A stretch of DNA of 29,362 bases. Origin: Candidatus Heimdallarchaeota archaeon. Its GTDB lineage: Archaea > Asgardarchaeota > Heimdallarchaeia > Hodarchaeales > Hodarchaeaceae. Positions 1 through 29,362 of this stretch are shown piece by piece. Within the stretch, counting starts at the first letter, position 1; every line of letters starts with the position of its first letter. The translations under genes and the position numbers were made by a program. The DNA lies in NCBI GenBank assembly GCA_048881705.1, contig JBHLSH010000051.1, forward strand, positions 1 to 29,362. The letters are read 5' to 3'. The notes below the pieces were generated by a model. That model ran no database searches and was not told where the DNA came from. It saw only the letters and a list, made by a program, of their open reading frames with translations.

Positions 1-265
1 ACTCCGAATGAATCCCCACAACTTCTAATCTCTTATCTACTTCTGATTTACACTTTAGGTTTCCCTTTATAAAGACAACCTTTTGGTTGTATTAATTGAT
101 CTTCAATATTTCAAATTTCATATCTATTGGCAGAATTAGAAAAAATCCTTTCATCAATATGAAAGCCGGGGATATTAAGGTGAAATCAGGATAATTTGGG
201 TAGATATGGATTTGGAGACGAAATAATTCGCAATGAAATTTTCCGTAACCTTCCATATTTCATAT

Positions 266-276
266 AAAAGAAAAAA
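266..276 (-). terminator. possible oligo(dT) terminator downstream of aclA
   Basis: The minus strand reads TTTTTTCTTTT about 18 nt after the aclA stop. Archaeal terminators are typically U-rich tracts. Confidence 0.3.
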
Positions 277-293
277 GGAGAGAAATAGGGATC

Positions 294-2129
294 TTATTCT
301 GCGAAGAGAATTTCGTCCCATGGTTGTCTGTAAAGCGCCGCTCGTTGGCGTTTTTGATCGAATACGTGCCCCATCATGCCAATAGATCTGCCAAGCACAA
401 AGAGTCCGTTTAAAACTTCGCTATCTATGACATCCTGCTTTTCTTCCGGTGTCATATCGAGGTTTTCCATAAGATCAAGGAAAGTTATACCGATACAACC
501 GTCAACATTAAGAATCAGATTGTTGCGTTTTTGAGTTGTAAGTAACTCAACCTCTAAAGCAAAATCAAGATATGGATGTTTTTCAAAGTTTTCGAACACG
601 AATTCTTTAAGTAGCTGTACACGGACGTCTGGATTTTGAAGTGACTTGATACGATGCCCAATTCCTGGAATATTGATTCCAACGACATTTTTCATATAAT
701 CAACAAACTCAATTGGATGCATTCCTTTATCGAGTCCTTCCTTAAAGTACCGCGCCGCTCCTGCAATTGCACCACCGAATCTTGGGCCTATTGCTAGGAT
801 ACCAGTCGCCAGAGATGACATTAGGTCTTTCCCGGCCCGGGCTGTTACGATGGCATTGTGGGCTCCAGAAACTGCGGGTCCATGGTCAGAAGTTAGTTTG
901 ACTGTCATTTCAATAAAATCCTGAGCGAACTGTGGGAGTTCACGTTTTAACCAAAGAAGCCCAATCACATATCCAAGGGACTTTTTCTCACGGATAATTG
1001 TGTCTAATCCTACTCCAGAGAACATGGGGACATCTCCCCGTTCATCACTGATTGTACATACTACATCAGTAGGACGGCGCACGATACCTAATCGAGATGC
1101 TTGGGCAAAGTCCATGGGCAACTTCGGAGGTTCGAACTCTTCAATAGGATCAATTTTACCCTCAGATTGGAGTTTTTTGAAGGTCTCATTGATTTTAGCG
1201 CCTAACTCATCGTACGTTTGAGGTACGATAGCCCCTACCTCTGCCAATACTCTGTTTTTGTAGTCCGCAGTTTCTCGATCTGTGCCAGCCATAGCACCAG
1301 CATGGCCAAATTGAAGCCCGGATGGCAATAGCTTCGCTGCTGTTCCAATACACCACATTACCAATGGTTTTTTGATTCTGCCATCCTTAATGGCCTCCGC
1401 AACCTCTAGTTCTCCTGTTCCTCCAACTTCTCCGAGGCATACCGTCATTTTAATTCTGGAATTGGCTTCATAACGTAACAAATGGTCTAGGAGGGAGGAT
1501 CCTGCATATCTATCTCCTCCTATGGCTATACCCTCATATATTCCATCAGAATTCTGTGAAATCATAAAATTAAGTTCGTTGCTCATTCCACCGCTTTTTG
1601 AAACCAACCCTACGCTTCCAGGACGGTAAAGTTTCGATAAAACAATGTTTTCAATGGTACCAGCTGTATTCCCAATTTTGAAAGCACCAGCCCTCATTCC
1701 TCCCACTGTTGCTGGTCCAATGATCATTTTGCCTTTTTTCCTCGCAAGTTGTTTCAACATTCTGCTTTGGCGTTCAGGAATCCCTTCTGCAATTATAGCC
1801 ACTGTTTTAATGGTATCCGATTCCAGAGCTTCCTTGGAGGTAGGAAACGCAGATCGAAACGAAGAGAAATTCACCAATACATCAACCTGAGGGTGATTCT
1901 TCAGTGCAAGAGATAGACGTCTATAAATCGGGATTACAATTTCTGTACCACCCCAAAAAACTTTGTGGTAACCTATTGCACCAGCTTGACTTGGGCGGAT
2001 TATTGCCGCAACTGAAGGCTTTTTCCTTTTGCATACAAAATCAAAGTCTAGCATCCGTTGAATTGCATTTCTTTGAAAACCGTATACGATTGCTTGGGTA
2101 TCTTCTGTAAACAATTCATAATTATCCAT
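294..2129 (-). CDS. aclA: ATP citrate lyase subunit alpha (CoA-binding/ligase + citryl-CoA lyase domains)
   Basis: 611 aa. It has QRMLDFDFVC, GPATVGG, SKSGGMSNEL, GIAIGGDRY and the phospho-His motif FGHAGA. The C-terminal citrate-synthase-like domain has DHGPAVSGAHN, GIGHRIK and NVDG. A GAGGAGG RBS lies at 2137-2143. Confidence 0.96.
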   Translation of the reverse strand: MDNYELFTEDTQAIVYGFQRNAIQRMLDFDFVCKRKKPSVAAIIRPSQAGAIGYHKVFWGGTEIVIPIYRRLSLALKNHPQVDVLVNFSSFRSAFPTSKEALESDTIKTVAIIAEGIPERQSRMLKQLARKKGKMIIGPATVGGMRAGAFKIGNTAGTIENIVLSKLYRPGSVGLVSKSGGMSNELNFMISQNSDGIYEGIAIGGDRYAGSSLLDHLLRYEANSRIKMTVCLGEVGGTGELEVAEAIKDGRIKKPLVMWCIGTAAKLLPSGLQFGHAGAMAGTDRETADYKNRVLAEVGAIVPQTYDELGAKINETFKKLQSEGKIDPIEEFEPPKLPMDFAQASRLGIVRRPTDVVCTISDERGDVPMFSGVGLDTIIREKKSLGYVIGLLWLKRELPQFAQDFIEMTVKLTSDHGPAVSGAHNAIVTARAGKDLMSSLATGILAIGPRFGGAIAGAARYFKEGLDKGMHPIEFVDYMKNVVGINIPGIGHRIKSLQNPDVRVQLLKEFVFENFEKHPYLDFALEVELLTTQKRNNLILNVDGCIGITFLDLMENLDMTPEEKQDVIDSEVLNGLFVLGRSIGMMGHVFDQKRQRAALYRQPWDEILFAE

Positions 2130-2136
2130 CTTATAT

Positions 2137-2143
2137 CCTCCTC
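2137..2143 (-). promoter_or_regulatory. Shine-Dalgarno site of aclA (GAGGAGG)
   Basis: The minus strand reads ...GAATAGAGGAGGATATAAGATG. The RBS overlaps the aclB stop and lies 7 nt before the aclA ATG, consistent with translational coupling. Confidence 0.7.
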
Positions 2144-3426
2144 TATTCTCTTGCCTTTATACCAAGCGGGACAACCCGCGTCATATGGGTAAAACGATCA
2201 TAGATTTCAATGGGAACTCCGATTTCTTTTCCGACCGCTTCCATTAGCTTAAGACCCTCTTTTTCATTTGGTCCCCCCCGTCTTACAAAAATCTTCACGT
2301 TTGCTTTCTTGAGCTTATCCGCAGACTTTCGTAAGGCACTAACAATCCCCGTGAAAGTGGCCTTGACATCCGTAAAGTTGGCAATGCCGCCCCCAACGAT
2401 CAGAATCTTCGGCTTTCCTTGAGGATCAGGCTTTTCAGTAATGAGATCGATCAATGTCTGGGCATAGAGCTCGGTATGCTCTCGATTTGGATTACCCGAA
2501 TATTCCCCATAATTTCCAAGATCTTTAGCATAGCCCAGATCGGCTATAGTATCCGTATATATAACACTGGCACCGCCTCCAGCAACCATTGTCCAAATGG
2601 GGGCGTCTCGATTTAGAATGGTAAGTTTAAGAGAAGCTCCCGTTTGTTCATCCAATGATCGGATGAATTCCTCCTCTTCTGACAACACTTGTCCAAATCC
2701 ACGTGGGAATTCTACTGGATTGTCGGGATTTCCCCAGGTATCCATGTGTAAAAAGGCCGCAGTATCGTCCAAACGGGCTTTGAGATCCAAGGGAACGATT
2801 TCTTTATCTTCAGTAACTGCGAAGGGATTTATTTCCAGGAAAGAAAAATCCTGGTCTATATAGACTTGAAGAAGGCCTTTTATAAACGGAATGAGTACAT
2901 CGCTTAGATCTCCAAGATCTGGCAGCTTTTCGGTCAGATTAAACGCGTTGATATCCGTCTCAATAGGAATAGGGACATGGGTGACCTTATCCCAATTCTC
3001 TTCTACGAATATTCCTCCCTCAAAGGAGAAGTGGATTATATCATTGTCTTGATCTGAAGTGAAAGCAACGTAGAATTCTTTTTCATGAGGAACAAAGGGT
3101 TCAACCAGAATACGATTAAGAACTCCAGCTGTTCCGCTGACCTGTATTTCCTTTCCCAGCTTCTCGTTTAGAAATGTTTTTAGTTCATTAAACTCCGCAT
3201 TAAGCAACAATAATCCGGCTTTACCTCTTTTTCCAAAGAGTTGGTCGGGCTTTGCCGCCAATCTCTCCTTTTTCAACCAAGGGTGTTTACCTGCAAGTTG
3301 GTCAAGATCAGTCTCTGGTGTAACCACAACGACCTTTCCATGGTATTGAAAGTCGGGGTAATACTTTGGAAGTTCCTTTGCAAGCAATTGTTTTGCTGCA
3401 AGTTCATAAATAGATTTCTGGGCCAT
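2143..3426 (-). CDS. aclB: ATP citrate lyase subunit beta (ATP-grasp + citrate-binding domains)
   Basis: 427 aa with KPDQLFGKRGKAGLL, EINPF, IWTMVAGGGASVIY, NYGEYSGNP, ANFTDVKATFTGI and RRGGPN. It lies directly upstream of aclA, with an AGGAG RBS at 3435-3439. Confidence 0.96.
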   Translation of the reverse strand: MAQKSIYELAAKQLLAKELPKYYPDFQYHGKVVVVTPETDLDQLAGKHPWLKKERLAAKPDQLFGKRGKAGLLLLNAEFNELKTFLNEKLGKEIQVSGTAGVLNRILVEPFVPHEKEFYVAFTSDQDNDIIHFSFEGGIFVEENWDKVTHVPIPIETDINAFNLTEKLPDLGDLSDVLIPFIKGLLQVYIDQDFSFLEINPFAVTEDKEIVPLDLKARLDDTAAFLHMDTWGNPDNPVEFPRGFGQVLSEEEEFIRSLDEQTGASLKLTILNRDAPIWTMVAGGGASVIYTDTIADLGYAKDLGNYGEYSGNPNREHTELYAQTLIDLITEKPDPQGKPKILIVGGGIANFTDVKATFTGIVSALRKSADKLKKANVKIFVRRGGPNEKEGLKLMEAVGKEIGVPIEIYDRFTHMTRVVPLGIKARE

Positions 3427-3613
3427 TTTTTCAGCTCCTAATTAGTTTCGATTCGATTCATATCCAATTGTAAAATTGGGGTCAATAATCCTCTGCTGAT
3501 AGATTGTCACGGTTTTATCTTGACAGGGAACTGTCATCCAACTAGTCACCTGTAATGACTAAAAAAATAATTATCGAACTTCTATCTTAATGCAGTTCAT
3601 GATCAATTAAAGG

Positions 3614-3667
3614 GAATAAGGGCCATTTGGCCAAAGCTAAATACCTATATTGATCGAATAAGGGCCA
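3614..3667. repeat. 12-bp direct repeat GAATAAGGGCCA (3614-3625 and 3656-3667)
   Basis: Two exact copies 42 bp apart, each followed shortly by AGCTA. Confidence 0.8.
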
Positions 3668-3715
3668 AGCTACCAGCTTTAAATTCCTTCTGTTGTCTTG
3701 ATTCTTTATCCGCCG

Positions 3716-3737
3716 TAACCTCATTGTAATGAGGTTA
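3716..3737. repeat. 22-bp inverted repeat TAACCTCATT-GT-AATGAGGTTA
   Basis: Perfect 10-bp arms with a 2-nt spacer, in the intergenic region between divergent aclB and the TFS paralog. Confidence 0.85.
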
Positions 3738-4048
3738 GGGCTATAATCATGCCTTCCTCCATATTTTCTAGAGAAATGGAGAAAACAAGGAAAAAGATAA
3801 TTGAAAGCTAGGTGATGTTGAAATGGAGAGTACAAACATATCAAGTGATTTTTCAAGGCGAGAATCCCGTTATAAAAATATTGACTCTTCTTTATCCAGT
3901 TGATCATGAGATATCTAAAAGTAGGTCAGAGCTGTAGTATTTCGTTTCGCCAAATTTAAAACATTACTTAAGAACCCGGTTCGTCAACTCTTCATTGCCC
4001 AGTGCTAAGAATAATCCTTCGAGATAAAAAAATCGAGTAAGTATCAAA

Positions 4049-4390
4049 ATGGTAAGCTTTTGCAAGAACTGTGGTTCTTTACTTCTTCCACAAAGGAAAG
4101 ATGATGGCAAGGTAATCCTCTATTGCAAGGTATGCGACACAAAATTTGAAGATCAATTCACTGAAAATTCCTACCAAGTGAAATCTAAGATTCGGCACAC
4201 GGAAGAGGATTTATTGACTGTTATTGAGGATCAGGCAGACTTTGATATTAGACCTACCACTCGTATTGCCTGTCCCCGCTGTTCACATCATGAAGCCCGA
4301 TATTGGGAAGCTGAAAATCGCAAAAAAGAGGAATGGGAAACGACCACTTATTACAAATGTACAGCTTGCAACTGGGTTTGGTCTGAATAG
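4049..4390 (+). CDS. transcription factor S / RNA polymerase subunit M family protein (non-canonical paralog)
   Basis: 113 aa with two zinc ribbons (FCKNCGSLL...CKVC; CPRC...YYKCTAC..W). The canonical QTRSADEP tip is replaced by ENRKKEEW. Confidence 0.9.
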   Translation: MVSFCKNCGSLLLPQRKDDGKVILYCKVCDTKFEDQFTENSYQVKSKIRHTEEDLLTVIEDQADFDIRPTTRIACPRCSHHEARYWEAENRKKEEWETTTYYKCTACNWVWSE

Positions 4391-4532
4391 ATAAGGTTTC
4401 TTACCGAGAATGGATTTGAAAGCTTTTATCCTTGCATTCGGATGATAGATCATTTTAAGTGACGAGTAATAATGGGGAGGTTTTGGAATGATCAAAAATT
4501 ACCTAGATAAGCTAGTTTTGGTGATACGTGCA

Positions 4533-5345
4533 TCAGGGAAAATCTTTCTTTCTCATCGTGAATGCAGCCAATAATAGAAAACCGATTATCAATCCTAAGC
4601 ATATTAATAAAGAGGTTGAGGGATCAAGGTCCGGTATCTGAAAATCAATGTAATCTGCAAGAAAGAATTCGGCTGCAACATAGTTCAAATGGTTAGCTAT
4701 AGAGTATGGTGAATTTCCACCTGCGGCAATCCCAAAGATAAACTGTCCGAAGAATGCCTCGAAGTATGCCACGGCGAGTCCCCAGCCTAGCGCATTCTTA
4801 TCGAAAATGATTCCCAAGAAAAGGAAGATTGTGCCATAGACGCTCACCCACAATCCTAGATAGAGCCACACACCAAAGAGAACATTAAAATTGTTAAAGA
4901 GCAAGGAAAAGTCTTGAACAATGAAAGATACTCCCAAGAGTATTATTGTGGCATCTAGATTCACAATAATAACACCTAACACAATTACTGTTATCCATTT
5001 GACCACTACAATTTCTTCTCTGCGAACGGGTCTTGAAAGGAGTTGACTAATGGTTTTGCTCTCCTTTTCATCTGCTATTGCTGAAATCCCCAAAATAAGA
5101 GAGATCAGGGGGAGAACAGCGAAACTAAAGATATTGGTGTTCTGGGACATACTTACTATATCGATATAGGTACCAATGGTCGCTGATGTTAATGTTATTG
5201 CTGGAAGGAGCGGCAATATGCTTATGAATATTAATAGGTATGTCTTTTTGTCATAAAGAACCTTTGCGAAGAATATCTCTCCCAAAAACCGTCCCCTTTC
5301 AATTATCGAAGGAGTGTAAACTTGATTTGAAAGATTAGTACCCAT
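4533..5345 (-). CDS. ABC-2 type transporter permease
   Basis: 270 aa with about 6 TM segments and the motif IADEKESKTISQLLSRPVRREEIVVVKW. Last gene of the ABC quartet. Confidence 0.88.
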   Translation of the reverse strand: MGTNLSNQVYTPSIIERGRFLGEIFFAKVLYDKKTYLLIFISILPLLPAITLTSATIGTYIDIVSMSQNTNIFSFAVLPLISLILGISAIADEKESKTISQLLSRPVRREEIVVVKWITVIVLGVIIVNLDATIILLGVSFIVQDFSLLFNNFNVLFGVWLYLGLWVSVYGTIFLFLGIIFDKNALGWGLAVAYFEAFFGQFIFGIAAGGNSPYSIANHLNYVAAEFFLADYIDFQIPDLDPSTSLLICLGLIIGFLLLAAFTMRKKDFP

Positions 5346-5364
5346 ATATTACACCATCTCTGTA

Positions 5365-6285
5365 TTAAGTTAGATAATCAAATATCGCTTCAATATTATC
5401 CGTAGTACTTTCCAGATGTTGAATTAACAGATCGTTTTCGACAATTAGCTTTGTCACGGCTGGATAAAATTTCCTTGGTGCTTCTGTAACCACTACAAGA
5501 TCTTCTCTACCTTTATCAACGTTGAAAGTCATAGAATGCACAATACTCTCCTCGATCAAAAGTTTTGAAAGCATTTTAAGCTCATTAGAAGGAGCTCGAA
5601 AAAGAATCTGATGTGGAAACTGATCTATTAAATTAAGGATCTCATCAGGCGGTCCTTCTGCCAACGATTGCCCGCGATGAATTAAAACCAGCCGAGTACT
5701 CATTTGATCTAACTCGTAGAGAATATGACTAGAGATTAAAATAGTCACTCCCTGCTGATTTAGATCCGAGACAAGTTGTTTCATTTGCCTACGGCCCAAG
5801 GGATCAAGGCCTCCAAAAGGTTCATCCAAAACAAGTAACTCAGGGTTATGTACAATGGCCGCAGCAACCTTTAATCTTTGTTTCATTCCTTTTGAATAAT
5901 GTCCAATCTTCTTCCCTTTTTCAGCCAGACCTACCTTTTGCAGGGCCTCCTTTGCTGCAGCCTCCGCTTGTTGTCGGGGAAGGAGTAGTTTCGCCAGTGA
6001 TGTCACAAATTGTTTACCGCGCATCCAAGGATACGTATCTTCGTGTTCTGAGACATAACCGATTCGTCTTTTGAGGTTAGCATTATTTAGGGGATCTTCG
6101 TTGAAAACACGCACTTTTCCAGCATCTGGTGATATTTCCCCCATTATTAATTTCAGCGTTGTTGATTTACCTGCGCCATTCGGCCCTAGAAAGCCTGAAA
6201 CCGATCCTCTTTTCACTCGCATGCTCAACCGTGATACTGCAACTACATCTCCAAAGGCCTTTGAGACTTCGTTAATTTCAATCAT
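5365..6285 (-). CDS. ABC transporter ATP-binding protein
   Basis: Walker A GPNGAGKS, signature YSKGMKQ, Walker B LLVLDEP, H-loop SSH. Start moved to the ATG at 6285 (MIEINEVSK) because it overlaps the upstream stop (ATGA) and follows a GGAGG RBS. Confidence 0.93.
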   Translation of the reverse strand: MIEINEVSKAFGDVVAVSRLSMRVKRGSVSGFLGPNGAGKSTTLKLIMGEISPDAGKVRVFNEDPLNNANLKRRIGYVSEHEDTYPWMRGKQFVTSLAKLLLPRQQAEAAAKEALQKVGLAEKGKKIGHYSKGMKQRLKVAAAIVHNPELLVLDEPFGGLDPLGRRQMKQLVSDLNQQGVTILISSHILYELDQMSTRLVLIHRGQSLAEGPPDEILNLIDQFPHQILFRAPSNELKMLSKLLIEESIVHSMTFNVDKGREDLVVVTEAPRKFYPAVTKLIVENDLLIQHLESTTDNIEAIFDYLT

Positions 6286-7304
6286 CTTGAATGCCTCCGA
6301 TAAACCTGAATAATGACAATTAGCAACCCAGCGAATATGTAGAGTCCAAGGGCTCCTAGAACCATCCAACTATCGATTCCAATGCCATCTGCTAGATTGA
6401 GAGTGTAAGAACCTTGGAAACTCGCATATTCTACTGTTGTTGCCCCTTTAAGAATATAGGATGTCAAAAGGAGAACTGTGAGAATATCTAGTAATAATTG
6501 GAGTCCTTCTTCTCCGCTTTCACCGAAAGCTAATGGTGGAATTATCATGCTGATTATAAAGAGGAGCATAAAAGCTGCCAAACCAGAATAAAGCCTGCGC
6601 TTCGTTAAGGATGAAAACGCGAGAATCATTGCTGCGTAGGTTATGGTAATGAGTTCTGTGAAAATGATGACATGTAACAGTAAGGGGAGCGCTTCAATAA
6701 AATCTATACCACCTATTCCTATATACAATAGGAAGAATTCAATAATATAAGGTAAGACTAAAGCAATATTGCCAAATATGACGAAAGCTCCGAATTTTCC
6801 AATAACATACTCGTATTTTTCCAGTTTTGAGTAATATATTTCATTCGTTTTGTTGGAAATATCATCCGCGATTAAACCCGCCCCTATTAGTACAAGCAAG
6901 ATTAGGATGAAAATACTTGTTCCACCCACGGTAAATGATGCACTTGCAAAAGGCCCATTCCCATTCCCATTATCCGTTGAAAAAGTGGTCTGAAAGGTAA
7001 CAATACCTCTCACTAATGATAAAAGCGTGTTTTCCATCAATTCCATCGGCGTGAGAAAAGCGATCCCCGTAAGCGGATTCGTCGATAAAACTAGATCTTT
7101 GGTAGCCAAGATGAACATATTTGTTAGGATTAATGTAAACATCAAAAACCCGAAAAGAATCTTTACAGCTCTTGATCTGTCCCATTGATGTTTCCACCAG
7201 TACCAAGAAATTGACCAGATACGATACAAGCGCCCTCTGCGAGTGCCTTCATAGGGGCGAAATGAAAACCTTCGAACGTAGACATCGCTTGATTTTTGTG
7301 TCAA
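6282..7304 (-). CDS. ABC-2 type transporter permease
   Basis: 340 aa, polytopic, with GAGLIADDISNKTNEIYYSK...EYVIGKF. The TTG start overlaps the upstream stop (TTGA) and follows an AGGAG RBS. Confidence 0.85.
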   Translation of the reverse strand: MTQKSSDVYVRRFSFRPYEGTRRGRLYRIWSISWYWWKHQWDRSRAVKILFGFLMFTLILTNMFILATKDLVLSTNPLTGIAFLTPMELMENTLLSLVRGIVTFQTTFSTDNGNGNGPFASASFTVGGTSIFILILLVLIGAGLIADDISNKTNEIYYSKLEKYEYVIGKFGAFVIFGNIALVLPYIIEFFLLYIGIGGIDFIEALPLLLHVIIFTELITITYAAMILAFSSLTKRRLYSGLAAFMLLFIISMIIPPLAFGESGEEGLQLLLDILTVLLLTSYILKGATTVEYASFQGSYTLNLADGIGIDSWMVLGALGLYIFAGLLIVIIQVYRRHSR

Positions 7305-8233
7305 ATGATCAGCTCCTGTTTCGTTTCAAATAGGTCGACAAAAACATCTTCCAGGGTACTTGATCTGCTTCCGATATAACGAATTTCGGCCCCGACCTCA
7401 TAAGCGACCTTAAACAGCGTTCTTTCGATTTCAGGTGTGATTTCCACCTCAATATAGGCTCTCTCCGTAGATACCTGAAGTCCCTTTTTCATTAGGGCAC
7501 TTAGGAACTCCTCCTCTTTTGATTTTACTTTTACACTTATTGTCGTACGCTTTCTTTCTGTTAATTCGTTTATTTTTCCCTGTGCTAGAATTTTTCCTTG
7601 CGATATAACAATTGCATAATCAGTGGTTTGTTCTACATCACGTAGGAGATGTGAACTCAGAATGATATGTTTCCCTTGATCTGTCTGCAAATCCCGAATG
7701 AGTTTTAGCATTTGGACTCTCCCCCCAGGATCCAAGCCGTTGGTCGGTTCATCACAAATAATAATCTCAGGATCATGAACTAATGCAACCGCGAGCTTAA
7801 CTTTCTGTCTCATCCCCAAACTAAAGGTATCTAGCGTTCTATAACGTTCTTCTCCTAACCCGACATAATAGAGGCTATCACTGGCTCTTTGCTTACTTTC
7901 AGAGTTTGATAACCCGTTCATTCGAGCACAGAATGCGACAAATTTCATAGCAGTCGTATCTGGAACAAACGACGTGTTATATTCGGGGATGTATCCGATA
8001 TTATCTCTCACTTGATTGATTTCTTTCCGGATATCGTAACCTAAAACAGTAGCCATTCCCTTTGTGGGGCGAATGATTCCCAAAAGAGTTCGGATTAATG
8101 TGGTTTTACCTGCCCCATTTGGGCCTAACAGGCCTACTCCTCCAGATGGAACATTGATGGTCACATCATCAATTCCACAAACAGTACCATAAAACTTTGA
8201 CAGGTTCTGTGTCACAATGATTTCTGAGAGCAA
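7301..8233 (-). CDS. ABC transporter ATP-binding protein
   Basis: Walker A GPNGAGKT, signature FSLGMRQ, Walker B IIICDEP, H-loop SSH. TTG start preceded by GAGGT. Confidence 0.93.
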   Translation of the reverse strand: MLSEIIVTQNLSKFYGTVCGIDDVTINVPSGGVGLLGPNGAGKTTLIRTLLGIIRPTKGMATVLGYDIRKEINQVRDNIGYIPEYNTSFVPDTTAMKFVAFCARMNGLSNSESKQRASDSLYYVGLGEERYRTLDTFSLGMRQKVKLAVALVHDPEIIICDEPTNGLDPGGRVQMLKLIRDLQTDQGKHIILSSHLLRDVEQTTDYAIVISQGKILAQGKINELTERKRTTISVKVKSKEEEFLSALMKKGLQVSTERAYIEVEITPEIERTLFKVAYEVGAEIRYIGSRSSTLEDVFVDLFETKQELII

Positions 8234-8516
8234 ATCTGTCCTACCTCATGACAATATGCCAACAAAGGCAAGAGATCACAATCGTGGTTTAAAGCTAAAG
8301 ATCTAGGCATTTGGGATCTATATTACGGTCGTTTTCTACCAAAAAAAGACCAGAAAAACGAATCACCGAGGGAACGGTGGAATACAATACCTAAAGTCGT
8401 TGTACCTTAAATCCAGAAGGCTTGAGATCGTTTTTGACGGAATTCATACTTTTACAGTCTGGTGGATTAAATCTACTCGAAGGACATGTTTCCTATATGC
8501 CCGTGAACTCGACTCA

Positions 8517-9635
8517 TTACCTGTCTTTGTGCTGGTTATCCTTTTTCTTCCACCTATTGTGTATAACAATTGCAGCAATTGAAAGGATCAGCGATAATTC
8601 GAATGGAGTTGTATCAGTAGTCGTATCAGTCGGAGTTGTCTCTGTTTCAAAAGTAATATCGCTTACGAATGAGAAATCCATCGCTATACTTCGGAATCCC
8701 AAATAAGTCTCTACAACAAAATCACGGAAATTTCCCGTCAAGTTCTGCAAATCCGATAGAATACTTGATAGTCCAATAGTATCAGTCAGTTCTATCAACT
8801 CCACAGAGCGGTTATAGATTTGGGCTCCAATAGCAGATGACGTGTTGATTCCTTGTTCGAAAGTACTTTGACTTCCGCCTCCTATGTACTGTGCGAAGTC
8901 GCTGAATATTTGTGTCCCGTTGTCCTTCAACTCCAGGGGTGCTTCAAGACTGTTATAGGCATTTTTGATATGGTCCCTCATCCCATAGGAGTATGTGAAA
9001 AATCCATATTCATCTGAAGGATTAACTGCGCTCCCATTCCCGTCGTAGTCAACCTTGGTTCCCAACAAGGTATTAGCTATTGCTTCGCCTAACGAATTCG
9101 CCTCTCCAACCGTAGTAATGGGCTCCTTAACCATATTTGAAAGAAGCTGGATGTCCTGGATCGCTCCTAAGGCGAATCCTTGTCCATTAGGGGTGGGAGT
9201 GCCCAGTTCCCATCGGTAATAGATATGCCCAAGGTGTGTACGTACACCACTAGGTTGATTGTGAGTAAACAAGAGCTCCTTGGATGAGCTGCCATTATGA
9301 TAAATTTCTATTCCGTTGAAATTGGATTCTCTGGCAACTCCGATTATATTTATATCAGATTCAATCGTCTCATTTTGATCAAAATCAAACGAATGGGTTT
9401 CGGATCCGACGAACGCCAGCTCAAATGCAGGATGAAATGAAGAAGAAACGTTGTTTATGATTGTGACACGGTATGTACTAGAATCAGTAATACCATCTCC
9501 GATCTCGAAACTAAATTGGATATGAGCTGTTTCTTTCGGGGATGCAACGGCAGACCGTGATCCTTGTGCAAGTACTAACACTGCAAGGAAAAAAGCAAGT
9601 GTGAACAGGTTATATTTCATTTTATAGATTTTCAC
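8517..9635 (-). CDS. secreted/cell-surface glycoprotein with Thr-rich linker and PGF-CTERM-like C-terminal anchor
   Basis: N-terminal signal peptide (MKYNLFTLAFFLAVLVLAQG), 8 N-x-S/T sequons and a DYDGNG Ca-binding-like motif. The C-terminus is TTPTDTTTDTT-PFE-hydrophobic stretch-RWKKK. Start is GTG 9635 or ATG 9620. Confidence 0.7.
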   Translation of the reverse strand: MKIYKMKYNLFTLAFFLAVLVLAQGSRSAVASPKETAHIQFSFEIGDGITDSSTYRVTIINNVSSSFHPAFELAFVGSETHSFDFDQNETIESDINIIGVARESNFNGIEIYHNGSSSKELLFTHNQPSGVRTHLGHIYYRWELGTPTPNGQGFALGAIQDIQLLSNMVKEPITTVGEANSLGEAIANTLLGTKVDYDGNGSAVNPSDEYGFFTYSYGMRDHIKNAYNSLEAPLELKDNGTQIFSDFAQYIGGGSQSTFEQGINTSSAIGAQIYNRSVELIELTDTIGLSSILSDLQNLTGNFRDFVVETYLGFRSIAMDFSFVSDITFETETTPTDTTTDTTPFELSLILSIAAIVIHNRWKKKDNQHKDR

Positions 9636-9677
9636 AGTACCTACTCTCTGTTTAATTTTCGGATAGCAAAATAGTCC

Positions 9678-11138
9678 TTACACTTCTGGAATTTGATCAT
9701 CGGGAAGGGAAAACACCTTTGCTAGACTTATATTCACCTGAGAAGTGAAACTTTCATCAAAATAGCTGTCTCGGAAAGATTTTTCACTGGTTTGAATCAC
9801 ATATTTTGCTAATTCATCGATTGATTTTCGTAATTTTTGGTCATCCCTTGTTGCCCATAGAAGGATTTGTAATTCTCCTCCAATCGTCTTAAAAGGCTTT
9901 TTACTTATTAAAATCTTGTGTTTGCCTGCATCGAGGGATTTAAGCTCAGGAGACTTCGTTATCTCTGATAATAAGGATTGAATGCCAACAAAAGCTCCTC
10001 CCGCGAGTAAAGTATCAACTTTGAACTCTTCCCCAGTAAAAGAGAAAGAATAGGGAGAGATTCCAGCAGTAGAAACTATTAAAAGATAAATAGGTTTGCC
10101 CTTGAAGAACAAACCTCTTACAAATAAGGTTACACCGATAGTGATAGGGATAACGATCAAGCCGAATATAATGAGGACCTCGATTGGGAATGGAGGAGCG
10201 GGGTTAATATTCGATAAATCTACACCGTTATTTTCGAAAATTTTAATTGATCCATCTTCAGCGCCGACAACCAAATCAAGGAACTTTTCATCCTGACCGT
10301 CCAGATCGATTAGGAACGGTGTTAGTCGTTTACTTTGAAACTGAATAGATCTGAAGGGATTATTGGCATTTGAAATAACGACTTGATCCCAAAGCGGGAA
10401 TTCTTCTCCCTCGCTTATTCCTCTATTACGTAAGTAGGCAAGTCCATCCTCTGCTGTTCCGACCACGAAATCGGGAAGATCCTCAGTTCCTCTCGGATAA
10501 ATTGCAATCGGGCTTGCAAAATCCCCTACAACGATCCCCTTGAAAACATCTGGATTTTCAATCCAATTAGGGACATTTGGCGTTCCCTGATTAATAAAGG
10601 CATTCAATCGGCCGTTTTCGTCTCCGACAACTAGATCAATTAGGCCGTCTCCGTCAATATCTGCCGCCGCGGGCTTTGCATATCCCGATACGTTGAGTTG
10701 AGAGGTATAAGTTTCATTTAAAGTTAGGATAAGCCCAGTTCTCGCCATTAGATGGAGAGAACCCGAAGCGTCTCCAATAATGACGTCCATTTGATCGTCG
10801 TCATTGAAATCAAGGAGAGCAGGAGCAGAATGAATCCATTGCTCAACAAAAACTCCTGTTTCCTCCGTCTCGAACTTGAAAGTTGTTAAATTTCCCCCTC
10901 CGTTTTTTTGGTACAAAAGGGGCCCCGACTCTCTTCCGCTTATCAAATCGTAATTGGTATTGCTTTGAAAGTTTAATAACAGGGGGTGACTAAACCCATT
11001 CACATTGTTGTACCCTTCTAGAGGTAAGGCAATCCATAATCCCTCTGTTTGACTGGTAGACCCTGTAGCTGGGATTGCCGTTAACATAAAGAAGGTAAAA
11101 CAGGCTGTTAGAACAATCCGCTGTTTATCTCGAGGCAT
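9678..11138 (-). CDS. single-pass membrane protein: signal peptide, about 5 FG-GAP/VCBS repeats, TM helix, cytoplasmic longin-like domain
   Basis: Repeats of the form P.l.D.dgDg..Dl.vG...G (e.g. KPAAADIDGDGLIDLVVGDENG) span aa ~50-305. A TM helix spans aa ~319-345. The C-terminal ~130 aa (YLLIVSTAGISPYS...LLAGGAFVGIQSLLSEI...LKSLDAGKHKILI...ILLWA...LRKSIDELAK) fits the beta-beta-alpha-beta-beta-beta-alpha-alpha longin pattern. Confidence 0.75.
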   Translation of the reverse strand: MPRDKQRIVLTACFTFFMLTAIPATGSTSQTEGLWIALPLEGYNNVNGFSHPLLLNFQSNTNYDLISGRESGPLLYQKNGGGNLTTFKFETEETGVFVEQWIHSAPALLDFNDDDQMDVIIGDASGSLHLMARTGLILTLNETYTSQLNVSGYAKPAAADIDGDGLIDLVVGDENGRLNAFINQGTPNVPNWIENPDVFKGIVVGDFASPIAIYPRGTEDLPDFVVGTAEDGLAYLRNRGISEGEEFPLWDQVVISNANNPFRSIQFQSKRLTPFLIDLDGQDEKFLDLVVGAEDGSIKIFENNGVDLSNINPAPPFPIEVLIIFGLIVIPITIGVTLFVRGLFFKGKPIYLLIVSTAGISPYSFSFTGEEFKVDTLLAGGAFVGIQSLLSEITKSPELKSLDAGKHKILISKKPFKTIGGELQILLWATRDDQKLRKSIDELAKYVIQTSEKSFRDSYFDESFTSQVNISLAKVFSLPDDQIPEV

Positions 11139-11455
11139 AAAAATTTCAAATTTGGAAGTTGGTCAAAAATTAAAAATACATTTTATAATAGAGTCGTAGT
11201 TTTTTTTGGATTTCAGGGTTGATGGCTGAAAACAGCCTTAAGCCCAGCCCGCCAACTTGGTGCATTAACATATCCCGTATATCATTAATTGTTTTGATTA
11301 AAAGCGGTACCGCTGATTTGATATCTGGAACGAAATCTCCAGTTCTATTCCTTCATTGAAATTCATCATATATGATTGGCAACAGAATCCAAGTTCAAAG
11401 GTACACATTAAAGGGCATAAATTTTAAGCATCATCAAGCTTTTGGAGGTTGGTAA

Positions 11456-11944
11456 ATGGAAAAAAAAGCTATTCAAGATTACTATCCAGATGATTTTGCC
11501 AAATGTTATGGTTGTGGGTATTTAAACGAAAAAGGTCTAAAAATTAAAAGCTATTGGGACAACAAGACTGAAAGTTCAGTCTGTTCGTTTGACCCGGCTC
11601 CTTATCATACCGCGATCCCAGGATTCGTATATGGAGGACTCATTGCGTCGTTGATAGATTGTCATGGTACGGGTACTGCGGCCGCCGCTGGATATAAACA
11701 TGAGCAGCGGAAATTAGGAACCGATCCACCAATCAGGTATGTAACAGCTTCACTGCAGGTAGATTACTTAAAACCGACGCCCATCGATACAAGACTAGAG
11801 TTACGGGCAGAGGTGAAGGAAGTGAAAGGTCGAAGAATTACAGTAGATGTGGTCCTCTCCGCAAATGGTGAGATCTGCGCAAAAGGGACAGTTATTTGTG
11901 TGAGGATAACAGAATCAATGTTGCCAAAATCCAGTGGAGTTTGA
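11456..11944 (+). CDS. PaaI-family (hotdog fold) acyl-CoA thioesterase
   Basis: CYGCG..NEKGL, HTAIPGFVYGGLIASLIDCH and YVTASLQVDYLKPTP. GGAGGT RBS at 11444-11449. Confidence 0.88.
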   Translation: MEKKAIQDYYPDDFAKCYGCGYLNEKGLKIKSYWDNKTESSVCSFDPAPYHTAIPGFVYGGLIASLIDCHGTGTAAAAGYKHEQRKLGTDPPIRYVTASLQVDYLKPTPIDTRLELRAEVKEVKGRRITVDVVLSANGEICAKGTVICVRITESMLPKSSGV

Positions 11945-11952
11945 TACAGAAT

Positions 11953-12639
11953 TTACCGCTTAAAATCACGGTATTTATGATCTAATAGATCTCTAATTCT
12001 TTCCTCCAATTGGGCTATTGTCATATCCTCATTGCGTAAGGTTAAATCAAAGTTATACCTGTCTCGGAATGAAATTCCGTAAATTCTCTCCAATCTATCA
12101 CCATCAGTACTGTCACGGAGGCGGATTCGACTTATCAATTCCTTTTCCTGCATTCCATATTCCGCCCGATTTGGATCCCTCGCAATCCTGGCCGCAATTA
12201 CGGGAGCGGTCACTTCCAACCAAATCGTCGTACCGTGGGTTCCAATTGCAAATGGGGCCATTCGACCTACGAAAATTCCGCCCTCTAGAAGAGCCATACG
12301 TAAAGCATGACGTTCGATCTTTAGATCGACCTCCTCTGCAAATTTCTCGTCCTGAGAATTCTTTATATGACTCATAAATTCATCCAGATTCTCTTCTTTC
12401 CAACCGGACTCTACTGCAATCTTTCGGATGAAAGTTCCCGCCCCTGTTATGGTCAGATTCATCTGATGTCTAAATTTGAAATAACGTTTGATAAAGATGG
12501 CAACAGTGTCTTTACCTGTTCCTGAAAATCCTCCTATTGCTATGATTGGAGTCTTACGTTTTTGGACAGTTTTCTGGTATTCCGTGAGAAGACGCGCCTC
12601 ATAATCTCGTAAACGCGGAATCATTGTTCCCATAAGCAT
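11953..12639 (-). CDS. cmk: archaeal-type cytidylate kinase-like protein
   Basis: P-loop GGFSGTGKDT, followed by AGTFIRKIA, VDLKIE, IFVGR and R..R..RIYGI...FDL, which follow the archaeal (d)CMP kinase pattern. It has an extra N-terminal ~28 aa. Confidence 0.72.
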   Translation of the reverse strand: MLMGTMIPRLRDYEARLLTEYQKTVQKRKTPIIAIGGFSGTGKDTVAIFIKRYFKFRHQMNLTITGAGTFIRKIAVESGWKEENLDEFMSHIKNSQDEKFAEEVDLKIERHALRMALLEGGIFVGRMAPFAIGTHGTTIWLEVTAPVIAARIARDPNRAEYGMQEKELISRIRLRDSTDGDRLERIYGISFRDRYNFDLTLRNEDMTIAQLEERIRDLLDHKYRDFKR

Positions 12640-12914
12640 ATGGCCTCTTTTCGGGGTTCAACTCGGTTGGAAAATGGCAATGAGAAAGCTCCAAAAGCTA
12701 AGGTGTCTTAATACCCAGAGCATCCATTGGAGAGCGACCGAATCTCACGTCCATGGCGAAAGTTTGTGAATATAGTCTTATACGAGCAAGAATAACAAGG
12801 ATTTATGAGAATTGGTGGTGGGGTCTAGTCAAATAGAATCCAACGAAACGATTCATAACATGAGAATCCCTGCTCATTATTAGCATAACAATCTCACAGG
12901 GAGCATTATACGAT

Positions 12915-14387
12915 CTAGGAGGTGTTTTGGCAGTAATTGTAGTAATCAACAAGCCTGCGGAAAGCTCGAACCATTCTCTCGGGGGTAGCAAAAACGGGAT
13001 AATCATTAGACTCAAGGTATCTGACTGCTGGAGAGTTTATTCCTGAAAGAAGGGTTGTAATCAGGACAGGACGCTTATATTTCTCCGAAAGCTCCAAAAT
13101 AGATTTGAACATAGAAGTTTCTAGCTCTCCAATCATCCCTAAACTTGGCTTGTGTTCATCAGGAACTAACGGAGATTCCATTGCAAGAGACGACAGATAC
13201 GAAAATGAGCCAACCCCCAGGAGTAACACAGCTTCGACATCAGGCATTTCTTCGAAAATCCCCTTTATTATATCGACTACATTCGATATATCAAGGCTGG
13301 CAACAGTATCGATCGGATTTCCATGGCTCCAAAAGGGAGGGAGAATATCGTTGATTCGCGTAATGATTCTTTCATTTAATTGTTCTAAGATAATGCCATG
13401 TCGTGAGCATGCATCAGATGCCATAACTCCCCACCCACCTCCCCTGGTTAGTATTACCACCCTTCCCTTGGAAAATTTCCATTGTGGGCCTATCCATTTC
13501 GAAAATGTTAACACTAAGTCGAACATTTCTTCAAGAGAATTAACAATTATAGCTCCCGCACTTTCTAAGATGTTTTTAAAAACCCGATCATCGCCAGAAA
13601 TTGCACCTGTATGTGATAAGGCCGCTCGTTTTCCCGCTGCGGTTCCTCCCGCCTTTAATAGGATTACCGGCTTTTTTTTAGAAACCTTTCTTACCAGCTC
13701 AACAAATCGTCTGGAATCTCTAATTCCTTCTATATAAAAACCCAGTATTTTGGTCTTATCATCGTACAGCCCAAAATACTCCAAAAAGTCTGACATGGCC
13801 AAATCAGCCATATTTCCAGCTGAAACGTAGGTATTCAGCCCTATACCCCTTCGTGACGCCACCGAGATACCAATGGTTCCAATGTTGCCCGACTGACTTA
13901 TAAAGGACATCACTCCTTTCCGTAAGCCGTACACTGGCCACATAACCGCATTTAAGTTTACACGAGTAGAAACTATTCCCATACCATTTGGCCCAATCAA
14001 ACGGATCTTGTGTTTGCGTGCATAGGAACCTATTTGCTTTTCTAGAAGTCGGCCTGCTTCACCTGTCTCCCGAAATCCACCCGTAATAATCACAACATGC
14101 TTGACCTTGCGTGCATGACATTGCTCAAGTATAGAGAGAACGAATCTTGCTGGAATGATGATGATGACCAGATCTAATCTTACATCTGGCGGGATCTCAA
14201 GGATCGTCGGATAAACCGTGTATCCGAGAACCTCCTTGGCGACAGGATGAACAGGAAAAAATTGCCCTGTATATTTGTTCTGGATGATGTTCAAAGCTAT
14301 AAGGAATCCCCAAGATGAGAGCTTCCGAGATGCCCCAACCAATGCTATAGCTTTTGGATTAAAGAACGGGTCTAAATCTAAATCCAT
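12915..14387 (-). CDS. acdA: acetate/acyl-CoA ligase (ADP-forming) subunit alpha
   Basis: CoA-binding N-terminus (PKAIALVGAS, ITGGFRETG, IGPNGMG, SQSGN), phospho-His motif AALSHTGAI and NPIDT. No ATP-grasp beta domain is present. Confidence 0.88.
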   Translation of the reverse strand: MDLDLDPFFNPKAIALVGASRKLSSWGFLIALNIIQNKYTGQFFPVHPVAKEVLGYTVYPTILEIPPDVRLDLVIIIIPARFVLSILEQCHARKVKHVVIITGGFRETGEAGRLLEKQIGSYARKHKIRLIGPNGMGIVSTRVNLNAVMWPVYGLRKGVMSFISQSGNIGTIGISVASRRGIGLNTYVSAGNMADLAMSDFLEYFGLYDDKTKILGFYIEGIRDSRRFVELVRKVSKKKPVILLKAGGTAAGKRAALSHTGAISGDDRVFKNILESAGAIIVNSLEEMFDLVLTFSKWIGPQWKFSKGRVVILTRGGGWGVMASDACSRHGIILEQLNERIITRINDILPPFWSHGNPIDTVASLDISNVVDIIKGIFEEMPDVEAVLLLGVGSFSYLSSLAMESPLVPDEHKPSLGMIGELETSMFKSILELSEKYKRPVLITTLLSGINSPAVRYLESNDYPVFATPERMVRAFRRLVDYYNYCQNTS

Positions 14388-14601
14388 TTTTCAAACAGTC
14401 TCCAGAGACGTCTTTTGACGACCCAGATCCCTAATAAGCTTCCAATCAAGGTATTTAATAAGATAAGTTCTGTAAAAGCTTCTTATTTTGTATCTTTATT
14501 GTATTCACAGATATGCAGGTGATCAGGCTTCTAGGATGAAAATATCGGACAATCTATTTATCTAGGGGTATTGAAACTCTCTTTATTCGTTGCACGCGGA
14601 A

Positions 14602-14618
14602 GAAAGATTATGTTTAAA
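14602..14618 (+). promoter_or_regulatory. possible BRE/TATA promoter (GAAAG...TTTAAA) for a leaderless transcript
   Basis: TTTAAA at 14613-14618 with purine-rich sequence upstream, about 24 nt before the ATG at 14642, and no RBS. This is the typical geometry of a leaderless archaeal gene. Confidence 0.3.
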
Positions 14619-14641
14619 GGCCACGGTTTCTCATCTACTTC

Positions 14642-15106
14642 ATGCGAGTTCTTAATCAGAAAAATCTAGAGGCGGAATGGAATAACTTGATCTATGCTCC
14701 GAAGCAGCTAGGAGCAATGTCCCTCGATTTAACTGTTCAAATGATACTAGAAATCGGATCAACACAAGCAGCTATAGATTTCGGGGGTAGTGAATATCAA
14801 GACGCGAAAAAGATCCCAGTCTCGCCCAAGTTAGGGAATGATCCCAAGTACGGCTGGTGGGAGTTGGGTGAAGGAAGCTATTTCGTGCATTACAATGAAA
14901 AACCTCCTGAAAACGGCATCACATTGGTTTTTCCCCACGAACGTTTAATACGGACTGGATGTTACCACCCTCCAGTTCTATTCATTCCTCCCGCCTCCTC
15001 ATCCCAAAGGCCTTTTTTGGAGAGTCTTCTTCACGTAAGTTCAGAGGGTATTCGTATCAAGGAAAATGCCCGTATTTCAAGAGCGATCACCTTGCTAATT
15101 GACTAG
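14642..15106 (+). CDS. dCTP deaminase/dUTPase-fold protein
   Basis: DLTV, IDFGGSEY, YGWWELGEGSYFVHYNE and IKENARISR resemble the haloarchaeal-type dCTP deaminase-like family. Confidence 0.7.
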   Translation: MRVLNQKNLEAEWNNLIYAPKQLGAMSLDLTVQMILEIGSTQAAIDFGGSEYQDAKKIPVSPKLGNDPKYGWWELGEGSYFVHYNEKPPENGITLVFPHERLIRTGCYHPPVLFIPPASSSQRPFLESLLHVSSEGIRIKENARISRAITLLID

Positions 15107-15189
15107 ATAAAGAACAATTCTCGAGTTCTTTGGATAAGACGGATGGAATGGCGGAAGTAACCTGTATGAAGTGTTATCGAGGGTTGGAT

Positions 15190-15834
15190 CTAGTCATTGT
15201 CTTCGCTAGGTTCGTCGAGTTCTGGGATATCAGCAGTCATTATACGGGTGAAAAGATCCAGTTCCGAAATGAGGTCACTTGCTAGGGTAATCTGTGTATC
15301 GTGGATGTTGAGAAAGATTTTCTGGCCAAAAAATAGACTCCCACTTACTGTGATAAGTTCTTCTTCTGAAGGACGCTCGGCTGAGGTTATATCGGGTAAA
15401 AGGTCTGTCCAAACAAGTGATGTTGGATTTTCCTCTTCAAACAAGGACTCATCAATAATCTCGAAACCGATCAGTTCAGAACTGGTCAATTTCCATAAAG
15501 GGATCGCATACTTTTTTTGATCTATCAATCCAACTAACGCCATATCTTTCCTTTCACATCTTCGAATAAAACTGAGTGAGCAATTGGAGATCATAGATGC
15601 AATGAACTGCCAGAAAAACACCTTCACATTACCTTGATAGACATTGAGGGGAAGAGCCAAGATGTCCGCGACCCGAGAAGCATCAAAGTCTCGAACATCC
15701 AGCTCCAACTGCCAGGTGCGATGCCTTAGATTCAAATAATCATAAAGGGGAGGAAAGCATTCCAATAGGGAACTTTCACCAAATGCTGCTTCTTCTTCTG
15801 TCAAAGATGTCTTTGATCCATGTTTTTTCTTCAT
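15190..15834 (-). CDS. hypothetical protein
   Basis: Long open frame with protein-like composition and an acidic C-terminus. The start is uncertain (ATG 15834 chosen; the frame is open to 15966). No motif recognised. Confidence 0.6.
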   Translation of the reverse strand: MKKKHGSKTSLTEEEAAFGESSLLECFPPLYDYLNLRHRTWQLELDVRDFDASRVADILALPLNVYQGNVKVFFWQFIASMISNCSLSFIRRCERKDMALVGLIDQKKYAIPLWKLTSSELIGFEIIDESLFEEENPTSLVWTDLLPDITSAERPSEEELITVSGSLFFGQKIFLNIHDTQITLASDLISELDLFTRIMTADIPELDEPSEDND

Positions 15835-16032
15835 GTTCTTCACTTTCGTTTTCCTCTCACTGACTGACCTCCGCCGCCTCTTTATAAGCACCCCAAAATA
15901 CACGATCGTGCATACTCTGGAGGAAGTTGAATTTGGATCAGACCTGGGGGGAATCTTCTGACGCAAAAATGGCGTTTAATTCGCTTAAATGACCGTGATG
16001 CATATTAGAAGATGTGGAAGCGGGATTAGAAC

Positions 16033-17157
16033 TCAATGACCTTTTTTGATGACATGCTTTAATGTTTCAGTTAATCTTTCAACATTTTGCAGCGTAGCCG
16101 TATGCCCCATCAATCCAATCCTCCAAATTTTCCCCGCTAGAGGGCCCAATCCTCCTCCAATTTCGATTTTGTAATGTTCTCGAAGAATACGACGAATCTT
16201 GACGTCATCAACGCCTTCCGGGATCCGTACCGTATTCAGCATTGGTAACCGGTGAGGTTTGTCTACCATCAATTGTAGATCCATTTCTTCCAACCTCTTT
16301 ACCAATTCGTTATGGCTATCGATGTGTCTTTTGAACACATTCTGGATGCCCTCATTAAATACGAGCTGTAATGCTTGATATAAGCCATAAATCATGTTTG
16401 AGGGAGCAGTATGATGGTATATCCGTTTTTCCTCGCCGCTCCAATAACGATTTGCCAGACTTGCATCAAAATAGAAGCTCGGGACTTTTTCTTTCCGTTC
16501 AAGCACACTAGAAAATGCTTTTTCAGAAAATGTAACGGGTGCTAAGCCTGGTGGACACGACAGACATTTCTGCGACCCACTGTACACTGCATCCAATCCG
16601 CATTTATCCACATTAACTTGCATACCACCTAAGGTTGTGACGCAGTCCACCAAGAATAGGGAATCTGTTTCTTTAACGAGTTTTACAATATTCTCAATGG
16701 GGTTTTTGACACCTGTAGACGTTTCCCCATGAACCGCAGCTATTATCTTGTAGTCCCGCTTTGAAAGTTCATCTTCAATCTTATCTTCTAGAATGGGAGT
16801 CCCCCATTTAAACTCAATGTGGCTCACATTTGCTCCCAGCCTTGAAGCCACCTCAATCATGCGTTTACCAAAAACTCCGTTTACCAAAATCAATACTCGA
16901 TCTTTTGGTTCAATTAAATTAACTAGGCAAGTTTCCATCCCCGAAGAGCCTGTACCTGATACTGGGTACGTTGCTTCATTATCAGTCATAAACAATTTTC
17001 TCAAAAGATATTGAATTTCATCCATGATTAGAATAAAGTAAGGATCCAGATATCCCAAGGTTTTACAAGTCATTGCCTTGTAAACTTCAGGAGGAACATG
17101 CGAAGGTCCCGGGCCCATCAATAAAATTTCCTCAATACCGTCTAAAAGATTTTTCAA
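16033..17157 (-). CDS. alanine/serine-glyoxylate aminotransferase family (class V PLP)
   Basis: LMGPGPS, SGTGSSGME, NGVFGKRM, HGETSTGV, DCVT, PLP-Lys motif SGSQKCL, YHHTAP and IWRIGLMG. TTG start after GAGGT. Confidence 0.92.
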   Translation of the reverse strand: MKNLLDGIEEILLMGPGPSHVPPEVYKAMTCKTLGYLDPYFILIMDEIQYLLRKLFMTDNEATYPVSGTGSSGMETCLVNLIEPKDRVLILVNGVFGKRMIEVASRLGANVSHIEFKWGTPILEDKIEDELSKRDYKIIAAVHGETSTGVKNPIENIVKLVKETDSLFLVDCVTTLGGMQVNVDKCGLDAVYSGSQKCLSCPPGLAPVTFSEKAFSSVLERKEKVPSFYFDASLANRYWSGEEKRIYHHTAPSNMIYGLYQALQLVFNEGIQNVFKRHIDSHNELVKRLEEMDLQLMVDKPHRLPMLNTVRIPEGVDDVKIRRILREHYKIEIGGGLGPLAGKIWRIGLMGHTATLQNVERLTETLKHVIKKGH

Positions 17158-17457
17158 TATTTTTTACCTCTCTGTTGACACCAATTTGGCTGCAAATCCT
17201 ATTGTTCTTATTATGCTCTACTGTTCAAAAACTCGGGTAAAACGAAACTGCCGTAAAAAAATGTCCAAGAGGGGCAATTCGTCTCATTAACACTTTCGCA
17301 TGTGTTCGCTGTCTCTTGCTATGGTCGTTTTGGGGCACTTGTTTCAGTCATGCTAGATCAGGGCTTTTTCGAGATTCCTGGGAAATTGAAATATGATTTT
17401 AATAACAGCTAAAGTTATTTGAAATACTAAACCCGAGAAACTCGAAGAGGCTTTAAA

Positions 17458-18246
17458 ATGGATTTGGAACTTGAAGGAAAAGTAGCCCTGGTGGCGGCGT
17501 CTTCAAAAGGGCTAGGAAGGGCTGTGGCCCTTGGATTGGCAAGGGAAGGCGCTAAATTGACTGTTTGCTCCCGAAACGAGGATCTCTTGGCCCAAGCTAC
17601 ACAAGAAATAGAAATCCTTGGGCGAGAGGTGCTTGCCGTCCCTACCGATCTTACTAAATACGAGGAAGTTAGACAGCTTGTGGGGAAAACCATTGATCGG
17701 TATGGAAGGATTGATATCCTTGTTACTAATTGTGGAGGACCTCCTTCGGGGACATTCCTCGATTTCAGTATTGAGGATTGGCAAAATGCAATTAATCTTA
17801 GCTTAATGAGCACAATCTACTTATGCAAGGAAGTTATTCCTATAATGGTAAAGCAAGGTTCAGGACAGATAATCATGAATACCTCAGTGACGGTAAAACA
17901 ACCAAACACCAACCTAATTCTGTCCAATGTTCCCCGAGCGGGAGTTACTGCCCTAGCTAAGACACTATCCAATGAATTCGGAAAGTTCAATATTCGCGTA
18001 AATGTCGTCTGTCCAGGATATACTCGTACGGAAAGGATCGTCAATTTAGCAGAAACATTGTCCAAAAAACGGGGTGTACCTACTGAAGAAATCCTCAAAG
18101 ACTGGGAACAACAAAATGCTTTGGGACGTATCGGTGAACCGGAAGAATACGCTAACGTTGTTGTTTTTCTCGCTTCAGGAAGGGCCAGTTATCTAACCGG
18201 AGTTACCCTCCAAATTGACGGAGGCCTTGTTCAAGGATTGCTTTGA
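17458..18246 (+). CDS. SDR family oxidoreductase (FabG-like subfamily with SNxxR active site)
   Basis: VAASSKGLG, IDILVTNCGGP, ILSNVPRAG, VNVVCPG and FLAS..ASYLTG....DGG. Confidence 0.9.
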   Translation: MDLELEGKVALVAASSKGLGRAVALGLAREGAKLTVCSRNEDLLAQATQEIEILGREVLAVPTDLTKYEEVRQLVGKTIDRYGRIDILVTNCGGPPSGTFLDFSIEDWQNAINLSLMSTIYLCKEVIPIMVKQGSGQIIMNTSVTVKQPNTNLILSNVPRAGVTALAKTLSNEFGKFNIRVNVVCPGYTRTERIVNLAETLSKKRGVPTEEILKDWEQQNALGRIGEPEEYANVVVFLASGRASYLTGVTLQIDGGLVQGLL

Positions 18247-18358
18247 ACCCAGATACATGTCGAATCAATCGAATCGCGTATCGGTTTGACTTGTTTAGTC
18301 TTGAGTATATTCATCATCTAGGAAAGTGATGACCTTCATTTCTCTGGTTTTTTTCCAA

Positions 18359-20203
18359 TTATGATGTTCCTTTTCTAAGCAAACCAAGAAAGAACTCCAC
18401 AACGCCGCCGTATTGGACTTTGAGATGTTCTGTCTTCTGGAAGCCGTGACCAGCTTTTCTTTCCACATAAATTTCCACATCTTTCTTTAAAGACATTGCT
18501 TTCCCGAAAAAAGTGTAAATTGGATCTATTGGACAACGAGAGTCATTGGCTCGATGAACTATATACAAAGGATCCGCCAAATTTTCCAGAAAGTTTATTG
18601 CTGATCTATCTTCATACAATTCTGATCTGTCTTCTGGGGGCCCCAAAAAGAAACGTTCTGTAAAGGCTTGGAATATTCGGTCTCCTAACCTGTGCATTTC
18701 GAACCAATCAGTTATTCCAACTATGGCGGCACCCCCATCGAACAGGCCTGGATGCTTTGTTAGAGTTAAAAAGGTCATAAAACCTCCGTAACTCGCACCC
18801 GTCAGAAAATGAAAACCACCCTGAGGGTATCTTTCCCTTAGGTAGTTTAACGCATAAATTACGTCCTGTAAGTCGCCTCCTCCTAAATCTCCTAGATTTA
18901 ATTGTAAAAACTCTTTTCCATACCCTGTACTACCCCTAATATTAGGACAGAAGACCGTAAAACCCGCTCCTGCATATAGTTGAATGATGTTTCCCATAGC
19001 TTGCCAGTCTTGCGAGAATTCCCAAGATGGACCTCCATGAATCAAAATAATAACTGGTTCGCCAGGAAGTTGACGGCCATTGGGAGGTTTTACCAAAAAC
19101 GCAGGTATCTCTCTTGAATCGAAACTGGGATAAGTGAGAAATTTGCCCTGCGACAATGGCAATGGAAAATTGGATGGCATACTATCAATTAGTTTTTTGG
19201 CTTTCTTTTGTATTATGTTATATTCATGAATCTGAGTTGGGCTGCCCATACTAGACCAGGTGAAGTAGAATTGTTCCGAATTTCCTTTAACAGTTCGCAG
19301 AGGTTCAACCCATCCTTCTGGTATTGGAAGTTCGACTGGGGTTTCCTGATCCTGCCAGTTCTCAACATATATTTTCGTAGAACCATTCTTCTTTGCGGAG
19401 TAAATTATCTCTGTTTTTCCAGGCACCCATACAGCCGAAGTATAATCGATAGCCAGGCCCTTTTTGGTACCTTGGAGAAAAGCAAGCGAATCATCAGCCT
19501 TTTGCCACACGGCCAAGGAGGGGTCGCCTGGAGCATCTGATGATAGCAATAAGTTCAGTCCATCTTCACTCCAGGCCATTGAATTGTTTATACTGTCTCT
19601 GGATGCTTCAATTTCACTATCTATGGCACCAGTATGATAGTTGATTATTCTAACTGTTGAAGCTGTGGGATTATCTGGTTTGATTTCAGCCCAACTGATC
19701 AATGGCTGCTGGGGATTAACTTGAAAGAAACCATCGACAGGTAGTCTCTCAGTCTGGTATATGGTTTTTAGTTCAGCTTTTGGGAGATCATATTTCCATA
19801 GACAAATATCTGTCTCAGAAGATCCACTAAAGAGTATTGATTGCGCATCAGGAGTCCATTCTATTGTAAATACCCTGATCGAATCAAGCTTCAACAGGAG
19901 ATTCGGCTTATTTGAGATTAAATCGGTCAAATATAGATCATGTTTCTCGTTTCCTCCCTGTTCTTTCGGGAACACAAATTTAGAATCATCTGGAGATAAC
20001 GCTCCGAATACAATCCGCTCTCCAACGTCTGTTATATTAATCCACTTGTCTAGCTCATCTAGGTTTATCCTATAGACTTGGTGAAAATCTGATTTATTGC
20101 TGATAACTAAAAGAAATTCACCAGAATGGGCTATATCAAGCAAGATAAGATCAGGAATGTCAAGAATTTGTTTTAGCTCATTTAGGTTCACAGACAACAT
20201 CAT
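18359..20203 (-). CDS. S9 family peptidase (prolyl oligopeptidase / acylaminoacyl peptidase)
   Basis: N-terminal beta-propeller, IHGGP, PNIRGSTGYG, nucleophile GASYGG, acid NDSRC and His AGHG. Confidence 0.92.
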   Translation of the reverse strand: MMLSVNLNELKQILDIPDLILLDIAHSGEFLLVISNKSDFHQVYRINLDELDKWINITDVGERIVFGALSPDDSKFVFPKEQGGNEKHDLYLTDLISNKPNLLLKLDSIRVFTIEWTPDAQSILFSGSSETDICLWKYDLPKAELKTIYQTERLPVDGFFQVNPQQPLISWAEIKPDNPTASTVRIINYHTGAIDSEIEASRDSINNSMAWSEDGLNLLLSSDAPGDPSLAVWQKADDSLAFLQGTKKGLAIDYTSAVWVPGKTEIIYSAKKNGSTKIYVENWQDQETPVELPIPEGWVEPLRTVKGNSEQFYFTWSSMGSPTQIHEYNIIQKKAKKLIDSMPSNFPLPLSQGKFLTYPSFDSREIPAFLVKPPNGRQLPGEPVIILIHGGPSWEFSQDWQAMGNIIQLYAGAGFTVFCPNIRGSTGYGKEFLQLNLGDLGGGDLQDVIYALNYLRERYPQGGFHFLTGASYGGFMTFLTLTKHPGLFDGGAAIVGITDWFEMHRLGDRIFQAFTERFFLGPPEDRSELYEDRSAINFLENLADPLYIVHRANDSRCPIDPIYTFFGKAMSLKKDVEIYVERKAGHGFQKTEHLKVQYGGVVEFFLGLLRKGTS

Positions 20204-20377
20204 CCCTCAATCAACGAGGTACTAGGATAAAAATTCTTATGTCTTGCCCATTTCTATTTGATAATGGGACAACAAAATCCATTATTATTAATCTCTTCCA
20301 CCAAAAGGAACACAAAAAGTAGCACGAAATCCGCTTAAAAGGCGTTAAAATGTATCTTCATTAAGTAAAGCACCTCA

Positions 20378-20396
20378 AACTTTAAAAATTAAAGTT
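20378..20396. promoter_or_regulatory. inverted repeat AACTTTAA-AAA-TTAAAGTT overlapping a TATA-like box (possible operator)
   Basis: Perfect 8-bp arms with a 3-nt spacer, about 55 nt upstream of the acyl-CoA dehydrogenase ATG. Confidence 0.35.
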
Positions 20397-20450
20397 ATGG
20401 CGCTCAACCATACACAATCAGTAAATTCTTTTCTAAAGGTTGGTTGTTTA

Positions 20451-21644
20451 ATGGTTAATTTTTCTCTTTCTGAGGAACATAAATTACTGCAAGAAAGTGT
20501 GAGAGATTTTGTGGATCGTGAGGTCGTTCCAAAGGTTTCTGACTACGATAAACAACAAAAATCGTTATACCCTGAGATCCTACCCAAGATGGGAGACCTC
20601 GGCCTATTGGGAATTTGCATCCCAGAAAAGTACGGAGGAGCAGGAATGGATTATATTGCTCTTGCTTTGGCCTGTGAAGAGCTGGAACGGGTTGATACGG
20701 CTTTACGAGTCGTAATGTCCGTTCATGTAGCATTAAACAGCTGTACCTTATACCAATGGGGTACTGAAGACCAGAAGAAAAAATACTTGGTTCCACAGGC
20801 GCAAGGTAAGAAATACGGGGTCTATGGCTTAACGGAATCTTGTTGTGGATCAGATCCAGCATCCATGCAAACTCGTGCTGTAAAAGAAGGAGATGAATAC
20901 ATTCTTAACGGATCTAAGAGCTGGATTTCATTGGTGGATGTAGCTGATAACTTCCTGATATTCGCACGTGTTGGTCAGGAAAAGGGACACAAAGCCATAG
21001 CTGCCTTTATTGTAGAAAGAGATTTTGGCGGAGTAGAAACGAGAAGTTTTAAGGACAAATTGGGCATACGGACCGGTGATACTGGTGAAATTTTTCTCCA
21101 AGATGTCCCCGTCCCAGCTGAAAATCTCCTTGGTGCGGAAGGTGAAGGTTTTAAGATCGCAATGTCTGCTTTGGACAATGGGCGTTTCACTGTGGCTGCA
21201 GGTGCTTGTGGAACAATCCGCGCCTGCCTTGAGGCCTCCATCGCTTATTGTCACGAACGAAAAGCGTTTGGTCAAGAAATAGGCAGGTTCGAATTGATTC
21301 AAGAGCACATCGCAGAGATGCAAGCTGGATATGATCAGTCTCAGCTTTTGGTGTATAAAGCTGGGTGGTTAAAGAACCAAGGAATTCATAATACTCGTGA
21401 GACTGCGATGGCCAAGTGGCAGGCTACTAATTATGCTTGCGATGCTGCCGATCGCGCGATACAGATCCATGGGGCCAATGGCTATTCTAGTGATTTTTCC
21501 GTAGAACGATATTGGCGAAATGCGCGAGCGAATACCATTCTAGAAGGGACCAACGAAGTCCAGAAGTTGATCCAGGGATCGTACGTACTTGGCTATCGTA
21601 AAAAGGCCAAATTACGTCACGAAATGCCAGCATACATACCATAA
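20451..21644 (+). CDS. acyl-CoA dehydrogenase
   Basis: YGLTESCCGSD, YILNGSKSWIS, KLGIR, ALDNGR, RKAFGQ, AIQIHGANGY and ILEGTNEVQK. Start moved to ATG 20451 (MVNFSLSEEH), which matches the usual family N-terminus. Confidence 0.94.
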   Translation: MVNFSLSEEHKLLQESVRDFVDREVVPKVSDYDKQQKSLYPEILPKMGDLGLLGICIPEKYGGAGMDYIALALACEELERVDTALRVVMSVHVALNSCTLYQWGTEDQKKKYLVPQAQGKKYGVYGLTESCCGSDPASMQTRAVKEGDEYILNGSKSWISLVDVADNFLIFARVGQEKGHKAIAAFIVERDFGGVETRSFKDKLGIRTGDTGEIFLQDVPVPAENLLGAEGEGFKIAMSALDNGRFTVAAGACGTIRACLEASIAYCHERKAFGQEIGRFELIQEHIAEMQAGYDQSQLLVYKAGWLKNQGIHNTRETAMAKWQATNYACDAADRAIQIHGANGYSSDFSVERYWRNARANTILEGTNEVQKLIQGSYVLGYRKKAKLRHEMPAYIP

Positions 21645-21757
21645 AACGGTTAAAATCCATTTTTTCTCTCTGCTCTCTCTTTCTGGAATTGGTTTTCCAT
21701 AAACTGCAGTGGTACTCTTATCTACTCTCATCGTAAATTGCTCGATTGTGGTAAGAT

Positions 21758-22717
21758 ATGGCCGAAAGCTCATTAGAATGGATATTTCCAGTTATTACTA
21801 CCGTGATATGGCTTCTATTCTTTGGAAGCGTGGTTGAACAATATCTTCGAAAGCGAAGAACTCATCAGCTTGTGTGGGGGATCGCCTTATTGATGGTGGT
21901 TGTGGTAATGGGAGCAGAGGCCTTAAGTTATTTTCTAGGAGAATGGGATCCATGGCTTTATCGAATCTATTATGTTCTAGCGGCCTTTCAAGTAACTATT
22001 CTCGGTACTGGAGTTATCTATCTACTGCGTAGTAGAGAATTAATACATGAACAGAACACGTTCCATGGACTTATCATATTCGGAGGGATTTGGCTTTTGT
22101 TCGGGATCCCGTTTACACTCTTTGTTTCTCCTGTTTTCCTTGTAATAATTCTATTAGCGCTTCTATATTTGGGATTAGCTTTAATGCCTTTCTTCACAAG
22201 ATGGAATACTAGTGCAACCCAGTTTGCACATCTCTTTGCGTTAACTAATGTTGTTATTTTCAGTGTTATGATGATTAGCGCTTGGAACTCACCCATAGAT
22301 GTGCAAATTCTGAAATCCTTACTCGGACATCAAATAGGCGGAGCAGGCTGGGAAGAACCAACAATTGTTCGGAGTTTTTCTCCTCTTCTAACAGTACCAG
22401 GAGCAGTGGCGCTGATCGGAGGAGCCCTTTTTTCATATTTTAAGTGGCAACGTTATCTTAAATTCAAAACAGGCCATTATAATCTTAAAACTGGAGTTTT
22501 CAATCTCTTTCTCGCTAGTGGATCGCTACTACTGGCAACAAGCGGGGTTTTATTACGATTTGGGCTTGCAGGCACACTACTACTATATATCGTGAACACC
22601 CTTGCTGTAATCCTGATGTATTTTGGATTTCTCGAGTCAGATAGCATCTCTATGCACAAATTGATGGAGGTATTAACACTCCAGTGGCTCCGTAGTTCCG
22701 AAACGCAGATTTCCTAA
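21758..22717 (+). CDS. polytopic membrane protein of unknown function (about 9 TM)
   Basis: About nine hydrophobic segments, with motifs QLVWGIAL, W..WLYRIYY and GAVALIGGALFS. Confidence 0.75.
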   Translation: MAESSLEWIFPVITTVIWLLFFGSVVEQYLRKRRTHQLVWGIALLMVVVVMGAEALSYFLGEWDPWLYRIYYVLAAFQVTILGTGVIYLLRSRELIHEQNTFHGLIIFGGIWLLFGIPFTLFVSPVFLVIILLALLYLGLALMPFFTRWNTSATQFAHLFALTNVVIFSVMMISAWNSPIDVQILKSLLGHQIGGAGWEEPTIVRSFSPLLTVPGAVALIGGALFSYFKWQRYLKFKTGHYNLKTGVFNLFLASGSLLLATSGVLLRFGLAGTLLLYIVNTLAVILMYFGFLESDSISMHKLMEVLTLQWLRSSETQIS

Positions 22718-22742
22718 TTTATTCGCAGGAAAGGAAAAAGGA

Positions 22743-23957
22743 TTACGCTGCGTTCAGGGCTTGGTCAAGGTCCGAAATGAGATCATCTACGTCCTCTATA
22801 CCGACGGATAGCCGAATAAGGCCATCTGTGATTCCAGCTTTTTCTCTTTGAGCTCGTGGAACCATTGAGTGAGTCATTGTGGCTGGATGTTCCACCAAAG
22901 TTTCAACACCTCCTAATGAAACTGCAAGTGAACAGACACGCAAAGATTCCACAACAGTTCGGCCCTTTTCGATTCCCCCTTTGACTTCAAATGAAAGCAT
23001 CCCCCCATAACCTCCAACCATCTGTTGATTCGCCAGGTCGTAGTCTGGATGAGATTTTAATCCAGGATAAAAGACCCGAGCAATCTTTGGGTGTTGTTCT
23101 AGGAACTGGGCAAGTTTCATCGCGTTTTCATTATGGCGCTTGATGCGAACCTCTAACGTCTTAATGCCACGGATTAATAAAAAGGCGTCAAACGGAGACA
23201 AATTTCCTCCGAGCAGTTTCAATGAATGATAGCACCTCTCGAAGAGGGATTTTGAATTGACCGAAATTGTCCCTGCCAAAATATCCGCATGACCACCTAG
23301 ATATTTGGTGGCCGAATGGATTACAATGTCCATTCCCAACTTAATCGGCTGTTGATTAACTGGGGAGGCAAAAGTGCTATCTACTACTGAGACGCAACCG
23401 ACATCCCTAGCGATGCGAGCTACCTGTTCAAGATTAGTGAGTTTCATGGTTGGGTTCGCTGGCGTTTCTGCATAAATGACTCTCGTATTGCTCTGAATGG
23501 CATCTTTGTATTCTTTGGTGTCTCTGCCCTGAATAAATGTTGTTTCAAAACCCATGCGTTTCCCTATGGTAGTAAGAAATTCGTGAGTTCCTCCGTATAG
23601 CGAATAAGGGACAATGATATGATCACCAGCTTCAAGTAGCGAGATAAAGACAGTAGAAATAGCCGCCATACCTGAGGATAGGATCAACGTTCCATAGGCA
23701 TGTTCTAGGGAATTCATGATCCGGGCTGCGATATCGGTTGTGGGATTTCCCCATCGCGAATAAAACCAGCCTGATCCATCATACATACGTTCTCGCGAAA
23801 GGTGTGCTCCATGGTCAACCGAATCCAACAGAAATGTTGATGAAGCAATAATTGGTGTTGTGACCGCGTTGACTGGGCCTCTGATAGGGTAATGTTTGAC
23901 AAGAGTCGTCCCCAAACCTTCATTCGACCTCTTGTTTGTACTTGAACTATCTTTCAT
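22743..23957 (-). CDS. Cys/Met metabolism PLP enzyme (cystathionine gamma-lyase/synthase or methionine gamma-lyase family)
   Basis: YSRWGNPT, SSGMAAI, ETPANP, DSTFASP, PLP-Lys motif HSATKYLGGH and SLGGVETL. LYGGT (not the LYGCT of classical MGL) leans toward CGL/CGS. ATG 23957 chosen because a GAGG RBS lies 8 nt upstream. Confidence 0.9.
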   Translation of the reverse strand: MKDSSSTNKRSNEGLGTTLVKHYPIRGPVNAVTTPIIASSTFLLDSVDHGAHLSRERMYDGSGWFYSRWGNPTTDIAARIMNSLEHAYGTLILSSGMAAISTVFISLLEAGDHIIVPYSLYGGTHEFLTTIGKRMGFETTFIQGRDTKEYKDAIQSNTRVIYAETPANPTMKLTNLEQVARIARDVGCVSVVDSTFASPVNQQPIKLGMDIVIHSATKYLGGHADILAGTISVNSKSLFERCYHSLKLLGGNLSPFDAFLLIRGIKTLEVRIKRHNENAMKLAQFLEQHPKIARVFYPGLKSHPDYDLANQQMVGGYGGMLSFEVKGGIEKGRTVVESLRVCSLAVSLGGVETLVEHPATMTHSMVPRAQREKAGITDGLIRLSVGIEDVDDLISDLDQALNAA

Positions 23958-24137
23958 TATCAAAACCTCACAGGACTGAATCTTATAACCAATTCAAGAT
24001 TGAATCGTTTCGAACCAGAGATAGGAGTCAATTTTCTTGCTTATCCCGTGAGGACATTCCCTCCGGCGGCCAATATTCTACTAAGCCCGATCTTGCATCT
24101 TTCCCCCTTATACTCTCCGAGATTCAAAAGGACTGTG

Positions 24138-24153
24138 AGAAATGCGCATTTCT
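24138..24153. repeat. 16-bp perfect palindrome AGAAATGCGCATTTCT
   Basis: Self-complementary sequence in the intergenic region between the DUF35-SDR gene and the Cys/Met lyase. Confidence 0.85.
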
Positions 24154-24231
24154 GCAGATTAAGGCAAGGATCCTCGGATTATTACGATTTTCTTTGATGG
24201 ACGAACTCTCAAGATGCATTAATTTCGCGGG

Positions 24232-25455
24232 TTACATTCGTAATCCACCATCTACCTGAACAACTGATCCAGTCATGTAGTCCGAGTCTGATGATCCTAG
24301 GAACACTGCAACTTTGGCAACATCATTTGGGAATCCAATGCGCATTTGGGGAATCTGAGCGATGGTTTGTTCTTTATAAACGTTGGGAGTGTCCGCCGTC
24401 ATGGCCGTTTCAATATATCCAGGCATAATACAGTTAACATTGACCTTATAACGGGCTAGCTCACGCGCCGCCGTTTTTGATAGAGCGATGATACCCCACT
24501 TTGATGCTGCATACGCAGCCTGTCCGAGATTTCCATATTTGGCAGCTGTTGACGTAAAATTGATTATTTTGCCACCAAGCGGCCTTTTCTCCATGAAATG
24601 AGGTGAAATGGCTCGAATACAATTGAAAGTACCCTTGAGGTTAATATCCATGACTGTATTCCACTGTTCATCGGTCATTTTACTGATCAACGCACTTCGG
24701 CTTATGCCCGCATTATTTACAAGAATATCAATCTGTTTAAAAGCGTCCAAAGCTAAATTGACCAATTGGGTGACCCCATCTACGTCGGATACGTCACATT
24801 TAACGGCGAGGGCTTTAGTACCTAAATTTTGAATCTCTTCAACAAGGGAATCAAGGTCTGATTTGGTTCTTGCAGCACAAACAACCTTAGCGCCTTCCCG
24901 GGCATATTCCAATGCAATTTCACGGCCGATTCCCTTTCCTGCCCCAGTGATAATCGCCACTCTGCCTGTTAGCCGCTGACGCGATTTTACAGGACCTTCA
25001 TCTTTTATTTTATCTTTTTCTTCTGTTGAAGTCCGTACAATATCGCCTCGTAACAGCTTGTAGACTACGCGATCGCCCTCGATGACTTCCGCTTCAACTT
25101 TCACTTTTTCTCCGATTTTAAGATCCTCAGACTTAGATGCTCCACTCCAGGTCACCAACCGACCCCCTTCTTTTAGTTTAACCACGACGTTGGTATAAGG
25201 GGCAAATCGTTCAAATCCAGCTGGTGGTACATGTACCTCCGAAAAACTCAGAATCTCCCCTTCTCCTGACAATTCGATATGTTCCATGAATTCATTAGTT
25301 AAACATTTCGCAGTACAGTAAGCTCGTGGTGGATAATAGAGAGTTCCACATTTTTTACACTTGGTTCCTTCCAACACATTTTCTCGCAGCTTATTAATGA
25401 ATCTCTCGCCGATCTTCGACTGAGAAACATAATTACGATACCCAAACGACTTCAT
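24232..25455 (-). CDS. DUF35 (Zn-ribbon/OB-fold) - SDR (FabG-like ketoacyl reductase) fusion protein
   Basis: aa 1-137 contain CKKC..YYPPRAYC...C, LSGEGEILSFS and APY..VVVKL (DUF35). A charged linker follows. From aa ~162 there is a classical SDR: TGAGKGIG, NNAG, NFTS, YAASK and PG. An AGGTGA RBS overlaps the thiolase stop. Confidence 0.9.
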   Translation of the reverse strand: MKSFGYRNYVSQSKIGERFINKLRENVLEGTKCKKCGTLYYPPRAYCTAKCLTNEFMEHIELSGEGEILSFSEVHVPPAGFERFAPYTNVVVKLKEGGRLVTWSGASKSEDLKIGEKVKVEAEVIEGDRVVYKLLRGDIVRTSTEEKDKIKDEGPVKSRQRLTGRVAIITGAGKGIGREIALEYAREGAKVVCAARTKSDLDSLVEEIQNLGTKALAVKCDVSDVDGVTQLVNLALDAFKQIDILVNNAGISRSALISKMTDEQWNTVMDINLKGTFNCIRAISPHFMEKRPLGGKIINFTSTAAKYGNLGQAAYAASKWGIIALSKTAARELARYKVNVNCIMPGYIETAMTADTPNVYKEQTIAQIPQMRIGFPNDVAKVAVFLGSSDSDYMTGSVVQVDGGLRM

Positions 25456-25464
25456 TTCCTGCCA

Positions 25465-26631
25465 TCACCTAGAAAAGATGTGTACAACACAGTATTGGCC
25501 ATGTCCACCGACGTTATGTGTCAAACCAATTTCTGCCCCGTCAACTTGGCTCTTGCCCGCTTCACCTCGTAATTGCTTAACCACCCCCACCACTTGTGAT
25601 GCACCAGTCGCACCTACAGGATGGCCTTTAGCCTTTAATCCTCCATCGACATTTATTGGGATTTTACCCCCGATATATGTTTCCCCTTCTTCAACAAATT
25701 TCCCACCTTCTCCTCTTTCTGTAAATCCGAGATCTTCATACGCCATAATTTCGGCAATAGTAAAGCAGTCGTGGACCGCAGCGACATCAATTTTGCCAGG
25801 TTCTATCTTGGATTGGAGATATGCCCGTCGAGAAGCTTCGACAGCGCTACTTAAATTGCTCAGTTCGGGGCGAGTAAGCAAACTAAAAGGAGCAGTAGCG
25901 GCTCCAAGTCCTTCAATCCAGACAGGCGTATCAGAAAGCTGCTTTGCTTTTTCTTCATTCGCCACTACCAATGCAGCGGCCCCGTCAGCATTGGCGCAGC
26001 AATCAAACAAACGAAGGGGTGATGCAATCATTCGAGATTCCAAGGCCTTTTCAATTGTAATTTCCTTTTGGAACATCGCTTTTTTATTCATAGCTCCGTA
26101 ATAGTGATTTTTAACCGCGACTGCCGCCATCTGCTCAGAACTAGTTCCGAATTTAGACATATGCGCATTTGCGTACATCGCGTAATAGTTTGCAAAAGTA
26201 GTACCAAAGGGAGCTTCCCACTGAACATCACCAGTTCTTCCCATTATTTTGAGAATCTCTGAAGTTGGGTTTTCCAGCATTTTCTGAACACCTAGAACCA
26301 AAACGATGTCGTGCATCTTTGCTTTGATGAGAGCGTATGCAGATCTTAGTGCAGCAGCAGAGCTGCTACAGGCGGCTTCGGTGAGCCAGACCGGCTGGGG
26401 ATTTAACCCTAAATACTCAGTAATCGGCCCAGCAATGCTTCTTTGGGTCATGTAGACTGGACTAGCTCCTATGATGGTCGCATCAATGTCTTTCTGCGTA
26501 ATATTTGCATCCAAAAGGGCTTCAGCAAAAGGTTCGAAGGCCAACTCTTGGACTGAGACATCATCTCGTCGGCCAAACCGACTATTTCCGATTCCAATTA
26601 TTCCAACTTTGGTCAATGATTTAGGCTCCAT
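25465..26631 (-). CDS. thiolase (archaeal/SCP2-type acetyl-CoA acetyltransferase)
   Basis: Catalytic Cys in EAACSS, plus VHDCFT, GGLKAKGHPVGATG and THNVGG. Confidence 0.93.
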   Translation of the reverse strand: MEPKSLTKVGIIGIGNSRFGRRDDVSVQELAFEPFAEALLDANITQKDIDATIIGASPVYMTQRSIAGPITEYLGLNPQPVWLTEAACSSSAAALRSAYALIKAKMHDIVLVLGVQKMLENPTSEILKIMGRTGDVQWEAPFGTTFANYYAMYANAHMSKFGTSSEQMAAVAVKNHYYGAMNKKAMFQKEITIEKALESRMIASPLRLFDCCANADGAAALVVANEEKAKQLSDTPVWIEGLGAATAPFSLLTRPELSNLSSAVEASRRAYLQSKIEPGKIDVAAVHDCFTIAEIMAYEDLGFTERGEGGKFVEEGETYIGGKIPINVDGGLKAKGHPVGATGASQVVGVVKQLRGEAGKSQVDGAEIGLTHNVGGHGQYCVVHIFSR

Positions 26632-26645
26632 ACATGTTTAGCTTG

Positions 26646-27692
26646 TCATTTTTGGCATAAAACAATTGTTCGAACTCCTTCTCCTCTTCTCATGACATCA
26701 AACGCTTCATTGATTTCCGAAAGAGGATACTTTCCAGTAACTAGCGGTTTAACCACAATTTTTTGATTTTGAACCAATTTAATAATACGAGGATAGTCAA
26801 CCGTGCGACATCCCAATGATCCCATGATCTCCATTTCACGAAACATGACTCTTCCAATATCGAACCCATCCCATCTTTTAGGTGAGTACCCTACGGCAAC
26901 TAATCGGCCTCCAGTCCTTAAGCTATTGAAAGCCTGTTTCATGGTTACAGGGTTGCCAATACACTCAAAAGCAACATCTGCACCTCCATCAGTAATCTTG
27001 CGAATTGTACCAACGATTCCACGATCATCTAGATCGGCGGCAGATAAAGCTTCGACTGCACCAAGTCGTTTTGCGATTTCTAGTTTTTCGGGAATAATGT
27101 CAACTGCAATTGGCAATCCACCCGCCACTTTAATGTTTTGAACCGTGTTTAGGCCTATTCCCCCACATCCGATGACAACAGCCCAGTCTCCAGGACGGAT
27201 CTGCCCACGATTTTTAACAGCATGATATGGAGTGGAAACCGCATCGGATATGATACACCCCTCTTCCAACGGGATTTCAGGAGGCAGAGGGAAGATATCT
27301 TTGACGGGAATCACGATCTGTTCAGCAAAACCACCATCTACATTGGAACCAAAAAAGGTTTGATTTAAACATATGTTCTCGCGACCAGTCCGACAAAAAT
27401 AGCAATTTCCGCATGAAATAACTGCAGGAACAAGCACATGATCGCCTTGCTTAAAAACGGTGACATCTTCGCTAGTTTCACGAATGATTCCTGACATTTC
27501 ATGTCCCAAAACTAAAGGAGGGGATTTACCTGTTGGAACCCCATGGTCTAGAAATCCAATGTCAGTGTGACAAACCCCACAAGCCGTTATGTCAATGATT
27601 GCTTTTCCTGAAGTGTCACCGAGGTCGGGCGACGGATAATTTCCATTCAATTTCAAAGGAGCCTTTACCTGTTCAAATATAGCTGCACGCAT
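26646..27692 (-). CDS. Zn-dependent (MDR) alcohol dehydrogenase, resembling 6-hydroxycyclohex-1-ene-1-carbonyl-CoA dehydrogenase (Had/BamQ-like)
   Basis: CGVCHTD, GHE, CGNCYFCRTGRENIC, DAVSTPYHA, GCGGIG, VD (NAD-type) and GSLGCR. Start moved to ATG 27692 (MRAAIFEQ). Confidence 0.85.
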   Translation of the reverse strand: MRAAIFEQVKAPLKLNGNYPSPDLGDTSGKAIIDITACGVCHTDIGFLDHGVPTGKSPPLVLGHEMSGIIRETSEDVTVFKQGDHVLVPAVISCGNCYFCRTGRENICLNQTFFGSNVDGGFAEQIVIPVKDIFPLPPEIPLEEGCIISDAVSTPYHAVKNRGQIRPGDWAVVIGCGGIGLNTVQNIKVAGGLPIAVDIIPEKLEIAKRLGAVEALSAADLDDRGIVGTIRKITDGGADVAFECIGNPVTMKQAFNSLRTGGRLVAVGYSPKRWDGFDIGRVMFREMEIMGSLGCRTVDYPRIIKLVQNQKIVVKPLVTGKYPLSEINEAFDVMRRGEGVRTIVLCQK

Positions 27693-27814
27693 AGGAACCA
27701 CTTGTTGAAACAAGGAAAATCTGCTGATTTTTAATTGTTCCTGCAATTCTGGTTACATAATAAGTACAGGATTTTACTGAGGCCGTTTACTCCCGTTTAA
27801 TCTTCATGCGGTGT

Positions 27815-28477
27815 CTAAAGAAAAACCGCAATTTCGGATAACGATTTTTTACCTATATTTGGAACTTTCGCATCTTCATGGGGATATCCCACTGGCATGA
27901 GGACGTATGGCTTTTCATTGGGAGGTCGATTGAGTAATGTTTTTAGAACTTTCATGGGTGCTGGAGTATGAGTAACCGTGACTAGGCCCGCATTGTGGAT
28001 CGCCATAATGAGCATCCCTACAGCAATTCCCACGCTTTCCTTGACATAATAATGGGGGAGTTTTTGCATATTTTCACCAAATGCATAATCTTGGCGAAAA
28101 ACTACTATTAGATAGGGAGCCTCCGTTAGATAAGGTTTTTGCCAATCAGTGGCTAGAGGGGCTAGGGCTTTTCGTTGTGCATCCGAAATACGGGACTCAT
28201 AGAATTCTTTCTCTACAGCTTCTACTACCACTCGAATTTGAGACTTTATTGATGGATCGCTAACCACAACGAAGGTCCATGGTTGTTTATTGGCCCCTGA
28301 TGGAGCAGTACCAGCAGTCTTGACAATAGTTTCGATTATTTTTCTTGGTACTGGCTTGGTTGAAAATTTCCTAACGGTTCTACGCGTTCGAGCCCATTCG
28401 TAGAACTTCTTGGAACGGAAATGCATTTCATCAGAGGCGTAAGTCTTGGGTTTAAAGGAGATAAACTCTTTGCTCAT
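27815..28477 (-). CDS. nitroreductase-superfamily protein, iodotyrosine deiodinase (IYD) type
   Basis: RRTVRKFS, AGTAPSGANKQPW, EKEFY (E..Y substrate pair), WQKPYL (Lys), HYYVKESVGIA, AGLVTVTHTP and VGYP. ATG 28477 is preferred over TTG 28486. Confidence 0.85.
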   Translation of the reverse strand: MSKEFISFKPKTYASDEMHFRSKKFYEWARTRRTVRKFSTKPVPRKIIETIVKTAGTAPSGANKQPWTFVVVSDPSIKSQIRVVVEAVEKEFYESRISDAQRKALAPLATDWQKPYLTEAPYLIVVFRQDYAFGENMQKLPHYYVKESVGIAVGMLIMAIHNAGLVTVTHTPAPMKVLKTLLNRPPNEKPYVLMPVGYPHEDAKVPNIGKKSLSEIAVFL

Positions 28478-28712
28478 TATATCCAACTACTTAGTGGTGC
28501 CCTCTGGCCAAGTAAATGGTTCGTGGATACCACTGATAATACCGATAGTACACACAACTGATAATGTCTTTATAATCATTGAGATGCTCACAGTTATGAA
28601 ATAGACTTTTTAGATAAATGGAATACACATATACAGGAACTTATCGCACACTAATTGCCAAAGCTTATTTCAATTAATATTAAATATTACTACCTCAAAA
28701 TGGCAGGTAATT

Positions 28713-29362
28713 ATGTTACTGGACTCACTGAGCTTCAAAATCGTAAAAGGAGTCATTTGGACCAAATTTGATGAAGTAAGGGGCCCTGTTCCTGTAGCCT
28801 GGGTGCCTGATACGCTTTCTGAAGAAATTTTATTCAGCGTATCTCTCCGTGGAATGTCTGTCTTCTCAAGTCGTCCTTCCAACATATCGTATGCAAAAAT
28901 GATTGCTACACTCCCTTTTCCAGAATATGAGTTCTTCTCTATCTCCACAGTCCTTTATGAAGTCTCAGAGTCTCTCAGTGGAGGATTTGACATAAATCTG
29001 GTAACGGTTTTGATCCCGCAGCTGATAGTGGAAAATGCGTGGCTGGATATACGTCAAATTCAAGGGATTTTTAGGAAGTATTTTGCCCCATGGGATGGCA
29101 GGCCAGTTAACGATAAAGAAAAAATCATCACAGGGGTTGCTTTGGCCATTGATGACATTTTAGATCGGAAATTTGAGATGATCGAAGAGGGAGAAAAGGT
29201 TAGAGATCAGCTAAACAATTATATCGAGTCCTATCTTGTAACCTCCCGTAGCGAAAACGATCAACAGCTTATCAAAACACGTGTAAAGACATTGATTCAA
29301 TCCTTGGACAGAGTACTAATAGCAGGGGATCATGAACGAATTCAAGAAGCCCTCGATCAACT
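28713..29362 (+). CDS. uDENN/longin-like domain protein (3' truncated by window edge; absent from ORF track)
   Basis: Hand translation gives 216 codons with no stop: MLLDSLSFKIVKGVIWTKFDEVRGPVPVAWVPDTLSEE...LPFPEYEFFSI...LVTVLIP... The F-D-x-x-x-G-P-x-P motif matches the uDENN/NPR2-type longin N-terminus. AGGT lies upstream of the ATG. Confidence 0.7.
   Translation, partial: MLLDSLSFKIVKGVIWTKFDEVRGPVPVAWVPDTLSEEILFSVSLRGMSVFSSRPSNISYAKMIATLPFPEYEFFSISTVLYEVSESLSGGFDINLVTVLIPQLIVENAWLDIRQIQGIFRKYFAPWDGRPVNDKEKIITGVALAIDDILDRKFEMIEEGEKVRDQLNNYIESYLVTSRSENDQQLIKTRVKTLIQSLDRVLIAGDHERIQEALDQ

What the first reader, a model, noticed from the sequence alone, without database searches (positions are those of the whole stretch)
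4049..4390. TFS paralog whose catalytic hairpin reads RKKEE instead of RSADE: cleavage factor, RNAP inhibitor or hybrid
Seen: the C-terminal ribbon tip is EAENRKKEEWETTTYYKC (RKKEE at 4319-4333), against the canonical QTRSADEPxTxFYxC. Established: the DE pair of TFS/TFIIS/Rpb9-like factors enters the RNAP secondary channel to stimulate transcript cleavage, and Sulfolobus TFS4 uses lysines at this tip to inhibit RNAP and is virus-induced. This protein has a basic RKK patch and also an acidic EE pair, with Trp replacing Pro. Inference: a functionally diverged secondary-channel factor, possibly a regulated transcription inhibitor, in a lineage close to eukaryotes.
Basis: partly seen in the sequence, partly recalled or inferred. 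Interest (0 to 1): 0.7.

Follow-up and report, generated by a model that had tools for sequence, protein, structure and literature searches.

The report
Hodarchaeal TFS paralogue with rebuilt hairpin

Summary
Window 4049-4390 (+) encodes a 113-aa protein with two zinc ribbons, and RKKEE lies at 4319-4333. It is a paralogue. The same genome has a canonical TFS (tip QTRSGDEA) on another contig and a third, more degenerate TFS-like gene.

Distribution and selection:
- The paralogue occurs in 21 of 22 species genomes of the window's genus.
- dN/dS is 0.03-0.16.
- The hairpin is its most conserved segment and is one residue longer than canonical.
- A sister paralogue (RRKxEWE) occurs in 8 of these genomes.
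- Looser relatives with an x-E-[W/F/Y]-[E/D] tip occur in the sister family of the order. A few MAG proteins, two labelled Odinarchaeota, and one small contig binned in another Asgard family carry it too.

It is not TFS4-like. TFS4 has a shorter hairpin, a KKK tip with no acidic residues and a very basic ribbon.

Its best solved-structure matches are eukaryotic Rpb9, whose tips read RRAEE. Profile tests show this mainly reflects loss of the TFS tip signature. The tree leaves the question unresolved.

Most likely it docks on RNA polymerase like TFS and modulates or competes rather than acting as a standard cleavage factor. This is untested.

The scan already reported this family on another genome (e1-5416936).

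The parts
4049..4390 (+). Whole gene of the TFS paralogue ('paralogue A'), 113 aa plus stop codon
   Evidence: ORF and translation. Pfam PF02150 and PF01096 hits. TIGR01384 scores 59.6 bits, below the 64.75 cut-off. Orthologues found in 21 of 22 genomes of the genus. dN/dS 0.03-0.16.
4055..4150 (+). N-terminal Rpb9-type zinc ribbon (residues 3-34; C5, C8, C26, C29). Inferred to be the RNA polymerase jaw/lobe docking module.
   Evidence: Pfam Zn_ribbon_RPB9 over residues 3-34. The cysteines are invariant. The N half scores 46.1 bits against an archaeal-TFS HMM built without the own genus, at least as high as the genus's canonical TFS at 39.9 bits. The docking role is inferred from the TFS4-RNAP structure (PMC8448823).
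4151..4264 (+). Linker (residues 35-72) carrying the family motif SYQVKSKIxH...TVIE...RP
   Evidence: Alignments A1 and A2. I48 and H50 are invariant, including in the canonical TFS. The AF2 model has low confidence here (pLDDT 55-64), as expected for a flexible linker.
4265..4387 (+). C-terminal TFIIS-type zinc ribbon (residues 73-113; C75, C78, C104, C107)
   Evidence: Pfam Zn_ribbon_TFIIS over residues 74-111. AF2 pLDDT is 81-92, with strands 83-90, 97-104 and 110-112. Net charge is about -0.5 versus +2.0 for the canonical copy.
4319..4339 (+). Rebuilt hairpin tip R91-K92-K93-E94-E95-W96-E97. It replaces canonical R-S-A/G-D-E-P/A and adds one residue.
   Evidence: Sequence. The predicted loop is 91-96. 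R91, K93, W96 and E97 are invariant, and E94 and E95 are at least 90% conserved, in 23 homologues. Hairpin 83-104 has a majority-residue fraction of 0.94 versus 0.75 for the rest of the protein across 21 species.

Best explanation
The gene encodes a functional paralogue of the transcript-cleavage factor TFS that is confined to a lineage and kept under selection.

Inferred mechanism. Like TFS, it docks reversibly on the archaeal RNA polymerase: the N-terminal zinc ribbon and linker bind the jaw/lobe, and the C-terminal ribbon enters the NTP-entry funnel (secondary channel). It would therefore compete with the canonical TFS encoded elsewhere in the genome.

Its hairpin has been rebuilt. It is one residue longer, the small Ser-Ala/Gly residues are replaced by Lys-Lys, Asp-Glu is replaced by Glu-Glu, and an invariant Trp-Glu follows. 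I think the most likely consequence is that it no longer acts as a standard Mg-B-positioning cleavage stimulator. Instead it would modulate the polymerase, for example by occupying the channel, holding paused or backtracked complexes, and tuning or damping cleavage and elongation. This would resemble the way bacterial Gre-factor paralogues that keep acidic tips (Gfh1, DksA) regulate rather than cleave.

Shown here: gene identity, paralogy, conservation, tip anatomy, and the differences from TFS4. Inferred: binding to RNA polymerase and the modulatory outcome.
For: - A canonical TFS coexists in the same genome, and canonical copies were found in 21 of the 22 genomes of the genus, so the canonical function is covered.
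- The paralogue is found in 21 of 22 genus genomes. dN/dS is 0.03-0.16 and all eight cysteines are invariant.
- The N-ribbon plus linker stay fully TFS-like (46.1 bits against the archaeal-TFS HMM, versus 39.9 for the canonical copy), which argues that polymerase docking is retained.
- The hairpin is the most conserved segment (0.94 versus 0.75), so the new tip is the selected feature.
- The C half has lost about 40 bits of TFS signature (35.9 versus 76.4 bits).
- In the wider paralogue class, the position equivalent to the catalytic Asp is variable (E, Q, S, L, I, A, V, D, P, T). Only x-E-[W/F/Y]-[E/D] is kept. In canonical TFS both Asp and Glu are invariant.
- Literature: the D-E dipeptide is required for TFIIS-stimulated cleavage, and a TFIIS mutant with both residues changed still binds Pol II and is dominant-negative (PMC2994637). 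A tip swap alone converts TFS1 into an inhibitor (PMC5715097).
Against: - Nothing was assayed here.
- The tip keeps R91 at the canonical spacing from an acidic pair (R-x-x-E-E versus R-x-x-D-E) and has a further invariant Glu. A working, possibly rebuilt, metal-binding dyad is therefore quite possible.
- Hairpin length also varies from 23 to 25 residues among canonical TFS, so the extra residue is not decisive.
- The AF2 model is of moderate quality (pLDDT 75.8, pTM 0.36), and no model of the polymerase complex was made.
- There is no expression or regulatory information.
Confidence: 0.5

Rival explanations
1. It is a specialised but active cleavage factor. The Glu pair (E94/E95, or E95/E97 flanking the Trp) still positions the catalytic metal. 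The Lys-Lys collar and the Trp grip the extruded backtracked RNA. This would give a different substrate range, such as deeper backtracks or different conditions, much as GreB differs from GreA.
For: R91 and an acidic pair keep the canonical register R-x-x-[D/E]-E. E95 and E97 are invariant or nearly so across paralogues A and B and in the wider class. The docking half of the protein is intact. Strong purifying selection acts on the tip.
Against: The Asp-equivalent position is not conserved in sister paralogue B (Q, S, E, D, P) or in the wider class. The small residues that precede D-E in every canonical TFS, TFIIS and RPC10 are replaced by bulky lysines. The protein scores below the TIGR01384 equivalog cut-off. 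From memory only, as the paper was not held: Jeon et al. 1994 reported that even conservative changes of the TFIIS D-E dipeptide abolish activity.
Confidence: 0.3
2. It is an Rpb9-like protein: a stably bound polymerase subunit whose C-ribbon sits outside the pore. It might share ancestry with eukaryotic Rpb9, which would place the TFS/Rpb9 split inside Hodarchaeales-like archaea.
For: The best solved-structure matches are Rpb9 (Drosophila 9mu7_I at 59.5 bits; human at 48 bits), while human RPC10 drops to 22.9 bits. The canonical TFS shows the reverse ranking. Rpb9 tips read QTRRAEEE, QSKKAEEE or SRRSEDG, the same basic-basic-x-acidic-acidic pattern, followed by YY-x-C. The AU test does not reject paralogues A+B grouping with Rpb9 (delta lnL 8.0, p=0.279), and that grouping costs less likelihood than grouping A+B with the genus's own canonical TFS (delta lnL 20.5, p=0.142).
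Against: Against family profiles, the paralogue scores 86.9 bits with archaeal TFS and only 47.3 with Rpb9, and this holds for both halves. Its C half is no more Rpb9-like than the canonical TFS C half (26.3 versus 33.6 bits). The PDB ranking therefore reflects loss of the TFS/RPC10 tip signature and the absence of full-length canonical TFS from the PDB. The free tree does not join it to Rpb9, and the backbone support is 22-56%. Rpb9 hairpins have canonical length. The strict form is confined to one genus, and looser forms to the order plus a few MAGs.
Confidence: 0.1
3. It is a TFS4-type potent global polymerase inhibitor, possibly induced by virus infection.
For: There are two lysines next to the tip. 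There is precedent that TFS paralogues can become inhibitors (PMC5715097).
Against: TFS4 has a shortened hairpin, KKK with no acidic residues, and a highly basic C-ribbon that binds acidic funnel patches (PMC5715097, PMC8448823). Here the hairpin is longer, acidic residues are the conserved core, and the C-ribbon net charge is -0.5. The NCBIfam TFS4 model scores 21.6 bits against a cut-off of 120. The gene has a housekeeping neighbourhood, and synteny is not conserved beyond the closest species.
Confidence: 0.07

Closest known systems
Canonical archaeal transcription factor S (TFS; TIGR01384; e.g. Thermococcus celer TFS C-domain, PDB 1qyp; Sulfolobus TFS1)
   Same: It has the same two-ribbon architecture, length, linker motif and eight cysteines. 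Its N half is fully TFS-like. Its best family-level match is archaeal TFS at 86.9 bits.
   Different: It scores below the equivalog cut-off (59.6 versus 64.75). Q-T-R-S-A-D-E-P is replaced by E-N-R-K-K-E-E-W-E. The hairpin is one residue longer. The C-ribbon is neutral to acidic rather than basic. It coexists with a true TFS.
Sulfolobales TFS4 (RNAP inhibitor; PDB 7oqy chain Y; NF047723)
   Same: Both are TFS paralogues that sit beside a canonical TFS, keep both zinc ribbons, have an altered tip and carry lysines near the tip.
   Different: TFS4 has a shorter hairpin with KKK, no acidic residues and a very basic C-ribbon. Here the hairpin is longer, with an invariant acidic-aromatic-acidic core and net charge near zero. 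The NF047723 score is 21.6 against a cut-off of 120. The phylum is different and the duplication is independent (PMC5715097, PMC8448823).
Eukaryotic RNA polymerase II subunit Rpb9
   Same: Rpb9 is the best match among solved structures (59.5 bits, about 30% identity). Both tips follow a basic-basic-x-acidic-acidic pattern and lack the catalytic QTRSADE signature. Both have YY-x-C after the hairpin.
   Different: The paralogue is closer to the archaeal TFS profile than to the Rpb9 profile in both halves. Rpb9 hairpins have canonical length and no Trp. No supported clade joins it to Rpb9. Stable subunit status is unknown.
Bacterial Gre-factor paralogues (GreB versus GreA; Gfh1, DksA). An analogy only; they are not homologous.
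   Same: These are secondary-channel factors that arose by duplication, keep acidic tips and differ in outcome. A basic patch changes the range of backtracked RNA handled (GreB), or the factor regulates or inhibits instead of cleaving (Gfh1, DksA). PMC8448823 names Gfh1 and DksA as funnel-binding inhibitors; the GreA/GreB contrast is from my own knowledge.
   Different: The fold is unrelated (coiled coil versus zinc ribbon). The comparison concerns mechanism only.

Membership tests
Archaeal TFS (TIGR01384; Pfam PF02150 + PF01096) | N-terminal Rpb9-type zinc ribbon with four Cys | tested here: met
   PF02150 scores 32.2 bits (cut-off 25.2) over residues 3-34. C5, C8, C26 and C29 are invariant.
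Archaeal TFS (TIGR01384; Pfam PF02150 + PF01096) | C-terminal TFIIS-type zinc ribbon with four Cys | tested here: met
   PF01096 scores 30.4 bits (cut-off 21) over residues 74-111. C75, C78, C104 and C107 are invariant.
Archaeal TFS (TIGR01384; Pfam PF02150 + PF01096) | Score at or above the curated equivalog cut-off (64.75 bits) | tested here: not met
   The paralogue scores 59.6 bits (58.9 in the genome scan). The genome's canonical copy scores 75.5 bits.
Archaeal TFS (TIGR01384; Pfam PF02150 + PF01096) | Invariant Asp-Glu dyad in the Q-T-R-[SAG]-[AG]-D-E hairpin tip | tested here: not met
   The tip reads E-N-R-K-K-E-E-W-E and the hairpin is one residue longer. The Asp-equivalent position varies in sister paralogues.
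Archaeal TFS (TIGR01384; Pfam PF02150 + PF01096) | Reversible RNAP binding and stimulation of transcript cleavage | not testable with these tools
   This requires biochemistry.
TFS4 (NF047723; Sulfolobales RNAP inhibitor) | Family model score at or above the cut-off (120 bits) | tested here: not met
   21.6 bits.
TFS4 (NF047723; Sulfolobales RNAP inhibitor) | Shortened C-ribbon hairpin with a triple-lysine tip and no acidic residues | tested here: not met
   The hairpin is longer (25 versus 24 residues between knuckles). The tip has two Lys followed by conserved E-E-W-E. The definition comes from PMC5715097.
TFS4 (NF047723; Sulfolobales RNAP inhibitor) | Strongly positively charged C-ribbon surface | tested here: not met
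   Mean C-ribbon net charge is -0.5 for 12 paralogue A sequences and +2.0 for the canonical copy. The definition comes from PMC8448823.
Eukaryotic Rpb9 | Closer to the Rpb9 sequence profile than to the TFS profile | tested here: not met
   47.3 bits with the Rpb9 HMM versus 86.9 bits with the archaeal-TFS HMM. The same direction holds for the N and C halves.
Eukaryotic Rpb9 | Forms a clade with Rpb9 in a family tree | tested here: inconclusive
   The free tree does not group them, and its backbone is unresolved. The AU test does not reject the grouping (p=0.279). The rival grouping with the canonical TFS of the genus is not rejected either (p=0.142).
Eukaryotic Rpb9 | Non-catalytic tip with basic-basic-x-acidic-acidic residues at canonical hairpin length | tested here: inconclusive
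   The charge pattern is shared (RKKEE versus RRAEE or KKAEE), but the hairpin is one residue longer and carries a Trp that Rpb9 lacks.
Eukaryotic Rpb9 | Stoichiometric, stably bound polymerase subunit with its C-ribbon outside the pore | not testable with these tools
   This requires purification of native RNAP or a structure.

The most novel reading that the evidence does not exclude
The Hodarchaeales paralogue class (x-E-aromatic-E tip, no catalytic QTRSADE) could be the archaeal sister of eukaryotic Rpb9. In that case the split between a removable cleavage factor and a non-catalytic, Rpb9-like polymerase-bound protein would have begun in archaea close to the eukaryotic ancestor. [quoted passage not shown]
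Probability: 0.07. Interest if true: 0.85.

Novelty: new variant of a known kind. Interest (0 to 1): 0.5.

Why it matters
TFS, TFIIS, Rpb9, RPA12 and RPC10 form one family. Small changes at one hairpin tip switch its members between cleavage stimulation, inhibition and structural roles. This archaeal lineage, named among the closest relatives of eukaryotes, keeps up to four TFS-like genes.

One of them has a tip that has been rebuilt under strong selection and is unlike the only characterised divergent paralogue, TFS4. It offers a naturally evolved tip variant of the secondary-channel probe. The variant can be grafted onto tractable TFS or TFIIS proteins to ask what a Lys-Lys/Glu-Glu/Trp tip does at the active site.

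It also gives a concrete, if weakly supported, candidate for how non-catalytic Rpb9-like proteins could arise from TFS.

Tried and rejected
- **Rpb9 affinity.** The PDB sequence search put Rpb9 first. The canonical TFS control and split family-HMM scoring showed this is mostly loss of the TFS/RPC10 tip signature, together with the absence of full-length canonical TFS from the PDB. I rejected it as positive evidence and keep it as a low-probability rival.
- **Phylogeny.** The tree had 90 rows and 114 columns and was built by a careful IQ-TREE search. Only the shallow clades are supported: A+B at 100/99, Rpb9 at 96/99, and the canonical TFS of the genus at 100/97. Neither AU test rejects its hypothesis. 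No RPA12, TFIIS or TFS4 sequences were available by reference, so they are not in the tree. P0178 (a chimeric gene model) was left out. P0155 entered the tree twice by mistake, under two labels.
- **Fold search.** Searching the AF2 model against the PDB returned the whole family (RPC10, Rpb9, RPA12, TFS4) at TM about 0.35, because the two domains are joined flexibly. It does not discriminate.
- **TFS4 analogy.** Rejected on hairpin length, charge and model score.
- **Gene neighbourhood.** There is no conserved synteny beyond the closest species and no virus or defence genes in the window.
- **Phylum-wide pattern scan.** Hits outside the order were unrelated zinc fingers, apart from one paralogue B-like gene. 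That gene lies on a 4.5-kb contig of a MAG of another family (G180) and may be mis-binned.
- **Jeon et al. 1994 (PMC44756).** The paper is not held, so the claim about conservative D-E substitutions rests on memory only.
- **Complex prediction.** No job was sent. The secondary channel cannot be represented within the size limit, and a pass on jaw docking would follow from homology alone.

Full report
**1. Observation**

Window 4049..4390 (+) is an ATG-initiated ORF of 113 aa. Residues 87-104 read EAENRKKEEWETTTYYKC.

Pfam finds an Rpb9-type N-terminal zinc ribbon (residues 3-34, 32.2 bits) and a TFIIS-type C-terminal ribbon (residues 74-111, 30.4 bits). Both are above their cut-offs. The NCBIfam TFS equivalog TIGR01384 matches end to end at 59.6 bits, just under its cut-off of 64.75. 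The TFS4 model scores 21.6 bits against a cut-off of 120.

**2. It is a paralogue**

The window is contig C51 of a 3.96-Mb, 155-contig, 91%-complete assembly. A scan of that genome finds three TFS-like genes:
- C27:4210-4545 (-) scores 75.5 bits, above the cut-off, and has the tip QVQTRSGDEASTTFYRC. This is the canonical TFS.
- The gene studied here.
- C86:8283-8630 (+), a 148-aa protein. It keeps a G-D-E tip, but the first knuckle of its C-ribbon is C-x-H and it has a basic tail.

**3. Distribution and selection**

Close homologues (63-82% identity) are named Hodarchaeales, Heimdallarchaeota or Promethearchaeota archaeon by their sources. I searched 83 genomes of the same class with a profile of the paralogue:
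- The paralogue ('A', 189-207 bits) is found in 21 of 22 species genomes of the window's genus and nowhere else.
- A sister paralogue ('B', 141-156 bits, tip E-[AG]-G-[DN]-R-R-K-x-E-W-E-S-M-T-Y-Y-K-C) is found in 8 of those genomes.
- A canonical QTRS[AG]DE TFS (85-97 bits) is found in 21 of 22. The exception is a 71%-complete MAG.
- The C86-type gene is found in at least 13.

Across 21 species, the hairpin (residues 83-104) is the best conserved part: its majority-residue fraction is 0.94, versus 0.75 for the N-ribbon and the linker. R91, K93, W96 and E97 are invariant in 23 homologues. dN/dS for eight species pairs is 0.03-0.16.

The hairpin is one residue longer than canonical (25 versus 24 residues between knuckles). 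A few orthologues have two extra residues, such as RKKTEEWE.

The gene neighbourhood is shared only with the closest species. In the window it consists of ATP-citrate lyase, an ABC-2 transporter and acyl-CoA metabolism genes.

**4. A wider class**

Both genomes of the sister family in the same order carry a second TFS-like gene with the same register. Their tips read GTKEDFEEIMVYKC and QTDEYDETTFYRC.

The exhaustive representative search (522 hits at E<=1e-3) and a word-based search add further members:
- KVEEFETALVYRC and NKAEEYERTLTYCC, both from one NCBI MAG labelled Odinarchaeota.
- SRGAE[YF]EHALYYRC, from MAGs labelled Hodarchaeales and Odinarchaeota.
- KGIEYEPALFYRC.

A DNA pattern scan of 400 genomes of the phylum finds true matches only in the genus (20 of 21 plus the window's own genome), in the sister family (2 of 2), and in one paralogue B-like gene on a 4.5-kb contig of a MAG from another family.

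Across this class only x-E-[W/F/Y]-[E/D] is constant. The position equivalent to the catalytic Asp is variable.

**5. Comparison with TFS4**

According to PMC5715097 and PMC8448823, TFS4 has:
- a shortened hairpin;
- three lysines and no acidic residues at the tip;
- a highly basic C-ribbon that binds acidic patches of the funnel without reaching the active site.

The present protein has a longer hairpin, a conserved acidic-aromatic-acidic core, and a C-ribbon net charge of about -0.5. For comparison, the canonical copy of the genus is +2.0, other archaeal TFS +1.9 and Rpb9 +0.6. Only the general precedent holds: a tip change can convert TFS into a regulator. The specific analogy does not.

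**6. Comparison with Rpb9**

Among solved structures the best sequence matches are Rpb9: Drosophila 9mu7_I at 59.5 bits, and human at about 48 bits. Human RPC10 scores only 22.9 bits, and the profile of the paralogue gives the same order. The genome's canonical TFS behaves the opposite way: T. celer TFS 66.6, RPC10 49.7, Rpb9 about 40. Rpb9 tips (QTRRAEEE, QSKKAEEE, SRRSEDG) share the basic-basic-x-acidic-acidic pattern.

The controls weaken this link:
- Against an archaeal-TFS HMM built without the own genus, paralogue A scores 86.9 bits, versus 47.3 against an Rpb9 HMM.
- Its N half scores 46.1 versus 22.5, and its C half 35.9 versus 26.3.
- Its C half is no more Rpb9-like than the canonical C half (33.6 bits).
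- In the exhaustive search, Rpb9 sequences rank at 49-54 bits, among canonical TFS of other phyla.

A careful tree (90 rows, 114 columns) supports A+B (100/99), Rpb9 (96/99) and the canonical TFS of the genus (100/97) as separate clades. The backbone is unresolved.

The AU tests reject neither grouping. A+B with Rpb9 gives delta lnL 8.0 and p=0.279. A+B with the canonical TFS of the genus gives delta lnL 20.5 and p=0.142. Shared ancestry with Rpb9 is therefore not excluded, but it has no positive support beyond the charge pattern of the tip.

**7. Structure**

The AF2 model (pLDDT 75.8; C-ribbon 81-92) shows strands 83-90 and 97-104 with loop 91-96 (RKKEEW). Foldseek returns the whole family without discrimination.

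**8. Mechanism**

Shown here:
- The docking half of the protein is intact.
- The ribbons are intact.
- A canonical TFS coexists in the genome.
- The rebuilt tip is the most strongly selected feature.

Established in the literature:
- The D-E dyad is required for stimulated cleavage.
- Tip mutants still bind the polymerase and can be dominant-negative (PMC2994637).
- Tip swaps alone switch function (PMC5715097).

Inferred: the protein enters the funnel in competition with TFS and modulates rather than simply stimulates cleavage (about 0.5). A specialised active cleavage factor with a rebuilt dyad and an RNA-gripping Lys/Trp collar is a serious rival (about 0.3). The Rpb9-like reading is at about 0.1 and the TFS4-like inhibitor at about 0.07.

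**9. Prior knowledge**

Fouqueau et al. 2017 state that tfs genes multiplied independently in Heimdallarchaea and other lineages. Their supplementary table lists two copies in Heimdallarchaeota AB_125. I found no paper that describes this tip.

The scan itself reported the same family on another genome (e1-5416936) with the same conclusion. Two first-reader notes are similar.

**10. Verdict**

This is a real feature. It is a new variant of a known kind and of moderate interest. Its function awaits biochemistry.

Noticed in passing
Own genome G000:C86:8283-8630 (+) = L003:1489-1935: This is a third TFS-like gene ('paralogue C', 148 aa). Its N-ribbon is intact and its tip reads FSKGDEAS, so G-D-E is kept. 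The first knuckle of its C-ribbon is C-x-H instead of C-x-x-C, and it has a long basic C-terminal tail. It is conserved in at least 13 genomes of the genus and forms a long, fully supported branch in the tree.
   Followed up: partly
L042-L049 (eight genomes of the same genus; absent from the window's genome): This is sister paralogue B (115 aa). It has a basic insert in the N-ribbon loop (KKRxKK). Its tip reads E-[AG]-G-[DN]-R-R-K-x-E-W-E-S-M-T-Y-Y-K-C, and the Asp-equivalent position is Q, S, E, D or P. These genomes therefore carry four TFS-like genes.
   Followed up: partly
L001:1495-1854 (-) and L033, L050-L054: In the canonical TFS of this genus, the first N-ribbon knuckle is shortened to C-x-C (FC[DES]CG) instead of C-x-x-C. 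Paralogue A keeps the standard FCxxCG. This is why the N half of the paralogue scores higher against the general TFS profile than the canonical copy does.
   Followed up: no
L092:266-610 (G180:C13, a 4.5-kb contig of a MAG from another Asgard family): A paralogue B-like gene (tip SSNRKKLEWEPITYYRC) is the only such hit outside the order among 400 genomes of the phylum. It could reflect mis-binning or horizontal transfer.
   Followed up: partly
window 294-3426 (-): Two adjacent genes encode the ATP-citrate lyase subunits. One carries the citrate-binding and ATP-grasp domains. The other carries the CoA-ligase and citrate-synthase-like domains. They lie directly upstream of the TFS paralogue on the opposite strand.
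   Followed up: no
window 3587-3907 (-): A 106-aa ORF with no Pfam match lies between the ATP-citrate lyase genes and the TFS paralogue. It is 83% identical in the closest species, where the flanking genes are 94-97% identical. It may be a small real gene or merely conserved spacer.
   Followed up: no
window 9678-11138 (-): This 486-aa protein has an FG-GAP-like repeat (E=4.7e-11) and a weak, sub-threshold match to the middle region of the ciliary BBSome subunit BBS2 (E=6e-4, 20.2 bits against a cut-off of 27).
   Followed up: no
window 24232-25455 (-): This gene fuses a ChsH2-type rubredoxin-like zinc ribbon and OB fold to a short-chain dehydrogenase. It lies in a cluster with thiolase, zinc alcohol dehydrogenase and acyl-CoA dehydrogenase genes.
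   Followed up: no

What the first reader, a model, noticed from the sequence alone, without database searches (positions are those of the whole stretch)
9678..11138. Receptor-like architecture: integrin-alpha-type FG-GAP ectodomain joined by one TM helix to a cytoplasmic longin-like domain
Seen: signal peptide, about 5 Ca-binding FG-GAP-type repeats (~10224-10991), a single TM helix, and a ~130-aa cytoplasmic domain (~9708-10094) with longin-type secondary-structure periodicity and the LLAGGAFVGIQSLLSEI helix typical of Asgard longin-like tails. Established: longin domains act as small-GTPase (Rab/Rag/Arf) interaction and GEF/GAP platforms in eukaryotes and are expanded in Asgard archaea, and FG-GAP repeats build the integrin-alpha ligand-binding propeller. 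Inference: a transmembrane adhesion/sensing receptor that could couple an outside ligand to small-GTPase signalling, a possible outside-in signalling system. Five blades is fewer than the integrin seven, so oligomerisation or a partner may close the propeller.
Basis: partly seen in the sequence, partly recalled or inferred. Interest (0 to 1): 0.8.

Follow-up and report, generated by a model that had tools for sequence, protein, structure and literature searches.

The report
Asgard propeller receptor with longin tail
An Asgard archaeon encodes a single-pass surface protein with a five-repeat calcium-loop propeller outside and, inside the cell, a domain of the longin type that eukaryotes use to dock small GTPase switches; it is always encoded next to an unknown surface protein, and its function is still inferred.

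Summary
The ORF at 9678-11138 (-), 486 aa, is real and under purifying selection (dN/dS 0.14 against a 91% ortholog). It has an N-terminal signal sequence, five FG-GAP/VCBS blade repeats, one TM helix and a 137-aa cytoplasmic tail.

The propeller passes Pfam FG-GAP_3 but not integrin-type FG-GAP. Only 2 of its 5 loops are canonical Ca loops.

The tail has no Pfam hit of its own. Profile comparisons place it in an Asgard longin family:
- hhalign against 14 Asgard proteins above the Fuz_longin_1 cut-off gives 90.3% (tails alone) and 99.1% (whole family), with controls at 0.2%.
- The best PDB profile hits are MON1A and Bet5.
- An ESM-Atlas structural neighbour is a Fuz_longin_1 cluster.

AlphaFold was closed, so the fold is not directly tested.

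New here:
- A 372-aa surface-protein gene (8517-9635) co-occurs with the receptor in the same 8 of 301 Asgard genomes and is always adjacent.
- 10 of 23 copies of this domain in the genome are membrane-tethered, and one is fused to an Arf-like GTPase.

GTPase coupling remains an inference: there is no neighbouring GTPase gene and no significant linkage. The scan found an ortholog before on other DNA (e1-5416706).

The parts
9678..11138 (-). Receptor gene, 486 aa (P0001): signal sequence, five-repeat propeller, TM helix, longin-like tail
   Evidence: ORF list and translation. dN/dS 0.14 against the G102 ortholog. Orthologs with the same architecture.
11055..11138 (-). N-terminal signal sequence or signal anchor (aa 1-28: MPRDKQR plus hydrophobic aa 8-26)
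   Evidence: Hydropathy and K/R count: 3 K/R before and 0 after the hydrophobic stretch. Cleavage not tested.
10194..11039 (-). Extracellular FG-GAP_3/VCBS-type propeller region, five blade repeats (aa 34-315). Canonical Ca loops in repeats 2 (DFNDDDQMD) and 3 (DIDGDGLID).
   Evidence: Pfam PF13517 E 4.7e-11, over cut-off. Repeat and loop scan in 9 orthologs.
10122..10178 (-). Single transmembrane helix (aa 321-339), followed by RGLFFKGKP
   Evidence: Hydropathy 2.78; K/R 0 outside and 3 inside; same polarity in 9 of 9 relatives.
9693..10103 (-). Cytoplasmic longin-like domain (aa 346-482), Mon1/Fuzzy first-longin type by profile comparison
   Evidence: hhalign against 14 Asgard Fuz_longin_1-positive proteins: 90.3% (A5) and 99.1% (A4), controls 0.2%. 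PDB profile hits MON1A and Bet5. Atlas structural neighbours. No Pfam hit by itself.
9960..10016 (-). Most conserved stretch of the tail, DTLLAGGAFVGIQSLLSEI (aa 375-393), the predicted first helix of the longin domain
   Evidence: Invariant D375, L378, G380, G381, A382, G385, E392, I393 in 11 sequences. It aligns with the G...A..sF helix of MON1A and Bet5.
9636..9677 (-). 42-nt spacer between the receptor and partner genes, with no long T-run; probably co-transcribed (inference)
   Evidence: Sequence read. No RNA data available.
8517..9635 (-). Partner gene, 372 aa: signal sequence, conserved extracytoplasmic domain with invariant H134, H137, Y139, W142, E184, N188, D196, D208, M219, D221, H222, then a Thr-rich stalk, a C-terminal TM anchor and a short basic tail
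   Evidence: Immediately downstream of the receptor in every genome that has the receptor, 8 of 8, and found in none of the other 293 Asgard genomes searched. Alignment A3. No Pfam or PDB match. Atlas model of low confidence.
11139..11210 (-). AT-rich upstream region with TATA-like 'tattataaaa' about 45-55 nt before the ATG; putative promoter (inference only)
   Evidence: Sequence read; not tested.

Best explanation
The gene encodes a type-I membrane protein of a Heimdall/Hodarchaeales-type Asgard archaeon.

Shown: outside the cell it carries a small VCBS/FG-GAP-type propeller of five repeats, two of them with canonical calcium loops. It crosses the membrane once. Inside it ends in a 137-aa domain that belongs to the Asgard longin family nearest to the first longin domain of Mon1/Fuzzy/HPS1 and to TRAPP Bet5. 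The gene is inherited as a pair with a downstream gene for a second membrane-anchored surface protein.

Inferred: the two ectodomains work together as a ligand-binding or adhesion unit. The longin tail dimerises, with itself or with one of the roughly 20 paralogous longin proteins, through its invariant Gly-rich helix. This gives a membrane-fixed platform that docks or regulates one of the genome's many Arf/Rab-like GTPases.

The direction of information flow is not resolved. It could run outside-in, or a GTPase could act on the membrane protein. The same domain also ends MFS transporters and 5- to 12-helix membrane proteins.
For: Architecture and topology.

Real, constrained gene: dN/dS 0.14 overall and 0.10 in the tail.

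Longin assignment:
- hhalign of receptor-type tails (A5) against 14 Asgard proteins over the Fuz_longin_1 cut-off: 90.3%, E 1.5e-6, 93 columns.
- Whole family (A4) against the same set: 99.1%, E 1.6e-18, 122 columns end to end.
- Reversed and unrelated controls: 0.2%.
- The top 4 PDB profile hits are MON1A (E 0.0084 and 0.013) and Bet5 (E 0.010 and 0.022). Roadblock chains score only 0.37-0.63.
- Weak hits of single family members to Pfam Fuz_longin_1, Intu_longin_1 and Longin.
- Atlas structural neighbour: a 138-aa cluster, 48% of it Fuz_longin_1, TM 0.72/0.73 over 125 residues.
- The domain starts 8 residues after the TM helix, so there is no room for the N-terminal helix that defines roadblock.

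Link to GTPases: A5 against 17 other paralogous domains gives 98.4%, E 7.8e-15. One of those 17 follows an Arf-family GTPase domain (E 8.6e-30) in a single 317-aa protein. The genome has 60 matches to the Arf model.

Partner: present in the same 8 of 301 genomes and adjacent in 8 of 8.
Against: - No structure prediction could be run. The fold rests on profiles and on the Atlas's own ESM model (whole protein pLDDT 0.71, pTM 0.58).
- The tail has no Pfam hit even at E 10.
- PDB E-values are marginal (0.008-0.02).
- No small-GTPase gene lies on the window's contig. In the 3 distant orthologous loci aligned only the partner gene is shared with the window, but just 2 of their other neighbours were scanned against Pfam, so those flanks were not searched for GTPase genes.
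- Only 4 of 23 family members lie within 2 kb of a GTPase-model hit, against a random 1.9 +/- 1.3. 12% of random draws reach 4.
- The Arf model also rings in ordinary GTPases of control genomes, so 60 is an upper bound.
- Longin-type folds also serve without GTPases, for example as SNARE regulators or sorting handles.
- The pair is rare: 8 of 301 Asgard genomes, and 1 of 20 other genomes of its own genus. It cannot be a core system.
- No RNA data are available.
Confidence: 0.45

Rival explanations
1. The longin tail is a shared handle on many membrane proteins. A cytoplasmic factor, GTPase-dependent or not, uses it to cluster, sort, localise or gate those proteins. Information would then flow inside-out, or there would be no signalling at all. 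The propeller would simply be the working part, an adhesin or lectin.
For: The same domain family ends three MFS transporters and 5-, 7-, 10- and 12-helix proteins in this genome: 10 of 23 members are membrane-tethered. The MFS fusion is widespread in Hodarchaeales/Heimdall records (95 hits, most carrying PF07690). In eukaryotes, longin domains of SNAREs act as sorting and regulatory handles (established knowledge, recalled; mentioned in passages of PMC10933270).
Against: The receptor-type tails form their own conserved subfamily (LAGGAFxGIQ...EIT) found mainly on single-pass proteins with large ectodomains. This fits a receptor-specific use. No sorting machinery is known in these archaea.
Confidence: 0.3
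2. It is a structural surface or adhesion protein pair. The tail only dimerises or anchors the complex and has no GTPase partner.
For: There is no GTPase gene nearby and no significant GTPase linkage of the family. The partner is another surface protein. FG-GAP/VCBS propellers are common in secreted adhesins and lectins (passages of PMC8023676). The Gly-rich helix (G381xxxG385) would fit tight helix packing in a dimer (inference).
Against: The tail is at least as conserved as the ectodomain in 4 of 6 distant orthologs, and its dN/dS is 0.10. Its family includes an Arf-GTPase fusion. Its nearest solved relatives, Mon1 and Bet5, are GTPase-exchange platforms.
Confidence: 0.15
3. The tail is not a longin. 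It is a roadblock/LC7 domain or another small alpha/beta fold (GAF/PAS-like sensor, profilin-like) that merely shares a sequence pattern.
For: One of 16 family members hits Pfam Robl_LC7 at E 2.8e-4. hhalign of the family against the genome's own Robl_LC7 proteins gives 59.5%. No AlphaFold model could be made.
Against: - The match to longin-positive proteins is far stronger than to roadblock: 99.1% and 90.3% against 59.5% and 11.8%.
- None of the 11 Robl_LC7 hits in the genome is hit by the tail profile.
- The roadblock N-terminal helix stays unmatched in the alignment, and there is no room for it after the TM helix.
- Longin chains outrank roadblock chains in PDB.
Confidence: 0.07

Closest known systems
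First longin domain of Mon1/Fuzzy/HPS1 (Pfam PF19036) and TRAPP Bet5/TRAPPC1: Rab-exchange platforms
   Same: They are the best solved-structure matches of the family profile. MON1A 9l0d_A scores E 0.0084 and Bet5 7ea3_D scores E 0.010, each colinear over about 80 residues including the G-x-P strand loop and the G...A..F helix. Profile-profile match to Asgard proteins above the PF19036 cut-off.
   Different: Those proteins are soluble subunits of hetero-oligomeric complexes. This domain is fused behind a TM helix to an ectodomain. It scores below every Pfam longin cut-off. Exchange activity is untested.
Asgard longin/roadblock expansion, including longin fused to Arf-/Rag-like GTPases (Klinger et al. 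2016 as quoted in PMC4917890; bioRxiv 10.1101/2020.10.19.343400; PMC10933270)
   Same: Same domain family. One paralog in this genome is an Arf-like GTPase followed by this domain. TPR and other fusions fit the reported domain shuffling (passages seen).
   Different: The passages I could read describe soluble and GTPase-, two-component- or ESCRT-linked fusions. They do not describe a propeller-TM-longin receptor, an MFS-longin fusion, or the receptor-partner gene pair. Supplementary tables were closed, and Klinger et al. was not held.
Integrin alpha subunit
   Same: FG-GAP-class blades with DxDxDG calcium loops, type-I topology, and pairing with a second membrane protein. The weak best PDB hits are integrin alpha-5 (E 0.04).
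   Different: Five repeats rather than seven. PF01839 is below its cut-off. There are no thigh or calf domains, since the TM helix follows 5 residues after the last repeat. The tail is a folded longin domain instead of a short GFFKR tail. The partner has no integrin-beta, VWA or any other Pfam match. 'GLFFKG' after the TM helix is not conserved in orthologs.
VCBS / FG-GAP_3 propellers of prokaryotes, and tachylectin-2 (VCBS supercluster, PMC8023676)
   Same: Passes PF13517. Has the DxDxDG loop-AB motif described for this supercluster. A five-bladed ring exists in this supercluster in tachylectin-2 (its blade number is recalled; the word '5-bladed' occurs once in that paper, in a passage not shown to me).
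   Different: Most relatives found are 600-800-aa bacterial secreted proteins with T9SS sorting domains. None of them has the TM helix plus longin tail.
Longin SNAREs (Ykt6, Sec22, VAMP7) and SRalpha SRX with SRbeta
   Same: A longin-type domain held at a membrane by a TM segment of the same protein or of its partner. SRX binds an Arf-like GTPase (recalled knowledge).
   Different: The order is reversed: here the TM helix comes first and the longin domain is C-terminal. No SNARE or coiled-coil match was found in Pfam.

Membership tests
FG-GAP_3 / VCBS beta-propeller repeats (Pfam PF13517) | Score above Pfam's gathering cut-off | tested here: met
   43.6 bits against 26.9, E 4.7e-11, 2 stretches.
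FG-GAP_3 / VCBS beta-propeller repeats (Pfam PF13517) | Repeated blade core with an aspartate-rich DxDxDG calcium loop | tested here: met
   Five blade cores. Strict loops in 2 of 5 repeats here and in up to 4 of 5 in orthologs.
FG-GAP_3 / VCBS beta-propeller repeats (Pfam PF13517) | Closed propeller fold (number of blades, velcro closure) | not testable with these tools
The Atlas gives only whole-protein pTM 0.58.
Integrin alpha subunit | Seven FG-GAP blades and a score above the PF01839 cut-off | tested here: not met
   Five repeats. PF01839 scores 18.5 bits, below 22.1. Integrin alpha-5 scores E 0.04.
Integrin alpha subunit | Thigh/calf leg domains, a short tail with conserved GFFKR, and an integrin-beta partner | tested here: not met
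   The TM helix starts 5 residues after repeat 5. GLFFKG is not conserved in 6 distant orthologs. The partner has 0 Pfam families.
Longin domain (Mon1/Fuzzy/HPS1 LD1 type, PF19036; also PF13774, PF19031) | Score above a Pfam longin cut-off | tested here: not met
   The tail alone gives 0 families at E <= 10. Paralogs reach 22.9 bits against the 26.1 cut-off.
Longin domain (Mon1/Fuzzy/HPS1 LD1 type, PF19036; also PF13774, PF19031) | Profile-level homology to proteins that do pass the cut-off, and to solved longin domains | tested here: met
   hhalign 90.3% (E 1.5e-6) and 99.1% (E 1.6e-18) against 14 Asgard PF19036-positive proteins, controls 0.2%. MON1A and Bet5 top the PDB list at E 0.008-0.02.
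Longin domain (Mon1/Fuzzy/HPS1 LD1 type, PF19036; also PF13774, PF19031) | Fold beta-beta-alpha-beta-beta-beta-alpha-alpha with no N-terminal helix | tested here: inconclusive
   The domain begins 8 residues after the TM helix. The alignment is colinear with Mon1 and Bet5. Atlas neighbour TM 0.72/0.73. No model of my own.
Longin domain (Mon1/Fuzzy/HPS1 LD1 type, PF19036; also PF13774, PF19031) | Dimeric platform that binds a small GTPase | not testable with these tools
   Only indirect evidence: an Arf-GTPase fusion of a paralog. Gene linkage is not significant.
Roadblock/LC7 (PF03259) | Pfam match, and an N-terminal helix before the first strand | tested here: not met
   No hit for the tail. 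1 of 16 family members hits at E 2.8e-4. hhalign 11.8% (A5) and 59.5% (A4) with the roadblock N-helix unmatched.
Longin SNARE | N-terminal longin, SNARE motif, C-terminal TM anchor | tested here: not met
   The order is reversed and there is no SNARE match in Pfam.

The most novel reading that the evidence does not exclude
The receptor and its co-inherited partner form an Asgard outside-in signalling unit. Engagement of the propeller by a ligand or by the partner would change the dimer state of the Mon1-like longin tail. The tail would then act as an exchange or GAP platform for one of the cell's Arf/Rab-like GTPases at the plasma membrane. This would be a prokaryotic forerunner of receptor-controlled small-GTPase switching. 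The MFS-longin fusions would be the matching nutrient 'transceptors'.
Probability: 0.2. Interest if true: 0.85.

Novelty: new variant of a known kind. Interest (0 to 1): 0.55.

Why it matters
Asgard archaea encode dozens of small GTPases and longin/roadblock proteins, and nobody knows what inputs control them. Papers seen here note that operons rarely reveal the pairs (PMC10933270).

A longin domain fixed to the membrane behind an ectodomain, or behind a transporter, gives a concrete and clonable starting point. A 137-aa tail can be tested against the organism's GTPases, and a two-gene surface unit can be tested for binding. If the link holds, it would show that receptor-to-GTPase wiring predates eukaryotes.

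If the link fails, the locus still documents that about 40% of this genome's longin-type domains are membrane-tethered, which bears on how these platforms are used in archaea.

It is not an integrin ancestor.

Tried and rejected
- **Single-sequence searches of the tail or protein gave nothing useful.** Pfam at E 10 found nothing for the tail. NCBIfam found nothing meaningful. PDB phmmer found only integrin alpha-5 at E 0.04 for the propeller.
- **The first family profile (A2, 16 sequences) against PDB was not significant.** The best hits were a designed helical protein at E 0.006 over a helix only, and Trs23 at E 0.24. Only the broader A4 profile brought Mon1 and Bet5 to the top.
- **GTPase neighbourhood.** 4 of 23 family members lie within 2 kb, against a random 1.9 +/- 1.3, and 12% of 2000 draws reach 4. 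I rejected this as evidence.
- **The downstream ABC-transporter genes (4533-8233)** are not conserved next to the orthologs. I rejected them as part of the unit.
- **Partner protein.** No Pfam, PDB or usable Atlas match. The Atlas model has pLDDT 0.51, so its neighbours (Chloroflexota kinase ectodomains, RskA_C) are not trusted.
- **'Tail more conserved than ectodomain'** holds only modestly: 4 of 6 distant orthologs.
- **GLFFKG as an integrin GFFKR motif** was rejected because it is not conserved.
- **No RNA holder listed.** Read laying was not used.
- **Literature.** Searches found no paper describing a propeller-TM-longin or MFS-longin protein. I saw only listings and passages, not whole texts. 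Klinger et al. 2016 is not held. Supplementary tables, for example the asCOG domain architectures of the 2020 preprint, were closed and may list such fusions.

**Rows left out**
- A4 uses 17 of the 20 fetched paralogs. L036, L037 and L038 were dropped as long or weak.
- The longin reference uses the 14 stand-alone proteins (<=175 aa) of the 24 loci fetched.
- The roadblock reference uses 9 of 11 hits. One hit with two TAG stops and one below the cut-off were dropped.
- In one search an antisense ORF slipped into the roadblock alignment. It was removed, and the figures I cite are.
Full report
**1. What is there**

The window holds an ATG-started ORF at 9678..11138 on the minus strand, 486 aa. 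The N-terminus has three basic residues and then a hydrophobic stretch at aa 8-26. A second, stronger hydrophobic helix lies at aa 321-339, with no K/R in the 15 residues before it and three after it. The same polarity (0-2 K/R before, 3-4 after) holds in 9 of 9 relatives checked. So the 290-aa middle part faces outwards and the last ~140 aa face the cytoplasm. Cleavage of the signal sequence was not testable.

Against its 91%-identical ortholog from a genome of the same genus, dN/dS is 0.14 for the whole gene, 0.135 for the ectodomain and 0.10 for the tail. It is therefore a real, constrained gene.

**2. The ectodomain**

Pfam gives these scores:
- FG-GAP_3 (PF13517): E 4.7e-11, 43.6 bits, above the 26.9 cut-off.
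- Integrin-type FG-GAP (PF01839): 18.5 bits, below its 22.1 cut-off.
- BBS2_Mid and Beta-prop_BBS7: weak, below cut-off.

Against solved structures, the best hits are integrin alpha-5 at E 0.04 and ITFG2 at E 1, neither significant.

A motif scan finds five blade cores, at aa 47-100, 101-151, 152-205, 206-269 and 270-315. Strict DxDxDGxxD-type loops occur only in repeats 2 and 3. Repeat 5 is interrupted, and repeats 1 and 4 are degenerate. Orthologs carry the loop in up to four repeats, never in repeat 1.

The other sequence relatives of this region are mostly 600-800-aa bacterial proteins, many with T9SS sorting domains. The propeller is therefore a prokaryote-type VCBS/FG-GAP_3 propeller. 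Passages of PMC8023676 place that group in one supercluster with integrins and tachylectin. Five blades need not imply an incomplete ring: tachylectin-2 is five-bladed (recalled).

**3. The tail**

Alone, the tail has no Pfam match even at E 10. An exhaustive phmmer search of 1.84 billion representatives with aa 345-486 found 16 proteins at E <= 0.001:
- Six of them are full-length orthologs of 466-483 aa with the same propeller-TM-tail layout.
- One is an 889-aa protein with a beta-helix/NosD/Big-type ectodomain, a TM helix and the same tail.
- One is a 356-aa soluble protein.

A later profile search added two more beta-helix/Big_13 ectodomain proteins.

In the alignment of 11 sequences the tail's first helix is the most conserved part: D375, L378, G380, G381, A382, G385, E392 and I393 are invariant.

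Within the window's own genome the tail weakly matched the C-termini of three MFS transporters, a 7-helix protein and a soluble 426-aa protein. A profile of these (A2), searched over 5351 ORFs of the genome, found 23 ORFs at E < 1e-5:
- Ten are membrane-tethered: this receptor, three MFS, and proteins with 5, 5, 7, 7, 10 and 12 predicted helices.
- The remaining 13 include two stand-alone proteins of 145-147 aa, several with the domain at the N-terminus and three with TPR repeats before it. One has the domain after an Arf-family GTPase domain (E 8.6e-30).
- A HerA-like ATPase fusion is a weaker match (E 8.2e-05) and lies outside the 23.

**4. Is it a longin?**

Several independent weak signals agree. 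Single family members hit Pfam as follows:

| Pfam family | Best E-values |
|---|---|
| Fuz_longin_1 | 1.1e-4, 0.0028, 0.025 |
| Intu_longin_1 | 0.0088 |
| Longin | 0.0089 |
| Robl_LC7 (one member) | 2.8e-4 |

A 24-sequence family profile (A4) searched against PDB puts MON1A at E 0.0084 and 0.013 (aligned to its first longin domain) and TRAPP Bet5 at E 0.010 and 0.022 in the top four places. Roadblock light chains score 0.37 and 0.63.

I then fetched Asgard proteins that do pass Pfam's Fuz_longin_1 cut-off. They are present in 42 of 151 Asgard genomes searched, and in none of 7 from this genus. I aligned the 14 stand-alone ones. hhalign results:

| Comparison | Probability | E-value | Columns |
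|---|---|---|---|
| Family (A4) vs longin-positive set | 99.1% | 1.6e-18 | 122, end to end |
| Receptor-type tails alone (A5) vs longin-positive set | 90.3% | 1.5e-6 | 93 |
| Reversed and unrelated controls | 0.2% | - | - |
| A4 vs the genome's nine Robl_LC7 proteins | 59.5% | - | - |
| A5 vs the same Robl_LC7 proteins | 11.8% | - | - |
| A5 vs 17 paralogous domains not used as seeds, the Arf fusion among them | 98.4% | 7.8e-15 | - |

In the roadblock comparison the roadblock N-terminal helix is left unmatched. Passages of PMC10933270 describe the lack of that N-terminal helix as what separates longin from roadblock. Here the first strand starts 8 residues after the TM helix.

The ESM Atlas holds a model of this protein (pLDDT 0.71, pTM 0.58). 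Its structural neighbours for aa 346-482 include a 138-aa Asgard cluster of which 48% carry Fuz_longin_1 (TM 0.72/0.73). They also include Asgard and Thermoplasmatota proteins in which the same fold is joined to HTH_47, receiver or DUF11/CARDB domains.

I conclude that the tail is a longin-type domain of the Mon1/Fuzzy-LD1-like Asgard family. The caveat is that my own fold prediction was impossible.

**5. The partner gene**

Comparing the locus with three distant orthologous loci and the same-genus one shows that only one neighbour is conserved. It is the gene immediately downstream on the same strand (window 8517..9635, 372 aa), at 27-32% identity.

A profile of this partner, searched over the same 301 Asgard genomes as the receptor, is found in exactly the eight genomes that have the full receptor. 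These are the window's genome, 1 of 20 others in its genus, and 6 of 11 in a second family of the same class. It is adjacent and downstream in all eight, including two cases where the receptor is split over contig ends.

The partner has a signal sequence, a conserved extracytoplasmic domain, a Thr-rich stalk, a C-terminal TM anchor and a short basic tail. Invariant residues are H134, H137, Y139, W142, E184, N188, D196, D208 and GM(R/K)DH around 218-222. It has no Pfam or PDB match, and the Atlas model is poor. A metal site is a guess from the invariant His/Asp/Glu residues.

The 42-nt spacer has no long T-run, whereas T-runs follow about 160 nt after the partner's stop. So the two genes probably form one transcript. 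No RNA data exist to check this. The ABC-transporter genes further downstream are not conserved with the pair.

**6. How it may work**

Shown: the architecture, the topology by the positive-inside rule, homology of the tail to longin platforms, the gene pair, and the membership of an Arf-GTPase fusion in the same domain family.

Inferred: the propeller and partner bind each other or a common ligand. The tail dimerises through its Gly-rich helix and docks a small GTPase.

Against a strong claim:
- No GTPase gene lies on this contig, and the flanks of the three distant orthologous loci were not searched for one.
- Linkage of the family to GTPase genes is not above chance (4 of 23 against 1.9 +/- 1.3).
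- The tail type is shared with transporters. This fits a general handle on membrane proteins just as well.

The pair is rare and patchy (8 of 301 genomes), so it is an accessory system.

**7. Novelty**

Large longin/roadblock expansions, longin-GTPase fusions and heavy domain shuffling in Asgard archaea are in print (passages). My nine searches found no description of a propeller-TM-longin receptor, of MFS-longin fusions or of this gene pair. However, I saw passages only, supplements were closed, and Klinger et al. 2016 is not held.

Within this scan an ortholog on other DNA was already reported with the same reading (e1-5416706). Several other 'surface receptor with longin tail' loci were noted too. 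These are AI notes, not independent support. I re-derived the pairing, repeat count and longin assignment here on this genome.

I rate the finding a new variant of a known kind, of moderate interest. It becomes high if a GTPase partner is found.

Noticed in passing
window 8517-9635 (-): 372-aa surface protein, strictly co-inherited with the receptor. It has an invariant H-x-x-H-x-Y..W, E184/N188, D196/D208 and GM(R/K)DH cluster that looks like a metal site. It has no Pfam, PDB or usable Atlas match.
   Followed up: partly
G000 contigs C35:43-1722, C35:4906-6594, C47:20968-22605 (loci L002, L004, L003): Three MFS transporters (~550 aa) end in the same longin-type domain. This fusion is widespread in Hodarchaeales/Heimdall-labelled records: 95 hits, most with PF07690. 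They are possible 'transceptors'.
   Followed up: partly
G000 C35:31617-32570 (L032): A 317-aa protein with an Arf-family GTPase domain (E 8.6e-30) followed by the same longin-type domain (family profile E 1e-6). It would serve as a natural positive control for longin-GTPase docking.
   Followed up: partly
G000 C1:103175-107910: A cluster of two tandem Robl_LC7 genes (C1:103175-103504 and 103508-103915), a small-GTPase-model hit (C1:105279-105791) and a 598-aa protein with the longin-type domain (C1:106114-107910), all on the minus strand.
   Followed up: no
window ~10095-10121 (aa 340-348, RGLFFKGKP): The juxtamembrane sequence resembles the integrin-alpha GFFKR motif. It is present only in the three closest relatives and not in six distant orthologs, so it is most likely chance.
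   Followed up: yes
G000 C25:26041-28257, C77:6099-7910, C61:3871-5832, C32:33278-35911: Three TPR-repeat proteins and one HerA-like ATPase carry the same longin-type domain, C-terminal in the TPR proteins and internal in the ATPase.
   Followed up: no
It was not in my ORF set for the family profile because it runs off the contig.
   Followed up: partly
P0003 (435 aa, 2.3-kb JGI contig): This 73%-identical relative diverges completely from the family after about aa 420 and ends early. A frameshift or assembly error in a short contig is likely.
   Followed up: no
labels of relatives: Database labels disagree on lineage. The 91% ortholog is filed as 'Candidatus Thorarchaeota archaeon', while most MFS-longin relatives are filed as Hodarchaeales/Hodarchaeota/Heimdallarchaeota.
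   Followed up: no
bioRxiv 10.64898/2026.10.28.762692 (passages): [quoted passage not shown] This receptor's propeller gives weak BBS7/BBS2 and ITFG2 hits, so it may belong to that cluster. Not checked.
   Followed up: no

Follow-up and report, generated by a model that had tools for sequence, protein, structure and literature searches.

DUF35 proteins are known to link a thiolase to a partner enzyme, either HMG-CoA synthase or a ketoacyl-CoA reductase, the latter reported in a preprint of 2024 (10.1101/2024.07.05.601840). In S. acidocaldarius, KT, DUF35 and ketoacyl-CoA reductase were shown to form a non-covalent complex; the preprint describing it does not mention fused forms (10.1101/2024.07.05.601840). 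In the thiolase/HMG-CoA synthase/DUF35 complex of Methanothermococcus thermolithotrophicus (6ESQ/6ET9), DUF35 bridges the thiolase and an enzyme that shares its 3-oxoacyl-CoA intermediate. Further systems containing a DUF35 protein are BbsAB, which acts with the SDR BbsCD in anaerobic toluene degradation (7PXP, 7PCS), and PfACAT/HMGS-DUF35 of Pseudomonas fluorescens (PMC12960953). We analyzed a 29,362-nucleotide stretch of DNA (hereafter the window) from Candidatus Heimdallarchaeota archaeon (GCA_048881705.1 JBHLSH010000051.1:1-29362), in which a thiolase gene is followed by a gene encoding DUF35 fused to an SDR. No description of a DUF35::SDR fusion was found in the literature searched.

The Asgard locus resembles KT/DUF35 (Saci_1121/1120) and Saci_1104 of S. 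acidocaldarius in that an archaeal-type thiolase, a DUF35 adaptor and a FabG-like NADP-type SDR are predicted here to form one assembly; in both organisms, a Zn-ADH-type MDR (COG1064) is encoded nearby, ACP is missing, and the genome contains a separate NAD-type HADH-ECH beta-oxidation module. In contrast to S. acidocaldarius, however, DUF35 and SDR of the Asgard archaeon constitute a single polypeptide, known here from its sequence, and the operon contains a crotonase instead of MaoC, has a NAD-type Had-like MDR, and travels with Oah, which points to catabolism. The M. thermolithotrophicus complex provides the nearest solved DUF35 structure (6ESQ_E, 59 bits) and has the same type of thiolase with an HDxF motif, and a bridging role around a shared 3-oxoacyl-CoA intermediate is likewise proposed for the fusion; the Asgard partner, however, is an SDR instead of HMG-CoA synthase and is covalently joined. 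The Bbs system shares with our locus a catabolic cluster of ACAD, crotonase, SDR, thiolase, DUF35, EtfAB and FeS oxidoreductase, but BbsA and BbsCD are separate proteins, and orthology, and with it a benzoylsuccinyl-CoA (BbsAB/BbsCD) identity, is ruled out by the scores (BbsB 197 bits against a cut-off of 750, BbsA 28.5 bits, BbsD 169 bits compared to 213 bits for FabG matches). PfACAT/HMGS-DUF35 sets a precedent for the fusion of DUF35 to the partner enzyme of a thiolase, although its fusion partner is HMGS-like, its host is a bacterium, and its chemistry is different.

The fusion gene is located on the minus strand (24232..25455, stop included) and encodes 407 amino acids (aa), as supported by the ORF, Pfam matches, homologues and an AlphaFold model. 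As the first-pass annotation had stated, one ORF joins an intact DUF35 domain with four cysteines to a classical SDR through a charged linker. The DUF35 domain (aa 1-136; 25048..25455, minus strand) consists of a 4-Cys zinc ribbon and an OB fold, recognized by the Pfam domains zf-ChsH2 (aa 22-51) and OB_ChsH2_C (aa 61-121), both above their cut-offs, and by its similarity to 6ESQ_E; it is beta-rich in the AlphaFold model. Of its zinc-ribbon cysteines, C33, C36 and C47 occur in all homologues and C51 in 59/65. The charged linker of about 24 residues (aa 137-160; 24976..25047, minus strand) varies among homologues and is predicted to be disordered and flexible (pLDDT below 50 at aa 138-158). The FabG-like SDR domain (aa 161-407; 24232..24975, minus strand; adh_short, aa 165-356; adh_short_C2, aa 171-405) contains K174 and R196 in its putative NADP-type pocket and the N-S-Y-K tetrad (N272, S302, Y315 and K319), which is invariant among orthologues. 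At the junction of the two genes (25456..25470, minus strand), the thiolase TGA (25467-25465) is separated by a 9-nt spacer (25464-25456) from the ATG of the fusion at 25455, and a Shine-Dalgarno-like hexamer, AGGTGA (25470-25465), overlaps the thiolase stop, again in agreement with the first-pass annotation.

The fusion is a genuine gene: at least 65 homologue clusters from independent assemblies (51-89% identity) all display the fused DUF35-SDR architecture, which rules out the assembly or frameshift artefact that had been considered initially. Two apparent stand-alone SDRs (P0076 and P0077) turned out to have mis-called starts, their reading frames being open through the DUF35 domain. The named homologues are all Asgard archaea, mainly of the Hod/Heimdall group, and the family, a single 50%-identity cluster in a library of 1.84 billion representatives, is restricted to essentially one genus-level lineage and is not Asgard-wide. 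No further family of DUF35::SDR fusions was present in the best 150 of the 1.84 billion representatives, among which N-terminally extended SDR matches bear different domains (Metallophos, lipoyl, acyltransferase and KAS III), and a word-sharing search for longer proteins containing the DUF35 part returned only the Asgard DUF35::SDR family.

The gene directly upstream of the fusion in 17/17 loci examined is an archaeal-type (SCP-x-like) thiolase of 388 aa (25465..26631, minus strand), which exceeds the cut-off of NF004720 (492 against 420 bits) and whose C88, H337 and HDxF motif (here HDCF) are invariant in orthologues. Its nearest relatives outside the Asgard archaea are Thermoplasmata proteins (64-70% identity), one of which is very probably the thiolase of an Oah locus (L067; same chromosome record). 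Thiolase and DUF35 domain resemble the anabolic pair of M. thermolithotrophicus more closely than BbsAB. A model of this thiolase with DUF35 aa 1-140 predicts docking of the two, with an ipSAE of 0.87 in three of three runs, compared to 0.00 for the best of three controls (the mark used is reached by 58/80 solved complexes and 2/110 mismatched pairs), with the qualification that this is a textbook pair for which similar complexes have been solved (6ESQ, 7PXP), and the model may be reproducing these known structures. The partners had pLDDT values of 88 or more, the runs shared at least 98% of contacts, and the modelled DUF35 interface comprises residues 69-79, 87-91 and 98-103; many fusion-invariant residues, e.g., S70, P78, P86, Y87, G98 and R99, fall within it. 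Of the hard-wired reductase-thiolase unit that the first-pass annotation had envisaged, the fusion itself, the shared operon and the predicted docking stand, whereas the biosynthetic role is weakly supported.

The conserved gene order is crotonase, Zn-MDR, thiolase, DUF35::SDR, with ACAD, EtfAB and FeS oxidoreductase as neighbors. Across 17 related loci, the MDR is found in 15, the crotonase in 13 (14 when locus L042 is counted), and a divergent CCG FeS oxidoreductase in 12; ACAD, or ACAD plus EtfBA, also occurs alongside, and an aminotransferase is a frequent neighbor. The MDR, a Zn-dependent dehydrogenase/reductase (26646..27695, minus strand), probably starts at ATG 27695 (the ORF is open from TTG 27746); it scores 216 bits against the Had family TIGR03201 (under the cut-off of 338), possesses the DAV[ST]TPY motif of Had, and has an NAD-determining Asp (AVDI) that is invariant in 14/14 orthologues. 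The crotonase, whose gene is absent from the assembly studied here and is expected immediately beyond the contig end, has Dch as its best NCBIfam match (185 bits, under the cut-off of 292) and looks canonical with both catalytic Glu present. The acyl-CoA dehydrogenase of the window (ACAD; 20397..21644, plus strand) matches best the non-decarboxylating glutaryl-CoA dehydrogenase family (357 bits; the cut-off of 470 is not reached), and its orthologue adjoins the fusion gene in four other genomes. Judged by the families represented (a crotonase resembling Dch, a Had-like MDR, ACAD/ETF/FeS oxidoreductase and, elsewhere in the genome, a true Oah/BamA), the gene context appears to be catabolic. Since another contig of the same genome (C10) encodes a separate classical NAD-type beta-oxidation module (a HADH-ECH fusion and a classical thiolase), the four-gene operon is not needed for ordinary fatty-acid oxidation; other thiolase/DUF35 pairs of the genome could serve the mevalonate pathway.

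By classical rules, the SDR pocket is predicted to be of the NADP type, as had been noted at first pass: the domain contains TGAGKGIG and CAART, the basic character of one Gly-motif residue and the A-R-T following beta-2 are each conserved in 64/65 homologues, and the NADH-dependent FabG 4NBU has an Asp where the fused SDR has Ala-Arg. Among stand-alone proteins, the SDR domain is closest to FabG-like ones. In a phylogenetic tree, the fused SDR domains cluster with generic FabG-like proteins, apart from the clade of Oah-linked SDRs, and were therefore rejected as orthologues of the latter, with the reservation that the comparison set consisted of best hits to the query and is biased toward this separation. 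The unfused Oah-linked SDRs of other anaerobes likewise carry R/K, and lack Asp, downstream of beta-2, so that the NADP signature does not indicate biosynthesis.

A gene for the ring hydrolase Oah/BamA is present in the genome on contig C114 (TIGR03200, 571 bits, cut-off 464; no control genome reached the cut-off), and in five related genomes an orthologue with 79-80% identity is separated from the fusion gene by 0.1-1.5 kb. In a sample of 400 genomes of the phylum, 15 (including one outside the genus) contained both fusion and Oah, one only the fusion (cut at a contig end), one only Oah (in a genome 70% complete) and 383 neither, a count in which related genomes are not independent and which reduces to some two separate lineages. 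Oah loci of other phyla were also inspected: of the 42 whose flanks extend 5 kb or more on each side, 30 contain a FabG-like SDR (in 22 adjoining Oah) and 15 the full unfused SDR-thiolase-DUF35 triad. Unfused triads occur beside Oah/BamA in Thermoplasmata, Desulfobacterales, Syntrophomonadaceae, Peptococcaceae and others; they consist of the same three parts near Oah, a Dch-like ECH and an MDR, with a thiolase identity of 50-67% and an SDR having R/K without Asp, but differ from the fusion in that the genes are separate, arranged in the order SDR-KT-DUF35, and their SDRs belong to a different clade. Three thiolase relatives chosen regardless of Oah were also located in SDR-thiolase-DUF35 operons but lacked an Oah gene within 7 kb, suggesting that the triad is a general module, not specific for pimelyl-CoA. 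A benzoyl-CoA reductase was considered as a co-travelling marker and rejected: the BcrCBAD-like cluster on contig C89 scored under the cut-offs, no close relative of its BcrB-like protein was found in other members of the genus, where only weak HGD-D matches were obtained, and the contig could be peculiar to the strain or have been binned wrongly (estimated contamination 7.5%).

We propose that thiolase and fusion act as a 3-hydroxypimelyl-CoA dehydrogenase tethered to a 3-oxopimelyl-CoA thiolase in the anaerobic degradation of benzoyl-CoA or alicyclic CoA compounds, to which we assign a probability of roughly 55%. We infer complex formation, substrate, cofactor and direction of flux as follows. 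The DUF35 zinc ribbon/OB domain would grip the thiolase, making thiolase and DUF35::SDR one physical unit, and the flexible linker would keep the SDR close to the CoA site of the thiolase, so that the 3-oxoacyl-CoA intermediate could be handed between both active sites without accumulating. The four-gene operon of these Hodarchaeum-type Asgard archaea would act together with the ring hydrolase Oah/BamA, and the neighboring glutaryl-CoA-dehydrogenase-like ACAD, EtfAB and FeS oxidoreductase may join the same pathway. The unit would cover two steps following ring opening: the SDR would oxidize 3-hydroxypimelyl-CoA to 3-oxopimelyl-CoA, probably with NADP+, and the thiolase would split the latter into glutaryl-CoA and acetyl-CoA, favorable thiolysis pulling, through the tether, the unfavorable oxidation of the alcohol. 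Several observations speak against this proposal. An NADP-type SDR pocket is classically associated with reduction, the fused SDR is not orthologous to the Oah-linked SDRs, and the matches to Dch, Had and glutaryl-CoA dehydrogenase are all sub-cut-off. Furthermore, a convincing dearomatizing reductase common to the genus was not found, triads also occur without Oah, and in the genome studied here a classical thiolase gene comes after Oah, the product of which could catalyze the same cleavage.

Some of these observations would fit a beta-oxidation-type module of general use, possibly reversible, acting on non-ring substrates such as short- or medium-chain, branched or dicarboxylic acyl-CoAs, e.g., in amino-acid fermentation, with the link to Oah representing one use among several. 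The crotonase would then hydrate, the SDR (or the MDR) oxidize and the thiolase cleave, and in the reverse direction, pimeloyl-CoA or butyrate-type products could be formed. ECH-SDR-thiolase-DUF35 operons without Oah in Thermoplasmata and relatives of Methanomassiliicoccales, the canonical crotonase, the compatibility of ACAD, EtfAB and FeS oxidoreductase with any acyl-CoA oxidation, and the nearby aminotransferase are consistent with such a role. We nevertheless consider it possible but rather unlikely, given the near-perfect co-occurrence of fusion and Oah at the genome level, the adjacency of Oah in five genomes, the best family matches of three neighboring genes, all of which belong to the benzoyl-CoA pathway, and the classical beta-oxidation module that the genome already has.

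The first-pass annotation had taken the NADP-type pocket to indicate the reductive direction and, thus, synthesis of fatty acids or PHA-type polymers. For the former, thiolase and fusion would form an ACP-independent, CoA-dependent condensation-reduction complex like the archaeal fatty acid synthase of S. acidocaldarius: the thiolase would join acyl-CoA and acetyl-CoA, an NADPH-dependent reductase would pull the condensation via (R)-3-hydroxyacyl-CoA, and the MDR would serve as enoyl-CoA reductase. This is in line with the conserved pocket, the FabG-like relatives of the SDR, and the similarity of DUF35 and thiolase to an anabolic pair, as well as with the biochemistry of S. acidocaldarius, which combines a KT/DUF35/ACR complex with a COG1064-type MDR enoyl-CoA reductase and in which the synthesis genes likewise lie among beta-oxidation genes (10.1101/2024.07.05.601840). 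In addition, ACP was not found in the genome, which outside the operon encodes three PlsC-type acyltransferases and two MaoC dehydratases. However, these MaoC genes show no connection with the operon, and MaoC is absent from this operon and from the related operons examined; the dehydratase of the operon is a canonical crotonase, which does not match the (R)-product expected from a FabG-like reductase. The MDR with its invariant NAD-type Asp and Had-like motifs differs from the NADPH-specific Saci_1115, the operon co-occurs with and adjoins a catabolic ring hydrolase whose linked SDRs are also NADP-type, and a family limited to essentially one genus-level lineage is not a general Asgard trait. 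The catabolic context thus leaves the biosynthetic reading weakly supported, and a fatty acid synthase of the S. acidocaldarius type appears improbable here. Slightly more doubtful still is an ACP-free chain-building cycle in Hodarchaeales, in which crotonase and an NADH-dependent MDR enoyl reductase would complement the thiolase and its tethered NADPH reductase; if true, its products would be fatty acyl-CoA or pimeloyl-CoA, and the enzyme would represent a covalently wired archaeal fatty acid synthase. Hodarchaeales are among the closest known relatives of eukaryotes; the feeding of the complex by ACL and the connection with the lipid transition in eukaryogenesis, which had also been suggested, are speculation, for which this analysis yielded no evidence. 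Finally, thiolase and NADP-type acetoacetyl-CoA-reductase-like SDR resemble PhaA and PhaB and might supply a PHA synthase, but this is highly improbable: no match to PhaC_N was found in the genome (91% complete), nor one to PhaE, for which the search is weak and was positive in no control genome either, the SDR scores under the cut-off of the PhaB family (TIGR01829, 202 against 302 bits), and the gene context is catabolic.

The natural fusion provides independent genetic evidence for the recruitment of an SDR to a thiolase by a DUF35 adaptor, and its context suggests that the principle of DUF35 tethering extends to catabolism, where thiolysis could pull an unfavorable alcohol oxidation. Neither archaeal fatty-acid synthesis nor the lipid transition in eukaryogenesis should be deduced from an NADP-type SDR near thiolase and DUF35 in an Asgard genome. 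In a genomic study of Asgard archaea (PMC8163825), the 3-hydroxypimelyl-CoA dehydrogenase and 3-oxopimelyl-CoA thiolase steps were assigned only to generic beta-oxidation enzymes; the SDR-thiolase-DUF35 triad that adjoins bamA/oah in many anaerobes offers candidates for both pimelyl-CoA steps.

On the minus strand of the window, a Zn-dependent dehydrogenase/reductase (MDR), a thiolase (25465-26631, 388 aa) and the DUF35::SDR fusion (24232-25455, 407 aa) are encoded co-directionally. The MDR ORF (26646-27746) can be read from a TTG at 27746, and all 13 orthologues compared (348-357 aa) are alignable from the ATG at 27695, the likely start, which yields a protein of 349 aa; the annotation thus probably begins the gene 17 codons too far upstream. 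Pfam places zf-ChsH2 (aa 22-51), OB_ChsH2_C (aa 61-121) and adh_short/adh_short_C2 (aa 165-405) on the fusion, confirming the first-pass annotation that a single ORF joins the thiolase adaptor DUF35 to an SDR. The gene junction it described was also seen (thiolase TGA, 9 nt, fusion ATG, with a Shine-Dalgarno-like AGGTGA hexamer overlapping the stop), as were the motifs TGAGKGIG and CAART and the four Cys.

The possibility that the fusion is an artefact is ruled out, as a search of 5.8 billion proteins recovered about 65 clusters of identical full architecture with 51-89% identity to it. The named members are all Asgard archaea (Hodarchaeota/Hodarchaeales, Heimdallarchaeota, Kariarchaeaceae, with a few under Thor-, Hermod- or Odinarchaeota labels). 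When 1.84 billion representatives were searched exhaustively, the architecture turned up in one 50%-identity cluster; among the best 150, the remaining strong matches cover the SDR part only. Two apparent stand-alone SDRs, publicly annotated with 255-264 aa, were rejected as fused genes with mis-called starts (L042:5142-6362 and L043:1568-2800), since their frames stay open upstream across a complete DUF35 domain. In a sample of 400 genomes of the phylum, the full fusion occurred in the window's genome and in 13 of the 21 other genomes of its GTDB genus, with one further copy cut at a contig end, and in only one genome outside the genus. The fusion is thus nearly confined to one GTDB genus, and its real spread is narrower than the NCBI labels imply. 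At two divergent Heimdall/Hod-type loci (L043:2861-3799 and L044:9268-10146) the next gene downstream of the fusion, on the opposite strand, encodes a gelsolin-domain protein (a eukaryote-signature protein).

Among the 65 aligned homologues, three ribbon Cys never vary and 59 proteins have the fourth; the basic residue of the Gly motif and the A-R-T after beta-2 are each retained in 64. The single exception to A-R-T carries D-M-N (positions 195-197 of the reference fusion) and may represent a switch to an NAD-type pocket inside the family. The N-S-Y-K tetrad is invariant in an alignment of 45 homologues. The linker (aa ~137-160) is unconserved and modelled as disordered (pLDDT <50 for aa 138-158; mean of the fusion model, 78).

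The gene order is conserved in 17 related loci: crotonase, MDR, thiolase and DUF35::SDR are preceded by a divergently oriented CCG FeS oxidoreductase, and after them comes either an acyl-CoA dehydrogenase (ACAD) or the set of aminotransferase, ACAD and EtfB/EtfA. The crotonase, with both catalytic Glu present, best matches the dienoyl-CoA hydratase Dch of the anaerobic benzoyl-CoA pathway (185 bits, below the NCBIfam cut-off of 292), and the MDR best matches Had, the dehydrogenase of that pathway (216 bits, below 338), with the Had motif DAV[ST]TPY and an invariant NAD-type Asp. The Dch-like crotonase gene is absent from the window's own assembly and, because of synteny with the nearest relative, should lie just beyond the window's end. 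The window's ACAD (20397-21644) best matches a non-decarboxylating glutaryl-CoA dehydrogenase (357 bits, below 470); the weak likeness of the ACADs to cyclohexanecarboxyl-CoA dehydrogenases may hint at an alicyclic entry into the pathway.

A true Oah/BamA, the ring hydrolase of this pathway, is encoded in the same genome (contig C114, 5234-6352, locus L048; neighbouring genes at 378-1616, 1702-2220 and 6355-7461), scoring 571 bits against TIGR03200, whose cut-off of 464 was reached in no control genome. A classical thiolase running off the contig begins 3 nt after it, and the genes upstream encode a PaaY-like protein and a member of the HGD-D family, whose best match is HadB (196 bits); HGD-D is also close to Oah in another genome (G070:C4). 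In five related genomes the fusion gene and an Oah orthologue are 0.1-1.5 kb apart; in one of the five, Oah comes immediately downstream and in the same orientation. Across the 400 genomes, 15 have both genes, one the fusion alone (the copy cut at a contig end), one Oah alone (70% complete) and 383 neither. Because related genomes are not independent, this co-occurrence counts for about two independent lineages, together with the matching absences inside the genus. A four-gene cluster on contig C89 (3200-7397, locus L049) best matches the benzoyl-CoA reductase subunits C, B, A and D, arranged as in Thauera, with every score under its cut-off; it has no close relative in other genus members, its close relatives being in other families of the class, and could be specific to the strain, acquired laterally or mis-binned (estimated genome contamination, 7.5%).

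From 80 Oah loci drawn from 185,579 species genomes, we counted 42 outside Hodarchaeum with at least 5 kb of flank on each side. A FabG-like SDR is present in 30 (adjoining Oah in 22), an archaeal-type thiolase in 16, DUF35 in 20, a crotonase in 36 and an MDR in 23; the complete unfused SDR-thiolase-DUF35 triad occurs in 15. In four clusters from Bacteroidota, Gemmatimonadota, Ignavibacteriales and Chitinophagales MAGs (L088, L092, L096, L098) a 342-aa MDR shares 51-54% identity with that of the Hodarchaeum operon, against only 29-36% in most others, so two MDR types seem to fill the Had position.

The thiolase has Cys88, His337 and an HDxF motif invariant in 16 orthologues. Its nearest non-Asgard relatives are Thermoplasmata proteins (64-70% identity), one of which is very probably the thiolase of Oah locus L067, since it shares a chromosome record with that locus. 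When the thiolase was modelled with DUF35 aa 1-140, all three runs gave an ipSAE of 0.87, and the highest of three controls was 0.00; partner pLDDT was 88 or more, and 98% or more of the contacts recurred between runs. Among solved complexes 58 of 80 reached that mark, as did 2 of 110 mismatched pairs. Many invariant residues of the domain fall in the modelled interface (DUF35 aa 69-79, 87-91 and 98-103). For the proposed thiolase-fusion complex, docking of the DUF35 part is thus predicted, but as likeness rather than proof, because thiolase/DUF35 complexes have already been solved (6ESQ, 7PXP).

The first-pass annotation read the fusion and thiolase as a biosynthetic condensation-reduction complex. 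By classical SDR rules the pocket is indeed predicted to be NADP-type, Ala-Arg occupying the site of an Asp in the NADH-dependent FabG 4NBU, and a KT/DUF35/NADPH-reductase complex has been shown in S. acidocaldarius (10.1101/2024.07.05.601840), of which type of assembly the fusion is a covalent form. The step from pocket to biosynthesis is not supported: the gene context points the opposite way. Unfused Oah-linked SDRs likewise have R/K and no Asp after beta-2, with an NYRKH-type motif; in a catabolic setting of this kind an NADP-type pocket thus appears to be the norm and is little guide to direction. The fused SDR domains make up a clade of their own in a tree (support 0.99), amid generic FabG-like proteins, apart from the Oah-linked SDRs, which points to a separate recruitment. 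Because the operon dehydratase is a crotonase, the MDR is NAD-type and Had-like, and the fusion is linked to Oah, we consider the biosynthetic reading unlikely, although it keeps some weight because all enzymes concerned are reversible. Synthesis of fatty acid or PHA type disagrees with the Dch-like, Had-like and glutaryl-CoA-dehydrogenase-like neighbours and Oah co-occurrence, and a PHA role is very improbable: searches of the genome, which is 91% complete, detected neither PhaC nor PhaE (the PhaE search was weak, matching no control genome). The genome also gave no match to an ACP. MaoC genes, also sought, do exist (two), but are unlinked to the operon.

The genome has further acyl-CoA enzymes. 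Contig C10 carries a classical NAD-type beta-oxidation module (41776-44997; L005:2776-5997), a 661-aa fusion of N-terminal 3HCDH and C-terminal ECH, the inverted domain order of Saci_1109, and next to it a classical thiolase of 395 aa downstream. PlsC-type acyltransferases (PF01553) are encoded by three genes (C5:81370-81732, C17:26827-27222 and C10:36829-37233, the last ~5 kb from this module); archaeal control genomes gave no PF01553 match. Two more thiolase/DUF35 pairs (C3:81118-83057, L001:5119-7057; C26:10401-11947, L002:5402-6948), one DUF35 having 229 aa with an N-terminal extension and the other 122 aa with four Cys and unrecognised by Pfam, have no HMG-CoA synthase beside them in the 12 kb fetched.

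Three thiolase relatives chosen regardless of Oah belong to operons of the SDR-thiolase-DUF35 or ECH-SDR-thiolase type, and no Oah occurs in the 7 kb around them; the triad thus appears to be a general beta-oxidation-type module; a general or reversible role of this kind for the fusion is possible, if less probable than a place in the Oah pathway. We favour the latter, at a probability of about 0.55: the fusion and thiolase would perform the two steps after Oah, oxidation of 3-hydroxypimelyl-CoA and thiolysis to glutaryl-CoA and acetyl-CoA, and through the tether thiolysis would pull the unfavourable oxidation.
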